From an uncultured Nitrospiraceae bacterium (GTDB lineage: Bacteria > Nitrospirota > Nitrospiria > Nitrospirales > UBA8639), in the NCBI GenBank assembly GCA_964503895.1, contig CAZDCF010000005.1, positions 16,972-80,971 of the forward strand: a stretch of 64,000 nucleotides of DNA, given 5' to 3'. Under the pieces are notes generated by a model, which was not told the DNA's origin, searched no databases, and worked only from the letters and a program-made list of their open reading frames with translations. This document shows, in pieces, positions 1 to 64,000 of the stretch (its first letter is position 1; the number at the start of each line of letters is the position of its first letter). The translations under genes were made by a program, and so were the position numbers.

Positions 1-411
1 AATTGGTAGGAAAGGTGCGACAACCTCCAACGCAATATCCTGGGTCACAGTCATGGTCAGGACCACAGGACTGGACACCTCTTCTCCAACCTCGATAATT
101 TCATACTCACTTCGATATGTCTCTTGAATCGCACGTATCGAGAATATCCCATTTGCAGGCGCGATGAAGACAAACTCCCCTGCATCATCAGTTGTGTCGA
201 ACATGACCAATGCACCTTCTTGGTCACGCAATTCCACAGTTGCTTGGGCCACACGGCGCAAATCTTCGTTCTGTACATGACCCACAATCCGATGGCCCAG
301 AGAACCAGCCTGAGAGTCCTCTAAAAAACTAAAGACTGCAAAAAAGACAAAACCCCAAACCAGCAATTCTCGACTTTTTAATTTCCTTAAAAATATATTT
401 ATGTAAGACAT
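1..411 (-). CDS. N-terminal part (runs off the window edge) of an exported protein with a carboxypeptidase-regulatory-like domain; probable TonB-dependent receptor
   Basis: Own translation, absent from ORF track: ATG at 411, open to base 1. MSYINIFLRKLKSRELLVWGFVFFAVFSFLEDSQAGSLGHRIVGHVQNEDLRRVAQATVELRDQEGALVMFDTTDDAGEFVF...; signal peptide then IxGxV...ATV.L...TDxxGxF pattern typical of TBDR N-terminal extensions. The barrel itself is outside the window. Confidence 0.6.
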   Translation of the reverse strand, partial: MSYINIFLRKLKSRELLVWGFVFFAVFSFLEDSQAGSLGHRIVGHVQNEDLRRVAQATVELRDQEGALVMFDTTDDAGEFVFIAPANGIFSIRAIQETYRSEYEIIEVGEEVSSPVVLTMTVTQDIALEVVAPFLPI

Positions 412-545
412 AGTCACTCTATTCCAAAAAGAAGTAAGGGGTTGAAGGGCTCCTCAGGAAATACGCAGAAGACAATCATGTCCCAATGCATGCACACAGG
501 AAAAAGCCAACACACAACCCTGAAATGAAAAAAACAACGACGAGA

Positions 546-878
546 TTAGAAGAAGAGGGGTGGGCCTCGGGAGTCTTGGGAAGTGAGAACTACCGAAGAA
601 TAGACAGGATTTGATGCAAAGCATCGCTCTTGATTAACTTGAAGAGCAATATCGATTTCAACATGATCAAAGGCAATCGACCCACTGCCATTGGCCTGCA
701 GCCACTGGCACAAGTCAAAATCCGAGTGCTCATGGCCATCATGATCAATTTCCGAGAAAACGTGATGCACTTCTAATGCACCAGCAAACGCCAGAAGGCT
801 GAAAAAAAATAGTGCAACAAATATGGCTATCGCCGCTTGTGTAGAAGAGGGTCGATTTGGAAATTGAAAGATGTTCAT
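546..878 (-). CDS. DUF2946/CruR-like leader protein: TM helix, His-rich segment, C-terminal RGPP motif
   Basis: ORF track 546..905; start moved to ATG 878 because the promoter at 892-920 overlaps the longer start. Hydrophobic helix, HHVFSEIDHDGHEHSDFDLC, ends SRGPPLFF (RGPP codons 558-569). Confidence 0.7.
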   Translation of the reverse strand: MNIFQFPNRPSSTQAAIAIFVALFFFSLLAFAGALEVHHVFSEIDHDGHEHSDFDLCQWLQANGSGSIAFDHVEIDIALQVNQERCFASNPVYSSVVLTSQDSRGPPLFF

Positions 879-891
879 ATGATCGCTCGAG

Positions 892-920
892 ATCCTACCA
901 ACCAAGCTGTTTCAAGTCAA
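892..920 (-). promoter_or_regulatory. sigma70-type promoter of the RGPP leader/TBDR unit
   Basis: TTGACT-17nt-TAGGAT, with TGG just before the -10. Confidence 0.55.
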
Positions 921-923
921 TAG

Positions 924-940
924 TTGCAATTTGTTTGCAA
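924..940. promoter_or_regulatory. Palindromic operator-like site TTGCAA-N5-TTGCAA
   Basis: TTGCAATTTGTTTGCAA directly upstream of the -35 at 915-920. Confidence 0.4.
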
Positions 941-1054
941 TAAATAATTTGGCGAAGCCCAAAAGTGTAGTTACATTTTTCTCATAGGAAAAAGGATTCT
1001 GAGACTCTCGGGGGCTTGCAAAAAAGGCAAAACTCGTGGATTCAGAGAAGGGGA

Positions 1055-1486
1055 TTATTTTTCTACAAAAGAGGAGATGGCGGCAGCCAGTTCGGCGCCT
1101 GAGTTCAAAGCCGTGGATTTCCACCCAACACCGAGCCCCCCCCCAGCTTCCTCTTTAGGAATAATATGGAAATGCACATGAAACACGGCTTGATGGGCAG
1201 AAGCACCGTTATTTTGAAGAATATTATAATTTCTCACCCCTGTGGCTTTGAGAACCGCTCGACACAAACGCGGAAGGACCCAGCCAATGGCCGAAGCAGA
1301 TTCATCTGACAATTGATCCAGTGTTTCTGCTGGCTCTTTGGGAATAACGAGCGTGTGCCCCTTGGACAATGGATTTATGTCTAAAAAAGCAAGAACATAG
1401 TCATCCTCATACACCTTATGGCAAGGAATCTCACCATCAATGATTTTTCGAAAAATCGTATCAGCCATAGGAGACAGGATAAGCAA
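1055..1486 (-). CDS. HIT family nucleotide hydrolase (HinT-like)
   Basis: IFRKIIDGEIP, FLDINPLSKGHTLVIPK and histidine triad FHVHFHIIP; start may be ATG 1468. Confidence 0.92.
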   Translation of the reverse strand: MLILSPMADTIFRKIIDGEIPCHKVYEDDYVLAFLDINPLSKGHTLVIPKEPAETLDQLSDESASAIGWVLPRLCRAVLKATGVRNYNILQNNGASAHQAVFHVHFHIIPKEEAGGGLGVGWKSTALNSGAELAAAISSFVEK

Positions 1487-1861
1487 ATCTTACTCTGCAT
1501 GGCAAGATGCTTCTTTCTTCCAGTTTTGCTTGATTTCACTCCCTTGAGAACGACGATAGTTCCCTCGTCAGGAGTTTTTTAAAAAAATCATGGTGGATAC
1601 TGATTTTAAACAAGAACAATTCCAAATACGACCATACAACAGTTAAGTCTTTCTGGCTCTTTACTCCTTTCAGGCTGGTTTCCATTCTACGAAAAACTCC
1701 CGCGCATAGGGAACATATTTTTAAAATTCTCTGCTCCCGCTCACGTGCTTGATATACACCCTCTCATCTTGTTTCTATATCAGCAACCTTGACAATCCGA
1801 CAAGACATTATGGTACAAGTAGCACCCGAATGTGTTTTCACCTAAACCCAGGTTTTGACGA

Positions 1862-2305
1862 ATGCGATTTTTTCTGTATGCCGACAATCTTAACCCCACC
1901 CAATTAAAGCGGCGCGCACCAGAACACAAATTTTTATTTAAGGCCTATCTCGAAGATCACACAATTGGGCTATCTCGATTTTCCTCCCAATGGCGATGTG
2001 GCCTCGCGAACATTTTGCCCTCCCAGGGGGAACGGGTTTGGGGTGTAGTATTTGAGATTACTGACGAAGATCTAAAACTCCTGGATGCTTTTGATGGAGA
2101 GGTTCTAGAAGGCACATACCGCCACCTTGAAGTCAATGTCATGACGGAAAACGATCAAAAAGAATTAGTCACAACGCATGTTGCCCAAACCATTGGGAAA
2201 TTCAAAGCCAAAGACCATTATTTAGATTTCGTGGGTAAAGGGATCAAACATTGGGAACTACCAGATGAGTATCTTCAAATGTGGGAATTACTTCGTCCCC
2301 GTTAG
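1862..2305 (+). CDS. Gamma-glutamylcyclotransferase (AIG2-like) family protein
   Basis: FFLYADNLN, A-N-I-x-P, VWGVVFEI, LDxxDG...YR pattern; catalytic motif divergent. Confidence 0.7.
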   Translation: MRFFLYADNLNPTQLKRRAPEHKFLFKAYLEDHTIGLSRFSSQWRCGLANILPSQGERVWGVVFEITDEDLKLLDAFDGEVLEGTYRHLEVNVMTENDQKELVTTHVAQTIGKFKAKDHYLDFVGKGIKHWELPDEYLQMWELLRPR

Positions 2306-2416
2306 ACTGTCAAAAACATAGACTACGTCGAAATCACTCTCTTGACACCATGATGCCATCTTCCTTTTATAGGAACCAAACCACCGCTCAACAACCAACT
2401 AGCTTTCTCGAAAGGA

Positions 2417-2749
2417 GTGATCATGCCAAAACCCAAATATCATATTATGGTATGTACTAATACACGCCCACCAGGCCATCCAAAGCCGTCTTGCGGGTCT
2501 GAGGGATCACAAAACTTATTAATGGCCTTGAATATGGGATTAATGGAACGCGGCTTTCAGCCAGGCGAGGTCTTGGTGACCGGAAGTTCGTGCTTAGGTC
2601 CCTGTGAGCAGGGTCCCACGGTAGTCATCTATCCCGATGGCACTTGGTATTCACAAGTAAAAGATGAACACGTAGCATTAATTTTAGAAGAACATATCAA
2701 GAAGGGAACACCCGTCGCGCAGTTGAACCCCGATTCAGTCTGGAGCTAA
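2417..2749 (+). CDS. Thioredoxin-like [2Fe-2S] ferredoxin
   Basis: HIMVCTNxR..SC, CLGPCEQGPTVVIYPDGTWY; four Cys ligands. Confidence 0.9.
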   Translation: MIMPKPKYHIMVCTNTRPPGHPKPSCGSEGSQNLLMALNMGLMERGFQPGEVLVTGSSCLGPCEQGPTVVIYPDGTWYSQVKDEHVALILEEHIKKGTPVAQLNPDSVWS

Positions 2750-2776
2750 CCTCATACCACATCACCGCTTTTTATC

Positions 2777-3334
2777 ATGTCGAAACAACACGATTCTCAC
2801 TCCCATGGGCCAGGGCATCATCACGGCACCTCTTCCCCAGCAGAGCACAAAGCTCGAGGGCCCGCATCCATTCGTTGTGGAATCATCACCTGTAGTGATA
2901 CTCGAACACCAGAAACCGACAAAAGCGGACAATTGCTTAGAGAGTTATTGACCAAGGAGGGGCATCGAATTGACGCCTACCATATCGTCAAAGACGAGCC
3001 CGCAGACGTTCAAAAACTTATTCGCAATTTGGCCAAAGAACAAGCACTTGTAGCAATCATCATTAACGGCGGAACCGGCATTTCCCAGCGAGATTCAACT
3101 TTTGAAGCCATCGATGGATTGCTAGAAAAACGGCTGTTGGGGTTTGGAGAAATATTTCGTTATCTCTCCTACAAGGATATTGGCTCTCCCGCGATTCTTA
3201 GTCGAGCCACTGCTGGTTTGTATCAGGGGAAAGTGATATTTTCAATTCCTGGGTCCAGTGGAGCCGTTCGATTAGCCATGGAAGCCTTGATCATTCCTGA
3301 ACTGCCACACATTGTTGGGGAAATACAAAAATAA
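2777..3334 (+). CDS. moaB: Molybdenum cofactor biosynthesis protein MoaB/Mog family, His-rich N-terminus
   Basis: ITCSDTRT...DKSG, GGTGISQRDSTFEA, GFGEIFR, SRATAG, PGSSGAV. Confidence 0.88.
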   Translation: MSKQHDSHSHGPGHHHGTSSPAEHKARGPASIRCGIITCSDTRTPETDKSGQLLRELLTKEGHRIDAYHIVKDEPADVQKLIRNLAKEQALVAIIINGGTGISQRDSTFEAIDGLLEKRLLGFGEIFRYLSYKDIGSPAILSRATAGLYQGKVIFSIPGSSGAVRLAMEALIIPELPHIVGEIQK

Positions 3335-3359
3335 ATTCCGTGGATCTAGCTCTAAAACT

Positions 3360-4406
3360 TCACACTTCATTCGTTTCAACAGTCAACACAATTTTACCAA
3401 AGTTTTTCCTATCAAGCATTCGCTCTTGCGCAACCCGCGCATCATCCAATGAATAGATGGAATCGATAATAGGGCGTAGTTTATTCGTTTCAACAAGTCT
3501 GACTGTTTCGACAAACTCGTCTCGCGTACCCATATAAGCCCCAATAATTGTAAGCTGGCGAGAATACAAATAGCGCACATCAAATGAGGCCATCCTACCC
3601 GAAGTAGCCCCACACGTGACTAAGCGTCCACCTTTCCCGAGCGATCGCAGGCAATCCCCCCACACCTTTTGCCCAATATGTTCAATCACGACATTCACAC
3701 CACAACCCTGAGTCAAAGCAGCTATTCGCTCGGCGACATTTTCCTCGGAATGATTCAAAACTTCATCCGCGCCTAACATTTTTGCCTTCTCTACTTTGTC
3801 TGCAACACCGACAGTAGTAATAACCCTGGCCCCTAACAAATTCGCCATTTGTATGGCCATACATCCAACACCACTCCCTGCCCCCATAACGAGGACAGTA
3901 TCACCTGGCTGAACATCCCCCAAGGCCTTCACCATATGCCACGCTGTAACAGAAACCAAAGGAAAGGCTGCCCCTTGCTCGAAGGTTAAGTTTTCGGGAA
4001 GGGGAAAGACGTTTATAGCCGGCACGTTCACATATTCCGCATAACCACCATTTCTTTGTGCACCCAAAAGCTGATAGTTCCGACACCGATTATCTTTTTC
4101 GGCTAAACATTCACCACAATTTCCACAACCCATGCCGGGCATCACGAAAACAGATTGGCCTGGTGTTAAATGCCCCGAATATGCAGCTCCTACTTTTTCA
4201 ATCACACCACTCAGGTCGCAACCAGAAATATGAGGAAGAGCAATCTTATAGCCAGGAATGCCCTGTCGAAGCCAAATGTCAAGATGATTAAGTGCGCAAG
4301 CTTTAACGCGAACCAAAATTTCCTCATGACCAACTTGCGGTATTGGAACCTCTTCATAGATCAACTTCTCAGTACCACCGTGCTCATGGAAGGTTACGGC
4401 TTTCAT
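3360..4406 (-). CDS. Medium-chain (zinc-binding ADH/quinone oxidoreductase-like) dehydrogenase
   Basis: MKAVTFHEHGG, structural Zn CxxCxxC-x7-C, GAGSGVG nucleotide motif; catalytic Zn motif replaced (ALNHLD, GCD). Confidence 0.88.
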   Translation of the reverse strand: MKAVTFHEHGGTEKLIYEEVPIPQVGHEEILVRVKACALNHLDIWLRQGIPGYKIALPHISGCDLSGVIEKVGAAYSGHLTPGQSVFVMPGMGCGNCGECLAEKDNRCRNYQLLGAQRNGGYAEYVNVPAINVFPLPENLTFEQGAAFPLVSVTAWHMVKALGDVQPGDTVLVMGAGSGVGCMAIQMANLLGARVITTVGVADKVEKAKMLGADEVLNHSEENVAERIAALTQGCGVNVVIEHIGQKVWGDCLRSLGKGGRLVTCGATSGRMASFDVRYLYSRQLTIIGAYMGTRDEFVETVRLVETNKLRPIIDSIYSLDDARVAQERMLDRKNFGKIVLTVETNEV

Positions 4407-4429
4407 ATCTCTGCCTTTCCCGAGTGAGG

Positions 4430-5362
4430 CTAGAACAGTAGCTTGCCCTCAGCTACCATCACCGCTTGTCCTCCTACTTTTACTTCTTGAATCTTATCAT
4501 CATCTGAAAAGACTTGAACGAGAATACGGGAGGGTCGATCAATTTCATACCCTTGTTCCATAATTATTTCCGTGGTAGGGCCTACATCAACTACCCCATT
4601 TTTCACCAAGTACGCACCGAGTGCCCCGCTAGCGCTTCCCGTAGCCGGATCTTCAATAATCCCAATGGGTGCAGCAAACATACGGGTATGAATATGAGCC
4701 CAATCTTCGACGGCAATAGTAGTAAACACCATCATTCCATTGACTCCCAGACGATCACAAACTGCCATCGTTCCAGTTAATTCTACTTTAATCGACTTCA
4801 CTGCTGTAAGTGTCCGAACCGGAACGATAACCACAGGCAGCCCCGTAGAAACAATTTCAATCGGTAAATGGGTATCCACTATATTAGACTTATTTAGCCC
4901 TAACGCTCGACTGATTTCATACAGGTCTTGAAGATTATCAACCATTCCCAGAAATTGCGGTTCGGATTGGGACATAATCACTTGTTCCACGGACCCGTGA
5001 AAAACGCCCAATTCCACGGGGAAAAGACCAATATTGCATTCAAAGATAAACCGGGTCACCGGATCTTGCAGTGGAAACCTATTCAATAGACTCAACACAA
5101 AAAACGTTCCAATAACAGGATGGCCAGCGAATGGAATTTCTTGCGTTGGTGTAAATATACGAAGTTTGACAATAGCCGCAGGATCGGTAGGGGGAACCAC
5201 AAATACAGTCTCGGAGAGGTTCATCTCTCTAGCAATTTGCTGAAACTCTCGATCAGTTAAACCTTGAGCATCAGGAACCACAGCAACAGGATTCCCACCA
5301 AAAGCTTCATCTGCAAACACATCGGCTTTATAAAATTGAATGCGTCGAGTAGGAGTCGCCAT
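4430..5362 (-). CDS. PhzF-family isomerase/epimerase
   Basis: DVFA...GNPVAV, MNLSETVF, RIFTP..EIPFAGHP, EDPATGSA motifs. Confidence 0.9.
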   Translation of the reverse strand: MATPTRRIQFYKADVFADEAFGGNPVAVVPDAQGLTDREFQQIAREMNLSETVFVVPPTDPAAIVKLRIFTPTQEIPFAGHPVIGTFFVLSLLNRFPLQDPVTRFIFECNIGLFPVELGVFHGSVEQVIMSQSEPQFLGMVDNLQDLYEISRALGLNKSNIVDTHLPIEIVSTGLPVVIVPVRTLTAVKSIKVELTGTMAVCDRLGVNGMMVFTTIAVEDWAHIHTRMFAAPIGIIEDPATGSASGALGAYLVKNGVVDVGPTTEIIMEQGYEIDRPSRILVQVFSDDDKIQEVKVGGQAVMVAEGKLLF

Positions 5363-5517
5363 ATTTACAGGTTAGAAAAAACGAATTTGAGTGAATAGTA
5401 TTGGGACATTCCAAAACCTTCACCAACTCTTGGGAATAAACAATTTAGACTTAGAAATGTTAGCAAAAACAATTAACTATCGTGAAAATTTAAGGAACAG
5501 GCTGGCAGTAAAACACG

Positions 5518-6756
5518 TTAGGCGCTTAAAGGCAAGGCTTCATAACTCGAGGCTGACGGATTTCGAACGTAATCCTCCACAAAATTTTTCAGATTTCCGT
5601 TTCTGTAAAGTCGTGTATTCGCAAACTTGGTATCGATCTTATGCAATACTTTGACCTTCACTCCAGTCTTTTTTATAAATTCTTCCAAGGTCACACCCAT
5701 AATATCCATGTAAGATCCACGCCCAGATTCCATGACACTTTTAGGAATATGAATTCGCTTTTCATTCGTCAAGCGTTGCCGAATATCGTCAAATGTAAGC
5801 AGAACGGTACAATCCGAGTCCCCTTGCAGCATAGCATTGGGTACGTACAGAAATCGCGCGCGCTTCTTTCGATACATATTCAGTATCTTATGCACGCTTC
5901 CTGCCATCACCACCGTGTCTTTCTTCTCCAATTCAAGCGAATCAAACATACTTACAATTCGCTTCCGATTCAGAAAAGCCGTGACATACGCCTCTGTATG
6001 AATCGTAGTTTCATTAGGAAGACCCGCATCATAAATTCGCTCCGCCTCCACCGGAAGATACTTCCTGCCTTGCCGCATGATTGTAGTAGTATCTTCTTTA
6101 AGACCTCGAACTGGGGTAAGACAGCCCATCCACAAGATACATTTTTGATTGATGCGCGAAATCATTTCCGCGTCTTTGGACATCGTATGTTCATCGAATG
6201 AATAAAAATTAGCAGAGTTGACAGCCGGCCCATCCAACACCTTCATAAGATGCCGCTCAGAAGGTGCATGAGGCATGAGTTTTTCACGGTATTTACTCAA
6301 AGTTATAACAGACAATTCGAAGTTAATACGCCCAGGATATTGCGCAACGAGTTGATGAATTTTGGGGACATGCACAAACCCCACGGTAAAAAACGTGACA
6401 TTCTTATCTGTATGCTTCAAAAAATCTTCAACCCATTCCATCGCTTTGGGATGAAGGAACAGGTCTGTCCATTCCATATATTCATTCCCACCCAAACACC
6501 AAAACTGCATGGGATTAGTTGGCTTAGAATTAATATAATTAAGAATAAACTCCCAATCATCCTGCGTGGTTTTTGGCGGATCAAGGGTTTCACGGTATGA
6601 ATGATCGAGTTCATAACAAAAATCACATTCGACAGGACATTTTTTCCCGAGACTCAATGGAATCTTTCCCGCATCCATCTCGCGCTTCAGCACTTCTCGA
6701 TAATCTTTACCTTGAAGAACTAACGTTGGTTCGAGAATCGGAAGATCACGTCCCAT
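5518..6756 (-). CDS. Radical SAM protein, DUF512-like C-terminus, no PDZ domain
   Basis: CPVECDFC (CxxxCxxC); C-terminal VPN...LLTFDDI...IPKSVM...D..GVTLEE resembles the DUF512 region. Confidence 0.7.
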   Translation of the reverse strand: MGRDLPILEPTLVLQGKDYREVLKREMDAGKIPLSLGKKCPVECDFCYELDHSYRETLDPPKTTQDDWEFILNYINSKPTNPMQFWCLGGNEYMEWTDLFLHPKAMEWVEDFLKHTDKNVTFFTVGFVHVPKIHQLVAQYPGRINFELSVITLSKYREKLMPHAPSERHLMKVLDGPAVNSANFYSFDEHTMSKDAEMISRINQKCILWMGCLTPVRGLKEDTTTIMRQGRKYLPVEAERIYDAGLPNETTIHTEAYVTAFLNRKRIVSMFDSLELEKKDTVVMAGSVHKILNMYRKKRARFLYVPNAMLQGDSDCTVLLTFDDIRQRLTNEKRIHIPKSVMESGRGSYMDIMGVTLEEFIKKTGVKVKVLHKIDTKFANTRLYRNGNLKNFVEDYVRNPSASSYEALPLSA

Positions 6757-6871
6757 AATTTTTAATTCTTTACCTCTTTCCTTGAAACTTTTAGCAATAG
6801 GCTCTTTGACAGATACTCAAACTTTCTGCAAAACTTTTACTCATCACGAAGATATTAAAACGGCATACTCC

Positions 6872-7165
6872 ATGAATTCACCAACTACGTCAAAAAAAAT
6901 TCCACAATCTCCACCTGATGAATCCATCAAAAAAGCACTAGAGCTGTTCAAACTTCCTTTACCTCTTGATTCGACAACCTTATATCAACGTTATCAAGAA
7001 CTGCTGATAACCTGGCATCCTCACCGGTATGCAAATATGACGAACAACCCCTCTAAATACATGCAAATGTATAAGAAGGGCGAGGCTACGACCAAGGAAG
7101 TCCGGGCAGCTTATAAAATGTTAAAAGAGTGGCTAGATAGAGGAAACACGCCTTCTATGGTCTGA
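6872..7165 (+). CDS. J-domain-like protein with HPH instead of HPD
   Basis: ORF track 6782..7165, ATG at 6872. ALELFKL...YQELLITWHPHRY...KEVRAAYKML matches J-domain helix layout. Confidence 0.65.
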   Translation: MNSPTTSKKIPQSPPDESIKKALELFKLPLPLDSTTLYQRYQELLITWHPHRYANMTNNPSKYMQMYKKGEATTKEVRAAYKMLKEWLDRGNTPSMV

Positions 7166-7181
7166 CTAATTTACTCATAAT

Positions 7182-9149
7182 TTACTTCGCAGAGTGGCTG
7201 ACCACTCTGGTCATCCCAGGCTCTCCGTCTTTCCCTCCTTCTGGATCGGCCTTGGCTACAGGCCAAGTAATCAAACCTGCAACAGTATCTGGTTTAGCTT
7301 CAGCAGGCACATGGTTGGTAGCATAAATTTGCGGCAACCGATTCGTGCCGAATTTAGAGATATAGAGAAAGATCTGTTCGCGTGCATTAATGCGGACCGC
7401 CCAAGGTTCAAAATCATTTTGATAAAACTCTTCGCACAATTGCATTGCATCAAGACAATTCACGCCACCTGGTTCATTGAGGGTATAGTAGTAATCCAAG
7501 GGCATATCATATTCTTCTTGTTTGTGAATCGTGATTCCAAACTTTTCTGGATTTCTCACCATTGGGGTATGCCGGTAGGCCACAAAGTAAAACAGCTCAA
7601 CAGAATGAATATTGGACTTGTTATTCAGTAAAAACTGTCTGGTATCTTCAGCTTCCTCACGAGTTTCTCCTGGAAATCCATAAAACGCCATCACATGATT
7701 CCAAATACCAACCCTAGCCGCTTCCTTTAAATTATTCTCGATAACGCTCTTTAGAGCGTGTTTATCCATACGTTCTAAAACCCGTTCATTGGCAGATTCC
7801 ATGCCATAATAGAGCGTCTTACAGCCTGATTTGGCTGCAAGATCCCATAGTTCGGGATCCTGAAGAGATTCTTCAAACCGAATCAAAGTTGTCCATTTGA
7901 TATCGACGTTTTCTTCAATTAACAATTGCGAGACCTTCTTAAAAAGCGCAGGAGGATAGGATTCATCCGCAAACAAAAAGTGGTCTGCGTGATACTTTTC
8001 CTTCAATGCATTAACTTCGCGAACCACATCATTCGCGGGCTTACCTCGATATTGATCAAAATACCCCTGTCCATGATCACAGAAGGTACATTTGCCCCAA
8101 TAACATCCTCGGGTCGCAAGATACGGAAGAATTCTAGTTGGCACGAAATAAGAGTCCAGCGGAAAGCCTTCAAAATCTGGCAAGGGGAGGCTCGTTGTTT
8201 TTTCTGTGTAAATTTCTGAATTTATTCGAACATGCCCTTGCTCTCGATACATCAAATTCGGCACTGATGTCCATTCACGATCACCCACTAACGCTTCAAG
8301 TAACCACAGCAATGCATGTTCACCCTCGTACATAATAGCCGAGTCAAAAATCTCAGTAAAAAACGGTTCTTGCTTGGCTAAATCCTCTTGCAACCTAGTG
8401 ATAACATTTCCCCCAACAGTGATATGAACATCCGGATACGCCTCTTTGATCATTTTTCCAAAGGTCAACCCCGCAATAAGCTGCATTTGCGTTCCAATGG
8501 AAATGCCCACAACTTCAGGCCGTTCTTTAGCCACCAAGGGCAGCACCAATTGTTGGCAGACATCACGGTAGACATTTACCTGTGGATCATTCAAACACGC
8601 ATATACTTCACTAGACACACCAGGACGATACCCGAGGTTGCTTTCCATCGGGTAATAAACAAGCGAAGCTGGATAATAGGCTGCCGAGATATAGCGCATG
8701 ACATCACGAAATATATTCAAAGCCCATTCAAGTTTGCTTGCATCATAAAAATCCTCGCTTCGATTAATACGCTTGGCTTCTTCCGCATTGGCAGCCAAGT
8801 CCATGACATCCAAGGATAGAACTTCCTCCAGACAGGCTTTTTGATTGACTTCCTTTTCTGTTAACTCTCGACTAGTTTCCGCGGCTTTCAACTCCCGAAG
8901 TTGTTGGGTCATCCGAGCATTCACCCAAATCAGAAACATATCGCTAAAGAACAGTTCGTACATTTCAATGTTGATATCTCGCTGAATAACCTCATGGCCA
9001 TTTTCACGAAGCACAGCGGTAAGACTGGGAAGCGCAAGGTAAGGAGCAGTGGGCACCCATTCCGGTGGAAAGAGCAGCATGGTCTTTAACTTACGACCAC
9101 TTTTTGGCTTTGAACTTTTTGTATCAATTTCTATAAAGGAAGAAGACAT
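7182..9149 (-). CDS. B12-binding domain radical SAM protein (class B methyltransferase-like), paralogue 2
   Basis: LLFPP..PYLALPSL, PEVVGISI...VGGN...EGE cobalamin-binding Rossmann segment, TRGCYWGKCTFC. Confidence 0.88.
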   Translation of the reverse strand: MSSSFIEIDTKSSKPKSGRKLKTMLLFPPEWVPTAPYLALPSLTAVLRENGHEVIQRDINIEMYELFFSDMFLIWVNARMTQQLRELKAAETSRELTEKEVNQKACLEEVLSLDVMDLAANAEEAKRINRSEDFYDASKLEWALNIFRDVMRYISAAYYPASLVYYPMESNLGYRPGVSSEVYACLNDPQVNVYRDVCQQLVLPLVAKERPEVVGISIGTQMQLIAGLTFGKMIKEAYPDVHITVGGNVITRLQEDLAKQEPFFTEIFDSAIMYEGEHALLWLLEALVGDREWTSVPNLMYREQGHVRINSEIYTEKTTSLPLPDFEGFPLDSYFVPTRILPYLATRGCYWGKCTFCDHGQGYFDQYRGKPANDVVREVNALKEKYHADHFLFADESYPPALFKKVSQLLIEENVDIKWTTLIRFEESLQDPELWDLAAKSGCKTLYYGMESANERVLERMDKHALKSVIENNLKEAARVGIWNHVMAFYGFPGETREEAEDTRQFLLNNKSNIHSVELFYFVAYRHTPMVRNPEKFGITIHKQEEYDMPLDYYYTLNEPGGVNCLDAMQLCEEFYQNDFEPWAVRINAREQIFLYISKFGTNRLPQIYATNHVPAEAKPDTVAGLITWPVAKADPEGGKDGEPGMTRVVSHSAK

Positions 9150-9154
9150 AGCAG

Positions 9155-11050
9155 CTAGACTTTCGCCAATTTTTCCGAGCTCTCCTCAGGAGAAATGCGG
9201 AACTGAAGAGCCGGGATTTTATTCGTTCCAAAGTGGGCAACATACATGAAAACATATTCGCGAATAAAAATTTTCAAATCCCAGCCTGGGTAATGACTTT
9301 GTTCGAACTCTTCGAAAACCCGTTCAGCATCTTCAACACCCAAGCCATCCTTCACTGTAAAATAATAATCCAGCGCCAAATCCCACTCTGGATTCTTGTA
9401 ATAGGTGACTCCCCATTTTTCCGCATTCTGCGCCACAGGCGTATGCTTGCTCAAGTCAAAAGTGCCGAATCCAATGGAATGTACATGTTCCTTGTTGTCT
9501 TCCAATACTTGCATGGATACTTTTGCGTCTTCGTATCGCTCACCAGGAAAACCGAAGAAACCCATGACATGATTCCATACTCCATGGGTGGATGAGAGTT
9601 CCATGCTTCGCTGAATTACATCAAGAGTAGTAGCCTTATCCATGAGTTTCAGTACACGCTCACTGCCAGACTCATAGCCGAAATGCAAAAATTTGCACCC
9701 TGAATCTTGAGCATCTTGCCACACCTCATCATCCAACAAACTTTTTTCGAAGCGAATGTGCGTGGTCCAAGCAATTCCCATCTTTTCCTCTTTTAAGGCA
9801 CGCGTGAGTTTCCGAAACAAGGCAGGGGGATAAGATTCGTCCGTGAAATGGAAGTGATAGGTACTATATTTGTCTCGAAGAAATTTCACTTCTTCAATGA
9901 TTTCTTGAATCTTCTTTGTTCGATATCCGGCTGTATAGCCTTCGCCATGATCACAAAACTCACATCGGCCCCAATAACATCCACGTGTAGCAAGATAAGG
10001 AAGTATTGGCTCGGGAACGAAATATTTTTCCATGGGCAAGCCGTCAAAATCTGGGGGTGGCAAATCCGACATACTTTCAGAAGAGGTCACGGGCGAAACA
10101 TGAATACCCAAATCATCACGCCACAACAAATTAGGAATTTCATTGAAATCCTGATCCGTGCCAACAGCTTCAACTAATTGCAAAAATGCAGTCTCCCCTT
10201 CATACACTACAGCACTATCAAAATGCTCGAACAGCTTTGGCGTTTCCGGTAACACATCACGCAACCGGGTCACGGTATTACCGCCAATGGTCACATGGAT
10301 GTTGGGAAATTGTTCCTTAATCATGGCACAAAAAGTCATGGTCGAAAATAATTGCTGACGCAAAACGATGGAAATACCAATAATCTCAGGCCGCTCTGCA
10401 ACAATGGCTGGCTTTAGAATATGTTCAAATACATCTCTATAGATATTGACTTGAGTATCATCCACAGCCTGTAATATTTCTGAAGACATAAAAATTTTAT
10501 AGGAAAGATCCGTCTCCATGGGTGGCATACAAATACGAGCTGGCGCATATACCAAAGAAATTGTGGATGTCACTTCTCGAAAGATATTGATAGCCCATTC
10601 GAGTTTATCAACGTCATAAAAGTCTGGCGTCCGAACAATTTCCTTGGCACGTTCGGCTTTTTCTGTTAAATCAACCATTTTCGATCGCGTACATTCACAT
10701 AATGCTATTTGAAGTTCGCTCTCTTCATCAGAAAGTCCACGATCCCGGCCAAGCTTTTTTAAACGGTCGAGCTGTTGAGGAACACGTTTTACTACGCGCT
10801 TGAGAAAATCAGCGCTAAAGTACCAATCATACATTTCAAGGTTGACATCCTTTTGAACCACCTCATGCCCAGCTTGACGAAGAAAGGCCGTTAAAGTGGG
10901 AAGGCTAAGATATGGCTCTGAGGGATACCAATCAGGGGGAAAAACCAACATGACCTTTTTCTTGGGTCCGCTATCAGCCTGAGATTCTTTTCGACGCAGT
11001 TGTACCTGCTGAGGACTGATCAGCCCGCCTTTGTTATAATCAATCCTCAT
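9155..11050 (-). CDS. B12-binding domain radical SAM protein (class B methyltransferase-like), paralogue 1
   Basis: LVFPP..PYLSLPTL, PEIIGISI...IGGN...EGE, TRGCYWGRCEFC; 5 nt from paralogue 2. Confidence 0.88.
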   Translation of the reverse strand: MRIDYNKGGLISPQQVQLRRKESQADSGPKKKVMLVFPPDWYPSEPYLSLPTLTAFLRQAGHEVVQKDVNLEMYDWYFSADFLKRVVKRVPQQLDRLKKLGRDRGLSDEESELQIALCECTRSKMVDLTEKAERAKEIVRTPDFYDVDKLEWAINIFREVTSTISLVYAPARICMPPMETDLSYKIFMSSEILQAVDDTQVNIYRDVFEHILKPAIVAERPEIIGISIVLRQQLFSTMTFCAMIKEQFPNIHVTIGGNTVTRLRDVLPETPKLFEHFDSAVVYEGETAFLQLVEAVGTDQDFNEIPNLLWRDDLGIHVSPVTSSESMSDLPPPDFDGLPMEKYFVPEPILPYLATRGCYWGRCEFCDHGEGYTAGYRTKKIQEIIEEVKFLRDKYSTYHFHFTDESYPPALFRKLTRALKEEKMGIAWTTHIRFEKSLLDDEVWQDAQDSGCKFLHFGYESGSERVLKLMDKATTLDVIQRSMELSSTHGVWNHVMGFFGFPGERYEDAKVSMQVLEDNKEHVHSIGFGTFDLSKHTPVAQNAEKWGVTYYKNPEWDLALDYYFTVKDGLGVEDAERVFEEFEQSHYPGWDLKIFIREYVFMYVAHFGTNKIPALQFRISPEESSEKLAKV

Positions 11051-11157
11051 AACAATCCTGCACCAAAGAAAAGGTTTACAGAAAGAAAATACATGACTTA
11101 CTCACCCGCCGTTAAAACCCCCCTTGAAATCTAAAAAGATTGAGGGCGCCCTACAGC

Positions 11158-11187
11158 ATTCTATGACGCCGGAAAAAGGCTGGTCAA
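11158..11187 (-). promoter_or_regulatory. sigma70-type promoter for the B12 radical SAM pair
   Basis: TTGACC-18nt-TAGAAT about 110 nt upstream of 11050. Confidence 0.55.
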
Positions 11188-11314
11188 GGATGCTAACAGC
11201 CTGAAAAATAAAGGGTTACTAAATTGACAGGCCATTAAGTCGTGAGTATCGACTCTATGTTCCAAGAAACTACCGAAATCTCAATGGCTTTGAGTTCCTA
11301 AACCACTCTCACCC

Positions 11315-14300
11315 CTACAATAAATTCGGAGAAAGCCAGCGCTCGATTTCGGAAACTTCCATCTGCTTCCGAACAGCATAACTTTTGACTTGTTCTTGAT
11401 CAATTTTTCCAACCGCAAAGTATTTGGCTTGGGGGGAAGCAAAGTAAAGGCCGCTAACCGAAGCAGCAGGGAACATAGCAAAGGTTTCGGTAAGATGAAT
11501 GCCTATAGACTTTTCAGCATCCAGCAAATCAAATAAGATGCGTTTCTCTGAATGATCGGGACAGGCAGGATAACCAGGCGCTGGACGAATGCCTCGATAC
11601 CGTTCATTAATTAAATCCTCATTCGAGAATGTTTGATTTTTTCCATACCCCCACTCTTTACGCACTTCTCGGTGCAACCACTCGGCAAATGCTTCAGCTA
11701 ACCGATCTGCAAGAGCCTTAACCATGATAGAATTATAATCATCATGGTCTTTTTCAAATCGTTGGCAGAGCACTTCAATGCCAATGCCAGCAGTAACGGC
11801 AAATCCCCCAAGATAATCGGCTAGCCCTGATGATTTCGGCGCAATAAAGTCAGCTAACGCGTAATTCGAATCACCTTTCGGCTTTTCTAATTGCTGTCGA
11901 AGAGTATGAAAAACTGTGAGGACTTCTGAGCGCGATTGATCTTTATAGACCTCAATATCATCTTCCACACTATTAGCGGAGAACAATCCATAGACGGCCT
12001 TGGCGGACAACAACTTTTTATCGATGATTTCCTGAAGTAATCTTTGGGCATCATCAAATAATTCCTTGGCTTTGCTCCCAACTAAAGAATCTTCAAAAAT
12101 CTTGGGATAACGGCCCTTTAGTTCCCAGGTATGGAAAAATGGCGACCAGTCGATTACAGGAACTAAATCTTCTAATGACTGATTCTCGATCACTCGAGTT
12201 CCAAGAAAACTGGGCCTAGCAATATCCGAGGCTTGCCAATCGATTGGAATTCGACGCTTGCGGGCCTCATCCAATGGCAACAATTTTTTCATAGTCTTCT
12301 TGCTTTCGTAGGCTTCCCGCGATTGTTGTTGTTGTTGCCGAACTTTTTTGACGAACTCTGGCTTTTGTTCATTGTTCAACAATTGGCGAACCACATTCAC
12401 GGCTAACGACGCATCCAACACATGGATCACGGGGTCTTGGTAACCTGGGGCAATCTTCACTGCCGTATGTACCTTGCTGGTGGTTGCCCCTCCTATGAGC
12501 AACGGAATATCAAACCCTTCACGAGCCATTTCCTTAGCGTTATGAACCATTTCATCCAAAGACGGCGTAATCAGGCCACTCAAGCCAATCATATCGACTT
12601 TTTCTTCTTTGGCTTTTTCCAAGATTTTATCGCAGGGAACCATCACTCCAAGATCGATAATTTCGTAGTTATTGCAGCCCAGCACCACACCTACAATATT
12701 TTTTCCGATGTCATGAACATCGCCCTTGACTGTTGCAAGCAGCACTTTGCCTTGCGCCCCAGTTCGAGATACTTCTTTCTCTTTATCCATAAATGGCAAT
12801 AGATAGGCCACCGCCTTTTTCATAACGCGCGCACTTTTAACCACTTGGGGCAAAAACATTTTCCCCGCGCCAAACAAACCACCTACTATATTCATGCCAT
12901 CCATTAAAGGCCCTTCAATAACTTGAATCGGCTTATCGTACTTTTGCCGTGCTTCTTCTGTATCTTCATCAATATACTCAACAATTCCTTTGACCAACGC
13001 ATGGGAAAGACGCTCTTCGATTGTTCCTTTTCGCCAAATATCATCTTTGACTGCAGCCTTTCCTTGTTGCTTAACGGTTTCGGCAAAAGCAACTAGGCGT
13101 TCGGTTGCATCTGGCCGCCGATTCAAAAGAACATCTTCTACTAGCTCAAGCAGATCCTTGGGAATTTCTTCGTACACGCCCAGTTGCCCTGCATTGACAA
13201 TAGCCATATCCAAACCAGCCTTGATAGCGTGAAACAAAAACGCCGCATGCATAGCTTCACGCACCGCGTTATTACCACGGAATGAAAACGAAATATTGCT
13301 GACCCCACCACTGACCTTGCAATAAGGCAATGTTGCTTTGATCTGGCGCGTGGCTTCAAGGAAGTTAACAGCGTAGTTGTTGTGTTCCTCAATCCCTGTT
13401 GCCACAGTCAGAATATTAGGGTCAAAAATAATATCCTCAGGAGAAAACTTAAGCTGTTCAGTCAGGATCTCATACGCACGTGCACAAATCTCAACTTTCC
13501 GTTCAGTGGTATCCGCCTGCCCGACCTCATCAAACGCCATGACTACAACGGCAGCGCCATACCGTTTAATCAAGTTGGCCTGGTCTTTAAACTTCCCTTC
13601 GCCCTCTTTAAGACTAATGGAATTCACAACACCTTTGCCCTGAACGCATTGCAGCCCCGCCTCGATAACTGACCACTTCGAACTGTCGATCATAATAGGC
13701 ACGCGACAGATATCTGGCTCAGAGGCAATAAGATTCAAGAAATGCACCATGGCCTCTTCCGAATCCAACATACCTTCATCCATATTGATGTCGATAATCT
13801 GGGCACCACCCTCTACCTGCTGCCGCGCCACAGACAGAGCTTCTTCAAACTGACCATCCAGAATCAATTTGGCGAATTTTGGAGAACCAGTCACATTAGT
13901 CCGTTCTCCGATATTCACGAAATTTAGTTCTGGGGTTATGACTAACGATTCTAACCCACTCAATCGTGTCACATGCCCAGATTGGACCACTTCGTGGGGC
14001 TTCAGATCACTTACAGCTTGGGCTATGGCAGCAATATGCTCCGGGGTGCTTCCACAACACCCACCTACAATATTTAACCAACCATTGCTGGCAAAATCGC
14101 GCAAATCCTTACCCATGCGTTCTGGAGTTTCATCAAAACCGCCAAACGCATTAGGAAGGCCAGCATTGGGATAACAACTAATGTAAGTGGGCGCGATTTT
14201 CGACAACTCTTCGATATAGGGACGCATTTGTTTAGCGCCTAGTGCACAATTGATCCCCACGCTAAACGGGTGTACATCTGCAATCGAATTCCAAAATGCT

Positions 14301-14995
14301 TCGATTGTTTGCCCCGACAAAGTTCGTCCACTTTGGTCGGTAATTGTGACGGAGGCCATTACTGGGATTTCTACACCATATTCCTGACAGTATTGATTAA
14401 TTGCAAAGAAGGCCGCTTTGGAATTAAGGGTGTCGAAAATTGTTTCCACCAAAAAAAGATCGACCCCACCATCCACCAGACCTCGGACTTGCTCATAATA
14501 AGCTTTGCGCAGCTGTTCGAAGTTAACCGCTCGAAAAGCAGGGCTATTCACATCCGGAGACATGCAAGCCGTGCGATTGGTTGGCCCAATGGCTCCCGCC
14601 ACAAATCTTGCTTGTGAAGGATTCTTACTCATTACAATCTCAACAGCTTTTCGTGCTGCTTTTGCTCCAGCCACATTCAGGTCATAGGCCAAATGCTCCA
14701 TCTTATAATCAGCCATTGAAATAGTATTGGAGTTAAAGGTATTCGTCTCGATAATGTCCGCGCCTGCCTCCAAATATTGCTGATGAATCGAAACAATTAG
14801 GTCCGGCTGAGTAATAGCCAACAAATCATTATTCCCTTTGACATCACAGGAATGGTTGGCAAACTGGATGCCACGAAAATCAGATTCCTCCAATTTATGG
14901 AGCTGAATCATGGTGCCCATGGCACCGTCCAACACCACAATTCTCTGTTTTATAAGCGATTTTAGTTCTTGAAGCCGACCAGTTGAATTTTTCAC
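11315..14995 (-). CDS. metH: Cobalamin-dependent methionine synthase
   Basis: [38 protein letters not shown]12 motif, [12 protein letters not shown]; 1226 aa. Confidence 0.99.
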
Positions 14996-15129
14996 GTATT
15001 CCTCTTGCCTAAATCCTTGTCACACAAATGAATTTCCGAAAAATTCACCATGCCTTTAGTGAAATAAATAAGATAACTCGCAACCTTCGTTTGATATCTG
15101 AGAGGTTTTGATAGTGGAATAGAGTGGTC

Positions 15130-15159
15130 ACTATACCTAGCATGGAAGACAGGGGTCAA
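15130..15159 (-). promoter_or_regulatory. sigma70-type promoter of metH
   Basis: TTGACC-18nt-TATAGT. Confidence 0.55.
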
Positions 15160-15200
15160 AAGAAAATATGAACATAATGCCTCTCAAATAACTATTCAGC

Positions 15201-15230
15201 TTGACGAGATCTAATGTTAGGTAATAGGAT
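15201..15230 (+). promoter_or_regulatory. sigma70-type promoter, divergent from metH
   Basis: TTGACG-18nt-TAGGAT, 29 nt before ATG 15260. Confidence 0.5.
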
Positions 15231-15259
15231 GAAACGACCTTGTAGTTCCTGTTCATCTT

Positions 15260-16045
15260 ATGCTAACTCCGTCTCGTCAATTCATAGCCCACCTTTGGCT
15301 AGTTTTTATTTGCTTATTTTTCCTATCCCCAATCTCTCAGATTTTTGCCAAACCTTATTTCGAAGATGGGTATCTTGGGTTAACAAGAACCGAATTGCAT
15401 GACAAAATCGGTACACCTCATGCTATTCGTTCCCGAAAAGCCGCCTTGCGCGTATTCAGTTATTACTCCCCAAACGACTGGAAGAAATATTTTGGCAAGT
15501 TGGTTTCACCGGAAAATGGGGAAGACGTTTACACCTACAAACGCGATGAGGTTCAGGTCCGATACTCGTTTGTCTATACTCCTGACCTTCGTCAAGCAAA
15601 AGATTTTCCAACTTTGTTCATCAAACGGGTGGAAATAGAGTTCACGCCTGCAGCACCAATCGAAACCATACCTCACTTAGTAAAGGAGTTTACACCTTCT
15701 AATGAGCCCGATTCGCCAACGTTTCGATCCAATCTGTGGGTCCTAATCTTCCAAGGCCCTCCGTCTAAAGAGGCCGAGTTGGTAGTCAAGGAATATAACA
15801 AAGAAAACTGGGACTGGTCCCTTGCTTATCAACTTTTCTCATTAAACGGAATCCCGAACTATATCACCAGCAAATCTTTAATTGATCGATTGGAATTCAC
15901 GGTTCAAAGCCTGCCATTTGTAAAGGAAAGAAGGCAGCACACCCACGAACCCATGTTGAATCCCTATTCTCTTGAATTCGCCCAACGTCCTCCTGAGCCT
16001 CCAAAGAAACGAAAGACTATCCCTTTTCCCGAGTACGCGGACTAA
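15260..16045 (+). CDS. Hypothetical exported protein
   Basis: 261 aa ORF with signal-peptide-like N-terminus and Pro/Lys tail; no family recognised. Confidence 0.7.
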   Translation: MLTPSRQFIAHLWLVFICLFFLSPISQIFAKPYFEDGYLGLTRTELHDKIGTPHAIRSRKAALRVFSYYSPNDWKKYFGKLVSPENGEDVYTYKRDEVQVRYSFVYTPDLRQAKDFPTLFIKRVEIEFTPAAPIETIPHLVKEFTPSNEPDSPTFRSNLWVLIFQGPPSKEAELVVKEYNKENWDWSLAYQLFSLNGIPNYITSKSLIDRLEFTVQSLPFVKERRQHTHEPMLNPYSLEFAQRPPEPPKKRKTIPFPEYAD

Positions 16046-16067
16046 ACAAACCATCACTGTTATCTCG

Positions 16068-16424
16068 TCAGTCCGCAAATTTAATATCGCTAAGATCGGC
16101 TAAGAGAAGGTGGGATTCTCCCCACTGGCTTGAACTTTCCAATGACCAGGGTTCCTTTATCTTTGCGAATTTCATCCGTATACCGCAATTTCCTCCAAAA
16201 ATAAGATAGGCAATCCCGGCTCCAGAATCCTCCACTGGTTGGGCTAGCGCAGAACAATGGGGCTGTATTTCATCATCTGTCCATCCCACGACATCGCACC
16301 ACTCCCCTCGTGGAGACCGGTCATAGAGCTTTACCTGCAAAAGGGGTTTAGCTAGGCCTACATCTTTGAATCGAAGGAAGAGCGAACTTTCAAAATTTTC
16401 GCTACTTTCAACCTCTAAAAACAT
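16068..16424 (-). CDS. Hypothetical protein
   Basis: 118 aa ORF filling the gap between convergent/divergent neighbours; protein-like composition. Confidence 0.6.
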   Translation of the reverse strand: MFLEVESSENFESSLFLRFKDVGLAKPLLQVKLYDRSPRGEWCDVVGWTDDEIQPHCSALAQPVEDSGAGIAYLIFGGNCGIRMKFAKIKEPWSLESSSQWGESHLLLADLSDIKFAD

Positions 16425-16480
16425 CTTTTCTCCAGATTGACGGCTATCATCGTGCCCTGTTACAGTGCGAAAATGTTCTC

Positions 16481-16918
16481 GTGGTTACACAAAGCCCCCT
16501 CCCCGAATCTGTGATCAAAAATCCCCAACAACCAAGAGTAGGCGTGGAAGAACCTAAGTCCACAGCAACATCGGAAGACCAAAAGTATTCCTTTCTTTGC
16601 CGTAAGCCTGTCCGCATCACCCTATACTCACTCTTAGGAGCGTTCGCACTTTTTATGTTCGCCTGGGGAATGTTGCCCTCCTTATTAGATCCTACCTTCG
16701 AACAACACATTCAGGATAAGAAGGTAATTGCGGGTATGACCCGTGACCAAGCCATTCAAGCTTGGGGGTCACCCTATCAAATGAATGTGACCTATACTGA
16801 AAAAGGGATTCGAAGGGAAGAATGGGTCTACGAAGATTGGATTGACGCAGGCTCAGTAAGGCACCGATACCTTTATTTTGAAGAAGGCATTCTCGTCGGC
16901 GGCTGGTACTACAAATAG
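16481..16918 (+). CDS. Membrane-anchored protein with SmpA/BamE-like C-terminal domain
   Basis: One TM helix then GMTRDQAIQAWGSP...EEWVYE...YLYFEEG. Confidence 0.65.
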   Translation: MVTQSPLPESVIKNPQQPRVGVEEPKSTATSEDQKYSFLCRKPVRITLYSLLGAFALFMFAWGMLPSLLDPTFEQHIQDKKVIAGMTRDQAIQAWGSPYQMNVTYTEKGIRREEWVYEDWIDAGSVRHRYLYFEEGILVGGWYYK

Positions 16919-17070
16919 CACCCTCCTTAGTCCATTCCATAATTCTTAGAAATTTTTCTTGCACGGATTCAGAACTCTTTCAGAATGTCAGCGTTAAGTT
17001 ATCTCTCAAATATGGAACCGAATGGCTCTAGCTGAATAAATCATTTTGAGCCGGATAGACCCCCCAAGCA

Positions 17071-17361
17071 TTAAGGCGTTTCAGTTATTTGGGCTCGACG
17101 GCCTCTACCCCCGCCGTCACTAATGACTAATACACGCTTCCATTCCCGAATTTGATAAACAGCCCACGCATTAGGTACTCCCTTGTAGTAGGCATCGGGA
17201 TCTTCTCCTTTTGTACTTAAATAGGTTGGTTCCGTGAACCCTTCATCTAATACATACTCCATTAGATTATCCGTAGTGAGTCCCTCGCCTTGTAAGGACA
17301 CGTCAGCCAAAAAAGTCAAAATTTCGTCTGGATCGGCAAGATTAACTGGTTGCAAAGCCAT
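17071..17361 (-). CDS. Hypothetical acidic protein
   Basis: 96 aa ORF with GAGG-type SD upstream. Confidence 0.65.
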   Translation of the reverse strand: MALQPVNLADPDEILTFLADVSLQGEGLTTDNLMEYVLDEGFTEPTYLSTKGEDPDAYYKGVPNAWAVYQIREWKRVLVISDGGGRGRRAQITETP

Positions 17362-17524
17362 GTTAATTTTCCCTCAAGTATGTTAGTATAGGACGCTTGT
17401 ATTGTAGGTTTAGGTTTTTGAGAAAAGCAAATATTGCTTAATTGGTTTCGAGCATAATAATTCCGATAAAGCTACACTCTCTTATGCCATACATTAGGCA
17501 CATACCGCATTCTGATGGATTCGT

Positions 17525-18274
17525 ATGATTTGGAAGCTTTCGGCTAACCAATTTCGCGAACGCTTATTTGATATCATCAGCCACAAACAGCACTGGTCGA
17601 CTCCCTACTTTGATGGAAGTACCGCAACCAAGGCCCAACTCAATATACATTTCCGTCAAGAGTACGCTGTCTACATAAGAGACTTTTCTGTTTTACTTGC
17701 CCGCCTATTGGGGAAGAACCCACCATGGAAAATGCGTCGTCAACTCGCGACTACCATTTATGAAGAAGAGACTGGTGGCTTATCACTCGACAAACCTCAT
17801 CAGGAACTTTTTTTGAAAATGATGAACGGCCTTGGCTTTCCCAGGGCAGAATTTCGCGATGTGGAATTGCTCTCGAGAAGTTTTGCCTATCGCGAGTGGC
17901 TGGACACGATTTGCCAAAAAGAAGAATGGATCGTAGGTGCAGCTATCCTAACGCTGCTGGTTGAAGGGTCAGCCAATGATCGAGCAGAGGTTTTCAGCCA
18001 GGAACAACCAAAATCCAAGTCCGAAATCGAAGACATCGTCCGAAAGCATCCCCTGGTCGTGTACCATGGCCTAGACCCCGAACATATGGACCTTGTACGT
18101 GTACGGGAAATGATTGAGCCCTCAAATCGTCGTGGGGTGTATGATCTCATTGTTAAAGAAACTATTGCTAGCAACCAACACACCTTGGTCTTAGAACACC
18201 TCGAAGAAGGCTTAAAGCTCTGGCTCCAATACCGAGATGGTATTGCTCGGGCTTGCGGTATCCGTGAGGCCTAA
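17525..18274 (+). CDS. Heme-oxygenase-like helical fold protein (PqqC/TenA/CADD-like), metal site apparently degenerate
   Basis: YEEETG...PHQELF and LVEG motifs; third ligand helix reads RxxxExxN rather than HxxxD/ExxH. Confidence 0.7.
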   Translation: MIWKLSANQFRERLFDIISHKQHWSTPYFDGSTATKAQLNIHFRQEYAVYIRDFSVLLARLLGKNPPWKMRRQLATTIYEEETGGLSLDKPHQELFLKMMNGLGFPRAEFRDVELLSRSFAYREWLDTICQKEEWIVGAAILTLLVEGSANDRAEVFSQEQPKSKSEIEDIVRKHPLVVYHGLDPEHMDLVRVREMIEPSNRRGVYDLIVKETIASNQHTLVLEHLEEGLKLWLQYRDGIARACGIREA

Positions 18275-18437
18275 CTCTCCCATAATTTCGCCGGGGGCTT
18301 CTTGTTAACCTAACACTAACATGAATCTCAAAATTTCCTGATCCGAATCTCGAATAAAAGCAAAGTTTCGAATTTCGCACTGTCCTCATCCTTAGTTATT
18401 TCTGATTTCGAAATTCGAATTTTCTCTATGCTTACCC

Positions 18438-18854
18438 TTACCTAACCAACAAGAAATGAAGTGCTGTATCTGCTAGTATCGCTCCCAAGGCTATAGCATT
18501 TAATGAAAAAAGTGCTCGTTGTCCTTTCCCCCATGCACTATACATCCCCCAAAGAATAAAGACTTGCGTGAGGATTGAAAACGGCCGATGAACATTTGCG
18601 GACATGCCTCCGCTCTCACTTGCAATGGCAGAAGCAGCTGCTAGCAAATAGCAAACTAATGCGCCGATTTGAACCCATATTGCCCGCTGCTCTTTTGCAA
18701 GACGCACCACAAGAACCAAAGCCCAGGTTAAACACACCACCACCACAAGAAGCAGCAAGGGAAATAATGGCCAAAGAGTCTTAGCGCTCAATTCCAAAAC
18801 AAAACTTCCATAAAAAAATACGGTAGTATCTTCCCAGACTAGTGCAACTGTCAA
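18438..18854 (-). CDS. Hypothetical membrane protein
   Basis: About four hydrophobic helices; 9 nt downstream of the exonuclease gene. Confidence 0.65.
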   Translation of the reverse strand: MTVALVWEDTTVFFYGSFVLELSAKTLWPLFPLLLLVVVVCLTWALVLVVRLAKEQRAIWVQIGALVCYLLAAASAIASESGGMSANVHRPFSILTQVFILWGMYSAWGKGQRALFSLNAIALGAILADTALHFLLVR

Positions 18855-18863
18855 AAAGGAATG

Positions 18864-19580
18864 TCAAGAAATCTCTACCAATTGAGAGTTCCTGAGTATG
18901 TCTTGACTTGGCAAAAGTTCTCGAAAGGTCATCCTACTATAACACGCGTAGGTTACATAGGCATCTTGGAGACAATACTCTGCGATTTCTTTCCCTTGGC
19001 CAGCTGCCCACATATCCGCCACTTGCTTCCCACTCCCTGACTTTGTTTCAACATTCAACGCCCTAGCCAAAATATCGAGTTTTACCCAACCTCGCATATC
19101 CCAGTTACTCCAAACAGCCATGGTATCATACACAGGCTCTGTGCGAAATTTAGCCAAACTAATTTCCATAGACGGCTTGACCCTATGAATAATTGAACGC
19201 TTTTTAATAAATGGTAAATCAAACCCTAAGCCATTGTGGGTAATGAACAAGGTTGGATGAATTTCAGCAAGCCTCGCCCAAAATTGACAAAGCAATTCCT
19301 CCTCATTCGAACCATACCAACTTATAGCCCCCTTAGGTTCCATGGAAGGGGAAAAAATAAGCATGCCAATGCAAACAATACGACTATAGGTCCCATCGAA
19401 AGATGAGCGCTCATATAATTCATCTTCCTTTTTCATGCACTCCTGTATTTCCACATGAGAAAACAAATCAGTCGCAGAACCCCCTTCACAAGACTCTGCT
19501 GCAACAAGATCAATACCTGCTAATCTTGCCCATTCCTCACGAGGAGCTTGGACGGTTTCAATATCAAGCACAACTTTCAT
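18864..19580 (-). CDS. PolB-like DEDDy 3'-5' exonuclease domain protein
   Basis: ExoI LDIET, ExoII HNGLGFDLPF, ExoIII YCLQD. Confidence 0.85.
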   Translation of the reverse strand: MKVVLDIETVQAPREEWARLAGIDLVAAESCEGGSATDLFSHVEIQECMKKEDELYERSSFDGTYSRIVCIGMLIFSPSMEPKGAISWYGSNEEELLCQFWARLAEIHPTLFITHNGLGFDLPFIKKRSIIHRVKPSMEISLAKFRTEPVYDTMAVWSNWDMRGWVKLDILARALNVETKSGSGKQVADMWAAGQGKEIAEYCLQDAYVTYACYSRMTFRELLPSQDILRNSQLVEIS

Positions 19581-19635
19581 GGAAGACCAAAGATTCCGTT
19601 ATTAGTTACCTAGTTAATTTGTCATTATAGTGGGC

Positions 19636-20049
19636 CTAGCTCACGTCACCTTGGTGACGTTCTTGAAGCTTCGCCACTACAGGCTGATCAGCAGGCAGAA
19701 AGGTAAAATTTGATAATTCTCCAGCAAACACCCATCGAAAATCAGCACATCCGAGCGGTTTGATTTCTCCAGGAATCAACGAACAAAAGAAAAAATTCAA
19801 CTCTACAGTCTTATCCGGATATTCATGCTGAATTACCATAAATCGGATTGGCCCTTTTATCTCAGCCCCTAATTCCTCACGCAATTCTCGCATAAGACAA
19901 GTTTCCAAACTCTCACCATGCTCCAGTTTTCCTCCAGGAAATTCCCAATACCCAGGGAAGTGCGTACCAAGCCCACGCTTAGTAATAAGATAGCGACCCT
20001 CACATTCGATCACCGCTGCGGCAACTTGGATGACATTTTTTGTAGACAT
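19636..20049 (-). CDS. mutT: 8-oxo-dGTP diphosphatase-like NUDIX hydrolase
   Basis: WEFPGGKLEHGESLETCLMRELREELG Nudix box; FLPAD C-terminal motif. Confidence 0.85.
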   Translation of the reverse strand: MSTKNVIQVAAAVIECEGRYLITKRGLGTHFPGYWEFPGGKLEHGESLETCLMRELREELGAEIKGPIRFMVIQHEYPDKTVELNFFFCSLIPGEIKPLGCADFRWVFAGELSNFTFLPADQPVVAKLQERHQGDVS

Positions 20050-20061
20050 AAAAACAGAATT

Positions 20062-20775
20062 TTATTTTTTCTCAGCTGGATAAGCCTGACAAAAGTCTTG
20101 CATAGGACAATACATGCAGTAAGCATTTCGAGCGGTACAGACCATGGCCCCGAAATCCATCAAGGCCTGGTTGAAATCATATCCTTTCCCCTTAGGGATT
20201 AATTCCTCGGACATTACCCACAACCGAGACTTTTTCGTTCTGGGATCACCGTTTCCTATGAAAACTCGATGCAACACACGCATCACATTAGTATCAAGAA
20301 TCGGTGCATCCTCATTAAAGGCAAACGACCGAACTGCGCCAGCAGTATAACGGCCAATGCCTTTCATGGACTGAAGTTCTTCAGAATCATTAGGGATCGT
20401 ACCGCCATAGCGTTCAACGGCCTCACAGGCAATACTATGCAACCGATAGGGGCGGATATTGTAACCGAGGGGATACCAAGTTTGTCGAACGTCATCAGGC
20501 TCAGCCGCAGCCAAATCTTTCAACGTAGGATACTTTTCTAAGAACTCATGGTATTTAGGAATAACCCGATCAACCTGAGTCTGCTGTAGCATTACCTCAG
20601 ATACCAAAATCTTGTACGGGTCAGACGTTCTACGCCAAGGCAAATCCCGACCAAATTCGCTATACCATTTTAAGAGCCGATTTTGGAATTTCCGTTTTGG
20701 GCCACGCGCAACCGTAGGAGGAGTTGCAGAATTTACCCTCCCAGACTTTTTAGAAGATTTTCGAAATGTTACCAT
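20062..20775 (-). CDS. mutY: A/G-specific adenine glycosylase, catalytic domain only (no C-terminal domain)
   Basis: RDLPWR, VSEVMLQQTQV, LGY, HhH KGIGRYTA, LDTNVxRV, Fe-S C-x6-C-x2-C-x5-C; ends right after the cluster. Confidence 0.9.
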   Translation of the reverse strand: MVTFRKSSKKSGRVNSATPPTVARGPKRKFQNRLLKWYSEFGRDLPWRRTSDPYKILVSEVMLQQTQVDRVIPKYHEFLEKYPTLKDLAAAEPDDVRQTWYPLGYNIRPYRLHSIACEAVERYGGTIPNDSEELQSMKGIGRYTAGAVRSFAFNEDAPILDTNVMRVLHRVFIGNGDPRTKKSRLWVMSEELIPKGKGYDFNQALMDFGAMVCTARNAYCMYCPMQDFCQAYPAEKK

Positions 20776-20805
20776 AATAAATAGAGGGATTCATAAAAAG
20801 TCATC

Positions 20806-21156
20806 TCAAAGAGACTGGATCAGCATACGCATCTCTGGGACAAGATCCCCTCCCCCGTTTGCATTACCTGATTGCGCTGCATTGATACCAGCGGTGAGTG
20901 CCGCCCTGGCTTCATCGTTCCTCTTCAGCCCAACCAACGCGCGACCTAAGGCAAAGTGAGAAGCAACGTGCACGGGATCAAGTTGCACCGCAACACGAAG
21001 GTGTTCCACAGCTTCCTCAAGATTCCCGCCTTCCTTGAGGATCTTATCCCCGAGACCATAACGTCCAAGAAATCCATCAGGTTTTTTAGCTACCATCCTC
21101 CTGAAATCCTCGACATCCATAGGTTCCTCCGATGAACAATTAGTTTTGTATTCCAC
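20806..21156 (-). CDS. TPR-repeat protein
   Basis: RYGLG..., EAVEHLRVAVQLDP..ASHFALGRAL...EARAAL TPR pattern. Confidence 0.75.
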   Translation of the reverse strand: MEYKTNCSSEEPMDVEDFRRMVAKKPDGFLGRYGLGDKILKEGGNLEEAVEHLRVAVQLDPVHVASHFALGRALVGLKRNDEARAALTAGINAAQSGNANGGGDLVPEMRMLIQSL

Positions 21157-21235
21157 CGTTTTGTAGATTATTTGACACGCACAAACCCTAGGGCTCTATG
21201 ACTCCACCCTTAGTTGTAAGTTCTTGAAAAGAAAG

Positions 21236-21322
21236 TGGTGCGGGAGACGGGAATTGAACCCGTATGCCCTTGCGGGCGCAGGATTTTAAGTCCTGTGCGT
21301 CTGCCGATTCCGCCACTCCCGC
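21236..21322 (-). tRNA. trnL: tRNA-Leu (anticodon TAA)
   Basis: GCGGGAG acceptor...CTCCCGCA-CCA; anticodon arm CAGGA-CTTAAAA-TCCTG; long variable arm; GGTTCAATTCC T-loop; 87 nt. Confidence 0.97.
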
Positions 21323-21334
21323 ACAGCGGGCGTC

Positions 21335-21363
21335 ACTCTACCATTGCGGTTGCTGACAGGCAA
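21335..21363 (-). promoter_or_regulatory. tRNA-Leu promoter
   Basis: TTGCCT-17nt-TAGAGT with TGG before the -10. Confidence 0.45.
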
Positions 21364-21404
21364 GAATGGAGGGATAAAACATCGATAAAGGCTAAGTTGA
21401 AACA

Positions 21405-22448
21405 TTATGTACGTGGAAGTTCAACGGCCTTATACCAATCCCAAAATTGACTCACCCCTTCATGCACTGAAAATTTGGGGGCATAACCTAGCAAATCTTT
21501 AGCCTTCTTAATATCCGCGTAGGTATAGGCTATATCAGCTTCAACCATAGGCGCGGGAACAAGATTAGCTGGGTTTCCCGCCAGCTGCTCTATGATCTTT
21601 ACAAAATCCGACAATAACACTGGCTGCCCACGCCCGAGATTGATTATCTCATATCCTAAAGGTCGATCGACTGCACCTATAATTCCTTGGACAATATCGG
21701 TAACAAACGTCCAATCGCGATGCATTTGCCCAGAATTATAAAATGGAACCTCACGTCCAGTAAAAATGTTATCCAAGACCTTATAAGCCATCATATCCGG
21801 ACGTCCTCGTGGGCCATATACCGTGAAAAATCTCAGCGCAGTAAACGCCAGCCCATACAAATGGTGGTACGAATATCCTATAAGTTCCCCGCCCCGCTTA
21901 CTCGCAGCATATGGGGCAAGAGGACGGTCAGAGACATCATGTTCAACAAAGGGAATTTGTTTGGTATTACCATATACTGAGGAAGTTGAGGCAAAGACAA
22001 ACGTCGGCAACGAATCTGGCTTTACTTCTCTAGTTGTCCGGCCAACAGCAGCATCAAGAAGATTTAAGGTGCCCATAATATTCACATCGTAATACACATG
22101 GGGATTTTCTATCGACACTCGAACTCCAGCCATAGCCGCCAGATGGACAATTGCATCAAACGAATAAGTAGAAAAAATTTTAGCCACCAGTTTCTTATCG
22201 CGAATATCGCCTTCCACAAAGTCAAGGGCATTTGCCTGTCCTGATTTCGTTAGGACCTGACGCACCTCTTCAAGGTTAGCGCGTTTTCGTGCAGGATTGT
22301 AATAATCATTGAGGTTATCTAAACCAATAACCTTGTCGCCTCGAGACGCAAGAAGTTGAGCAGTATGACTACCAATAAACCCTGCTGCACCGGTTACTAG
22401 AATTGTTTTACCCAAGGATTCTCCCCACGACTGAGCTACCCATATCAA
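21405..22448 (-). CDS. NAD-dependent nucleotide-sugar epimerase (UDP-glucuronate 4-epimerase-like)
   Basis: LVTGAAGFIG, HLAAMAGVR, ASTSSVYG, YAASK, LRFFTVYGPRGRPDM; start may be near 22415. Confidence 0.92.
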   Translation of the reverse strand: MIWVAQSWGESLGKTILVTGAAGFIGSHTAQLLASRGDKVIGLDNLNDYYNPARKRANLEEVRQVLTKSGQANALDFVEGDIRDKKLVAKIFSTYSFDAIVHLAAMAGVRVSIENPHVYYDVNIMGTLNLLDAAVGRTTREVKPDSLPTFVFASTSSVYGNTKQIPFVEHDVSDRPLAPYAASKRGGELIGYSYHHLYGLAFTALRFFTVYGPRGRPDMMAYKVLDNIFTGREVPFYNSGQMHRDWTFVTDIVQGIIGAVDRPLGYEIINLGRGQPVLLSDFVKIIEQLAGNPANLVPAPMVEADIAYTYADIKKAKDLLGYAPKFSVHEGVSQFWDWYKAVELPRT

Positions 22449-22690
22449 AAGGGTTTACCAAGAAAATACTGTAATAGCACGGGCAGTTCTGTCTCAACAC
22501 TTTTTCATCAATCCTAAAAAGTTGGGGCTAAAGTTCCAGAACAAATCTTACTGTATACATATTGAGTCAGACCATCACCATTGGTAAAATACGAGAATTA
22601 CCCGTTTTTTTCTGGTTATAGACAAAATACTCAATCACACCCATCTGCCTTGTTCTTTTTCCATAGGGTTCGAAGGGCCTGATTTTCAAG

Positions 22691-22987
22691 ATGGAACCAC
22701 TCGCGACCACCGAAGTCAAGGACATTACAGAAGAAGATACTGGTCTCAAAACCGGGAAGGACTTTGAGTGTAAAGTCATTGTCTACAATTGTGACTGCCA
22801 CACCTATCAGCAGGTCATCGATCTTTTCTGCCGTTTCATACCTGGAATGAATTCGTCCAAAGCATTTGAACTCGCATGGCGAATTGATCATCAAGGAAGT
22901 GCAGAGGTCTATCAAGGCTCAAGGAAAATGGCTGAAAATATTGCCGCTAAACTCGCCGGAGGCGGGCTCCGGGTCGAAGTCAGATAA
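22691..22987 (+). CDS. clpS: ATP-dependent Clp protease adaptor ClpS
   Basis: KVIVYNxDxHT...V...A..LAWRIDxQGSAEV fold pattern; pocket residues variant. Confidence 0.8.
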   Translation: MEPLATTEVKDITEEDTGLKTGKDFECKVIVYNCDCHTYQQVIDLFCRFIPGMNSSKAFELAWRIDHQGSAEVYQGSRKMAENIAAKLAGGGLRVEVR

Positions 22988-23099
22988 TTCAAACCTCAGG
23001 GCACTCCCTCAAATTCAGATTGGCTCGAGTCTGACACTTCTCTCCACTATTGGGTCACTCTGGAATACTCTTTGGATTAAAGAAATTGGCTGCTTTAGG

Positions 23100-23756
23100 C
23101 TATTTTCTGCGCTTATTCTTTCTAGCCAACTTTGCCTTAGGAGTGACTTTTACCCTGACTCGTGAAGCAGAAGCACTTTTGGAGGAAATTCTTTTCTTGG
23201 TCTTAGCTCTACCCTTAGCCTTGGCACTTGATTGAACCCGGGGGTTCAACCGAACTTTGCCTTTTACCTTGGCTTTGATCTGGGACTTCTTAGCTTTTGC
23301 TAGAGCTTTCGATTTCAGCCTGGCTTGGATTTTTAGTTTTTTCTTCGGCTTAACTTTGCCTTTTGGCTTTGACTTGGCCATCACAATCTTCTTCTTTTCC
23401 CCTAAGGCCTTCACCGGTTTAACCTTATGAGCCTTTCCTTTCTTCGAAAGTGTGGGCCTTGAAGATTTTTGGGGCTTGGAGGACACGGATTCCGATTTGC
23501 GGGCGACCGGACGTAAAGATCTTAGCGCTGGTTTTTTCGCGGTCGGAAGGACTGCTTTTGTTTTGGATGTGGAAGGAGGAGCGGGCAGTTTTCTAATTTT
23601 CAAGGATTTGAGACTATTTCCACTGTAGACTTTAACCTGATACAACTCCATGAGCTTGCTGACAGCCTTTTGGTCACCCTTCCGAGCCAGCGTGAGCAAA
23701 TGGCGCCGCTGGTTCATCTCCTCTTCTTCAGTATGTGAGGTAACTCGCCTCTCCAT
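23100..23756 (-). CDS. Lys/Ala/Ser-rich basic low-complexity protein (histone H1-like)
   Basis: Very high Lys/Arg content, repeated KAK/KPK; short N-terminal helical segment. Confidence 0.6.
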   Translation of the reverse strand: MERRVTSHTEEEEMNQRRHLLTLARKGDQKAVSKLMELYQVKVYSGNSLKSLKIRKLPAPPSTSKTKAVLPTAKKPALRSLRPVARKSESVSSKPQKSSRPTLSKKGKAHKVKPVKALGEKKKIVMAKSKPKGKVKPKKKLKIQARLKSKALAKAKKSQIKAKVKGKVRLNPRVQSSAKAKGRAKTKKRISSKSASASRVRVKVTPKAKLARKNKRRK

Positions 23757-24084
23757 GATAAAACGCCCACAGAACCCTTTAAGCTAGAAAGAACCAATCT
23801 CGAAAGCCCTGAAAAATCACAGTAATCTACACCTTTAAAAAAATATTTTCCAGCTGGAAGTATCGAAAACTACTCAAAAATATCTGCCATTTTACCTGGT
23901 TGTAATTTGAACAGTCTCAGACATCCTGGTTGGCAGGTTTAGTAAAGAAGATGGAACCTCAAAGCCGATGACTAAGGAAATCAATTTTGTTGATATAACC
24001 ATAAACTCGCAGGCGTCTTCAGCCAAACAACGGATTTGCCCGAAAATCAAAAAAGGGTTGGAAATTTCTATCCGATTCACAAGA

Positions 24085-24270
24085 CTATTGTTTAGCAAAT
24101 ACGGTTGCATCACATGAAAAATATTTCAGTTGCTTGAAAGGAATGATCATGATCTCCTGCGGCGTATCAATTTCCAAGACTTCCATGTCGTCACTGATGG
24201 TATGCCGAACTGCATTATTAACTATAACTTCTTGATTATCCGTAAATACAACTTTCACCCAATACTGCAC
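24085..24270 (-). CDS. Small hypothetical protein (61 aa)
   Basis: AGGAG SD upstream; beta-rich protein-like sequence MQYWVKVVFTD... Confidence 0.6.
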   Translation of the reverse strand: MQYWVKVVFTDNQEVIVNNAVRHTISDDMEVLEIDTPQEIMIIPFKQLKYFSCDATVFAKQ

Positions 24271-24351
24271 AATAGACTCCTTTCATCAACGCTACAGGAG
24301 AAAACATTTTTTTCGCCCAACGGGAAAAATATGACATTATAGATAAACCAT

Positions 24352-25209
24352 TCACTTCTTTTTTTTCGTTCGGAGAGCCGACTCCTTGTACCCCACGGAT
24401 TGCCCTAATTCCCGAGAACGTTGCGTCGCACTCTGAACCGCATTGATTACTGTGCCTCGAAGTTTCCCCTCTTCCAAGCTATGTAACCCCGCGATCGTGG
24501 TCCCACCCGGCGAGGCCACACGATCCTTTAATGTACCAGGATGTTCTACACTATTGATGACCATTTTTGCCGCTCCCAATACAGTTTGGGCAGCTAATAC
24601 TCGAGCCACCGATCGCGGCAACCCCATTTTCACTCCGCCATCAGCTAATGCTTCAATAAATACATAGACATAGGCCGGCCCGCCACCGCTCAGCCCTGTA
24701 ACCGTATCAATATGGGATTCCTCGACAACCACGACTTTCCCCACGGCTTCAAAAATAGACTTGCCAAGTTCGAGGTGCTGATCTGATACTCCGGGACCTC
24801 CAGTTATCGCGGTAGCACCCTCCAAAACAATACTGGGGGTATTCGGCATGACCCTGATGATCGGCGCCTTCCATTTCAAACCCGCTTGAATTCTTGAAAT
24901 TGGGACCCCGGCCGCCACAGAAATGATCAACGGTCGGGTACGCCCTGAGAGCTTTAGCTCCGCGAGAACCTTTTCAAGAACCTGAGGCTTGACACATAAA
25001 ATAACAATGGTGGCCTTTTGCACAGCTTCCACATTGTTGGATCCTACCCGTACACCGTATCGAGTCTCAAAATGCCGAAGGCGTTCGCTCGAGATATCCG
25101 TAGCGAAAATCTGTGAAGGCTGGACGACCTGGCATTGAAGAAGCCCTGAGACTAAGGCTTCGGCAATATTTCCGGCACCAATAATAGCAATTCTCTGATT
25201 TTTCAGCAT
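24352..25209 (-). CDS. proC: Pyrroline-5-carboxylate reductase
   Basis: IGAGNIAEA, LCVKPQ, ISVAAG, RVMPNTP, GLSGGGPAY, VASPGGTT. Confidence 0.97.
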   Translation of the reverse strand: MLKNQRIAIIGAGNIAEALVSGLLQCQVVQPSQIFATDISSERLRHFETRYGVRVGSNNVEAVQKATIVILCVKPQVLEKVLAELKLSGRTRPLIISVAAGVPISRIQAGLKWKAPIIRVMPNTPSIVLEGATAITGGPGVSDQHLELGKSIFEAVGKVVVVEESHIDTVTGLSGGGPAYVYVFIEALADGGVKMGLPRSVARVLAAQTVLGAAKMVINSVEHPGTLKDRVASPGGTTIAGLHSLEEGKLRGTVINAVQSATQRSRELGQSVGYKESALRTKKKK

Positions 25210-25295
25210 AACTGGGCGAGTATAGCCTCTGGTTGGCCCCCATTCAACTTAATGAATTGTTGATCCTCTAAAAACTGGCCAAGGCTTAAACAAGC

Positions 25296-25325
25296 TTGAT
25301 GCCATTTTCCTGGGAGGAGTATAGT
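25296..25325 (+). promoter_or_regulatory. sigma70-type promoter for the HEAT-protein pair
   Basis: TTGATG-18nt-TATAGT. Confidence 0.45.
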
Positions 25326-25481
25326 AAACAAGTTAGAAAGGTGTGGAAAATCGAGGAAATTAAGAGGCGCCACAACTAATATAACTCGATACCATTTTCA
25401 TTTAAACTATTGTTTTGGTCATCAAAAACCCAAGTAGCCACCCATGACGCTATGGCGTGACCATGCCAAAGGAGGCTCCTT

Positions 25482-26582
25482 ATGAAAAAATGGTCATTTT
25501 TCACCTGGTCTCTTTTAGCTCTAATTATCTTTGATGTCTCTGGCAGTTTCGCCAGACGAACACATCTCACGGCGGAACAAAAAGATCAACTCGAAAAAAC
25601 TCAAACTATTCTAGTCTCGGTTTTGGCTCTAACAGAAAAGGGTCGTACTGATAGCACTCGCCTACAAGAAATTGTTATCCGGCGTCTTGAGGAGGTCGGA
25701 TACACGCTAGTTATAGATCGAAAGCAACCCCACGATGTTGAATTCAAGGTTAAATGTGAAGAACGAAAGACATGGGCTGGTACTACAGCTCAAGGAGGAG
25801 ACGCCGAACTTGCTGATGCCCCAACCCGACTTTGGAAGGGCCCGGCATGTCTTTTTACATACCTTCTCGGCGGGCAAGGGCTTGGATGGTATAAGGAAAT
25901 CCGAACACATTTTGAAGACGCCACCAGTGCCGCCAAAGACGCAGGGGGCAAAGATTCTGGCTCATATGCCCTGGAACAATTAACCACCCAGGTTCAAAAT
26001 TATGACTTCCCTGTTCTCATCACCGCCGAGTGGGGACAACCTAACCGTTTGATAAAGCTCCTAAATAACCCTACAACCTCTAAACTCCGGCAACTCAAAA
26101 TTCTTTCTACCCTAAGTTCTCTTGAAGCCGATAAAGCCCTTCCTCAATTGACTAAATTGATGAAACAAAAAGACCTGGCCCAAGAAGCCATTACCGCACT
26201 AAAAGGTGTTGGGGCCGATTCCATACCCATACTCATAGACTTGTTTCAGAATTCTCAACAAACCGAGATTCAAGCAGCTGCTGCCAAAGCATTAGGTGAC
26301 GTGGCTGGATCCACCGGTGATCCCACCGCCATTCCCCCACTCTTGAAATACCTAAAAACCTCATTAAAAACTATGAAAACTTCGCAGGACATAAATTTTC
26401 CTGTGCTAACGGAAGTGGTTTGGTCCATTGGCAAATTACGTGATGACAATTCCATGGAACCCATGACAGAGCTTAATGAAAAAGTCTGGTTGATATATGA
26501 CAAATCTCAGGAAATGACAAACCTTCGAGAAGCCACAAATTGGACCTATAAGCAACTAGACCTTGATGGGCATGTAAGCTAA
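25482..26582 (+). CDS. Exported protein with C-terminal HEAT repeats, paralogue 1
   Basis: Signal peptide, AAAKALG / VVWSIG HEAT-like helices; AGGAGG SD. Confidence 0.75.
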   Translation: MKKWSFFTWSLLALIIFDVSGSFARRTHLTAEQKDQLEKTQTILVSVLALTEKGRTDSTRLQEIVIRRLEEVGYTLVIDRKQPHDVEFKVKCEERKTWAGTTAQGGDAELADAPTRLWKGPACLFTYLLGGQGLGWYKEIRTHFEDATSAAKDAGGKDSGSYALEQLTTQVQNYDFPVLITAEWGQPNRLIKLLNNPTTSKLRQLKILSTLSSLEADKALPQLTKLMKQKDLAQEAITALKGVGADSIPILIDLFQNSQQTEIQAAAAKALGDVAGSTGDPTAIPPLLKYLKTSLKTMKTSQDINFPVLTEVVWSIGKLRDDNSMEPMTELNEKVWLIYDKSQEMTNLREATNWTYKQLDLDGHVS

Positions 26583-26646
26583 AATCCATGGTCATATATG
26601 TTTCTGTATTAAGTGACAGATTCAATCCCGTTGAGGAGGCTTCATA

Positions 26647-27756
26647 ATGATAAAAGGGAAAAAAAGAATGCTAATATTTGCCTGTCTTATACTATTGGGA
26701 CTCGCAACGGATAGTGCGGCTCGTCGATCACATATTAACCCAGAGCAACGAGAGAAATTAGTAAAAATCCAAACTGTGTATGTTAACGTCTTAACATTAA
26801 CGGAAGACGGAAAAATTCCATCCGACGACATTATGGCCATCATTAAAACAAGGATGGAAGAGTTAGCCTACAAAGTCGTTATCGACCGAAAAACCAAACA
26901 CGATGTCCAATTATGGGTCAAATGCGAAGAGCAGGCACGCTGGAAAGGAACAACACGATCAGGGGGTGATGCGGAATTAGCTGATGCTCCTTTACGAGTC
27001 TGGAGAGGACCTGCTTGCTTATTTAACTATCGATTAGATGGGCAAGATTTAGGGTGGTACAAACAAACACGTACAGATTTCGAAGATGCGTATGCAGCCG
27101 CGAAGAACGCTAAAGCGAAGAATTCAGGTAGGTACGCCATGACTCAACTCATGTTGAAACTACAGGAGTTTGACTTTCCCGTCATGATTGCAACGGAATG
27201 GAAACACACCGATCGACTGGCAAAACTACTTGAAGCGCCAAAGACCACCAAGGCTCGAAAACTCCGTATCCTCAAGACACTCTCCAGAATCGCATCGAAG
27301 GAAGCCTTTCCTCATTTAGTCAAATTAGCAGGAGATGAAAACGCAGAATTCGCGGAAGGAGCAATCATTGCTTTGTCGGGCATTGGCAGGGCCGCTACCC
27401 CGATCTTGACCGATATTTTTGTAACCACAAAGAACTCACGTATCCAGGCCGCAGCAGCAAAAAGCCTTGGGCTCGTCGGAGTTCACGCCGGCGACCCGAG
27501 AATTACCCCGCCCCTTCTTGATTATCTGAATAAAAATCTCGAAGACATGGATGAATCATCAGATATAGATTTTCCCGTGTTGACCGCAGTAGTGTGGGGC
27601 ATTGCTGGACTCCGCAATGACAATTCTATTGTCCCAATTGAACAACTCAACATCAAAATTTGGTTAATCCGAGATAATTCAGAGGAAATGCGAAAGCTGC
27701 GTGACGCAGCCAATGTAGCTACCAAAATGGTCGACCTCGATTACCAAATTATGTAA
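26647..27756 (+). CDS. Exported protein with C-terminal HEAT repeats, paralogue 2
   Basis: Collinear with 25482..26582 (VKCEE, GGDAELADAP, GPACLF, LGWYK shared). Confidence 0.75.
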   Translation: MIKGKKRMLIFACLILLGLATDSAARRSHINPEQREKLVKIQTVYVNVLTLTEDGKIPSDDIMAIIKTRMEELAYKVVIDRKTKHDVQLWVKCEEQARWKGTTRSGGDAELADAPLRVWRGPACLFNYRLDGQDLGWYKQTRTDFEDAYAAAKNAKAKNSGRYAMTQLMLKLQEFDFPVMIATEWKHTDRLAKLLEAPKTTKARKLRILKTLSRIASKEAFPHLVKLAGDENAEFAEGAIIALSGIGRAATPILTDIFVTTKNSRIQAAAAKSLGLVGVHAGDPRITPPLLDYLNKNLEDMDESSDIDFPVLTAVVWGIAGLRNDNSIVPIEQLNIKIWLIRDNSEEMRKLRDAANVATKMVDLDYQIM

Positions 27757-27782
27757 ATCAAGGACCTCAACATTCTAAGAGC

Positions 27783-27826
27783 AAAGGGCCTCCTTCTTAA
27801 GAATAGAAAGAAGGAGGCCCTTTTTT
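27783..27826 (+). terminator. Intrinsic terminator
   Basis: Perfect 16-bp stem AAAGGGCCTCCTTCTT / AAGAAGGAGGCCCTTT, 9-nt loop, T-run. Confidence 0.88.
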
Positions 27827-27848
27827 CAAAAAAGAACGAGTTCATGCC

Positions 27849-28406
27849 ATGACTAAGCTACGATCAGCTTCATCGACCCACACGTTGACTTCTCATATCA
27901 TGATTCTTCTTACTTTTTCCTTACTCATCCCCATAATCACACCTATATCTTATGCTCAAATTCCAGAAAAGCATGCCGAACTCATACGTTTACTTCTTAT
28001 GCGTGACAAAGCAGAAGAAGCCATGTCGATGGGCGACCCAGAGGGAGCTTCACTCAATGCAGGCAAAGCCGCACTTATGGCGGCACTATTAGCTAAAAAG
28101 GAAGGCGATCCTGAACTTCAAACCTATTTTAAAGGCCTTGAAACCATGCTTCGAGCACAAGAAAATGTGTATCGGGCAATTGGCTTGTATCAACAAAGCG
28201 GAGAACAAGTCCCAGCTTCCTCAGGAGTATGCCGTTCCATCCATCTTGCTGCAGCCAACAGAAAAAAGGCTCAAAACTTAATGCAAAATCCTTCATCTTC
28301 AGGAGGCCCATTGCTTCAGAACCTGCTGATGGAATTACAGGAGTGGGAAAAAACAATTGAAGAACTACGAACCGATCTCATATGCCAAAAAATGTCACAC
28401 CGATAA
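27849..28406 (+). CDS. Hypothetical exported helical protein
   Basis: Signal-peptide-like stretch then TPR-like helices. Confidence 0.6.
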   Translation: MTKLRSASSTHTLTSHIMILLTFSLLIPIITPISYAQIPEKHAELIRLLLMRDKAEEAMSMGDPEGASLNAGKAALMAALLAKKEGDPELQTYFKGLETMLRAQENVYRAIGLYQQSGEQVPASSGVCRSIHLAAANRKKAQNLMQNPSSSGGPLLQNLLMELQEWEKTIEELRTDLICQKMSHR

Positions 28407-28617
28407 GAAAAAACAAGGTTAGTGCTATTCGACGAACCGAACATTGTCCGCATACTGCACACGAAGAGACATTAGAGAAAACCATAAAAAAATGCTATCA
28501 TGCGCTCCTACCCTGTCAAGAAAGTCACAAATGCAAAAACTACGTTATTACAGTGTGTTACAAGGATAACACTCGTGGGCATCGACAAACACGAACAGGT
28601 CAAAAGGAGAAGAAACC

Positions 28618-28788
28618 ATGGCTGAAGTAAAAGTCGAGGATGGGATTATTAAGGTGATTGGGTTAGATATTCAAGATCCTAAGATTGCCAAGATTTTGGC
28701 GGAATACCCCGAAAATCGGTGGTGTGAAGTTACCAGGCGTGCAATCAAAATCGGGTTAGGCTATCTACAAGGCGGGGCTCAGGATTGA
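28618..28788 (+). CDS. Small hypothetical protein (56 aa), missed by ORF track
   Basis: AAGGAG SD then MAEVKVEDGIIKVIGLDIQDPKIAKILAEYPENRWCEVTRRAIKIGLGYLQGGAQD*. Confidence 0.7.
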   Translation: MAEVKVEDGIIKVIGLDIQDPKIAKILAEYPENRWCEVTRRAIKIGLGYLQGGAQD

Positions 28789-29025
28789 CGGTCCGTTATG
28801 ATTGGCGACTTCGTAATACCCCGTGAGTAAAGTAACAACTATTCTAAAAACATACGAAAACAGATTTAGTTTTATTTCTTATATAACAGAAAACTACGAT
28901 CCCGCCACTCCAAACCTAGTACCATTGATATTAAGGACTATCTTCAAAAATGACGACATGCTCGAAGCGGAATTTCTCACTTCATTCATTTCCATCGATG
29001 TTAAAAAAATGGAAAAACGCAACAA

Positions 29026-30588
29026 ATGAATCCAGCTTCCGAGGCTAACCAGGTGCTAACGCAACTCGACAAGAACAGCATAGCCAACAGAGGGATACCC
29101 ATTGAGACCATTGAGCATCAACTCGCCATATTCCGGTGCGGCATTCCATTTACCACTATTACTAGACCATGCACGATCAGTGACGGGATTAATCAGATTT
29201 CCGATTCTGAATTTCCCAAATTAGAGAAAGCGTTCGGGAAAGCACTGGGTTCAGGACGAGTCACAATATTCGTACCTGCCTCAGGGGCAGCATCCCGAAT
29301 GTTTAAATCCCTACTGGCCTATTGTACAGAAGAAACAAGTTCATTACCGCTTCCGCCAGACGAAAAAACCAATTTAGAAAAATTCTTAGATAGGTTACCG
29401 GATTTTGCCTTTTATGAGGACTTAGCAAAAACTCTTGCTATCCAAGGTCACAACGTTGAAGACCTCATCGCCAAAGAGAATTTTAAGCCAATACTTGAAA
29501 CGTTACTTCATCCAACTGGACTCAACTATGCTAGACGGCCTAAGAGCCTCATTGCATTTCACCGATACGCAAACCATAACCGAACTCCAATAGAAGAACA
29601 TCTGCTAGAAGCAGCAGCTTACGCAAAAGCTGCTAATAATGCAGCCTACGTGCATTTCACGATTTTGCCAAAACATGTGAAGGCCGTTCAAGAACTTATT
29701 CAATCCGCCAGACAACGATTCGCACAAGATGACATCAATTGGGTCGTCACCTTCTCACCACAAAAGACTTCGAGCGACGCCATAGCCGTTGATATGGATA
29801 ATCAACCATTTCGAGATCAAGAGGGAAATCTTCTTTTTCGTCCTGGAGGCCATGGGGCGCTCATTTCAAACCTGAGTGATCTACAGGGAGACCTTATCTT
29901 TATAAAAAATATTGACAATGTGGCCCATGATCATCTGAAAGAAAAAACCTACATTTACAAACGGGCCTTAGGTGGTTACTTGGTTTCAATTCAACAAACA
30001 CTCTTCGAGCATCTCCATCAACTCGAAGAAGAAATTCTGACGACTGTGAAACTCGATAATATGGTTCAATGGGCAGAATACGCTTTACATTTTATGATTC
30101 CACAAAATTGGAAAGGGTGGGATCTCAAACGCCGCGCTGATTATCTCGGAAAATTTTTCCATCGCCCAATTCGGGTATGCGGCATGGTGAAAAATACCGG
30201 AGACCCTGGCGGTAGTCCGTTCTGGGTTCGACATGACGATGGGACAACTTCTATTCAAATCGTTGAATCCTCACAAGTTGATCTGAACTCCACAGAACAG
30301 CAACGCATCTTTACCTCCTCGACACACTTTAATCCCGTGGATATGGTGTGCGGGGTACGTGACTATAAAGGAAATTCTTTCGACCTAAGTCAATACATTG
30401 ACTTTAATACCGGGTTTATATCTCAAAAATCATATAAAGGTCGAGAATTAAAAGCACTTGAACTCCCAGGACTCTGGAATGGAGCCATGGCTAAGTGGCA
30501 CACCATTTTAGTAGAGGTCCCGCAATCCACCTTTAACCCTGTAAAAACAGTCATTGATCTTCTCTTGCCAGCACATCAACCACAATAA
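29026..30588 (+). CDS. DUF4301 family protein (nucleotidyltransferase-like)
   Basis: FVPASGAASRMFK, FRPGGHGALI, KNIDNV, RPIRVCGMV, HFNPVD, LPGLWNGAM, FNPVKTV. Confidence 0.88.
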   Translation: MNPASEANQVLTQLDKNSIANRGIPIETIEHQLAIFRCGIPFTTITRPCTISDGINQISDSEFPKLEKAFGKALGSGRVTIFVPASGAASRMFKSLLAYCTEETSSLPLPPDEKTNLEKFLDRLPDFAFYEDLAKTLAIQGHNVEDLIAKENFKPILETLLHPTGLNYARRPKSLIAFHRYANHNRTPIEEHLLEAAAYAKAANNAAYVHFTILPKHVKAVQELIQSARQRFAQDDINWVVTFSPQKTSSDAIAVDMDNQPFRDQEGNLLFRPGGHGALISNLSDLQGDLIFIKNIDNVAHDHLKEKTYIYKRALGGYLVSIQQTLFEHLHQLEEEILTTVKLDNMVQWAEYALHFMIPQNWKGWDLKRRADYLGKFFHRPIRVCGMVKNTGDPGGSPFWVRHDDGTTSIQIVESSQVDLNSTEQQRIFTSSTHFNPVDMVCGVRDYKGNSFDLSQYIDFNTGFISQKSYKGRELKALELPGLWNGAMAKWHTILVEVPQSTFNPVKTVIDLLLPAHQPQ

Positions 30589-30717
30589 TGGGAATTAAGA
30601 AGTTTTCTTGCAGCAAAATGCAAACAGTCTCATAATAAATCTTTGAGATTTGAATAGACTGAATTAAATTTCAAGATAAACTTATACAACAGTTTTACAC
30701 ATTCGAGAGGACCATCC

Positions 30718-32601
30718 ATGGCAGAAAAAATCGAAACTTTGTTAAAAACTTCGACCGTCTATCACCCAACCGAGAAGACATTAAAAGAAGCGCACATCAA
30801 AGATTACGAGACTGCATACAAAGAATCCATTGCCGATCCGGAAAAATTTTGGGAAGGCGTGGCCACAGAACTAGAATGGTTCTCTCCCTGGAAGCAAGTG
30901 CTAGAATGGAAATATCCTTGGGCCAAATGGTTTCTCGATGCCAAGTGCAACATCTCTTATAACTGCCTAGATCGCCACGTAAAAAGTTGGCGCAAAAATA
31001 AAGTCGCTGTCATCTGGATTGGTGAACAGGGAGAAGAACGTTTCTTCACCTATGCCGAGCTCCATCGACAAGTAAATAAATGCGCAAATGCCTTGAAAGC
31101 CATTGGATTAAAGAAGGGAGATGTGGTTACCATTTACCTACCAAAAATTCCCGAGCAAATCGTGGCTATGCTCGCCTGCGCCAGAATAGGGGTGATTCAC
31201 TCTGTGGTATACTCCGGATTCAGTGCACCGGCACTCGAATCCCGCATCAAGGACGCGGATGCCAAACTAATCATCACAGCTGACTATGGATATGATCGCG
31301 GGAAAAATATTGATCTGAAAAAAGTTGTAGATGAAGCCATAGCCAATTGCCCGAGCATCCAAAAATCCATTGTAGTACGCCGTGAAAAACCAGGCATTGC
31401 CCTAAAAGACAAGGACCTCGATTGGAACGAATGGTTGGAAGAACAATCTACCCAATGTGAAGCCGAACAACTCGACGCCGAAACACCACTATACTTTCTC
31501 TATACCTCAGGTACCACTGGCAAACCAAAAGGTGTGGTTCATGTACATGGCGGATACATGGTTGGCACGTACATCACCGCCAAATATGTCTTCGACCTCA
31601 AGGACGAAGACGTCTATTTTTGCGTAGCTGACCCAGGTTGGGTTACAGGCCATAGTTATATTGTTTATGGTCCCCTCCTAAACGGCGCCACCATCCTCAC
31701 CGCTGAGGGTAAACCCGACTATCCCAATCCCGGTCGATGGTGGGATCTTATTTCTAAATATGGCGTATCCATTTTTTATACCACCCCGACAGCGATTCGC
31801 TTACTCATGAAGTATGGTGAAGACTGGCCAAAAAAATATGACCTCTCTTCCTTGCGCATACTAGGATCAGTCGGCGAACCTATTAATCCAGAAGCTTGGG
31901 AGTGGTTTCATCGAGTTACCGGTAGCAACAAACCTATTATGGATACTTGGTGGCAAACAGAAACTGGCGCGATCCTCGTGACACCACTTCCATGTGTTCC
32001 TCTCAAACCAGGTTCAGCTACTAGACCTTTCTTTGGAATCGAAGCAGACGTGGTGGATAAGGAAGGAAACAGTATTAGCACCGGAGGCGGATTCGCAGTC
32101 ATCAAAAAACCGTGGCCCTCCATGATGCGCACAATCCATAAAGACCCCGATCGATACTTAGGCTATTGGAATAATATCCCCGGTTGCTATACCGCTGGCG
32201 ATGTCTGTCATAAAGATGAAGACGGATATTTCTGGTTCATGGGCCGCGCAGACGACGTGCTGAAAGTCGCGGGAAATAGAATCGGCACAGCTGAAGTGGA
32301 AAGCGCTTTAGTGAGTCATAACGCGGTGGTCGAAGCCGCCGTCATTGGCAAACCTCACAAAACCGCTGGGGAAATGATCAAAGCCTTTGTAATCTTAAAG
32401 CAAGGCCAAACCGAAAGTTCGGAATTGACCAAAGACCTCAAAGCCCATGTCCAAACGGAGCTAGGAAAAATCGCAGTCCCTCGAGAGATCGAAATAGTAA
32501 CGTCCCTCCCAAAAACACGCTCCGGAAAGATCATGCGCCGTGTACTAAAAGCCAAAGAACTCGGACAAGACCCAGGAGATATTTCAACGCTTGAAGAATA
32601 A
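30718..32601 (+). CDS. acs: Acetyl-CoA synthetase
   Basis: YTSGTTGKPKG, DTWWQTETG, GRADD, LPKTRSGKIMRR. Confidence 0.96.
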   Translation: MAEKIETLLKTSTVYHPTEKTLKEAHIKDYETAYKESIADPEKFWEGVATELEWFSPWKQVLEWKYPWAKWFLDAKCNISYNCLDRHVKSWRKNKVAVIWIGEQGEERFFTYAELHRQVNKCANALKAIGLKKGDVVTIYLPKIPEQIVAMLACARIGVIHSVVYSGFSAPALESRIKDADAKLIITADYGYDRGKNIDLKKVVDEAIANCPSIQKSIVVRREKPGIALKDKDLDWNEWLEEQSTQCEAEQLDAETPLYFLYTSGTTGKPKGVVHVHGGYMVGTYITAKYVFDLKDEDVYFCVADPGWVTGHSYIVYGPLLNGATILTAEGKPDYPNPGRWWDLISKYGVSIFYTTPTAIRLLMKYGEDWPKKYDLSSLRILGSVGEPINPEAWEWFHRVTGSNKPIMDTWWQTETGAILVTPLPCVPLKPGSATRPFFGIEADVVDKEGNSISTGGGFAVIKKPWPSMMRTIHKDPDRYLGYWNNIPGCYTAGDVCHKDEDGYFWFMGRADDVLKVAGNRIGTAEVESALVSHNAVVEAAVIGKPHKTAGEMIKAFVILKQGQTESSELTKDLKAHVQTELGKIAVPREIEIVTSLPKTRSGKIMRRVLKAKELGQDPGDISTLEE

Positions 32602-32609
32602 AACCTAGC

Positions 32610-32652
32610 AAAAAGAGCGCGCAGCCTCTGGAAATCTTGCTCGCTCTTTTCT
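32610..32652 (+). terminator. Intrinsic terminator after acs
   Basis: AAAAGAGCG(C)GCA ... TGC(T)CGCTCTTTT stem with one mismatch. Confidence 0.65.
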
Positions 32653-32835
32653 ACCTTAAAGCGACTCTACCCATTCCTAGTCATTAAGAACGAAAGGCCT
32701 TTAAGCCTGAAGCATGAAAGAACCAGGTGTATCCACACAACGGATAATCTGGACAGCCATACAAAAGCGCGAAAGGAGCGACCCACTAATCGATAGTTTA
32801 CCCGCTTCGTACTGAACAATGGAAAGAAAGACAGA

Positions 32836-32985
32836 CTAGTGGTTCTTCCCCATGGATTCGCAGGTAACCAAGGTAGCGCAACTCCATTCATAAAATTGCA
32901 CAATCAGCCACAGAACCAGTGGAATGGCCAAGGCAATTAGCATGGCAAAAAGTAAAACTCGGACTGGAATGGAAAGTTTATTCAT
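32836..32985 (-). CDS. Putative small membrane protein (49 aa), missed by ORF track
   Basis: MNKLSIPVRVLLFAMLIALAIPLVLWLIVQFYEWSCATLVTCESMGKNH*; one TM helix; no clear SD. Confidence 0.45.
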   Translation of the reverse strand: MNKLSIPVRVLLFAMLIALAIPLVLWLIVQFYEWSCATLVTCESMGKNH

Positions 32986-33090
32986 AGGGGGGCGCAAACT
33001 TAAAACTACAAAAAAATGTTAAAATCTCGTAGCAGCTATAATAAACTACGTTTCTATAAAGTAATCATGTTCAATCACCGATATCCACTT

Positions 33091-33693
33091 TTAGAGAAGT
33101 TGCCCAGAATTTTGCACGAACCTTTCGACATATTTTCCAATAAGGTCAGACTCCAAATTAACAAAATCGCCTGGTCGCCTCAGTCCCAAAGTGGTTATCT
33201 TGGCTGTATGGGGAATGATCGACACCGCCACGGATTTTTCCGAAACCTGATTAATCGTTAGGCTTACACCATCGATGGCAATTGAGCCTTTTTGAATACA
33301 ATATCGAACAATCGATTCCGGTACATCAAACGTCAGAATGATAGAGTTGCCATCTTGTTGCCGATCTCGCAATGTACCGATCCCATCTGCATGCCCGGAA
33401 ACCAAATGGCCACCAATGCGTTCATTCAACTTAGTTGCACGTTCGAGATTTACGACTGCTCCAGCGGCAAGACTTCCAATACTCGTTACATTCAAGGTCT
33501 CAGCAGAAACATCTACAACAAAATCTCGCTCATAGACTTCAGCCGCGGTTAAACACACACCAGAGACACTAACACTTTCACCGATTTTGAGATCATCTAA
33601 TATTGTCTCCGCTAGAATTGAAAGCCGAGCTCCATCAAAATTTCGGTCAAAGGTTTTGACCACACCCATTTCTTCCACAATACCACTAAACAT
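33091..33693 (-). CDS. ribE: Riboflavin synthase (alpha chain; ribC in E. coli naming)
   Basis: MFSGIVE, GVCLT, VNLERA, GGHLVSGH, KGSIAIDGVSLT, VNLESD. Confidence 0.96.
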   Translation of the reverse strand: MFSGIVEEMGVVKTFDRNFDGARLSILAETILDDLKIGESVSVSGVCLTAAEVYERDFVVDVSAETLNVTSIGSLAAGAVVNLERATKLNERIGGHLVSGHADGIGTLRDRQQDGNSIILTFDVPESIVRYCIQKGSIAIDGVSLTINQVSEKSVAVSIIPHTAKITTLGLRRPGDFVNLESDLIGKYVERFVQNSGQLL

Positions 33694-33826
33694 CCTTATG
33701 ATCCTTTTTATCGTTATCTATAAAGACCATCTTCACTACCCAAACAAATACCAAGATTAATACTATCACTCCACTAGCAGCGAGGGCTCCAATTACCACA
33801 TCGCTTGTGGTCATTACCTCTTTCAT
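33686..33826 (-). CDS. Small single-TM protein (46 aa) overlapping the ribE start, missed by ORF track
   Basis: GGGAGG SD then MKEVMTTSDVVIGALAASGVIVLILVFVWVVKMVFIDNDKKDHKDV*; stop overlaps ribE by 8 nt. Confidence 0.6.
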   Translation of the reverse strand: MKEVMTTSDVVIGALAASGVIVLILVFVWVVKMVFIDNDKKDHKDV

Positions 33827-33880
33827 TTTCGATTTTTCCTCCCTTTATATCCCACGGCATCACGCTGACTTCATCGCTGT

Positions 33881-35062
33881 TTAACGAAACTTAATGGCCC
33901 AAAAACCCCAGGCCGCCAGGAACTGAAGTGCGCCAATCAGCGTGAACGCCCCAGTATAACTGATTGTGGCAACAAGCACACCCGCCAAAATCGGACCACT
34001 TGCATGCCCAATATCCATAATTGTTCCGCGTAGCCCCATACCGGCACCGACATTGTCTGGGGCAGCAAGATCTGCAATTAACGCAGCAGATGAAGCGGTA
34101 ATCACTGACTCTCCAAACCCAAAACCAGCAGCCAAGAATAATAGGGAAAGAAATTTGGTGACATGCGGAATACCCATGATCGTCATTCCGCAAACCACCA
34201 AGCCAAGAATAATTAATGGCCGCCGCCCAAATTTATCCGACACTCGCCCCATCATTGGCTTCGAAAGAAAAGAAATAAAACCCTGAATACCAAACAAGAG
34301 GCCACTTTCGGCCAGACTCAGCCCAATTGAAAGTCCGTATAATGGCAGGAACGCCATAAGTAAACCCTTCGCCATCATTTTTGCGGCTTCCGCCACGCTT
34401 GTGGCAAGCATTTGCGTATGCCCTATCACTGCTTTCAAACCTTGTCGCAAGTTGTCCCAAATTTTTTCGGTCTTTACCTGGGGAAAAGGAATTTCTTCTG
34501 GGTACAAAAATAAAATGGTCACATACAAGCTCAGAGCCAACAATCCAAAACCACCCCCAGCAAGAAAGGTCTGCGAAAATCCTGCTGCATCCACCAACCA
34601 TCCACCGAACATCGGCCCCAGTAACATACCCGCCTGTGCCGAAGAGTGGTACCACCCCAGTGCTGCACCGCGATTCAGGGGAAACATTGAAGCCACTGAT
34701 GCTAGAGCCAATGGAGTAAACACGGCTGTAGCTAAACCATGAATAAGGCGTAACCCCGCCAATATCTCCAAATCAGTAACTAATGGATAGGCAAACGGAG
34801 GAAGAGCAAAAGCCAGAACCCCCACTAACATCAATCGACGACGACTCACAATATCTGAGAGTGCCCCTATTGGCAGTTTTAGAAAGATTCCAGTAAGCGT
34901 GGAGGCCGCGACAATAAATCCCACGACCACAGGACCTGCACCCAAAGATTCAGCAAACGGCGCTAACGCCGGCATACGAACCAGGTTATAACTGAGGAAC
35001 GAGCAGAACCCGACCCCACACAAGATCAGAAAAACTGGGTTGAATCTCATCATGAGAGCCAA
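33881..35062 (-). CDS. MFS transporter
   Basis: About 12 TM helices; GALSDIVSRR and GRVSDKFGRR motif A. Confidence 0.92.
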   Translation of the reverse strand: MALMMRFNPVFLILCGVGFCSFLSYNLVRMPALAPFAESLGAGPVVVGFIVAASTLTGIFLKLPIGALSDIVSRRRLMLVGVLAFALPPFAYPLVTDLEILAGLRLIHGLATAVFTPLALASVASMFPLNRGAALGWYHSSAQAGMLLGPMFGGWLVDAAGFSQTFLAGGGFGLLALSLYVTILFLYPEEIPFPQVKTEKIWDNLRQGLKAVIGHTQMLATSVAEAAKMMAKGLLMAFLPLYGLSIGLSLAESGLLFGIQGFISFLSKPMMGRVSDKFGRRPLIILGLVVCGMTIMGIPHVTKFLSLLFLAAGFGFGESVITASSAALIADLAAPDNVGAGMGLRGTIMDIGHASGPILAGVLVATISYTGAFTLIGALQFLAAWGFWAIKFR

Positions 35063-35217
35063 AATTCAGGAATTCTTGGCAAACCTACAAAATTTCGCCT
35101 GATAGAAATTTTCATTTTTTTTAAGACTGAAATGAATCGGCAGGAGCAAATAACGGCTAATCGAAATTCAAATCACCATCAAGCTTTAAAAAAGGAGAAT
35201 GATGTTTTCTAATAAAG

Positions 35218-35247
35218 ACGCTAGCACTGGACCAAAAAACCTGTCAA
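35218..35247 (-). promoter_or_regulatory. sigma70-type promoter of the MFS gene
   Basis: TTGACA-18nt-TAGCGT. Confidence 0.45.
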
Positions 35248-35300
35248 ACCCATTCATGTTTGTACTTCCTTTCAAATATTGTTAATATTTTCCCTCATTC

Positions 35301-37160
35301 ATGCCTCCTGCAATTCACCCAGTTGATCTCATTCAAGTCCTCCGGCATAAACACCTTACCCCGGCCATTATCTTTCTTACCTCCAGACGGGCTTGCGACG
35401 AAGCCCTCGATAGTTTCGAGTATCGCCATGTTCCTCTTCCTCCAAAAAGGACAGCCGCCCTAAAGAAGGTATTAGCGCCCATCATTGAAGAATTCCCTAG
35501 TATCGCACATCACCCGTTTATTCCCATGGTAGAACAATATGGCGTAGCTGCCCATCATGCCGGCCACCTCCCATCTTGGAAAATTGCCGTAGAAGAACTC
35601 ATGCGCAAAGGCTGCCTTGATGCAGTCTTTGCCACCACTACCCTAGCAGCAGGAGTAGACTTTCCCGCAAGAACCGTAGTCATCACACAATCAAGTGTAC
35701 GGAAAGCGCGAGACTTTATGGAGTTATCGGTAAGTGAAATTCAACAACTCGCCGGAAGGGGGGGGCGGCGAGGAAAAGATTTTGTCGGCTTTGTGGTAGT
35801 TACACCTTCACCATACATCGATATCAGCCACATCGCCAAAGGATTAACGGGAAATCCAGAAGCCATCGATAGTCAGTTTGTGGTTTCGTATCCTATGGTG
35901 CTGAATTTATTGAAAGCCCATTCCATTGAGCACATTCAACCAATCCTGGAAAAAAGTTTTTCCCAATTTCAGCTCAACCAACGCGCCGATAGCTTAGAGT
36001 CAAAACTCGATGGATCGGAACAACAGTTAATCAAATTTGGCCAACGAGAATGCACGGATTGGATCACACAATGGCAATCTTTCGAATTGGCTAAACGCCG
36101 GCGGTCACAGCGACATTTCAAAGTCCGTCACGAACCGCCCGAGGTCAATGCCCGCCTGGCCTTTATGACCCCAGGACGGGTCATAGGACTAACTCGTGAA
36201 AAGGCGATTGTGCTTCGACAATATCGGACCCGCGGCCAAGCACATGCCATGTTAACCGTGCTCCGTAGCCGAGGACGCATTCTCGAATATCCCGCAGGTT
36301 CAGTGACAGAAGTATTTGACCAGGTATTAGATATAGTGGAAACGCGATCGTTTCCCTGGTGTAATACAGGAAGTTTGGACCATGCTATTCAAGAACTCGA
36401 CAGATTACCAACTCGATTACGCCATTTGCCTATCCGTGTAGAAGAGGATACGTCGGAAAATCCTATCCTCGCGGAAACCTTACGTGATGAATTTCCCTGT
36501 CCCACATGCCCTTCACAGCATGCCTGTCGAAAAGATCATCCACGAGCCTTGCGGTTACGACAAGAGAGCCATCGACTCACAAAGACCATTCACACACTGC
36601 GAACCGAATTATGGCACCGCTTTCAACAACATATCGAAATCTTGCAAAAGTTTGGGTACCTCACCACAACATGTCAGCTGACCTCAGATGGCGAATGGGC
36701 AAGACTTATTCGAATCAATCACTCTTTGCTCATTACAGAACTCATTCGCATGGATGCATTTACAGGTACTGAACCCGCTATCCTTACCGGAGTACTTGCC
36801 AGCATTTCCCACGATGACGATCGTCCCGGCGCCTTTCCACGGCGAAGTTCTGCCCTGGGTAACGTTTTAAGAAAAGTCCAAACCGTAGCTCATTCACTTG
36901 AGGCATACGAAGATTCTCCGCTTCTTCGTTCAGACGTTGCCTCAATCGCTGAAATGTGGGTGGCGGAACCTCATTTGCCGTGGAGTCAATTAATTCGGAT
37001 GACTACCATGGCGGAGGGAGATATATATCGATTACTCGCTCGCACATTGGAATATTTATCACAACTATACAGTTTAAAGGCCACTCACCCAGGCCTAGCC
37101 AATATTGCTGATCAGGCCATGGAAACCATACGCCGCGATGTACTTGAGGAACTACCATAA
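35301..37160 (+). CDS. Ski2/HelY-like helicase, C-terminal half (RecA2, insertion, DSHCT-like)
   Basis: PAIIFLTSRRACD (IV), HHAG, ATTTLAAGVDFPAR (V), QLAGRGGRRG (VI); no Walker A or motif II. Confidence 0.88.
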   Translation: MPPAIHPVDLIQVLRHKHLTPAIIFLTSRRACDEALDSFEYRHVPLPPKRTAALKKVLAPIIEEFPSIAHHPFIPMVEQYGVAAHHAGHLPSWKIAVEELMRKGCLDAVFATTTLAAGVDFPARTVVITQSSVRKARDFMELSVSEIQQLAGRGGRRGKDFVGFVVVTPSPYIDISHIAKGLTGNPEAIDSQFVVSYPMVLNLLKAHSIEHIQPILEKSFSQFQLNQRADSLESKLDGSEQQLIKFGQRECTDWITQWQSFELAKRRRSQRHFKVRHEPPEVNARLAFMTPGRVIGLTREKAIVLRQYRTRGQAHAMLTVLRSRGRILEYPAGSVTEVFDQVLDIVETRSFPWCNTGSLDHAIQELDRLPTRLRHLPIRVEEDTSENPILAETLRDEFPCPTCPSQHACRKDHPRALRLRQESHRLTKTIHTLRTELWHRFQQHIEILQKFGYLTTTCQLTSDGEWARLIRINHSLLITELIRMDAFTGTEPAILTGVLASISHDDDRPGAFPRRSSALGNVLRKVQTVAHSLEAYEDSPLLRSDVASIAEMWVAEPHLPWSQLIRMTTMAEGDIYRLLARTLEYLSQLYSLKATHPGLANIADQAMETIRRDVLEELP

Positions 37161-37216
37161 TCCCAAATTCCTCGCTTTTGTTAGGGGAAGTAGTTAAGAA
37201 CAAATAGACAAATGCT

Positions 37217-38284
37217 ATGAATAACGACGAACTAACACAACGGCTCTACGATCAACCTGTTAGCCTACTGCATCGATTAGCCAAAGGTCGTGTAGCTCGT
37301 CACTTTCGAATGGGGAAGCCTCGAATCATTCAATGCCTACTAGAACTTTCTCAAGAAAAACGCAGTCGACTCATCGTTGAATTGGAAAACTTGATTGATG
37401 CTACCGCCCATACTGAACCAATTGATAAGCGGTCCACACAGCCAAAACCCAAGGAGCAAAAAACAAAAACTAGCCCGCCGAAAAAATTTAAACCACGGAC
37501 CCCCGAGCCCCCGTCGAAACCAGCCATCACTGCCTCAGAATTATTGGAAGGGATTGGCGTTCCTTCACCAAAGGAATTTAAACCAGACTTATGGCAAAAA
37601 GAAGCGATCGATCATTTAGCCACGAGTGATGTAATTGTGAGCGTACCCACCGGGAGCGGAAAAACTTACGTGGCGATAGAAGCTATGCGGCGTACCATCA
37701 ACGAAGACCGAACCATCATCTACACTTCCCCACTTAAAGCATTATCAAACACTAAACTCACAGAATTTTCCCATATCTTCGGCGCAAAAAAAGTCGGTAT
37801 TCTCACAGGAGATCGTCGAGACAACCCGCAAGCCCCGATCCTGATCATGACAACAGAGATTCTTCGAAATTTACTCTATGATGCAGCCAGTGGTGAAACC
37901 GATATGCGACTCGATACGTTGGGATTGGTCATCTTAGATGAATCACAGTTCATCGCAGATCCTGAACGCGGGGTAGTCTGGGAAGAAACCATCATCTTTT
38001 GTCCAACGCAATCACGGCTATTATTACTCTCGGCTTCTATCGGAAACCCAGACGAAATTTCTGCCTGGATGAGTTCAATTCGATCAAGACCCTGCCATCT
38101 CATTCACCATCGCGACCGATCCGTTCCGTTAAGGGCAGCTTACCTCGATCCATCAGGCAAACTCTCTCCATTGTTTCACAACAAAGATATCACCCACGGC
38201 AAGGGCTTCACCCTGCACCCAGAAACTAAATACCTCTTCACTCAATACGAAGACCAAACTTTTAGACCTAAGCATCGCAGATAA
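37217..38284 (+). CDS. Ski2/HelY-like helicase, N-terminal half (RecA1) with extra N-terminal helical domain
   Basis: WQKEAI, PTGSGKT (I), SPLKALSN (Ia), TTEILRN (Ib), DESQ (II), SAS (III), RSVPL. Confidence 0.88.
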   Translation: MNNDELTQRLYDQPVSLLHRLAKGRVARHFRMGKPRIIQCLLELSQEKRSRLIVELENLIDATAHTEPIDKRSTQPKPKEQKTKTSPPKKFKPRTPEPPSKPAITASELLEGIGVPSPKEFKPDLWQKEAIDHLATSDVIVSVPTGSGKTYVAIEAMRRTINEDRTIIYTSPLKALSNTKLTEFSHIFGAKKVGILTGDRRDNPQAPILIMTTEILRNLLYDAASGETDMRLDTLGLVILDESQFIADPERGVVWEETIIFCPTQSRLLLLSASIGNPDEISAWMSSIRSRPCHLIHHRDRSVPLRAAYLDPSGKLSPLFHNKDITHGKGFTLHPETKYLFTQYEDQTFRPKHRR

Positions 38285-38344
38285 GTAGTAGAGGTGGAAG
38301 AAAAAAGATTTATTGAGAAATAGGTAAGATGGATTAGTCAAACG

Positions 38345-38698
38345 CTACATTAGACGACGACCTGTCAGTTTCTTTTTTGATTCCGTGTCCTTATTTGGCA
38401 AACAAATTTCGCATTGGCACATCTTTCGAAGATTACCAAAAGTGTATAACCCTGTATCGTGCCCATCGCTCCAAGTAAATTTTAGGGCATAGTGGCCAAC
38501 AGGCTCTATATCTTTGAGCATGATGAGAAGCGGCACATCTTCGTCTTTGAGTTTAAGTTGACCGGTCCACTCATCAGTACAGCCTGCGCAAGGACAATGA
38601 AGACGGAGGTGTCGAATGGGATAGACGCCTTTATGACCATCGCTCCACTTGATACCGAATACACCCTTTCCAATCCAATTCATGTCTTTAGGTTGCAT
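38345..38698 (-). CDS. DUF971 (GBBH-like N-terminal) domain protein
   Basis: IKWSDGH...LRLHCPCAGC...PVGHYAL..TWSDGHDTGLY. Confidence 0.88.
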   Translation of the reverse strand: MQPKDMNWIGKGVFGIKWSDGHKGVYPIRHLRLHCPCAGCTDEWTGQLKLKDEDVPLLIMLKDIEPVGHYALKFTWSDGHDTGLYTFGNLRKMCQCEICLPNKDTESKKKLTGRRLM

Positions 38699-38709
38699 AA
38701 TACCCGTAC

Positions 38710-39546
38710 TTATTTTTCTTGTGCTCTCTTTACAACAGAATTTTCTTTTACCATGCCATATATGGATACAGGTTCAGGAGCTAAGAAGTCTATAGCTGGC
38801 AAACGTCTGCCCACAACCGACCTTGCATATGTGTCGATAATACCTTCCAATTCACGTCTTACTTGACCAGAAGCGTTGAGTCGCAAGGCTAATTCAAAAC
38901 GCAGACGTCGAGCTTGCTGTACAAATGCGATACTTCCCGAAGACATCATTAGACCATAGTCCCAACTGGCTTGATCGCATGCATGGCAAAGAAGACCTCC
39001 TGCCGAAGGCGAGAACCGCGGCATCATCGAACCAAAAATTTTCCCGCATGAGGCACAGTGATCGATCTGCGGACAGAACCCCGAGTGTGTCAGCACATGA
39101 ATCTGAAAAATAAGTGTTGTAAGGGAATAATCTTCTGACTCTATCAAGGCTTGCAACCCATCTCGAAGTGTATGAAAAAGTTCAAGACTAGGATCTCGTT
39201 CAGCGGCAATGCCATCCACTAGAGAAGCCATTCGTGCTGCAGCTATCATACGTTCCAGGTCTTCACGCAACAAGGCGCGGCTTTCAATTATATCAATGGT
39301 GCTGATAGAGGCCAGGCTATCATTGCGCTTGTCGAACAATGTCAGGTTCACATAGGTAAATGGCTCGATGGCCCCACCAAAGCGGCTTTTCATTTTCCTG
39401 GCCCCACGTGCAATTCCTCGAACTTTGCCAAGCTTCCACGAAAAAAAGGTGACAATGCGATCAGCTTCACCCCAACGCAAACTTTTAAGAACTATAGCTT
39501 CGGTGCTAATGAGTGCCATAAGGCCTCTAAAGAAGGTCTCCTCCAT
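38710..39546 (-). CDS. recO: DNA repair protein RecO
   Basis: EAIVL...GEADRIV, ARGARK.KSRF, CASC...C..C zinc motif; start may be 39519. Confidence 0.92.
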   Translation of the reverse strand: MEETFFRGLMALISTEAIVLKSLRWGEADRIVTFFSWKLGKVRGIARGARKMKSRFGGAIEPFTYVNLTLFDKRNDSLASISTIDIIESRALLREDLERMIAAARMASLVDGIAAERDPSLELFHTLRDGLQALIESEDYSLTTLIFQIHVLTHSGFCPQIDHCASCGKIFGSMMPRFSPSAGGLLCHACDQASWDYGLMMSSGSIAFVQQARRLRFELALRLNASGQVRRELEGIIDTYARSVVGRRLPAIDFLAPEPVSIYGMVKENSVVKRAQEK

Positions 39547-39629
39547 TGAAAGTAGAGGGTAAGGCAGATAGAAACGTAAAAAATAGAAAAAGATGCTTTC
39601 GGTTCTTGAGACAACTAATTATGGAACAA

Positions 39630-39667
39630 CCCTACCCCGCCCTCACTCTCCCCTTAACAAAGGGGAG
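39630..39667. repeat. REP-like C-rich element with 8-bp hairpin
   Basis: CTCCCCTT-AACA-AAGGGGAG preceded by CCCTACCCCGCCCTCA; single copy seen. Confidence 0.35.
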
Positions 39668-39696
39668 TAATCTTACGAGAAAACCTCGACATTCAA

Positions 39697-41133
39697 TTAG
39701 TGTAAATGTTCCAACATCATGGTCGCCAAACCGAGATAAATCGTCACGCCTGTGATATCCATAGCAGTGGTGATAAATGGTCCAGCAGCAACCGCAGGAT
39801 CGATCTTAAACTTTTTTAGCATCAATGGTGTCACAGTTGCCATACTGGCAGAAATGAGGAACGTGATAAGTAATGCACTACCAACGACGAGCCCCAAAGA
39901 GCCATTCCCTTGCCAAGCCCATCCTGCAGCTAATAACAACGTCCCACAAATGAGGCCTAGGGCTAAACCTATCCGCATCTCCCGAAACACCACTTTCCAA
40001 ATATCACTCATCTCGACGCGACCAGTCGCAAGCCCACGGATGATAAGTGTGGAAGATTGCAGACCCAAGTTTCCACCCATAGCGGCAATGACTGGAATAA
40101 ACGTTATAATCGCCACAACTTCCTGAATGGTAAAACGAAACCACCAAAGAATTAATCCCGAAACAAGGCTCCCCACCAAGTTGGCAAAAAGCCAAGGTAA
40201 GCGTAAACCAACCGCTTGTATGCTGGATGTATGCATCTCGGCATCTTCTTCAGCCGCCCCTGCCATCTTCAACATGTCCTTGGTATCTTCTTCACGGATA
40301 ACATCAACCACGTCATCAACGGTAATAATGCCAACAAGGCGTCCCTCATCCGCAACAACAGGAATTGCCAGAAGATTATAGTTGGCCACTTGTCGAGCAA
40401 CTTCTTCTTGATCCGTATCTACAGTCACACTAATCACATCCCGCGTGAGCATACTTTTTAAGGGTGCGGTAGGTGAAAGCACGAGTAGTTCGCGCAAAGA
40501 AACCACGCCCGCTAATTTTCCAGTTTGATCTGTGGCATAGATATAAAAAACAGTCTCTGCCTTAGTATCTTGCTGCAAAGTTTTAATCGCCTCTTGCGCC
40601 ATCGTGTCTTCTGGAAGAGAAAAGAATTCCGTTGTCATAATACTTCCTGCAGTTCCCTTTGGGTAAGCCATCAAGTTTACGACTTCTTGAGACTCTTCGT
40701 CCTTCATCAGAGGTAAGATTTCTTGTGACCGTTCCTCAGGAAGCACACCTAAGATATAAGCCACATCATCCGCAGGCACGAAACGAAGCATCCATGCGAT
40801 ATCAGCGGCATTGCTATCTTCTAACACTTGCGGAATCATTTCTTTACTCAACTCACTGACGACTTGCCCCTGTTCGGCAATGCCTTCCACCAAGTCAAAA
40901 GCTGTTCGGCGCTCCTGTGGAGTATCGAGGTGTACAATCACCCGAGCCACATCTGCAGGATGCAAACGTCTGAGCAAATTCGTGAGATTCGCAACAGCCC
41001 CTCGTTTAAGCAAACGACGGACAGAGAGCAGGACCATATCAAATTTGTTTTGATGGCTATTTTCTGCATGTAGAATTTCAGGTTTTACGACATCCCCGAC
41101 AGGCTGCTCTATAATTTTTACAGGATCGATCAT
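39697..41133 (-). CDS. mgtE: Magnesium transporter MgtE
   Basis: N-domain, TAGSIMT CBS pair, GIITVDDV, MGGNLG, GPFITTAMD TM region. Confidence 0.96.
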   Translation of the reverse strand: MIDPVKIIEQPVGDVVKPEILHAENSHQNKFDMVLLSVRRLLKRGAVANLTNLLRRLHPADVARVIVHLDTPQERRTAFDLVEGIAEQGQVVSELSKEMIPQVLEDSNAADIAWMLRFVPADDVAYILGVLPEERSQEILPLMKDEESQEVVNLMAYPKGTAGSIMTTEFFSLPEDTMAQEAIKTLQQDTKAETVFYIYATDQTGKLAGVVSLRELLVLSPTAPLKSMLTRDVISVTVDTDQEEVARQVANYNLLAIPVVADEGRLVGIITVDDVVDVIREEDTKDMLKMAGAAEEDAEMHTSSIQAVGLRLPWLFANLVGSLVSGLILWWFRFTIQEVVAIITFIPVIAAMGGNLGLQSSTLIIRGLATGRVEMSDIWKVVFREMRIGLALGLICGTLLLAAGWAWQGNGSLGLVVGSALLITFLISASMATVTPLMLKKFKIDPAVAAGPFITTAMDITGVTIYLGLATMMLEHLH

Positions 41134-41135
41134 GA

Positions 41136-42023
41136 CTAATAACCTAACTCGATGAGCATCCGCTCATTATCCCGCCACGCCCCCCTGACTTTCACATGGA
41201 GGTCAAGAAATACTTTAACGCCCAGTTCACGCTCAAGGTCAAGCCGGGCTGCGGTCCCAATTTCCTTTAGCCGGCCACCAGACTTTCCAATGATAATAGC
41301 CTTTTGGCCAGCCCTTTCTACCACAATCGAAGCAGCAATCAAAAACAACCGGCCTTTTTCTTGGAACTCATCAATTTTCACAGCCACTGCATAAGGCAAT
41401 TCTTTTTCCGTCTGTTCCAGGACCTTTTCACGAACAATCTCGGCAGCCAAGCGTCGCAATGACTGATCTGTCAGAAAATCTTCATCATATGCCCCTTCGT
41501 GCTCGGTTAACCGAGCAAAAACCAAATCCCGTAAACGATCTACGTTCAGCCTAGTTTTTGCGGATAACGGAACAATTTCAGCCCACTCGCCCAGTTGCTG
41601 ATACGCTTCGATTACCGGTAGAACTTTGGGCTTGCTCATGAGATCGATTTTATTCACTAATAGAAATACTGGTTTGCTTTTAGCCCTATCTGGCAAAGAA
41701 AATACTTGATCAATGACTTCTCGATCCGCTGCTCGAGGCTTCTGCCTTCCATCAACCATAACCGCCAACAAATCGGCATCATGCGCCGCATCCAACGCCA
41801 CCTGCACCATACGTCTATTCAGTTGATGCCACGGTCGATGCAACCCTGGCGTATCCAGCAAAGCAAGTTGCCCTTCTGGAAAATGCGCGACTCCCAAAAT
41901 TCGTGACCTCGTGGTTTGGGGTTTGTCAGAAACGATGGCAATTTTCTGACTGACAAGCGTATTCACAAGCGTGGACTTACCAACATTCGGACAGCCCACA
42001 ATGGCCATAGTTCCAAATTTCAT
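41136..42023 (-). CDS. era: GTPase Era
   Basis: GCPNVGKSTL, PQTTR, DTPG, NKID, KH domain ELPY/IIIGKSG. Confidence 0.97.
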   Translation of the reverse strand: MKFGTMAIVGCPNVGKSTLVNTLVSQKIAIVSDKPQTTRSRILGVAHFPEGQLALLDTPGLHRPWHQLNRRMVQVALDAAHDADLLAVMVDGRQKPRAADREVIDQVFSLPDRAKSKPVFLLVNKIDLMSKPKVLPVIEAYQQLGEWAEIVPLSAKTRLNVDRLRDLVFARLTEHEGAYDEDFLTDQSLRRLAAEIVREKVLEQTEKELPYAVAVKIDEFQEKGRLFLIAASIVVERAGQKAIIIGKSGGRLKEIGTAARLDLERELGVKVFLDLHVKVRGAWRDNERMLIELGY

Positions 42024-42179
42024 AATTCTTTTAGGAGAGATATAGAGGCGGAAGGGATAAACAAATGCATAAAAGAAGGAATTGATGTTTCAATTTCTCA
42101 TCATCTACGCATCCATATTTCCTTCCCAGTCCAACCCGACTCTCCGACAATACTTAGAGCATCGGTGTCCATAGACGTA

Positions 42180-43882
<1,703 letters not shown>

Positions 43883-43941
43883 CTAATTTTCCGCATTTTG
43901 ACAAGAAAAATGACCAAAATTTTTAGAAGATTGCGTGAAAA

Positions 43942-45372
43942 TTATAAAGATAAGGCGCGCTTAAGAAGCTCGTTAACTTTTTGGGGGTTAGCTTTGCCAT
44001 TCGAAGCTTTCATAACTTGACCGACAAAAAATCCGACCACAGCCTCTTTTCCTCCGCGATATTGCTCCACTTGAGCAGGATTACTGTCCAGCACTTCTTT
44101 GATCATTTGTTCTAAAGCGCCTTCGTCCGAGACTTGCTGAAGGTCCTTTTCTTCAACCAGTTGCGAGGCTGACTTTTCGCCAGCATAGAGTTCTGGGAAA
44201 ATATCTTTCGCAGTTTTTAGACTAATGGTCCCTTTATGAACCAATTGCAACAACTCTACTAAGCGCTCTGGAGAAACTGGGGAATCCTCAACCGCCGTTC
44301 CAGCTTGGTTCAGTTCCCGTAATAATTCACCCATGATAAAATTACTGATGGTTTTGGGTTCTTGGAATTGACTCACACAGGCTTCAAAAAAATCAGCTAG
44401 CTCTCGCGAACTCGTCAGCACACCAGCGTCATATTCTGGCAAACTATAATCCTTTGTAAACCGCTCCTCACGGGTTTTGGGTAATTCCTGCAACGTACCG
44501 CGAATTTCCTCAATCCACTCATCGTCAATTGAGAGCGGCAGAAGATCAGGATCGGGAAAATAACGATAGTCGTGTGCTTCTTCCTTATCTCGCATAACTG
44601 CAGTTTGACCGAGTTCAATATTCCAGAGGCGCGTTTCCTGATAGACCTTTCCACCTTCGGACAGGACCTTAGTTTGGCGTTTAACCTCGTATTCTATGGC
44701 ATCCTTGACAAACTTGAAGGAGTTAATATTTTTCAATTCCACTTTAGTCCCAAAAGTGTCAGAGCCAGTCGGACGAATCGAAATATTCGGCTCACACCGC
44801 ATGCTCCCCTGTTCCATGTTGCCGTCACACACATCGAGATAGACCAATACATCACGGAGCGATTTCAAATACGCCACAACTTCGTCGGCCGAATGCATAT
44901 CCGGCTCAGTGACAATCTCCAATAAAGGAGTCCCAGCTCGGTTCAAGTCCACATAACTATGGCTGCCTTCGACCACATGAACGTTTTTCCCAGCATCTTC
45001 CTCCAGATGCGCACGTCGGATGTGGACTCGCTTGCCAGAACCGTTGACATCTAGGTCAATCCATCCGTTTTCGCAAATCGGCTCTTCGTACTGGGAGATT
45101 TGATAGCCCTTCGGCAGATCTGGATAGAAATAGTTTTTACGCGCAAAAATATTCGTGGAGCGAATCGAACAGTTCAGAGCCAGTCCTGTTCGAATGGCCA
45201 TTTCCACAGCACGTTTATTGATGACTGGGAGCGAGCCTGGCAACCCCAGGCAAACCGAGCAGGTTTGGGTATTAGCAGGACGGCCAAACTCCGTTCCACA
45301 CCCACAAAACATTTTAGATTGGGTTCGAAGTTGTGCATGAACTTCTAGACCAATGACTGTTTCGAAGGTCAC
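43942..45372 (-). CDS. gatB: Asp/Glu-tRNA amidotransferase subunit B
   Basis: [38 protein letters not shown]. Confidence 0.99.
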
Positions 45373-45374
45373 AA

Positions 45375-45695
45375 CTAGGAGGCCGGTTTGTCACGAGATG
45401 GGTCACGCAAAGGCCGCATAGCTTCTTTACCAGCATCCACGGCATCTTTTACTACTGAACTGGCTTCGGACATAAACTCCCGGCTCTTGCTGACTACGTC
45501 ATCCCAGGTATAGTTGGTTCGTCCTGAAATATCTCGAAAGTCGTCACTAGCCCGTCTGGCGGCTCGCAATAAACTTTCTCGGGATTCTCTCCCAGTTTGC
45601 GGCGCGAGTAAAAAGGCGGTGGCCGCGCCTAATAAAATTCCGCTTAAAAACGCCAGCGCCACGCTTCCAGCGGAGGCTCCGTTATTCCCTGCCAT
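45375..45695 (-). CDS. YtxH-domain protein
   Basis: [24 protein letters not shown]. Confidence 0.85.
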
Positions 45696-46086
45696 TGTAA
45701 TACCCTCCTTCTTTATGAACCCGGCCCTTAATCGTCGTGGCCGCAGCCTTCATTCCCGAAAACACACGCACGAGATTCGTCATTATCGCACTGCTTTTCC
45801 CTTTGACAGCCCCATGCACTTGATGAACGGTATCCCCAACTTCGCCAATGGCATTCATCAACACAGCCGCTCGATCTACACCTTCCTTGGCTTGAGTAGT
45901 CAAAGCATGCACATTTTCGCTCGTACCCTTGATCTCTTTAAGCAACCTTGGCAATTCGTTATTGACTTGAGCCAAAAGCCGTTCGGATTGTGCAACGGCC
46001 CGCCGCAATTGAATCACGGTCGGCACGAGATATCCCACCAGCACCAAAAAGGCTACAGCAATCACAACCGCGGCAAAATCAATCAT
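45682..46086 (-). CDS. DUF948-domain protein
   Basis: N-terminal TM then coiled coil; adjacent to YtxH as is usual. Confidence 0.8.
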   Translation of the reverse strand: MIDFAAVVIAVAFLVLVGYLVPTVIQLRRAVAQSERLLAQVNNELPRLLKEIKGTSENVHALTTQAKEGVDRAAVLMNAIGEVGDTVHQVHGAVKGKSSAIMTNLVRVFSGMKAAATTIKGRVHKEGGYYNGRE

Positions 46087-46100
46087 GCATCACCCTTTCG

Positions 46101-47570
46101 TTAGCGGATTGCTGGACGTTTCTTTCGCCAATTGGTCACCATTTCGTACGCACGTGCCGCGCGCAACAGAGTTTCCTCTTCAAAAGGTCTGCCCATGATT
46201 TGCAATCCTATTGGAAGCCCATTCTGGCTGAAGCCAGATGGAATTGATATCGCCGGAATCCCAGCTAAACTTGCTGAGATAGTATATAGATCTGACAAAT
46301 ACATTTGTAGGGGATCTTCGATTTTTTCTCCCAATTGAAAAGCTGGGGTCGGCGTGACCGGTGCAACCAGCAAATCTACCTCTTCAAAGACCTGCTCAAA
46401 GTCCCGTTTGATCAACGTTCGTACGGCTTGGGCCTTGGCATAATACGCATCGTAATAGCCGCTGCTTAGGGCATAGGTGCCAAGCATGACACGACGTTTG
46501 ACTTCCGAACCAAATCCTTCTTGCCGTGTAGTCCGATACATTTCCAACAAATCTTGCGATACCTTGGAACGGAATCCGTATTTTACACCATCGTACCTGG
46601 CAAGGTTTGAACTGGCCTCAGCCGTAGCTAATACATAATAGGTGGCCACAGCGACTCCCGTATGCGGGAGTGAGACTTCTTTAATTTCTCCATTAAGCTG
46701 ATCCATTTCCTCAATGGCTTGGCGTACGGACTCCTCAACCTCATGGTCCAAACCTTCAGCAAAAAATTCTTTAGGCACCCCGATCTTCAGTTTCTTGAGG
46801 TCTTTCTTTTTAAATGCACGAGTAAAATCAGGAACGGGCTCATCGACAGATGTGGAATCCATAGGATCTTGACCGGCCAACACGTTCATCATGATAGCAG
46901 CATCCCATACATCTTTTGTAATGGGACCGATTTGATCAAGTGAGGAAGCAAAGGCAATCAGGCCATATCGAGAAACACGGCCATAGGTTGGTTTCAAGCC
47001 TACCACTCCACAAAATGCCGCCGGTTGCCTGATTGATCCACCAGTATCTGTGCCAATGGCAGCCACACACTCATCTGCTGCCACAGCTGCTGCAGAGCCA
47101 CCACTTGAACCACCTGGCACATAACTCAGTTTCCAGGGATTTCGGCTTGGTCCAAAAGCCGAATGTTCGGTGGATGACCCCATGCCAAACTCATCCAGAT
47201 TCGTCTTACCAATAGGAAAAAACTGATGCTCACGCATCTTGCGAACCACAGTTGCATCATATGGTGGTTTGAATTGGCCAAGGATTCTGGAGGAACATGT
47301 AGTAGCCAAATCTGACGTACAAATATTGTCTTTAATAGCAATGGGCATGGCCATAAGCGGCATGGTTTTTCGCCAAGATTTCAGTTCCTCATCGACGGCC
47401 TTCGCTTGCCCGAAAATCTCTTCCTTATCATTGACCGTCACATAGGCCTTAACCTTGGACTCCACCACACTCAAGCGCAGGTAATAAGCTCGCGCGATTT
47501 CATACGCGCTGGCCTTGCCTCCAGTAAACGCATCTTGTAATTCCTTAAGGGTTAATTTGAAGAGCGCCAT
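46101..47570 (-). CDS. gatA: Asp/Glu-tRNA amidotransferase subunit A
   Basis: IKDNI, KTNLDEFGMGSS, GGSSGGSAAAV, DTGGSIRQPA amidase signature. Confidence 0.99.
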   Translation of the reverse strand: MALFKLTLKELQDAFTGGKASAYEIARAYYLRLSVVESKVKAYVTVNDKEEIFGQAKAVDEELKSWRKTMPLMAMPIAIKDNICTSDLATTCSSRILGQFKPPYDATVVRKMREHQFFPIGKTNLDEFGMGSSTEHSAFGPSRNPWKLSYVPGGSSGGSAAAVAADECVAAIGTDTGGSIRQPAAFCGVVGLKPTYGRVSRYGLIAFASSLDQIGPITKDVWDAAIMMNVLAGQDPMDSTSVDEPVPDFTRAFKKKDLKKLKIGVPKEFFAEGLDHEVEESVRQAIEEMDQLNGEIKEVSLPHTGVAVATYYVLATAEASSNLARYDGVKYGFRSKVSQDLLEMYRTTRQEGFGSEVKRRVMLGTYALSSGYYDAYYAKAQAVRTLIKRDFEQVFEEVDLLVAPVTPTPAFQLGEKIEDPLQMYLSDLYTISASLAGIPAISIPSGFSQNGLPIGLQIMGRPFEEETLLRAARAYEMVTNWRKKRPAIR

Positions 47571-47631
47571 GAGAGAGATAACAACTTCTGAACCGGACTA
47601 CATTTCGAGGGCATGCTGTCAAAGAAGAGTT

Positions 47632-47988
47632 CTAGGGGTGATTCATCATTTTGTTGTGAGCATCCACTTGAATAATCTTTGGGAGATGATGCTTGGCTTC
47701 CTCATCATTATAATATTCATAGCAAAAGATAATGACCTGATCTCCGGTCACTCCTTTCCTAGCAGTTGGGCCGTTTAACACAACTTCGCCAGAGCCACGT
47801 TTTCCATTAATCGCATAGGTGGTAAATCGCTCACCATTATTGAGATTCGAAACCATCACTAGTTCATAAGGCAAAATTCCAGCAGCGTCCAATAAGTCTT
47901 CATCCACAGTCAGACTGCCTTCATATTCCAAGCAAGCATCCGTCACCACAGCACGATGAATTTTAGCTCTTAACATATGACGCAGCAT
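47632..47988 (-). CDS. panD: Aspartate 1-decarboxylase
   Basis: KIHRAVVT, YEGS cleavage site, NGERFTTY, LNGPTAR. Confidence 0.95.
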   Translation of the reverse strand: MLRHMLRAKIHRAVVTDACLEYEGSLTVDEDLLDAAGILPYELVMVSNLNNGERFTTYAINGKRGSGEVVLNGPTARKGVTGDQVIIFCYEYYNDEEAKHHLPKIIQVDAHNKMMNHP

Positions 47989-48006
47989 GGCTGTATTCCT
48001 TCTATA

Positions 48007-48300
48007 TCAACGTTCGCTAATAATTTTAGGCACCTGAAGCATGCCATCTTTTGCTACTGGAGCATTCCCCACAGCCTTGTTTTGAGGAACGGATTCGCGC
48101 ACTTCATCTTCCCGCAACACATTGGCCTGACTCACCACGGACGTCATAGGGCTTATTCCCTCGATGTCCACCTGATTCAGTTCTTCCATGTAAGTCAGAA
48201 TACTGCTGAGTTGATAGCTAAGTTGCTCTTTCTCAGCCTCACTGATTTGAATGCGAGCTAAATCCGCGACATATTCCGCTTCTTTTTGAGTCAGTTTCAT
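48007..48300 (-). CDS. gatC: Asp/Glu-tRNA amidotransferase subunit C
   Basis: VADLARI, IL.YMEELNQVD, LREDEV, VPKII. Confidence 0.95.
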   Translation of the reverse strand: MKLTQKEAEYVADLARIQISEAEKEQLSYQLSSILTYMEELNQVDIEGISPMTSVVSQANVLREDEVRESVPQNKAVGNAPVAKDGMLQVPKIISER

Positions 48301-48835
48301 TTGACAAAAACCTCAACCTCTCAATTTTATTAGAATTTTCAAAACCCAAAATCCTACGTTACGCACCACCCCTATTTGACCACGAATCAAATAAAAAGAG
48401 CAACGATTGAGTGACCGGTACTTTTAGCATGAAGCTCAAACGAAAAGCTACTGGCTACCAGACTCTGGACAGCATTCCTTCTTTGGCCATCAATTGGACA
48501 TCGGTCAAACTTTTCGGTTCTTTTCGTAACAATCTTTTCCGAAGCTGTCCGGATTTGGGCTAATGAAAGATTAACTTGCAATTGAGGGGTTTCAGAATTA
48601 GATTTCACCTTCCGCTTCTATCAAAAAATGAAAAACCTTCGACTCAAATTCCCTAACGAGACCAAAATTAACAGAGACAGAAGTCTAGGGACAAATCAAT
48701 GAAACCCTTAACATTGCTTGAAGACTAAAAGCTTAATTATTAATACCTATTTCTATCTAAAAAAGTGCGAGAAAACAATGCCTTGCTGCTTTTTAAAATG
48801 GTGTGCTAAGGTCTTTTTCCCGTGGGAAAACCTAA

Positions 48836-49426
48836 ATGACACTTCGCGTAGTTGCAGGAGTTCAAAAGGGCAGACGGCTAAAGCGGCCAATGGGTCCTGG
48901 GTTGCGACCGACTTCTGCTCGGGTCAAAGAGGCCCTCTTTTCCATTATTGCTGACCGTCTCCCTAATGCACAGGTATTAGATTTGTACGCGGGAACTGGG
49001 GCCTTAGGACTCGAAGCTCTAAGCCGTGGAGCACGAGAGGTTGTGTTTGTAGAAAACCAGGAATCGACAATAAACGTGCTGCGCGAAAATATACAAAACT
49101 GTTCTTTGACTCAATGCTGCACCATTATTGCCGAAGATGTGGAGACGTTTTTGACAACCCCTTCTTCACTCAATGATACCACAACATTCGATCTAGTATT
49201 TGCGGATCCCCCTTATGAAATTTCAAACTTAGATCCACTACTCTCTAAACTTGATGCCGCTCAACGAATTACTAGGAATGGGTTTGTAGTCGTGGAACAT
49301 TTCAAGAAAACCTTGCTCCCCCTACGAACCGGGCAACTACAACAATCAAAGCAATCGCGTTATGGCGATACTATGTTGAGCTTTTACCAATTTATTCCAC
49401 CGTCTACTGAGAACTCATGCGCATAG
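48836..49426 (+). CDS. rsmD: 16S rRNA m2G966 methyltransferase
   Basis: LRVVAG, RPTSARVKEALF, LDLYAGTGALGLEALSRG, FADPPY, YGDT. Confidence 0.95.
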   Translation: MTLRVVAGVQKGRRLKRPMGPGLRPTSARVKEALFSIIADRLPNAQVLDLYAGTGALGLEALSRGAREVVFVENQESTINVLRENIQNCSLTQCCTIIAEDVETFLTTPSSLNDTTTFDLVFADPPYEISNLDPLLSKLDAAQRITRNGFVVVEHFKKTLLPLRTGQLQQSKQSRYGDTMLSFYQFIPPSTENSCA

Positions 49427-49905
49427 GCGTCTATCCTGGCACCTTTGACCCAATCACCCGTGGTCATACCGACATCGTAGCCCGAAGTCTGCGATTATTT
49501 GATCGCCTCATTGTAGCTGTAGCACCCAATCCTCGAAAAGAACCACTTTTACCCATCAATGATCGAGTCGAATTAGCGAAAATTGCCACGAAAAACTTTG
49601 CGCATGTAGAAGTTGAGGCTTTCAACGGTCTTCTTGTCGAGTATGTGCATTCTCGTGGAGCCCACGGCATCATTCGTGGATTGCGCGCTTTGTCGGATTT
49701 TGAACACGAATTTCAAATGGCTTTGTTAAACCGAAAAATTGATGCACAATTAGAAACCGTGTTTCTCATGCCAAGCGAGGAATACTCGTATTTGACCTCG
49801 AACATTGTTAAAGAACTCGCCATGTTTGGGGGCCCATTAGAGGATTTTGTTTGCCCAGAAGTAGCTGAGAAACTACGGAAATGGTATCGCGGATCTAAGT
49901 CATGA
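49417..49905 (+). CDS. coaD: Phosphopantetheine adenylyltransferase
   Basis: YPGTFDPITRGH, RGLRALSDFEHE, SNIVKE. Confidence 0.97.
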   Translation: MRIGVYPGTFDPITRGHTDIVARSLRLFDRLIVAVAPNPRKEPLLPINDRVELAKIATKNFAHVEVEAFNGLLVEYVHSRGAHGIIRGLRALSDFEHEFQMALLNRKIDAQLETVFLMPSEEYSYLTSNIVKELAMFGGPLEDFVCPEVAEKLRKWYRGSKS

Positions 49906-51095
49906 AGCTTTCAATTCGCTCAGCCCGTATTGTCCCTTCACCAACTTTAAGTATTACGGCCAAAGCTAAAGCCATGATGGCTCAAGGAATTGGTGTCATC
50001 GATTTTTCAGCAGGCGAACTCGCGCAAGACACACCGGATTTTGCAAAGAGAGGTGGAGAGGCCGCTATTCAAACAGGTTTTACTCAGTACACACCAGTTC
50101 CTGGAACCGACGAATTACGACAAGCTATCTCGGATAAGTTTCAAAGAGACCAAGGTGTGACTTATGACAAGTCTCAGATTCTGGTTTCATGCGGCGCAAA
50201 ACATTCACTTTATAATTTATTTCAGGCCTTGATCGATCCAGGAGATGAAGTGATCATTCCTACGCCATACTGGGTGTCTTATCCTGATCAAGTCCTATTA
50301 GCCGATGGCACTCCGGTGATTTTGCAAACTCGTGAATCCGAGAGTCATGCCATTGACCCAAATGCCTTGGAGGCCTGCATCACCCCGAAAACCAAAGCTT
50401 TGATCTTGAATAGCCCCAACAACCCTAGCGGATCGATTTATACGAGGGCTACACTTCGACAGGTTGCGGCCATCGCAAAGAAGCATAAGATGCTAATTAT
50501 CTCCGATGAGATTTACGAGAAGCTTGTCTTTGGAGAACCACCATTTCTTAGCATTGTAACCGTTGCCCCCGAATGCATTGAACAAACCGTCGTAGTTAAC
50601 GGTATCTCAAAAGCCTATGCAATGACTGGTTGGCGCATTGGCTATGCTGCTGGTCCAAAAGATTTAATCGCAGCTATGTCGAAGATACAAGGGCAAAGCA
50701 CGTCCAATCCCACTTCCATTTCCCAGAAAGCTGCATTAGCTGCATTAAACGGTGGTTCAGCATTTTTTGAAGAAATGGTCAAAGACCTTCGCCCTAAAAG
50801 AGACTTTGTGGTCGAAAAACTCAATGCAATCTCCGGCGTGACATGCCCGGCACCTTCGGGAGCGTTTTATGCCTACCCAAATGTTGCTGGACTGCTCGGA
50901 CGTCGCCATTCCGGAGGAACGATTTCCACTGCTACTGACCTGGCAGCCTATTTGCTCGAGAAAGCCCACCTGGCCTGTGTGCCTGGCGAACCATTCGGAA
51001 GTCCTTCTCACCTTCGATTATCCTATACCCCAACCATAGAAGTCGTTCAAAAAGGCATGGAACGGTTACGAGCAGCAATTGACGTGTTGTCATAG
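49902..51095 (+). CDS. aspC: PLP-dependent aminotransferase class I (aspartate aminotransferase type)
   Basis: NSPNNPSG, SDEIY, SKAYAMTGWRIG. Confidence 0.9.
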   Translation: MKLSIRSARIVPSPTLSITAKAKAMMAQGIGVIDFSAGELAQDTPDFAKRGGEAAIQTGFTQYTPVPGTDELRQAISDKFQRDQGVTYDKSQILVSCGAKHSLYNLFQALIDPGDEVIIPTPYWVSYPDQVLLADGTPVILQTRESESHAIDPNALEACITPKTKALILNSPNNPSGSIYTRATLRQVAAIAKKHKMLIISDEIYEKLVFGEPPFLSIVTVAPECIEQTVVVNGISKAYAMTGWRIGYAAGPKDLIAAMSKIQGQSTSNPTSISQKAALAALNGGSAFFEEMVKDLRPKRDFVVEKLNAISGVTCPAPSGAFYAYPNVAGLLGRRHSGGTISTATDLAAYLLEKAHLACVPGEPFGSPSHLRLSYTPTIEVVQKGMERLRAAIDVLS

Positions 51096-51169
51096 ACTTG
51101 CCTTAACAACTAAAATTTTGGTGTTATTGAAACTTGAAGTACTAACGATATTTTACTCTAGGAAGGAAA

Positions 51170-51577
51170 TTGGCCGTGCCCATATACGAGTATCAGTGCG
51201 AATCCTGTGAGCACATATTTGAAACCCAGCAAAAGTTTTCAGACCCACCAGTAGAAGCATGCGTTAAATGTGGCAAAAGCGTCCGAAAACTAATCTCCGC
51301 CCCAGGCATCCTGTTCAAAGGAACAGGATGGTATGTGACAGACTACTCGAATAAATTGAAAGATCCCAATCTATCCAAACCCAGCGCATCAGCTGGGGGA
51401 AAACAGGATAGCGGGACTTCGGGAGTTTCAGGTGGGGATAGTGGTGGAGATTCTAATTCAAGTGGTGGAAAAAGCGACTCGAGTTCAACCTCGTCATCCT
51501 CTTCTGATTCCTCGTCATCCTCTTCTAGTTCCTCATCATCCTCAACATCGTCATCTTCGCCAAAATCGGGCTCTTAA
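51170..51577 (+). CDS. FmdB-family zinc ribbon protein with Gly/Ser tail
   Basis: PIYEYQCESC...CVKCG...FKGTGWYVTDY, then Ser-rich tail. Confidence 0.88.
   Translation: MAVPIYEYQCESCEHIFETQQKFSDPPVEACVKCGKSVRKLISAPGILFKGTGWYVTDYSNKLKDPNLSKPSASAGGKQDSGTSGVSGGDSGGDSNSSGGKSDSSSTSSSSSDSSSSSSSSSSSSTSSSSPKSGS
51489..51544 (+). repeat. 21-nt period tandem repeat encoding poly-Ser
   Basis: CCTCGTCATCCTCTTCT at 51489 and 51510; degenerate third copy at 51531. Confidence 0.7.
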
Positions 51578-51595
51578 AAGATGTGCCTACCGGAT

Positions 51596-52240
51596 CTAAA
51601 TTTTTGGCGGACCCTTACCAAACGTGTCTGACAATACATGGTTCCAAATCAAACGGGCAAACGCTTCATACCCCGCAGTATTAAAATGCAAACCATCACT
51701 GGAAAAACGGGCAGCCAATAACTGCCCCATACCGTCTCCGGTCTCATGAAATAAATCCAAGCATTTCATATTCAGATTCTCACACATATCTGTGATCTCT
51801 CTATTAAGCACGAGTCGCTGCTTAATATGATTTTGCGCCCAACCTGGAATTGATTGCCGTCCCTCTTCCCCTAAGCAAATAGACGGAATCGTCACACCCA
51901 CTGGCTCAATATCTGCCTCCCTCGCATACCAATACATCCGGCTTAGATTTTCGCGGATGTGTAAAGGGGTTAACCCCAATCCTAAATCATTAGTCCCTCC
52001 CAAAATCACAACGAACTTTGGATTACGTGCTAAAACAGATTGGGAAAACCGCTGAACCATTTCAGCTGTAGTTTCTCCGCAAATTGCTGTAACAACGACT
52101 TGTGCCTGAGATCCAAGCCACTCTTGAATAAAACCACCAGGAGGGGTCTCTACATTCGATCCAAAAACGTCCGCCTTGGTTTGATGCCCCACAGTCAAGC
52201 TATCACCAAAACATACTAAATAAGGGTTACCCCATTTCAT
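51596..52240 (-). CDS. SGNH/GDSL hydrolase
   Basis: FGDSLT, GETT, GGTND, DGLHFN. Confidence 0.9.
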   Translation of the reverse strand: MKWGNPYLVCFGDSLTVGHQTKADVFGSNVETPPGGFIQEWLGSQAQVVVTAICGETTAEMVQRFSQSVLARNPKFVVILGGTNDLGLGLTPLHIRENLSRMYWYAREADIEPVGVTIPSICLGEEGRQSIPGWAQNHIKQRLVLNREITDMCENLNMKCLDLFHETGDGMGQLLAARFSSDGLHFNTAGYEAFARLIWNHVLSDTFGKGPPKI

Positions 52241-52365
52241 CTGATGGCCAATCTTTCTCCCCGCCCAATCGAATTCGATGCTTCACTGATTAAACTCACC
52301 TGCATTTTCGTTATCCTGTATAATTAGGTCAACGACCAGAGCAATGTAATTTTGTTGTAAAACTC

Positions 52366-52395
52366 TTGACATCGAGACATCTCAGTGAATACCCT
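52366..52395 (+). promoter_or_regulatory. sigma70-type promoter of skp
   Basis: TTGACA-18nt-TACCCT. Confidence 0.45.
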
Positions 52396-52481
52396 GTAGC
52401 TTCGATACGGTACTCTGCTAGATGCACCGTGCCTCAGTCGTGAGACCATTTCCTACCAATCGAGAAACCCATCGCTAACAA

Positions 52482-53084
52482 ATGAGATTTAAGAAGGAGG
52501 CCTGTTCCATGCAAAGAGCGAGTCATATAATTTCTGCAAACACAAAACAGCAACTTGGCATGCTATTTTTCACCATACTTTTGGTAGGCTTTTGGTACGG
52601 CCCTCCACAAGCCTTTGCAGCAAAAGGATTTAAGGTTGGCATTGTTGATCCCCAGACAGTAATTGAAAATACCAAGGCTGGCAAACGCGCCCTTGCAACC
52701 CTAAAGGAACATGCGCAGGTTCGACAAAAATTGATAGCTGCGGACGAGGCAGAACTCAAATCCATTCAAGAAGAACTCCAGAATTCTGACGCGTTAGGCG
52801 ACAAAGAAAAACAAACTAAGCAAGGACTGTTTCAACGCAAACTTCAGGAATACCAAAGGCGCGGACAGGAATTTCAGACGGAACTTGGCAACAAACAGCA
52901 GGCTATGGTCAAAGAGTTCATAGGTAAGATCCAAGTAGCGACCAAAGCTGTGGCTGATCGCCATGGATTTTCTTTGGTTATAGACAAGGGTAATGAAGCA
53001 ACGTTAAAAATTGTGTTGTACAGCCGAAAAGGACTCGACATCACGAACGAAGTTGTCAAGGAGTTTAACAAAAAATTTCCCTAA
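52482..53084 (+). CDS. skp: Periplasmic chaperone Skp/OmpH family
   Basis: Signal peptide, KVGIVDPQ, long coiled coil, GFSLVIDK, DITNEVV. Confidence 0.88.
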   Translation: MRFKKEACSMQRASHIISANTKQQLGMLFFTILLVGFWYGPPQAFAAKGFKVGIVDPQTVIENTKAGKRALATLKEHAQVRQKLIAADEAELKSIQEELQNSDALGDKEKQTKQGLFQRKLQEYQRRGQEFQTELGNKQQAMVKEFIGKIQVATKAVADRHGFSLVIDKGNEATLKIVLYSRKGLDITNEVVKEFNKKFP

Positions 53085-53589
53085 ACGCTGATTGCTATTT
53101 TTCAAAGCCTCCTTCTTAATCTGCTAGATTTCCTTTTAACTTTTCCTCATTTGGTGAATTGTGGCCTGGCTCAGAGAAATAACACTTTTGACGCCAGGCT
53201 TTAACTCCGTCTTCCACTGATATCACTCAGGAATAACCCATTTCCTGAAGACTCATAGCTGCCAAATACAAACCAACATTCGCCACCAAAGAAAAGTCTC
53301 TAAATATTTTAGAACAGAAAATAAAAATTTGAGAAATTCCTAGTGAAGATCTAAACATAAACTAAATATTTCTATGTAGGTATATTTTTGTATAGTTTCC
53401 TGCTATAAAGAGCACTAAGACTCCCCATCTAATCCTATGGATATTGGCAAAACCCCTTGTTTTTTGGTTAATAACTATCTTTTTTTTGACAGCTATGGTA
53501 TAAATAAAAGTTCGGGTCGGTTAACCCAGTCCTTGAATAGACGGGGTCACTCAAATAGTACGGACCATTTTTTTTATGAGGGTGCGAAC

Positions 53590-54093
53590 ATGTCAAAAGG
53601 TAAAAATTCTATAAACATCCGAGGAACTTTGGAGCCCTTAAGCGCCTGGAAACGTCATAAAGCCTTGCAAGAACTAGCTCGATTTATGGGCCAGGAAGGA
53701 AGAGACCATCTTACCCAATTAGAGTATGATTTGGACGAAGACAAAACCTATTCGGTTCAATTTTTTGTAAGGCATTGGGGATCTTGGACTAGAGCAGTCC
53801 AGAAAGCTCGTGAGTTAGTGGATCAACAAGATGTGCCAAAACCCGAGACTTCGCCCTTTGCAGGTTGGGTTTCATGCCTTTGTGGGAAAGCCTGCCACTG
53901 TGAGAAACGATTCTGGAGCTCTGACCGTCGACGAATTCGCATGTGTGATGCCTGCCGATCCTGGTCGGATAAACTCTCAATTGATGACCAATTTTTCTAT
54001 CTTACGGATGATACGGTCCTCAACACTAGAGTCCGAAGCACGGGCAAGCAAGGACGTCCGAGAAAAAACGAAGTGCAAGTCAGCGCCAAGTAA
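53590..54093 (+). CDS. Hypothetical protein: homing-endonuclease-associated-repeat-like domain plus Cys cluster
   Basis: ORF track 53437..54093; ATG 53590 with GAGG SD. LQELAR..G...LT..EY......YS..F.RHWGSW..A, then CLCGKACHC and CDAC. Confidence 0.55.
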   Translation: MSKGKNSINIRGTLEPLSAWKRHKALQELARFMGQEGRDHLTQLEYDLDEDKTYSVQFFVRHWGSWTRAVQKARELVDQQDVPKPETSPFAGWVSCLCGKACHCEKRFWSSDRRRIRMCDACRSWSDKLSIDDQFFYLTDDTVLNTRVRSTGKQGRPRKNEVQVSAK

Positions 54094-54609
54094 GGACTCC
54101 AACTGAGGCCTACATTTCAAGAAACGTGTGCGTAGATACGGCCGCTTCTAAAAATTTTCACTAACACCGGCTAAACCAAAAACCTATTTTCACCAAGCAT
54201 TTTTCCTGAGTGGGACTCCATTCATTTCCTAATGAGTGGAGTCCAGGGATTCCCCTCGCTTTGTAAAATAAAAATGCCCTTCCTTTGGGTTCTAGTGGTC
54301 AATCCAGCTTTTCCACACTGGAAAAACATGATGAAAGTTTCTCCCACCCACATTTTCCTTGCCCTGTTTTTTTATTTTAAAAACCTCATCGGCACTTAGG
54401 ATTGCTTCTAATTCCTTACATCCACGAACCACCAATCTCAAGCCGATTTGTTAAAAGACAAATCACCGAATCGATGATTATCATGCCTCACTCAAGAACA
54501 CAAAATAGCTGCGCTATTGGCTTTCTTCACTCAAAACCCTGGGCTATTGCAAACTATCAGTTTGAGTGGTTTACTCTTCACATAAACTAAATTTCAAAGA
54601 TAAGGCCGC

Positions 54610-55044
54610 ATGGATAAAGGAAGACAAAATAAGAACGTTTGGCCTGACACACCGATCATCTTATATGATGGAACCTGCAATCTGTGCACAGAAAGCATAC
54701 GGTTTATCATTCAACGAGACTCACAAAAACAATTTCGTTTTGCTTCACTGCAATCATCTTTTGCGGATGCGTATGTCAAAAAGTTTGGGAAAGGGCGTGA
54801 GCATTTAACATCTATGGTATTAATTATTGGAAAGCAAGTTTATCGTCAATCGACAGCCGCGCTACTAACTGCAAAAAGGCTTGATGGGTTTTGGTCTCTT
54901 CTGACAATATTTTTGCTAATTCCACGACCCATCCGAGACCGTACATACGACTTGATTGCCGCATACCGCTACCACATATTCGGGAAAACAGATTCCTGCT
55001 GGAAACCCACACCTGACTTATCAGACCGCTTCATTGAAACCTAA
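54610..55044 (+). CDS. DCC1-like thiol-disulfide oxidoreductase (DUF393)
   Basis: LYDGTCNLC, FASLQS, RDRTYDLIA..RYHIFGK..C. Confidence 0.9.
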   Translation: MDKGRQNKNVWPDTPIILYDGTCNLCTESIRFIIQRDSQKQFRFASLQSSFADAYVKKFGKGREHLTSMVLIIGKQVYRQSTAALLTAKRLDGFWSLLTIFLLIPRPIRDRTYDLIAAYRYHIFGKTDSCWKPTPDLSDRFIET

Positions 55045-55062
55045 CAAATACACCATCACCCC

Positions 55063-55767
55063 ATGACAGCAAACAAAAAAATGGTCCCTTATTCCACCCT
55101 TACCCTAAATATTACGATAGCCCTGCTCCTGACTTTTAATTCTACAGCCATCGCCTCCCCTAAAAGCCCAGCGACACATATCCGACACCAGTCCGTCCCA
55201 ATCCTTGGCGTAACATTCGACAAAACGAAGCGCCCCTTGGGTATAGTGATGTACGCCATGATTCATTTCCAAAAACGAGCAGACCATGATGGACTTAAAG
55301 TACATTTTCGAAAAGTCCTAGGACGATTCGGCCCCATTGCTCGAAAAGCAGTAGCAACATCTATAGGCCTGGCTGCCAAAGTATCGAAACTAAAGGATGA
55401 TTCCTGGACGGTGATCCTAGAATTTCCTTATGCTGGCTTGACAATGTATGGGGCCAGTTTATCCGCAATGATAGCCCTTTCCGTTATTGCACTCGCTAAG
55501 GATGATGCTGTGAAATATGGCCGGACACTTACTGGAACAATTTTAAAGAATGGCCGCATAGGAACAGTTACAGGCATTCCCTATAAAGTCTATGCTGCTC
55601 ACGCAGCAGGCCTTGAACAAGTTCTCATTCCCGAAGAATACCACCCGCTTGATGGAGAATGGCGACTCCCCTTTCTTATGCATATCTCACATGTTGGAAC
55701 TCTCGAGAAAGCCTACCAACGCTTAACAGACCAACCATTATTTCCAAAACATTCCTTAAGGCAATGA
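55063..55767 (+). CDS. Exported stand-alone Lon-type (S16) protease domain
   Basis: Signal peptide; GAS*LS with Lys exactly 43 residues later (IPYK), TGTI..NGRIG, AAHAAGLEQVLIP. Confidence 0.75.
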   Translation: MTANKKMVPYSTLTLNITIALLLTFNSTAIASPKSPATHIRHQSVPILGVTFDKTKRPLGIVMYAMIHFQKRADHDGLKVHFRKVLGRFGPIARKAVATSIGLAAKVSKLKDDSWTVILEFPYAGLTMYGASLSAMIALSVIALAKDDAVKYGRTLTGTILKNGRIGTVTGIPYKVYAAHAAGLEQVLIPEEYHPLDGEWRLPFLMHISHVGTLEKAYQRLTDQPLFPKHSLRQ

Positions 55768-55988
55768 CGCGCATGAAAACTAATTGAGCCCGTAGGTCAC
55801 GCCATTAGTGACGCAACCATGACCAATTGGCTTTCCAGCAATCGCTGTATCACCATGGTGGGAACAGAAGATTTTTCTGGGTCATACACTTAATCGTTAA
55901 TTACTTGAAAAATGATACACAAGGTGTATGTTGTTTAAAACTAGGGCAGAACACTGATCCCGTGCATATGAGCCATGATCGTTCCTAA

Positions 55989-58832
55989 ATGAGCCCCCTA
56001 CTAAAAATAGTCCTGTTTCCTGCAATCCTTGGTGGCCTTATGGCGATGACGCCATGGTATCCCGCTTGGGAAAACACCTTCTATGACAAACGCATGACAT
56101 GGTTTGTAGAGGAGCATCCACGAGCCCAAGAAATTCTGTTGATAGGCATGCAGCGATCACCCCGAGAGTATATATGCGGGAATTATTCAAATCGTGGCCA
56201 GGCCACGACGGACAAAGCTCTGGCTGTTACACTTGAATCGCTAGATAAACTATCCCCCAAAGCTGTGGCTTTAGCGTTTCGTCTCCCGAACTGTGAAGCT
56301 CTCAAGCATCTGGGAGCCAAACTGGCACCCTTGAGAAATCAGGGCATTCCGCTTGTATTAATACCACCTAAAACGTCGGCTGTCACTGAAAGTAATGTCC
56401 CCCGTACCTTGCTCCTCCAAGATTTGTATTTAGAAGAGGATCCCAACTGGTATCGTGTTCAGTCTGGCGATACCTTATCAATGATTGCTTATCGATTTCA
56501 TACCACCGTGCGGACTCTCAAAAGCCTAAACAATTTGTCAGATGACAAGATTGCATACGGACAACGACTGCTGATTAGCCAAAAAGAAAAGGAGTCCGTC
56601 TCGCATCTCCCTACTACATCATTAACCGCAATCGGTACGCTTGAGATCAAAGCACAGGATACGGAGGATGGAATCTTACGAGCTTTAGATTTAGGATCTC
56701 GCATTCCCCCGATCGGAGTCCTCTTAGCTGACTTGCTCAACTTAGAGCAAACAGCTCCATTTGATCCTTTCCCAAAAATACAACCCACCGTTCAGAAGAA
56801 TAAAACCTGGCGCATTACCTATAGTGAGTCTTGGTATGCAGACCCGAAACCGTTTCACTACCAGTCCCTCGATCATTTTTCTGTTTTGGACAATCGAGCA
56901 ACAAAAGCTCTCATCAACGACAAAATCGTCATTCTTTTTGACGCAACAGAGGAATCTACGGTCAGGACCCCACGCGGTGAACTTGTCCCACGTGCTTATA
57001 TTCATGCCCAAGTACTACTCAATCGCCTGACGGGCATGACAATTGTCACATCTTCTTGGTGGCAAACTGTGTGCCTGATTCTTCTAGGCAGTAGTGCCAT
57101 GGCAAGCCTCTATCATATTTCGTCCTATCGACGACGGAGTAATTCTAATCCAATCATCATCTGGCTATATCCAGTCGGCTGGACTCTCTTTCTATTCCTA
57201 ATCTTAGGCATAGGCCAGTATCTCGCTTTTTTCATGACTCAATATATGATTGAGGTTATTCCTCCCCTTGTCGCCACTGGAATTGCTGCGTTTGGAGTTA
57301 CCATCCTCACATGGCATCAGTCCTTTGCTCGCTTGGCTTCACGGATGGAAGATATGCAATCGGAGCGAGATGTCATGCTGGATGAACGAGCACGATTACT
57401 TGAGACAGCAGAAGAAAATACAGAAGAAATCTTGAAAATGGATCGCCAGCTGAATGAACAAAACGCTGCTATATTGCTTTTAGAAGGTGACCTGAAACAG
57501 CAGAAAGACTTTCAGCGTCAATACCTGCCGCATAAGGTTCCCCTGAAGCCCCCTAAAGACGAGAGCTGGCTTGAGTTAGAGCAAGAAGCGAAAGGCTTCG
57601 ACATCGTGACTCGGGACAGAACAATGTTGCAGGCCTTCCATGCGCTCAAAGAGTTATCCCAAAATCCTGAGCGACCCATCTTTATTTCTGGAGACACAGG
57701 AACGGGAAAAGAGCTGTATGCAAAGGCTTCGCATCACTTGAGTGATCGTCCGAACGGTCCATTTAAAACCATTAATATGGGAGAACTTACTGGAGAGAAA
57801 CTCCTGTCGCGACTGTTTGGAACTGCAAAGGGTGCATTCACCGGCGTTCATGGTAGTGAAGGACTCTTTCAGCAAGCTCATCGCGGCACCTTATTCCTCG
57901 ATGAAATCGCCAATCTTAATAGGGAAGGACAAGGTCAAATCTTACGGGTACTAGAGGATGGGTGCTTTACACCACTGGGTGGGAAAACATCAATAAGAAC
58001 CGATGTACGTCTAATTTTTGCCACAAATAAAAATCTCAAAAAAGAGTGGGGAGAAGGACGATTCATGGAAGATCTGTATCACCGCGTAATGAGTGGGGGA
58101 ATCATTAGACTGATCCCACTGCAGAAGCGCGCCAAGGAAGACCGCCAACTGATAACAGACCATCTCCTTCGCAAAAATACTCGTCGCGATTCTATCCCTC
58201 GACTAACAGAAGAAGCCCTAGAATGGATTTTTGAACAGCCTTGGCCTGGAAATGTCCGTGAGTTAGACGGCGTTTTGTACCGGAGCCTTACGAACCATCC
58301 AGAAGTACCAACAATCCAACGAGAACATTTAGTGCAAGCTGTTGATACTGAAAGTCCCCTGTTACCAGATGAGCCTATGAGACAAGACTCAAGCCCGCTT
58401 CTGTCTCCAGAAGTGGTTGACCCACTTACCACGCAGTTGTCTGATGAAGAGTTCATGGGAAAATTCTGCGGCTTTCAAGGAGCTATTGGGCAGTTAGCCG
58501 CCGAGCTAGGTCAACACCGGGATCGCGTCACGCTAAGGGTCAAGGGATTGGCATTTGAGGCTATATGTCAGGGCGGGAGCCCTCCTAACTATGAGGAGTG
58601 TTGTGAGCGGATACTCCGAGGCCATGCTCTTTCTCGTCTCCCCAAGCGAAAACTAGAGAAGAAATTGAGGGGATATTGGGACACACTTGTAAGAACTTGT
58701 CAGGACTGCCCTTCACCTGACGAAGCGATAGCTTCTATCTTTAAGCAAAATGAAAATATGCTGACCCGCAAACACTATCTGCGCGACCTTGAGCCCTTCA
58801 TCAAGCAACACTACTCCTCCCTGAACCGGTAA
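55989..58832 (+). CDS. Membrane-bound sigma54-dependent activator: CHASE2 with inserted LysM, 3 TM, coiled coil, AAA+ domain, HTH-like tail
   Basis: LysM YRVQSGDTLSMIAYRFHTTVRTLKSLNNL..DKI..GQRL; CHASE2-like DGILR and KIV...TP.G...HAQ; GDTGTGKE, GAFTGV, LFLDEI, WPGNVREL. Confidence 0.88.
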   Translation: MSPLLKIVLFPAILGGLMAMTPWYPAWENTFYDKRMTWFVEEHPRAQEILLIGMQRSPREYICGNYSNRGQATTDKALAVTLESLDKLSPKAVALAFRLPNCEALKHLGAKLAPLRNQGIPLVLIPPKTSAVTESNVPRTLLLQDLYLEEDPNWYRVQSGDTLSMIAYRFHTTVRTLKSLNNLSDDKIAYGQRLLISQKEKESVSHLPTTSLTAIGTLEIKAQDTEDGILRALDLGSRIPPIGVLLADLLNLEQTAPFDPFPKIQPTVQKNKTWRITYSESWYADPKPFHYQSLDHFSVLDNRATKALINDKIVILFDATEESTVRTPRGELVPRAYIHAQVLLNRLTGMTIVTSSWWQTVCLILLGSSAMASLYHISSYRRRSNSNPIIIWLYPVGWTLFLFLILGIGQYLAFFMTQYMIEVIPPLVATGIAAFGVTILTWHQSFARLASRMEDMQSERDVMLDERARLLETAEENTEEILKMDRQLNEQNAAILLLEGDLKQQKDFQRQYLPHKVPLKPPKDESWLELEQEAKGFDIVTRDRTMLQAFHALKELSQNPERPIFISGDTGTGKELYAKASHHLSDRPNGPFKTINMGELTGEKLLSRLFGTAKGAFTGVHGSEGLFQQAHRGTLFLDEIANLNREGQGQILRVLEDGCFTPLGGKTSIRTDVRLIFATNKNLKKEWGEGRFMEDLYHRVMSGGIIRLIPLQKRAKEDRQLITDHLLRKNTRRDSIPRLTEEALEWIFEQPWPGNVRELDGVLYRSLTNHPEVPTIQREHLVQAVDTESPLLPDEPMRQDSSPLLSPEVVDPLTTQLSDEEFMGKFCGFQGAIGQLAAELGQHRDRVTLRVKGLAFEAICQGGSPPNYEECCERILRGHALSRLPKRKLEKKLRGYWDTLVRTCQDCPSPDEAIASIFKQNENMLTRKHYLRDLEPFIKQHYSSLNR

Positions 58833-58873
58833 CATCTTTTTCAGTAAGCCGGTCTTTTGCATTCTCATCTGTG

Positions 58874-58936
58874 TGCCGTGACTTGTCGGTAATCATGCTG
58901 TGACCTGCACGAGCTCACGGCATGATTGCCGTGAGC
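58874..58936. promoter_or_regulatory. Enhancer-like (UAS) palindromic sites
   Basis: Perfect GCTCACGGCA-TGAT-TGCCGTGAGC at 58913-58936; inverted 16/20 copy at 58884-58903; half-site TGCCGTGA at 58874-58881. Confidence 0.65.
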
Positions 58937-59052
58937 CATGATCTAGTCCTGCATCATGCTTCATTCTGAAAAATCTTTCTAATCTCTCAATAACATTAGA
59001 AATTTTTATCTTCTTTTCCCATTGCACCCCCAAAGTATGCCCACTGTTTGAA

Positions 59053-59070
59053 CTGGCATAGAAATAGCAA
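59053..59070 (+). promoter_or_regulatory. sigma54 (-24/-12) promoter
   Basis: CTGGCATAGAAATAGCAA: GG(59055-56)-N10-GC(59067-68), about 130 bp downstream of the palindrome. Confidence 0.7.
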
Positions 59071-59136
59071 CTTTATCTACAGGACAAGAGAACGATCGTG
59101 ACTTTTTGCGTACACACAAACGAAAGGAGATCCATC

Positions 59137-59436
59137 ATGTCACTGAATTTAAAAACCACTCCCCGCAAGCTAGTAACGTCAAAAATTCAAAAAGGGAGTC
59201 ATTTCCTGTTATGGCCTGACCGGACACGATCGGAATTGGAGCGCCTCTGCATTACAACTAAAGAAGTTGCACCAATTCCACCTCGGTGGCGACGTATTAA
59301 TCCTGCTCAATATCTCAAGGAACGACCCAGTAACGTTTGTATTCTCGCTGCTTCTGGACAAAAGCCCCCACTGATTATCCAACTCGTACCCGCAACGCAG
59401 CGGTTTAGTGACGTAACCCCAAATGCCGTACCGTAA
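59137..59436 (+). CDS. Small basic hypothetical protein (99 aa)
   Basis: ORF track 59098..59436; AAGGAG SD before ATG 59137; first ORF after the sigma54 promoter. Confidence 0.55.
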   Translation: MSLNLKTTPRKLVTSKIQKGSHFLLWPDRTRSELERLCITTKEVAPIPPRWRRINPAQYLKERPSNVCILAASGQKPPLIIQLVPATQRFSDVTPNAVP

Positions 59437-59505
59437 CATCTCCTTAAAAGGTCATAACGCACGATGAGTAGAACTTTGCCATTCTTCCTTAAAAGGAGAT
59501 TTACC

Positions 59506-60420
59506 ATGCGGTATAGAGCCATTCACAACGAACTTTTCAAGCAACTAGAAAACCAAGATTCCAAGGTCCGAGCCGCCGCAGCCTATAGTTTGGGAAAAAT
59601 GAAAGTGCGACGAGGAATTAAACATCTGGCGCGTGCGCTGCAGGATCACATCCCTGAGGTGCGTTACCATGCAGTTTGGGCATTGGGGGTGATCAGGGAC
59701 CCGAAAGCCTTTGCCTATCTCAAGATTGCCAAACTGGATAATGATTCGGAAGTGCAGTGCGCAATCCAGCAAGCCTTGTACCGACTTGCCCTACCCTCGA
59801 CAGATTCACTGATTGACATGCTTGCCAATCACCCAAATCCTCAGAAACGTTCACAGGCTGCAAAGTCATTAGGCACCCTTTGCGAGTCACAAGCCCTGGA
59901 GGCACTGGTCCGTGCACTGAAAGATCCCTCGCTGCGGGTCAAATTTGAATCGATTCGGGCCATTGGATACTTACATTTCAACGGAGATCCCAATTTACTC
60001 AAAAAGATTATTACTTCATTGAATGATGAAAATCCAGTCCTGCGCCGGCACATTGTAGTGGCAATCCGACACCTACTGACATACGGCATACCTATACATG
60101 AGCAGAATATTATTAGGCCCCCTCTAACGTCAGCGTCGTCTGCTCCTCAATTGCAAGCCTGCACTGAGATAACAACGACACATCAAGACTTAGAGATGCG
60201 TTATGCGGTTAAAAGGTTATTCAATTGTCTACGAAACGATCCAGACCCATTGATACGAGTTGAAGCTGCCAGGACCTTAGGACATCTGCTGGGTAACTCC
60301 ACGGCACCAGAACCTAGATGGAATGAATCTCGTCATAAGGCACCTATCAGTTCTAGCGATAGCATAGGCAGAAACACTCCCCTTGTTGTCTTGAAGGGAG
60401 GGGTAACAGGGGCTTTCTGA
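59506..60420 (+). CDS. HEAT (PBS lyase-type) repeat protein
   Basis: ORF track 59464..60420; AAGGAG SD before ATG 59506; VRAAAAYSLG, VRYHAVWALG, IRVEAARTLG repeats. Confidence 0.85.
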   Translation: MRYRAIHNELFKQLENQDSKVRAAAAYSLGKMKVRRGIKHLARALQDHIPEVRYHAVWALGVIRDPKAFAYLKIAKLDNDSEVQCAIQQALYRLALPSTDSLIDMLANHPNPQKRSQAAKSLGTLCESQALEALVRALKDPSLRVKFESIRAIGYLHFNGDPNLLKKIITSLNDENPVLRRHIVVAIRHLLTYGIPIHEQNIIRPPLTSASSAPQLQACTEITTTHQDLEMRYAVKRLFNCLRNDPDPLIRVEAARTLGHLLGNSTAPEPRWNESRHKAPISSSDSIGRNTPLVVLKGGVTGAF

Positions 60421-60522
60421 GATAGCCGAGATCCCCCGTTGTTTATCAATTTTATTCACGGTGTCTGTAGCAATTGAAAGCCTTGCCAAGACAATTGCTG
60501 TAGATGCCAGAAAGGAAAATCC

Positions 60523-61410
60523 ATGAACCACAAAAACTACTTAATAACTGGCATTGCTATTTTTTTCGTACTGGTGATGGGAGGAGCTGGGATTACCTAC
60601 ATTTTTCTTACCCATCAACCAGCAGTTGCAACAAAACCACTTACAAAAATTCAACACCCACGTAAGAGTAACCAGTCTCCAGAGAAGATTCCCACTCCGG
60701 CTCATGCTCACGACACTACAAAAGATTCCTCAAGACATTCTCCGGACCTGGTAGAGAAAGTCGAGACGGAATCTGGAGCATCTCTTGTACATGCCTCAAC
60801 CATTTATGTGGAACCATCGACTACGCCAAACGTTACAAAGCAGGCTTTCGAGGTCGAAAAGAGAAAAGAAGAAAAATTAACCTTAGTTGACCTACAGTTT
60901 GGTTTAAGTCGAACGGGATTGAAAACCCAGACCAAGACCACCCTTGATGCTTATGCGAAAAGACTGCGGGACCCGCAATGGAGTGTACTGATTGAAGGAC
61001 ATACGGATGAGACTGGATCAATCCGGAAAAATCTGCATGTTGGATTACGACGCGCCAACGCGGTTAGGCAATATCTGATCACGAAGGGAATTTCCAAAGA
61101 CCGTCTGCATGCCGTAAGCCTTGGGGAATATCAGCCAGTATGCATGGATACAACTCCAGCGTGCCAGTTACAGAACCGTCGCGTGAGTTTTGCCTTAGCA
61201 CGACGGGAAGGCATTGAAAAACAAAACTCGGTTCCAGTGCCACAGGAGCCGGTAACACTTTCTAAAAAAAGCGCGATATCAATTGAACTGGTAAATCTCC
61301 CTGAAATCCACAAGAGCACGATTGATACCCCGGGTAAAGTAAACCTGATATATCCTGACCCTGTTCATAATACTCCACCTCCCTCTATACCAGTTGAGGG
61401 TGACAACTGA
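60523..61410 (+). CDS. Inner-membrane-anchored OmpA-like peptidoglycan-binding protein
   Basis: N-terminal TM; IEGHTDETG..N..GLRRANAVRQYL..G...LGEYQP...NRRV. Confidence 0.88.
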   Translation: MNHKNYLITGIAIFFVLVMGGAGITYIFLTHQPAVATKPLTKIQHPRKSNQSPEKIPTPAHAHDTTKDSSRHSPDLVEKVETESGASLVHASTIYVEPSTTPNVTKQAFEVEKRKEEKLTLVDLQFGLSRTGLKTQTKTTLDAYAKRLRDPQWSVLIEGHTDETGSIRKNLHVGLRRANAVRQYLITKGISKDRLHAVSLGEYQPVCMDTTPACQLQNRRVSFALARREGIEKQNSVPVPQEPVTLSKKSAISIELVNLPEIHKSTIDTPGKVNLIYPDPVHNTPPPSIPVEGDN

Positions 61411-61454
61411 GAGAGATTTGACAACATACAAGGGGCGTTGATTTGAGGATTAAA

Positions 61455-61910
61455 TCAACACCCCTTGTAGTTTTTCTGCGCACATGCCCTTGCAAGTTGC
61501 TGCGCTTCTTTTAGCTGCGACTGCGTCATGGACTTTGAAAACTTATTTCTAGCTTTAACAGAAGTCTTATTGCCCAGAAAGGCGGCAATATTCCACCACA
61601 TATGAGCATACACTCTATCTTGCTTAACCCCTTTGCCATCATAATACATCTTGCCTAGCGAAGTTTGTGCGACTGTATCACCTTGTTCCGCACTAAGACG
61701 GAACCACTTTGCTGCTTCTTTATAATCTTGCGCCACTTCGCTACCCTTGTAATATTTAATACCCAGTAAGCGCTGCGAATCTACATCACCTTGTGCTGCT
61801 GCAGTTTTCAAATAATTGAGTCCATAGCTTTGACCTGTTGTTGCGCACCCCACTATGGTCGCACACAACACCACGCTCACGAGGACAAAATAGAATCGGC
61901 TAGTTAACAT
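61455..61910 (-). CDS. Sel1-repeat lipoprotein
   Basis: ORF track to 61994; ATG 61910 gives lipobox IVGC; two Sel1 repeats (QDYKEAAKWFRLSAEQG). Confidence 0.85.
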   Translation of the reverse strand: MLTSRFYFVLVSVVLCATIVGCATTGQSYGLNYLKTAAAQGDVDSQRLLGIKYYKGSEVAQDYKEAAKWFRLSAEQGDTVAQTSLGKMYYDGKGVKQDRVYAHMWWNIAAFLGNKTSVKARNKFSKSMTQSQLKEAQQLARACAQKNYKGC

Positions 61911-62026
61911 CGGAAAATCTCCCACAATATTTCGTGCCTCTATTTTTAAAAATTCAAAAGAGTAAATGGACAACCTGATAACTTTAGTAAGCATTGCGAT
62001 AATCTAGAGAATTCTTAAGGTAAAAT

Positions 62027-62425
62027 TCATTTTACTATTAATGTGCCCTTCATTCCTCTTTCAATATGGCGAGGCTTTCCACAGACAATATCATAGGTTC
62101 CTGCTTTAAGTGGAGTAATAAATATTTACTTTTTTTCTATTGTAGGGCCGGCTTCAATCTCCCAAAAAACTTTTGCTTCATCATCCGCATCAAACGGCAG
62201 GGTCACCTTTGTTCCTAACTTAAGTAAAACCCACTCATGTTCTTGTTTGCTATGATTGCTGAGTAGAAACGAAGTTGCTTCGCCTGGCTTAACAGACCAG
62301 ACATTTGGAATAAATTGAAAATCTATGGTTATAACTTCGATCACCGATCGAGAGTTTTCACCGTAAGCAAAAGAAAAAAATGGAAATATGCAGAATCCTA
62401 AAGCTAGCCAAATGTGTTTAATCAT
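62027..62425 (-). pseudogene. Exported cupredoxin (type-1 copper protein) interrupted by an in-frame TAA
   Basis: MIKHIW...EHEW...IEKK, TAA at 62126-62128, same frame continues IFITPLKAGTYDIVCGKPRHIERGMKGTLIVK* with C/H/M ligands. Confidence 0.85.
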
Positions 62426-62430
62426 ATGAT

Positions 62431-63051
62431 TTACCAACTGTCCTTTATGCCATCGATAACAAATTGACAAGCGAGAGAAGCCAGAATAATTCCCATTACA
62501 CGTGTCACTACGTTAATACCAGTAATCCCTAAAAAACGCTGCACCTTAGTAGCACCAATGAAGAGAAGCAGCGTGAATGCCAAAACGCAAAGCAGGGCAC
62601 CGATAACAAGAATCTGTTGAGTCAAATCACTCCCAGTTTGCCCCATGAGCAAAATAATTGAGGTTATTGCACCAGGCCCAGCAATCAGAGGGATTGCCAG
62701 GGGAAACACAGCAATATTATGTTGAATGCCAGCCTCCTCCATCTCTGCATGAACTGCTGAACGCAGCCCTGACTCACGGACTAGAAGCATATCGATAGCT
62801 ACTAGAAAGAGAAGAATTCCCCCGGCAATCCTCAAGGCAGGAAATCCTATGCCCAAAATGTTGAGAAACTTTTCTCCTCCAACAGCAAATGCCACCAGAA
62901 TACCAGTTGCAATCAGGGTTGCCCTGAATGCTATTTGGGATCTTTGAGTATCTGCATAGTTGAGGGTAGCGGCCAGGAAGAGAGGAACAAGACCGATTGG
63001 ATCGACTGTCACTGCAAAGATTACGAAAGATTGCCAGAAGAAATCAACCAT
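62431..63051 (-). CDS. MarC family membrane protein
   Basis: VDPIGLVP.F, IAGGILLF..A..ML, IAVFPLAIPLIAGPGAI, TRVMGIILA. Confidence 0.93.
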   Translation of the reverse strand: MVDFFWQSFVIFAVTVDPIGLVPLFLAATLNYADTQRSQIAFRATLIATGILVAFAVGGEKFLNILGIGFPALRIAGGILLFLVAIDMLLVRESGLRSAVHAEMEEAGIQHNIAVFPLAIPLIAGPGAITSIILLMGQTGSDLTQQILVIGALLCVLAFTLLLFIGATKVQRFLGITGINVVTRVMGIILASLACQFVIDGIKDSW

Positions 63052-63216
63052 ACCATTATCTATCTTTTTTCACCTTGCTTAGCCGCTCCCGTTCTTGAAA
63101 TATAACCCCTAGAAACTATTCTAGATTCTAAATGGGTAGGTACAGGCGCGGATTCTCCCCTAAGAAGAAGCTTGCAGAATAATTTTCACGGTGGGCATTA
63201 ATTAATACTTAAAAAA

Positions 63217-63657
63217 TTATGGCCTAGGTCCACACATGAGCACCTTTCTCCGATTGGCGTGCTTAATGTCCACCACAGAGAAATCTGGTGGCGGGAAACA
63301 ATACCTTATTGCAAGACCATTTTTAATAAGTACTGTGTAATTTTTAAAACCTCCATGAGAATTAGATAACTTTTTATAGCTTACACTTCCAGTTTGTAAA
63401 TATCCAAATTCTATTGGTAGTCCTGGTACTTCTAGATAACCCGTAGAACATGAGCTGTGTTTAAAGAATGCCTTAATGTTGGGCTTCAATATTGCTTTGA
63501 TTTGATTTTCAGTGATTCTTTGGCATTGCTCAGGACCCTGAAGGCTTCCATAATCAGCATTAGTAAGTTGTTCTTCCGATGGGCCAGTTCCACTACCAGT
63601 CACACATCCAATTAAAAAAAATAGAAAAATGAAATAAGTACTTTTAAAAATCTTCAT
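63217..63657 (-). CDS. Hypothetical lipoprotein
   Basis: Lipobox LIGC; four further Cys. Confidence 0.7.
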   Translation of the reverse strand: MKIFKSTYFIFLFFLIGCVTGSGTGPSEEQLTNADYGSLQGPEQCQRITENQIKAILKPNIKAFFKHSSCSTGYLEVPGLPIEFGYLQTGSVSYKKLSNSHGGFKNYTVLIKNGLAIRYCFPPPDFSVVDIKHANRRKVLMCGPRP

Positions 63658-63712
63658 ATTTTCTAACTACTCTCTTTTTCAAGAAACATATACAAAAGAG
63701 ACCCTACGACAC

Positions 63713-63987
63713 TTATAACCCATTCTTAGGGGTGACCTTCCCGATAATGTTTCCCTTTATATCCCACTCGGTACGCAGGCCTCTAGCTTACCATCTTTAC
63801 AAGTAACTTCAACCCTCTTCTGTCCATTACTACACCAATCCGTCCATAAACCGTCTGGCTTCCCATTTTTGTAGTTTTGTTCATTCCGCATCTCTACATT
63901 GGAGTACCACTCCGCCACAGGACTATTTAGTAGTTCCTTGTGAAGGAAAAGAAGAAAGATAAGGAGAGTGGAAAATAGAAAGGACAT
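63713..63987 (-). pseudogene. Degraded MORN-variant repeat (YwqK-like) gene fragment
   Basis: EWYSN...NYKNGKPDGLWTDWCSNGQKR..TCKDGKLE; restoring one G near 63780 continues GLRTEWDIKGNIIGKVTPKNGL*. Confidence 0.65.
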
Positions 63988-64000
63988 CTACAAATCGACA

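Follow-up and report, generated by a model that had tools for sequence, protein, structure and literature searches.

Positions 58874–59069 of the window, the 64,000-nucleotide stretch of contig analyzed here, probably constitute the enhancer–promoter module of a one-operon sigma-54 circuit. The module lies in the 305-bp intergenic region between the end of an activator gene (58832) and the start of the next gene (59137), in the genome of a marine Nitrospirales MAG (1.84 Mb, 92.6% complete). The reading is well supported and the layout textbook-style: The DNA elements are present, conserved across orthologous loci, constrained in spacing and helical phase, and found together with the adjacent activator in a genome that carries rpoN. 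From these sequence features we infer which protein would bind, that transcription would depend on sigma-54 and on DNA looping, and where it would start (Table 1).

Table 1. Features of the activator gene, the intergenic module, and the downstream operon, in window coordinates
Feature	Position	Strand	Sequence or size	Relative to predicted TSS	Remark
Activator gene	55989–58832	+	947 aa		
Extra upstream half-site	58874–58881	+	TGCCGTGA	centre near −202	
Distal UAS palindrome	58884–58903		TGTCGGTA-ATCA-TGCTGTGA (TGTCGGTAATCATGCTGTGA)	centre ~−186.5	
Proximal UAS, perfect 10-4-10 palindrome	58913–58936		GCTCACGGCA-TGAT-TGCCGTGAGC	centre ~−155.5	
8-4-8 core of proximal UAS	58915–58934		TCACGGCA-TGAT-TGCCGTGA		
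AT-rich spacer	58937–59053		117 bp, 36% GC		
Mid-spacer conserved block	58975–58993		TC.T.CTAA...C..A..AA	~−105 to −87	invariant columns in alignment A5
Sigma-54 type −24/−12 promoter	59054–59069	+	TGGCAT-AGAAA-TAGCA (TGGCATAGAAATAGCA)		predicted TSS ~59080
Shine–Dalgarno of first target gene	59124–59129	+	AAGGAG		AAGGAGA kept in orthologues
First target gene	59137–59436	+	conserved basic 99-aa protein		downstream in all orthologous loci
HEAT-repeat protein gene	59464–60420	+			in some lineages only
OmpA/Pal-like peptidoglycan-binding protein gene	60523–61410	+			conserved last gene of operon

Every component of the layout that the original prediction had read from the DNA is present. The perfect 10-4-10 palindrome, the third half-site, and the AT-rich spacer stand as described, and the spacer core (58961–59020) falls to 25% GC against a genome GC of 45.5%. 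The second palindrome is the inverted copy it was taken for: When reverse-complemented, the distal 20-mer agrees with the proximal one at 16 of 20 positions, and it starts 31 bp upstream. The GG-N10-GC motif placed about 130 bp downstream has its GG at 59055–59056, 130.5 bp from the palindrome centre, and its GC at 59067–59068, with a separation of exactly N10.

The elements differ in how much weight each can bear. Across the 1.84-Mb genome, the half-site octamer occurs 59 times, and at least two copies fall within 100 bp only at the present locus; the 8-4-8 palindrome, allowing zero or one mismatch, occurs once. The promoter pattern TGGCAY-N5-TNGCW has 19 genome occurrences on both strands, with ~0.002 expected in a 305-bp intergenic strand. 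Two other counts would suit a layout that arose by coincidence and regulates nothing: GG-N10-GC by itself is found 11621 times, and perfect 10-bp-arm hairpins are fairly common, with 89 genome matches (nested ones included, mostly terminator-like) versus ~10 in shuffles. Because a perfect hairpin alone is not rare, significance rests on the half-site cluster and on conservation, not on the palindrome itself. The genome has no second such cluster; 10 distinct loci agree in sequence, spacing, and synteny; and a search starting from the motif yields activator/small-gene contexts only (see below), so that coincidence is a vanishingly improbable account.

Activator orthologues, 54–70% identical, were found in related Nitrospirales genomes and in metagenomes, and the same module lies downstream in each; these loci represent related lineages, not independent samples. 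In alignment A5, which spans the ~300-bp intergenic region of seven complete loci at a mean column identity of 74%, the only invariant runs of at least five columns are CACGGCAT, TTGCCGTG, and TGGCA. The first two belong to the proximal UAS and are invariant in all orthologous loci. The distal UAS is degenerate in the present lineage and reads (T/G)GACGGCA-N4-TGCCGTG(A/G) in most orthologues, and GCCGTG stands at the alignment position of the upstream half-site in 6/8 aligned loci. The promoter retains GG-N10-GC in 10/10 distinct loci, as (T/C)GGCA(T/C)-N5-T(A/G)GC(A/G).

Spacing is as constrained as sequence across the 10 distinct loci and one further locus, L038, a second copy of the L022 lineage. 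In every locus two 8-4-8 palindromes stand in tandem, 31–32 bp apart, and the −12 GC lies 66–71 bp from the start codon. The proximal centre and the GG are 129.5–131.5 bp apart in nine loci and 141.5–142.5 bp in two (L038 counted), with a spacer of 118–120 bp or one about a helical turn longer (130–131 bp); the 10–12 bp indel is placed between the UAS and the mid-spacer conserved block. A length change of about one helical turn is expected if activator and polymerase must face each other. The palindromes therefore occupy the position of a UAS, ~80–200 bp upstream of a −24/−12 promoter, with spacing in two classes about one turn apart. In the G006 lineage, ~400 bp of unrelated DNA separate the activator stop codon from the module, which is intact; the functional unit thus starts just upstream of the first half-site, independent of the end of the activator gene. 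The insert itself (L003:4348–4740; also in L026, L032, L035, and L036) contains tandem GTTGAAGTCCCCCCTTTGGAA repeats and a CCCCCTTTGGAAAAGGGGG hairpin, with a terminator-like GGCGCGTCCGCGCC-TTTTATT just upstream of the UAS sites, and may be a small mobile or REP-like element.

The palindromes lie 40–105 nt past the activator stop codon, and they might instead work as RNA, forming hairpins that terminate or stabilize the activator mRNA at its 3′ end, rather than as protein-binding DNA. RNA from 58826 to 58975 folds at −51.9 kcal/mol (z = −3.9), and one flanking arm position shows three Watson–Crick pairs and a G–U among orthologues. Two copies of one palindrome would, however, be expected to fold strongly in any case, and the pattern of conservation is that of DNA: The 7+7 core is sequence-invariant with no compensatory change although its flanks have diverged; the distal site carries a G–G nonpair in seven of eight loci and A–G in the eighth, with pairing in none; one half-site sequence is used in both sites; and promoter spacing is conserved and phased. 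The terminator version was rejected on three counts. Neither hairpin is followed by a T-tract, the proximal palindrome continuing into CATGATCTAGTCC, and a terminator scan found nothing, and hence no Rho-independent terminator, at 58884–58945; the invariant core lacks compensation; and the G006 lineage has its separate TTTTATT hairpin just upstream of the sites. One RNA-library contig (58793–59023) crosses the palindromes, a weak indication in the same direction. A role as RNA hairpins is accordingly very unlikely.

On the promoter side, GG and GC are invariant in the 10 distinct loci, and the −12 element is off-consensus: It reads TAGCA or TGGCA, not TTGCA, an A or G replacing the second T. 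No plus-strand sigma-70-like site was detected in 58600–59300, and an Rfam scan of the same interval returned no match. The genome encodes rpoN (PF04552, 189.8 bits) as a 513-aa open frame on contig C14. In metatranscriptome X18, contigs from 90–99% similar strains cover 59134–60339 and 61183 onward, with depth highest over the small gene, whereas zero contigs cover 57500–59107; as the RNA-library contigs are unstranded, of low depth, and open to DNA carry-over, this coverage is consistent with, and not decisive for, a transcript start between the promoter and 59134. One X18 contig, of depth 16, links 59393 directly to 59464, with 70 nt missing and CA inserted; in a related strain, it seems, the small gene has a shorter end and lies closer to the HEAT gene.

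The block of invariant columns midway along the spacer is a candidate for binding by an architectural protein, for example IHF. nifH and Pu are IHF-assisted sigma-54 promoters. The present module resembles that class in its AT-rich spacer, its conserved block midway, the two HU/IHF-family genes in the genome, and its whole-turn length variation; it departs from it in that the block is a weak match to the E. coli IHF consensus WATCAANNNNTTR: Four of seven loci match it on the minus strand, at a common offset, with 1–2 mismatches. IHF-assisted sigma-54 promoters are discussed in PMC2709558.

The gene just upstream encodes a protein ordered as a TM helix, a periplasmic CHASE2 domain with an inserted LysM, three TM helices, a coiled-coil linker, AAA+, lid, and a C-terminal domain; the four TM helices (1+3) are predicted from hydrophobic segments. 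Its sigma-54 interaction AAA+ domain (PF00158, 160.8 bits), followed by the AAA lid, carries Walker A GDTGTGKE, Walker B LFLDEI, and the L1 loop GAFTGV (57831–57848). In orthologues (P0004, P0013, and P0005–P0012) the loop reads GAYTGV, GGWTGV, or GGFTG(I/V), so that the aromatic residue and Thr are always kept and the final Ala of GAFTGA never is. The protein is thus a bEBP by its AAA+ domain, Walker motifs, and GAFTGA-type loop, with a noncanonical form of that loop. A literature search returned no report of a CHASE2-linked or membrane-bound bEBP, and none tying CHASE2 to sigma-54 activators. Directly upstream of the activator gene, in this lineage and in L022/L023 and not in L024/L025, lies a gene for a Lon_C (S16) protease-like 234-aa protein (55063–55767), which might process the membrane activator in the lineages that have it.

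The ~150 C-terminal residues gave zero Pfam matches, HTH_8 included, when residues 780–947 were searched at a cutoff as loose as E = 10. A model of the C-terminal 148 residues (pLDDT 87) has eight helices, and the first three (model residues 20–29, 34–41, and 45–62) are predicted to form an HTH, a divergent Fis/NtrC-like version with the sequence LGQHRDRVTLRVKGL. Profile searches matched the DNA-binding domains of Aquifex NtrC4 (3E7L, 4FTH), NtrC (1NTC), and NtrX (5M7N), all in one register and each sub-significant (E 0.13–1.4). Fold searches with the domain were unconvincing, the best scores being a Foldseek E of 0.67 and a VIA Z of 5.3; the similarities were local and HTH-like only, for instance to the HTH of Tn3 resolvase (46 residues at rmsd 2.0). 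All full-length orthologues examined share one recognition helix, HRDRVxLRVKGL; paralogues have different ones (CDRGTVRERLRGL and similar), and their loci lack the motif. Four cysteines of this domain (C827, C860, C872, and C904; 58467–58700) are identical in the 63%-identical G006 orthologue, mostly missing in paralogues, and partly missing in distant orthologues; they might together bind a metal there or serve as a redox site.

Co-occurrence links this protein to the palindromes. The exact core CACGGCA-N4-TGCCGTG is present in all orthologous loci and in 0/18 paralogous long bEBP loci, and simple-pattern searches of the 600 bp downstream of those 18 paralogous genes revealed no obvious common palindrome-plus-promoter layout. 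Among 41 related genomes, the exact core occurs in the three that have the orthologue and additionally in G009 and G032. The latter two matches were set aside as unrelated, the first as a chance match in apparent coding sequence and the second because its copies recur every 72–75 bp, like a CRISPR array: The G032 locus (L030, G032:C2:78825–82201) holds 45 copies of CACGGCATCGCTGCCGTG at that interval, a CRISPR-like repeat that contains the UAS core. Conversely, when JGI metagenomes were scanned with H3 plus the proximal palindrome as query, without protein information, the site was, in all four contigs retrieved (4/4), preceded by the 3′ end of the activator and followed by the small gene with OmpA or HEAT.

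The adjacent activator is therefore the most likely binder of the palindromes, an assignment that joins strict co-occurrence with an HTH from a confident model and sub-significant NtrC-family profile matches. bEBPs without DNA-binding domains do exist, FlgR and CtcC among them, and Pfam misses such a domain here; the promoter could thus be a real sigma-54 promoter at which another protein recognizes the palindromes and the adjacent activator acts without site-specific binding, from solution or from the membrane. That other protein might be one of three further true bEBPs, of the four that the genome encodes with the adjacent activator included, or the small basic product of the first gene acting in feedback. 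The latter is assigned no function by family searches (no Pfam or NCBIfam match; ESM Atlas matches uninformative, with a best score of 0.80 to unnamed clusters). This account is unlikely: The motif tracks activator orthologues strictly, in genomes and metagenomes, and is missing at paralogue loci; the activator has a confident three-helix HTH in the customary place at its C-terminus, and the recognition helix does not vary; and two sites on one helical face, at −155 and −187, suit an activator rather than a repressor.

The original prediction had further proposed that the palindrome is the cognate site of the activator and would define its regulon. Footprinting across loci, spacing and phasing, and strict co-occurrence uphold the first part, a bEBP UAS; the second fails in that the motif defines no wide regulon. 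A genome scan for the site, of the kind that had been suggested as a check, covered the present genome (G000, 93% complete), G006 (4.6 Mb), and G041 (2.1 Mb), the latter two listed as single-chromosome assemblies, and found in these three genomes no site with at most one mismatch away from the present promoter. Sites with two mismatches were rejected as a wider regulon: In G006 they belong to a repeated element, one on C9 overlaps a stop codon, and the others are isolated. With good sites at one promoter only, the predicted regulon is one operon. One-operon regulons are common for one-component EBPs (PMC4641369). Within this operon, the C-terminus of the small protein varies among orthologues (57–141 aa). 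Elsewhere in G000, two TGGCAT-N5-TTGCT promoter-like sites (C33:5666–6464, minus strand) lie just downstream of a bEBP gene (C33:6877–7596, minus strand), and the gene order of activator followed by sigma-54 promoter may recur in this genome.

In the mechanism that we favor, the CHASE2/LysM membrane bEBP would bind as dimers, through its C-terminal Fis/NtrC-like HTH, to two dyad sites of consensus TCACGGCA-N4-TGCCGTGA, centred at ~−155 and ~−187, three helical turns apart on one DNA face; the flanking half-site may help nucleate the AAA+ hexamer. The AT-rich spacer would loop, possibly with IHF or HU bound at its central block, and so bring the L1 (GAFTGV) loops of the activator to sigma-54 holoenzyme at TGGCAT-N5-TAGCA. 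ATP hydrolysis would then open the promoter, transcription would start near 59080, and the transcript would continue through the three operon genes (small basic, HEAT, and OmpA-like).

The one unusual point of the system is that the activator is an integral membrane protein. Given four predicted TM helices, a membrane-embedded hexamer has to reach chromosomal DNA, which counts against the enhancer–promoter reading. At slightly less than even chances, the activator stays in the inner membrane while working, with the DNA drawn there and the sigma-54 open complex formed there. Such a protein would follow a ToxR/CadC-like one-component design driven by an AAA+ hexamer, and the ~130/~141 bp spacer and its central block would reflect the geometry of a tethered loop. 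Alternatively, the cytoplasmic AAA+–HTH part might be freed by proteolysis.

The NtrC site is TGCACC-N5-GGTGCA, whereas the half-sites here form TCACGGCA-N4-TGCCGTGA. The arrangement as a whole is close to that of NtrC at glnAp2, with two dyad sites about three helical turns apart (~−187 and ~−155 here) upstream of a GG-N10-GC promoter and further weaker sites nearby; NtrC acts there on sigma-54 holoenzyme by looping, as is proposed here. At E. coli glnAp2 the NtrC sites lie at −140 and −108 (PMC5159524), so that the present sites are some 15–45 bp farther upstream. In contrast to NtrC, the activator is a membrane protein, with four TM helices and a periplasmic CHASE2/LysM sensor, and not a response regulator; past the HTH, its DNA-binding domain is extended by ~85 aa, and its predicted regulon is the single adjacent operon. 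For Desulfovibrio vulgaris, single-operon bEBP regulons have been reconstructed by comparative genomics (PMC4641369). Those systems share with the present one a one-component EBP beside its target operon, natural GAFTGA variants, and a site deduced from conserved palindromes upstream of −24/−12 promoters; the present system differs in belonging to Nitrospirota, in its motif, and in its membrane-embedded activator with a CHASE2/LysM sensor.

Together, these comparisons provide a precise cis-element for an uncharacterized family of membrane-embedded sigma-54 activators in uncultured marine Nitrospirales: a site of consensus (T/C)CACGGCAT-NN-TTGCCGTG(A/G), present as two copies 31–32 bp apart, with the promoter ~130 or 141 bp downstream. 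The circuit is predicted to control the adjacent operon only, comprising the small protein, an optional HEAT protein, and an OmpA-like wall-binding protein. Sigma-54 has been proposed to be linked to the cell exterior (PMC3162934), and the predicted OmpA-like target fits that proposal. The natural length variants of one helical turn offer a ready-made loop-phasing test. The mechanism would be textbook; the module is of value for annotation and as a defined piece of DNA with which to ask how an AAA+ activator anchored in the membrane gets to its enhancer.
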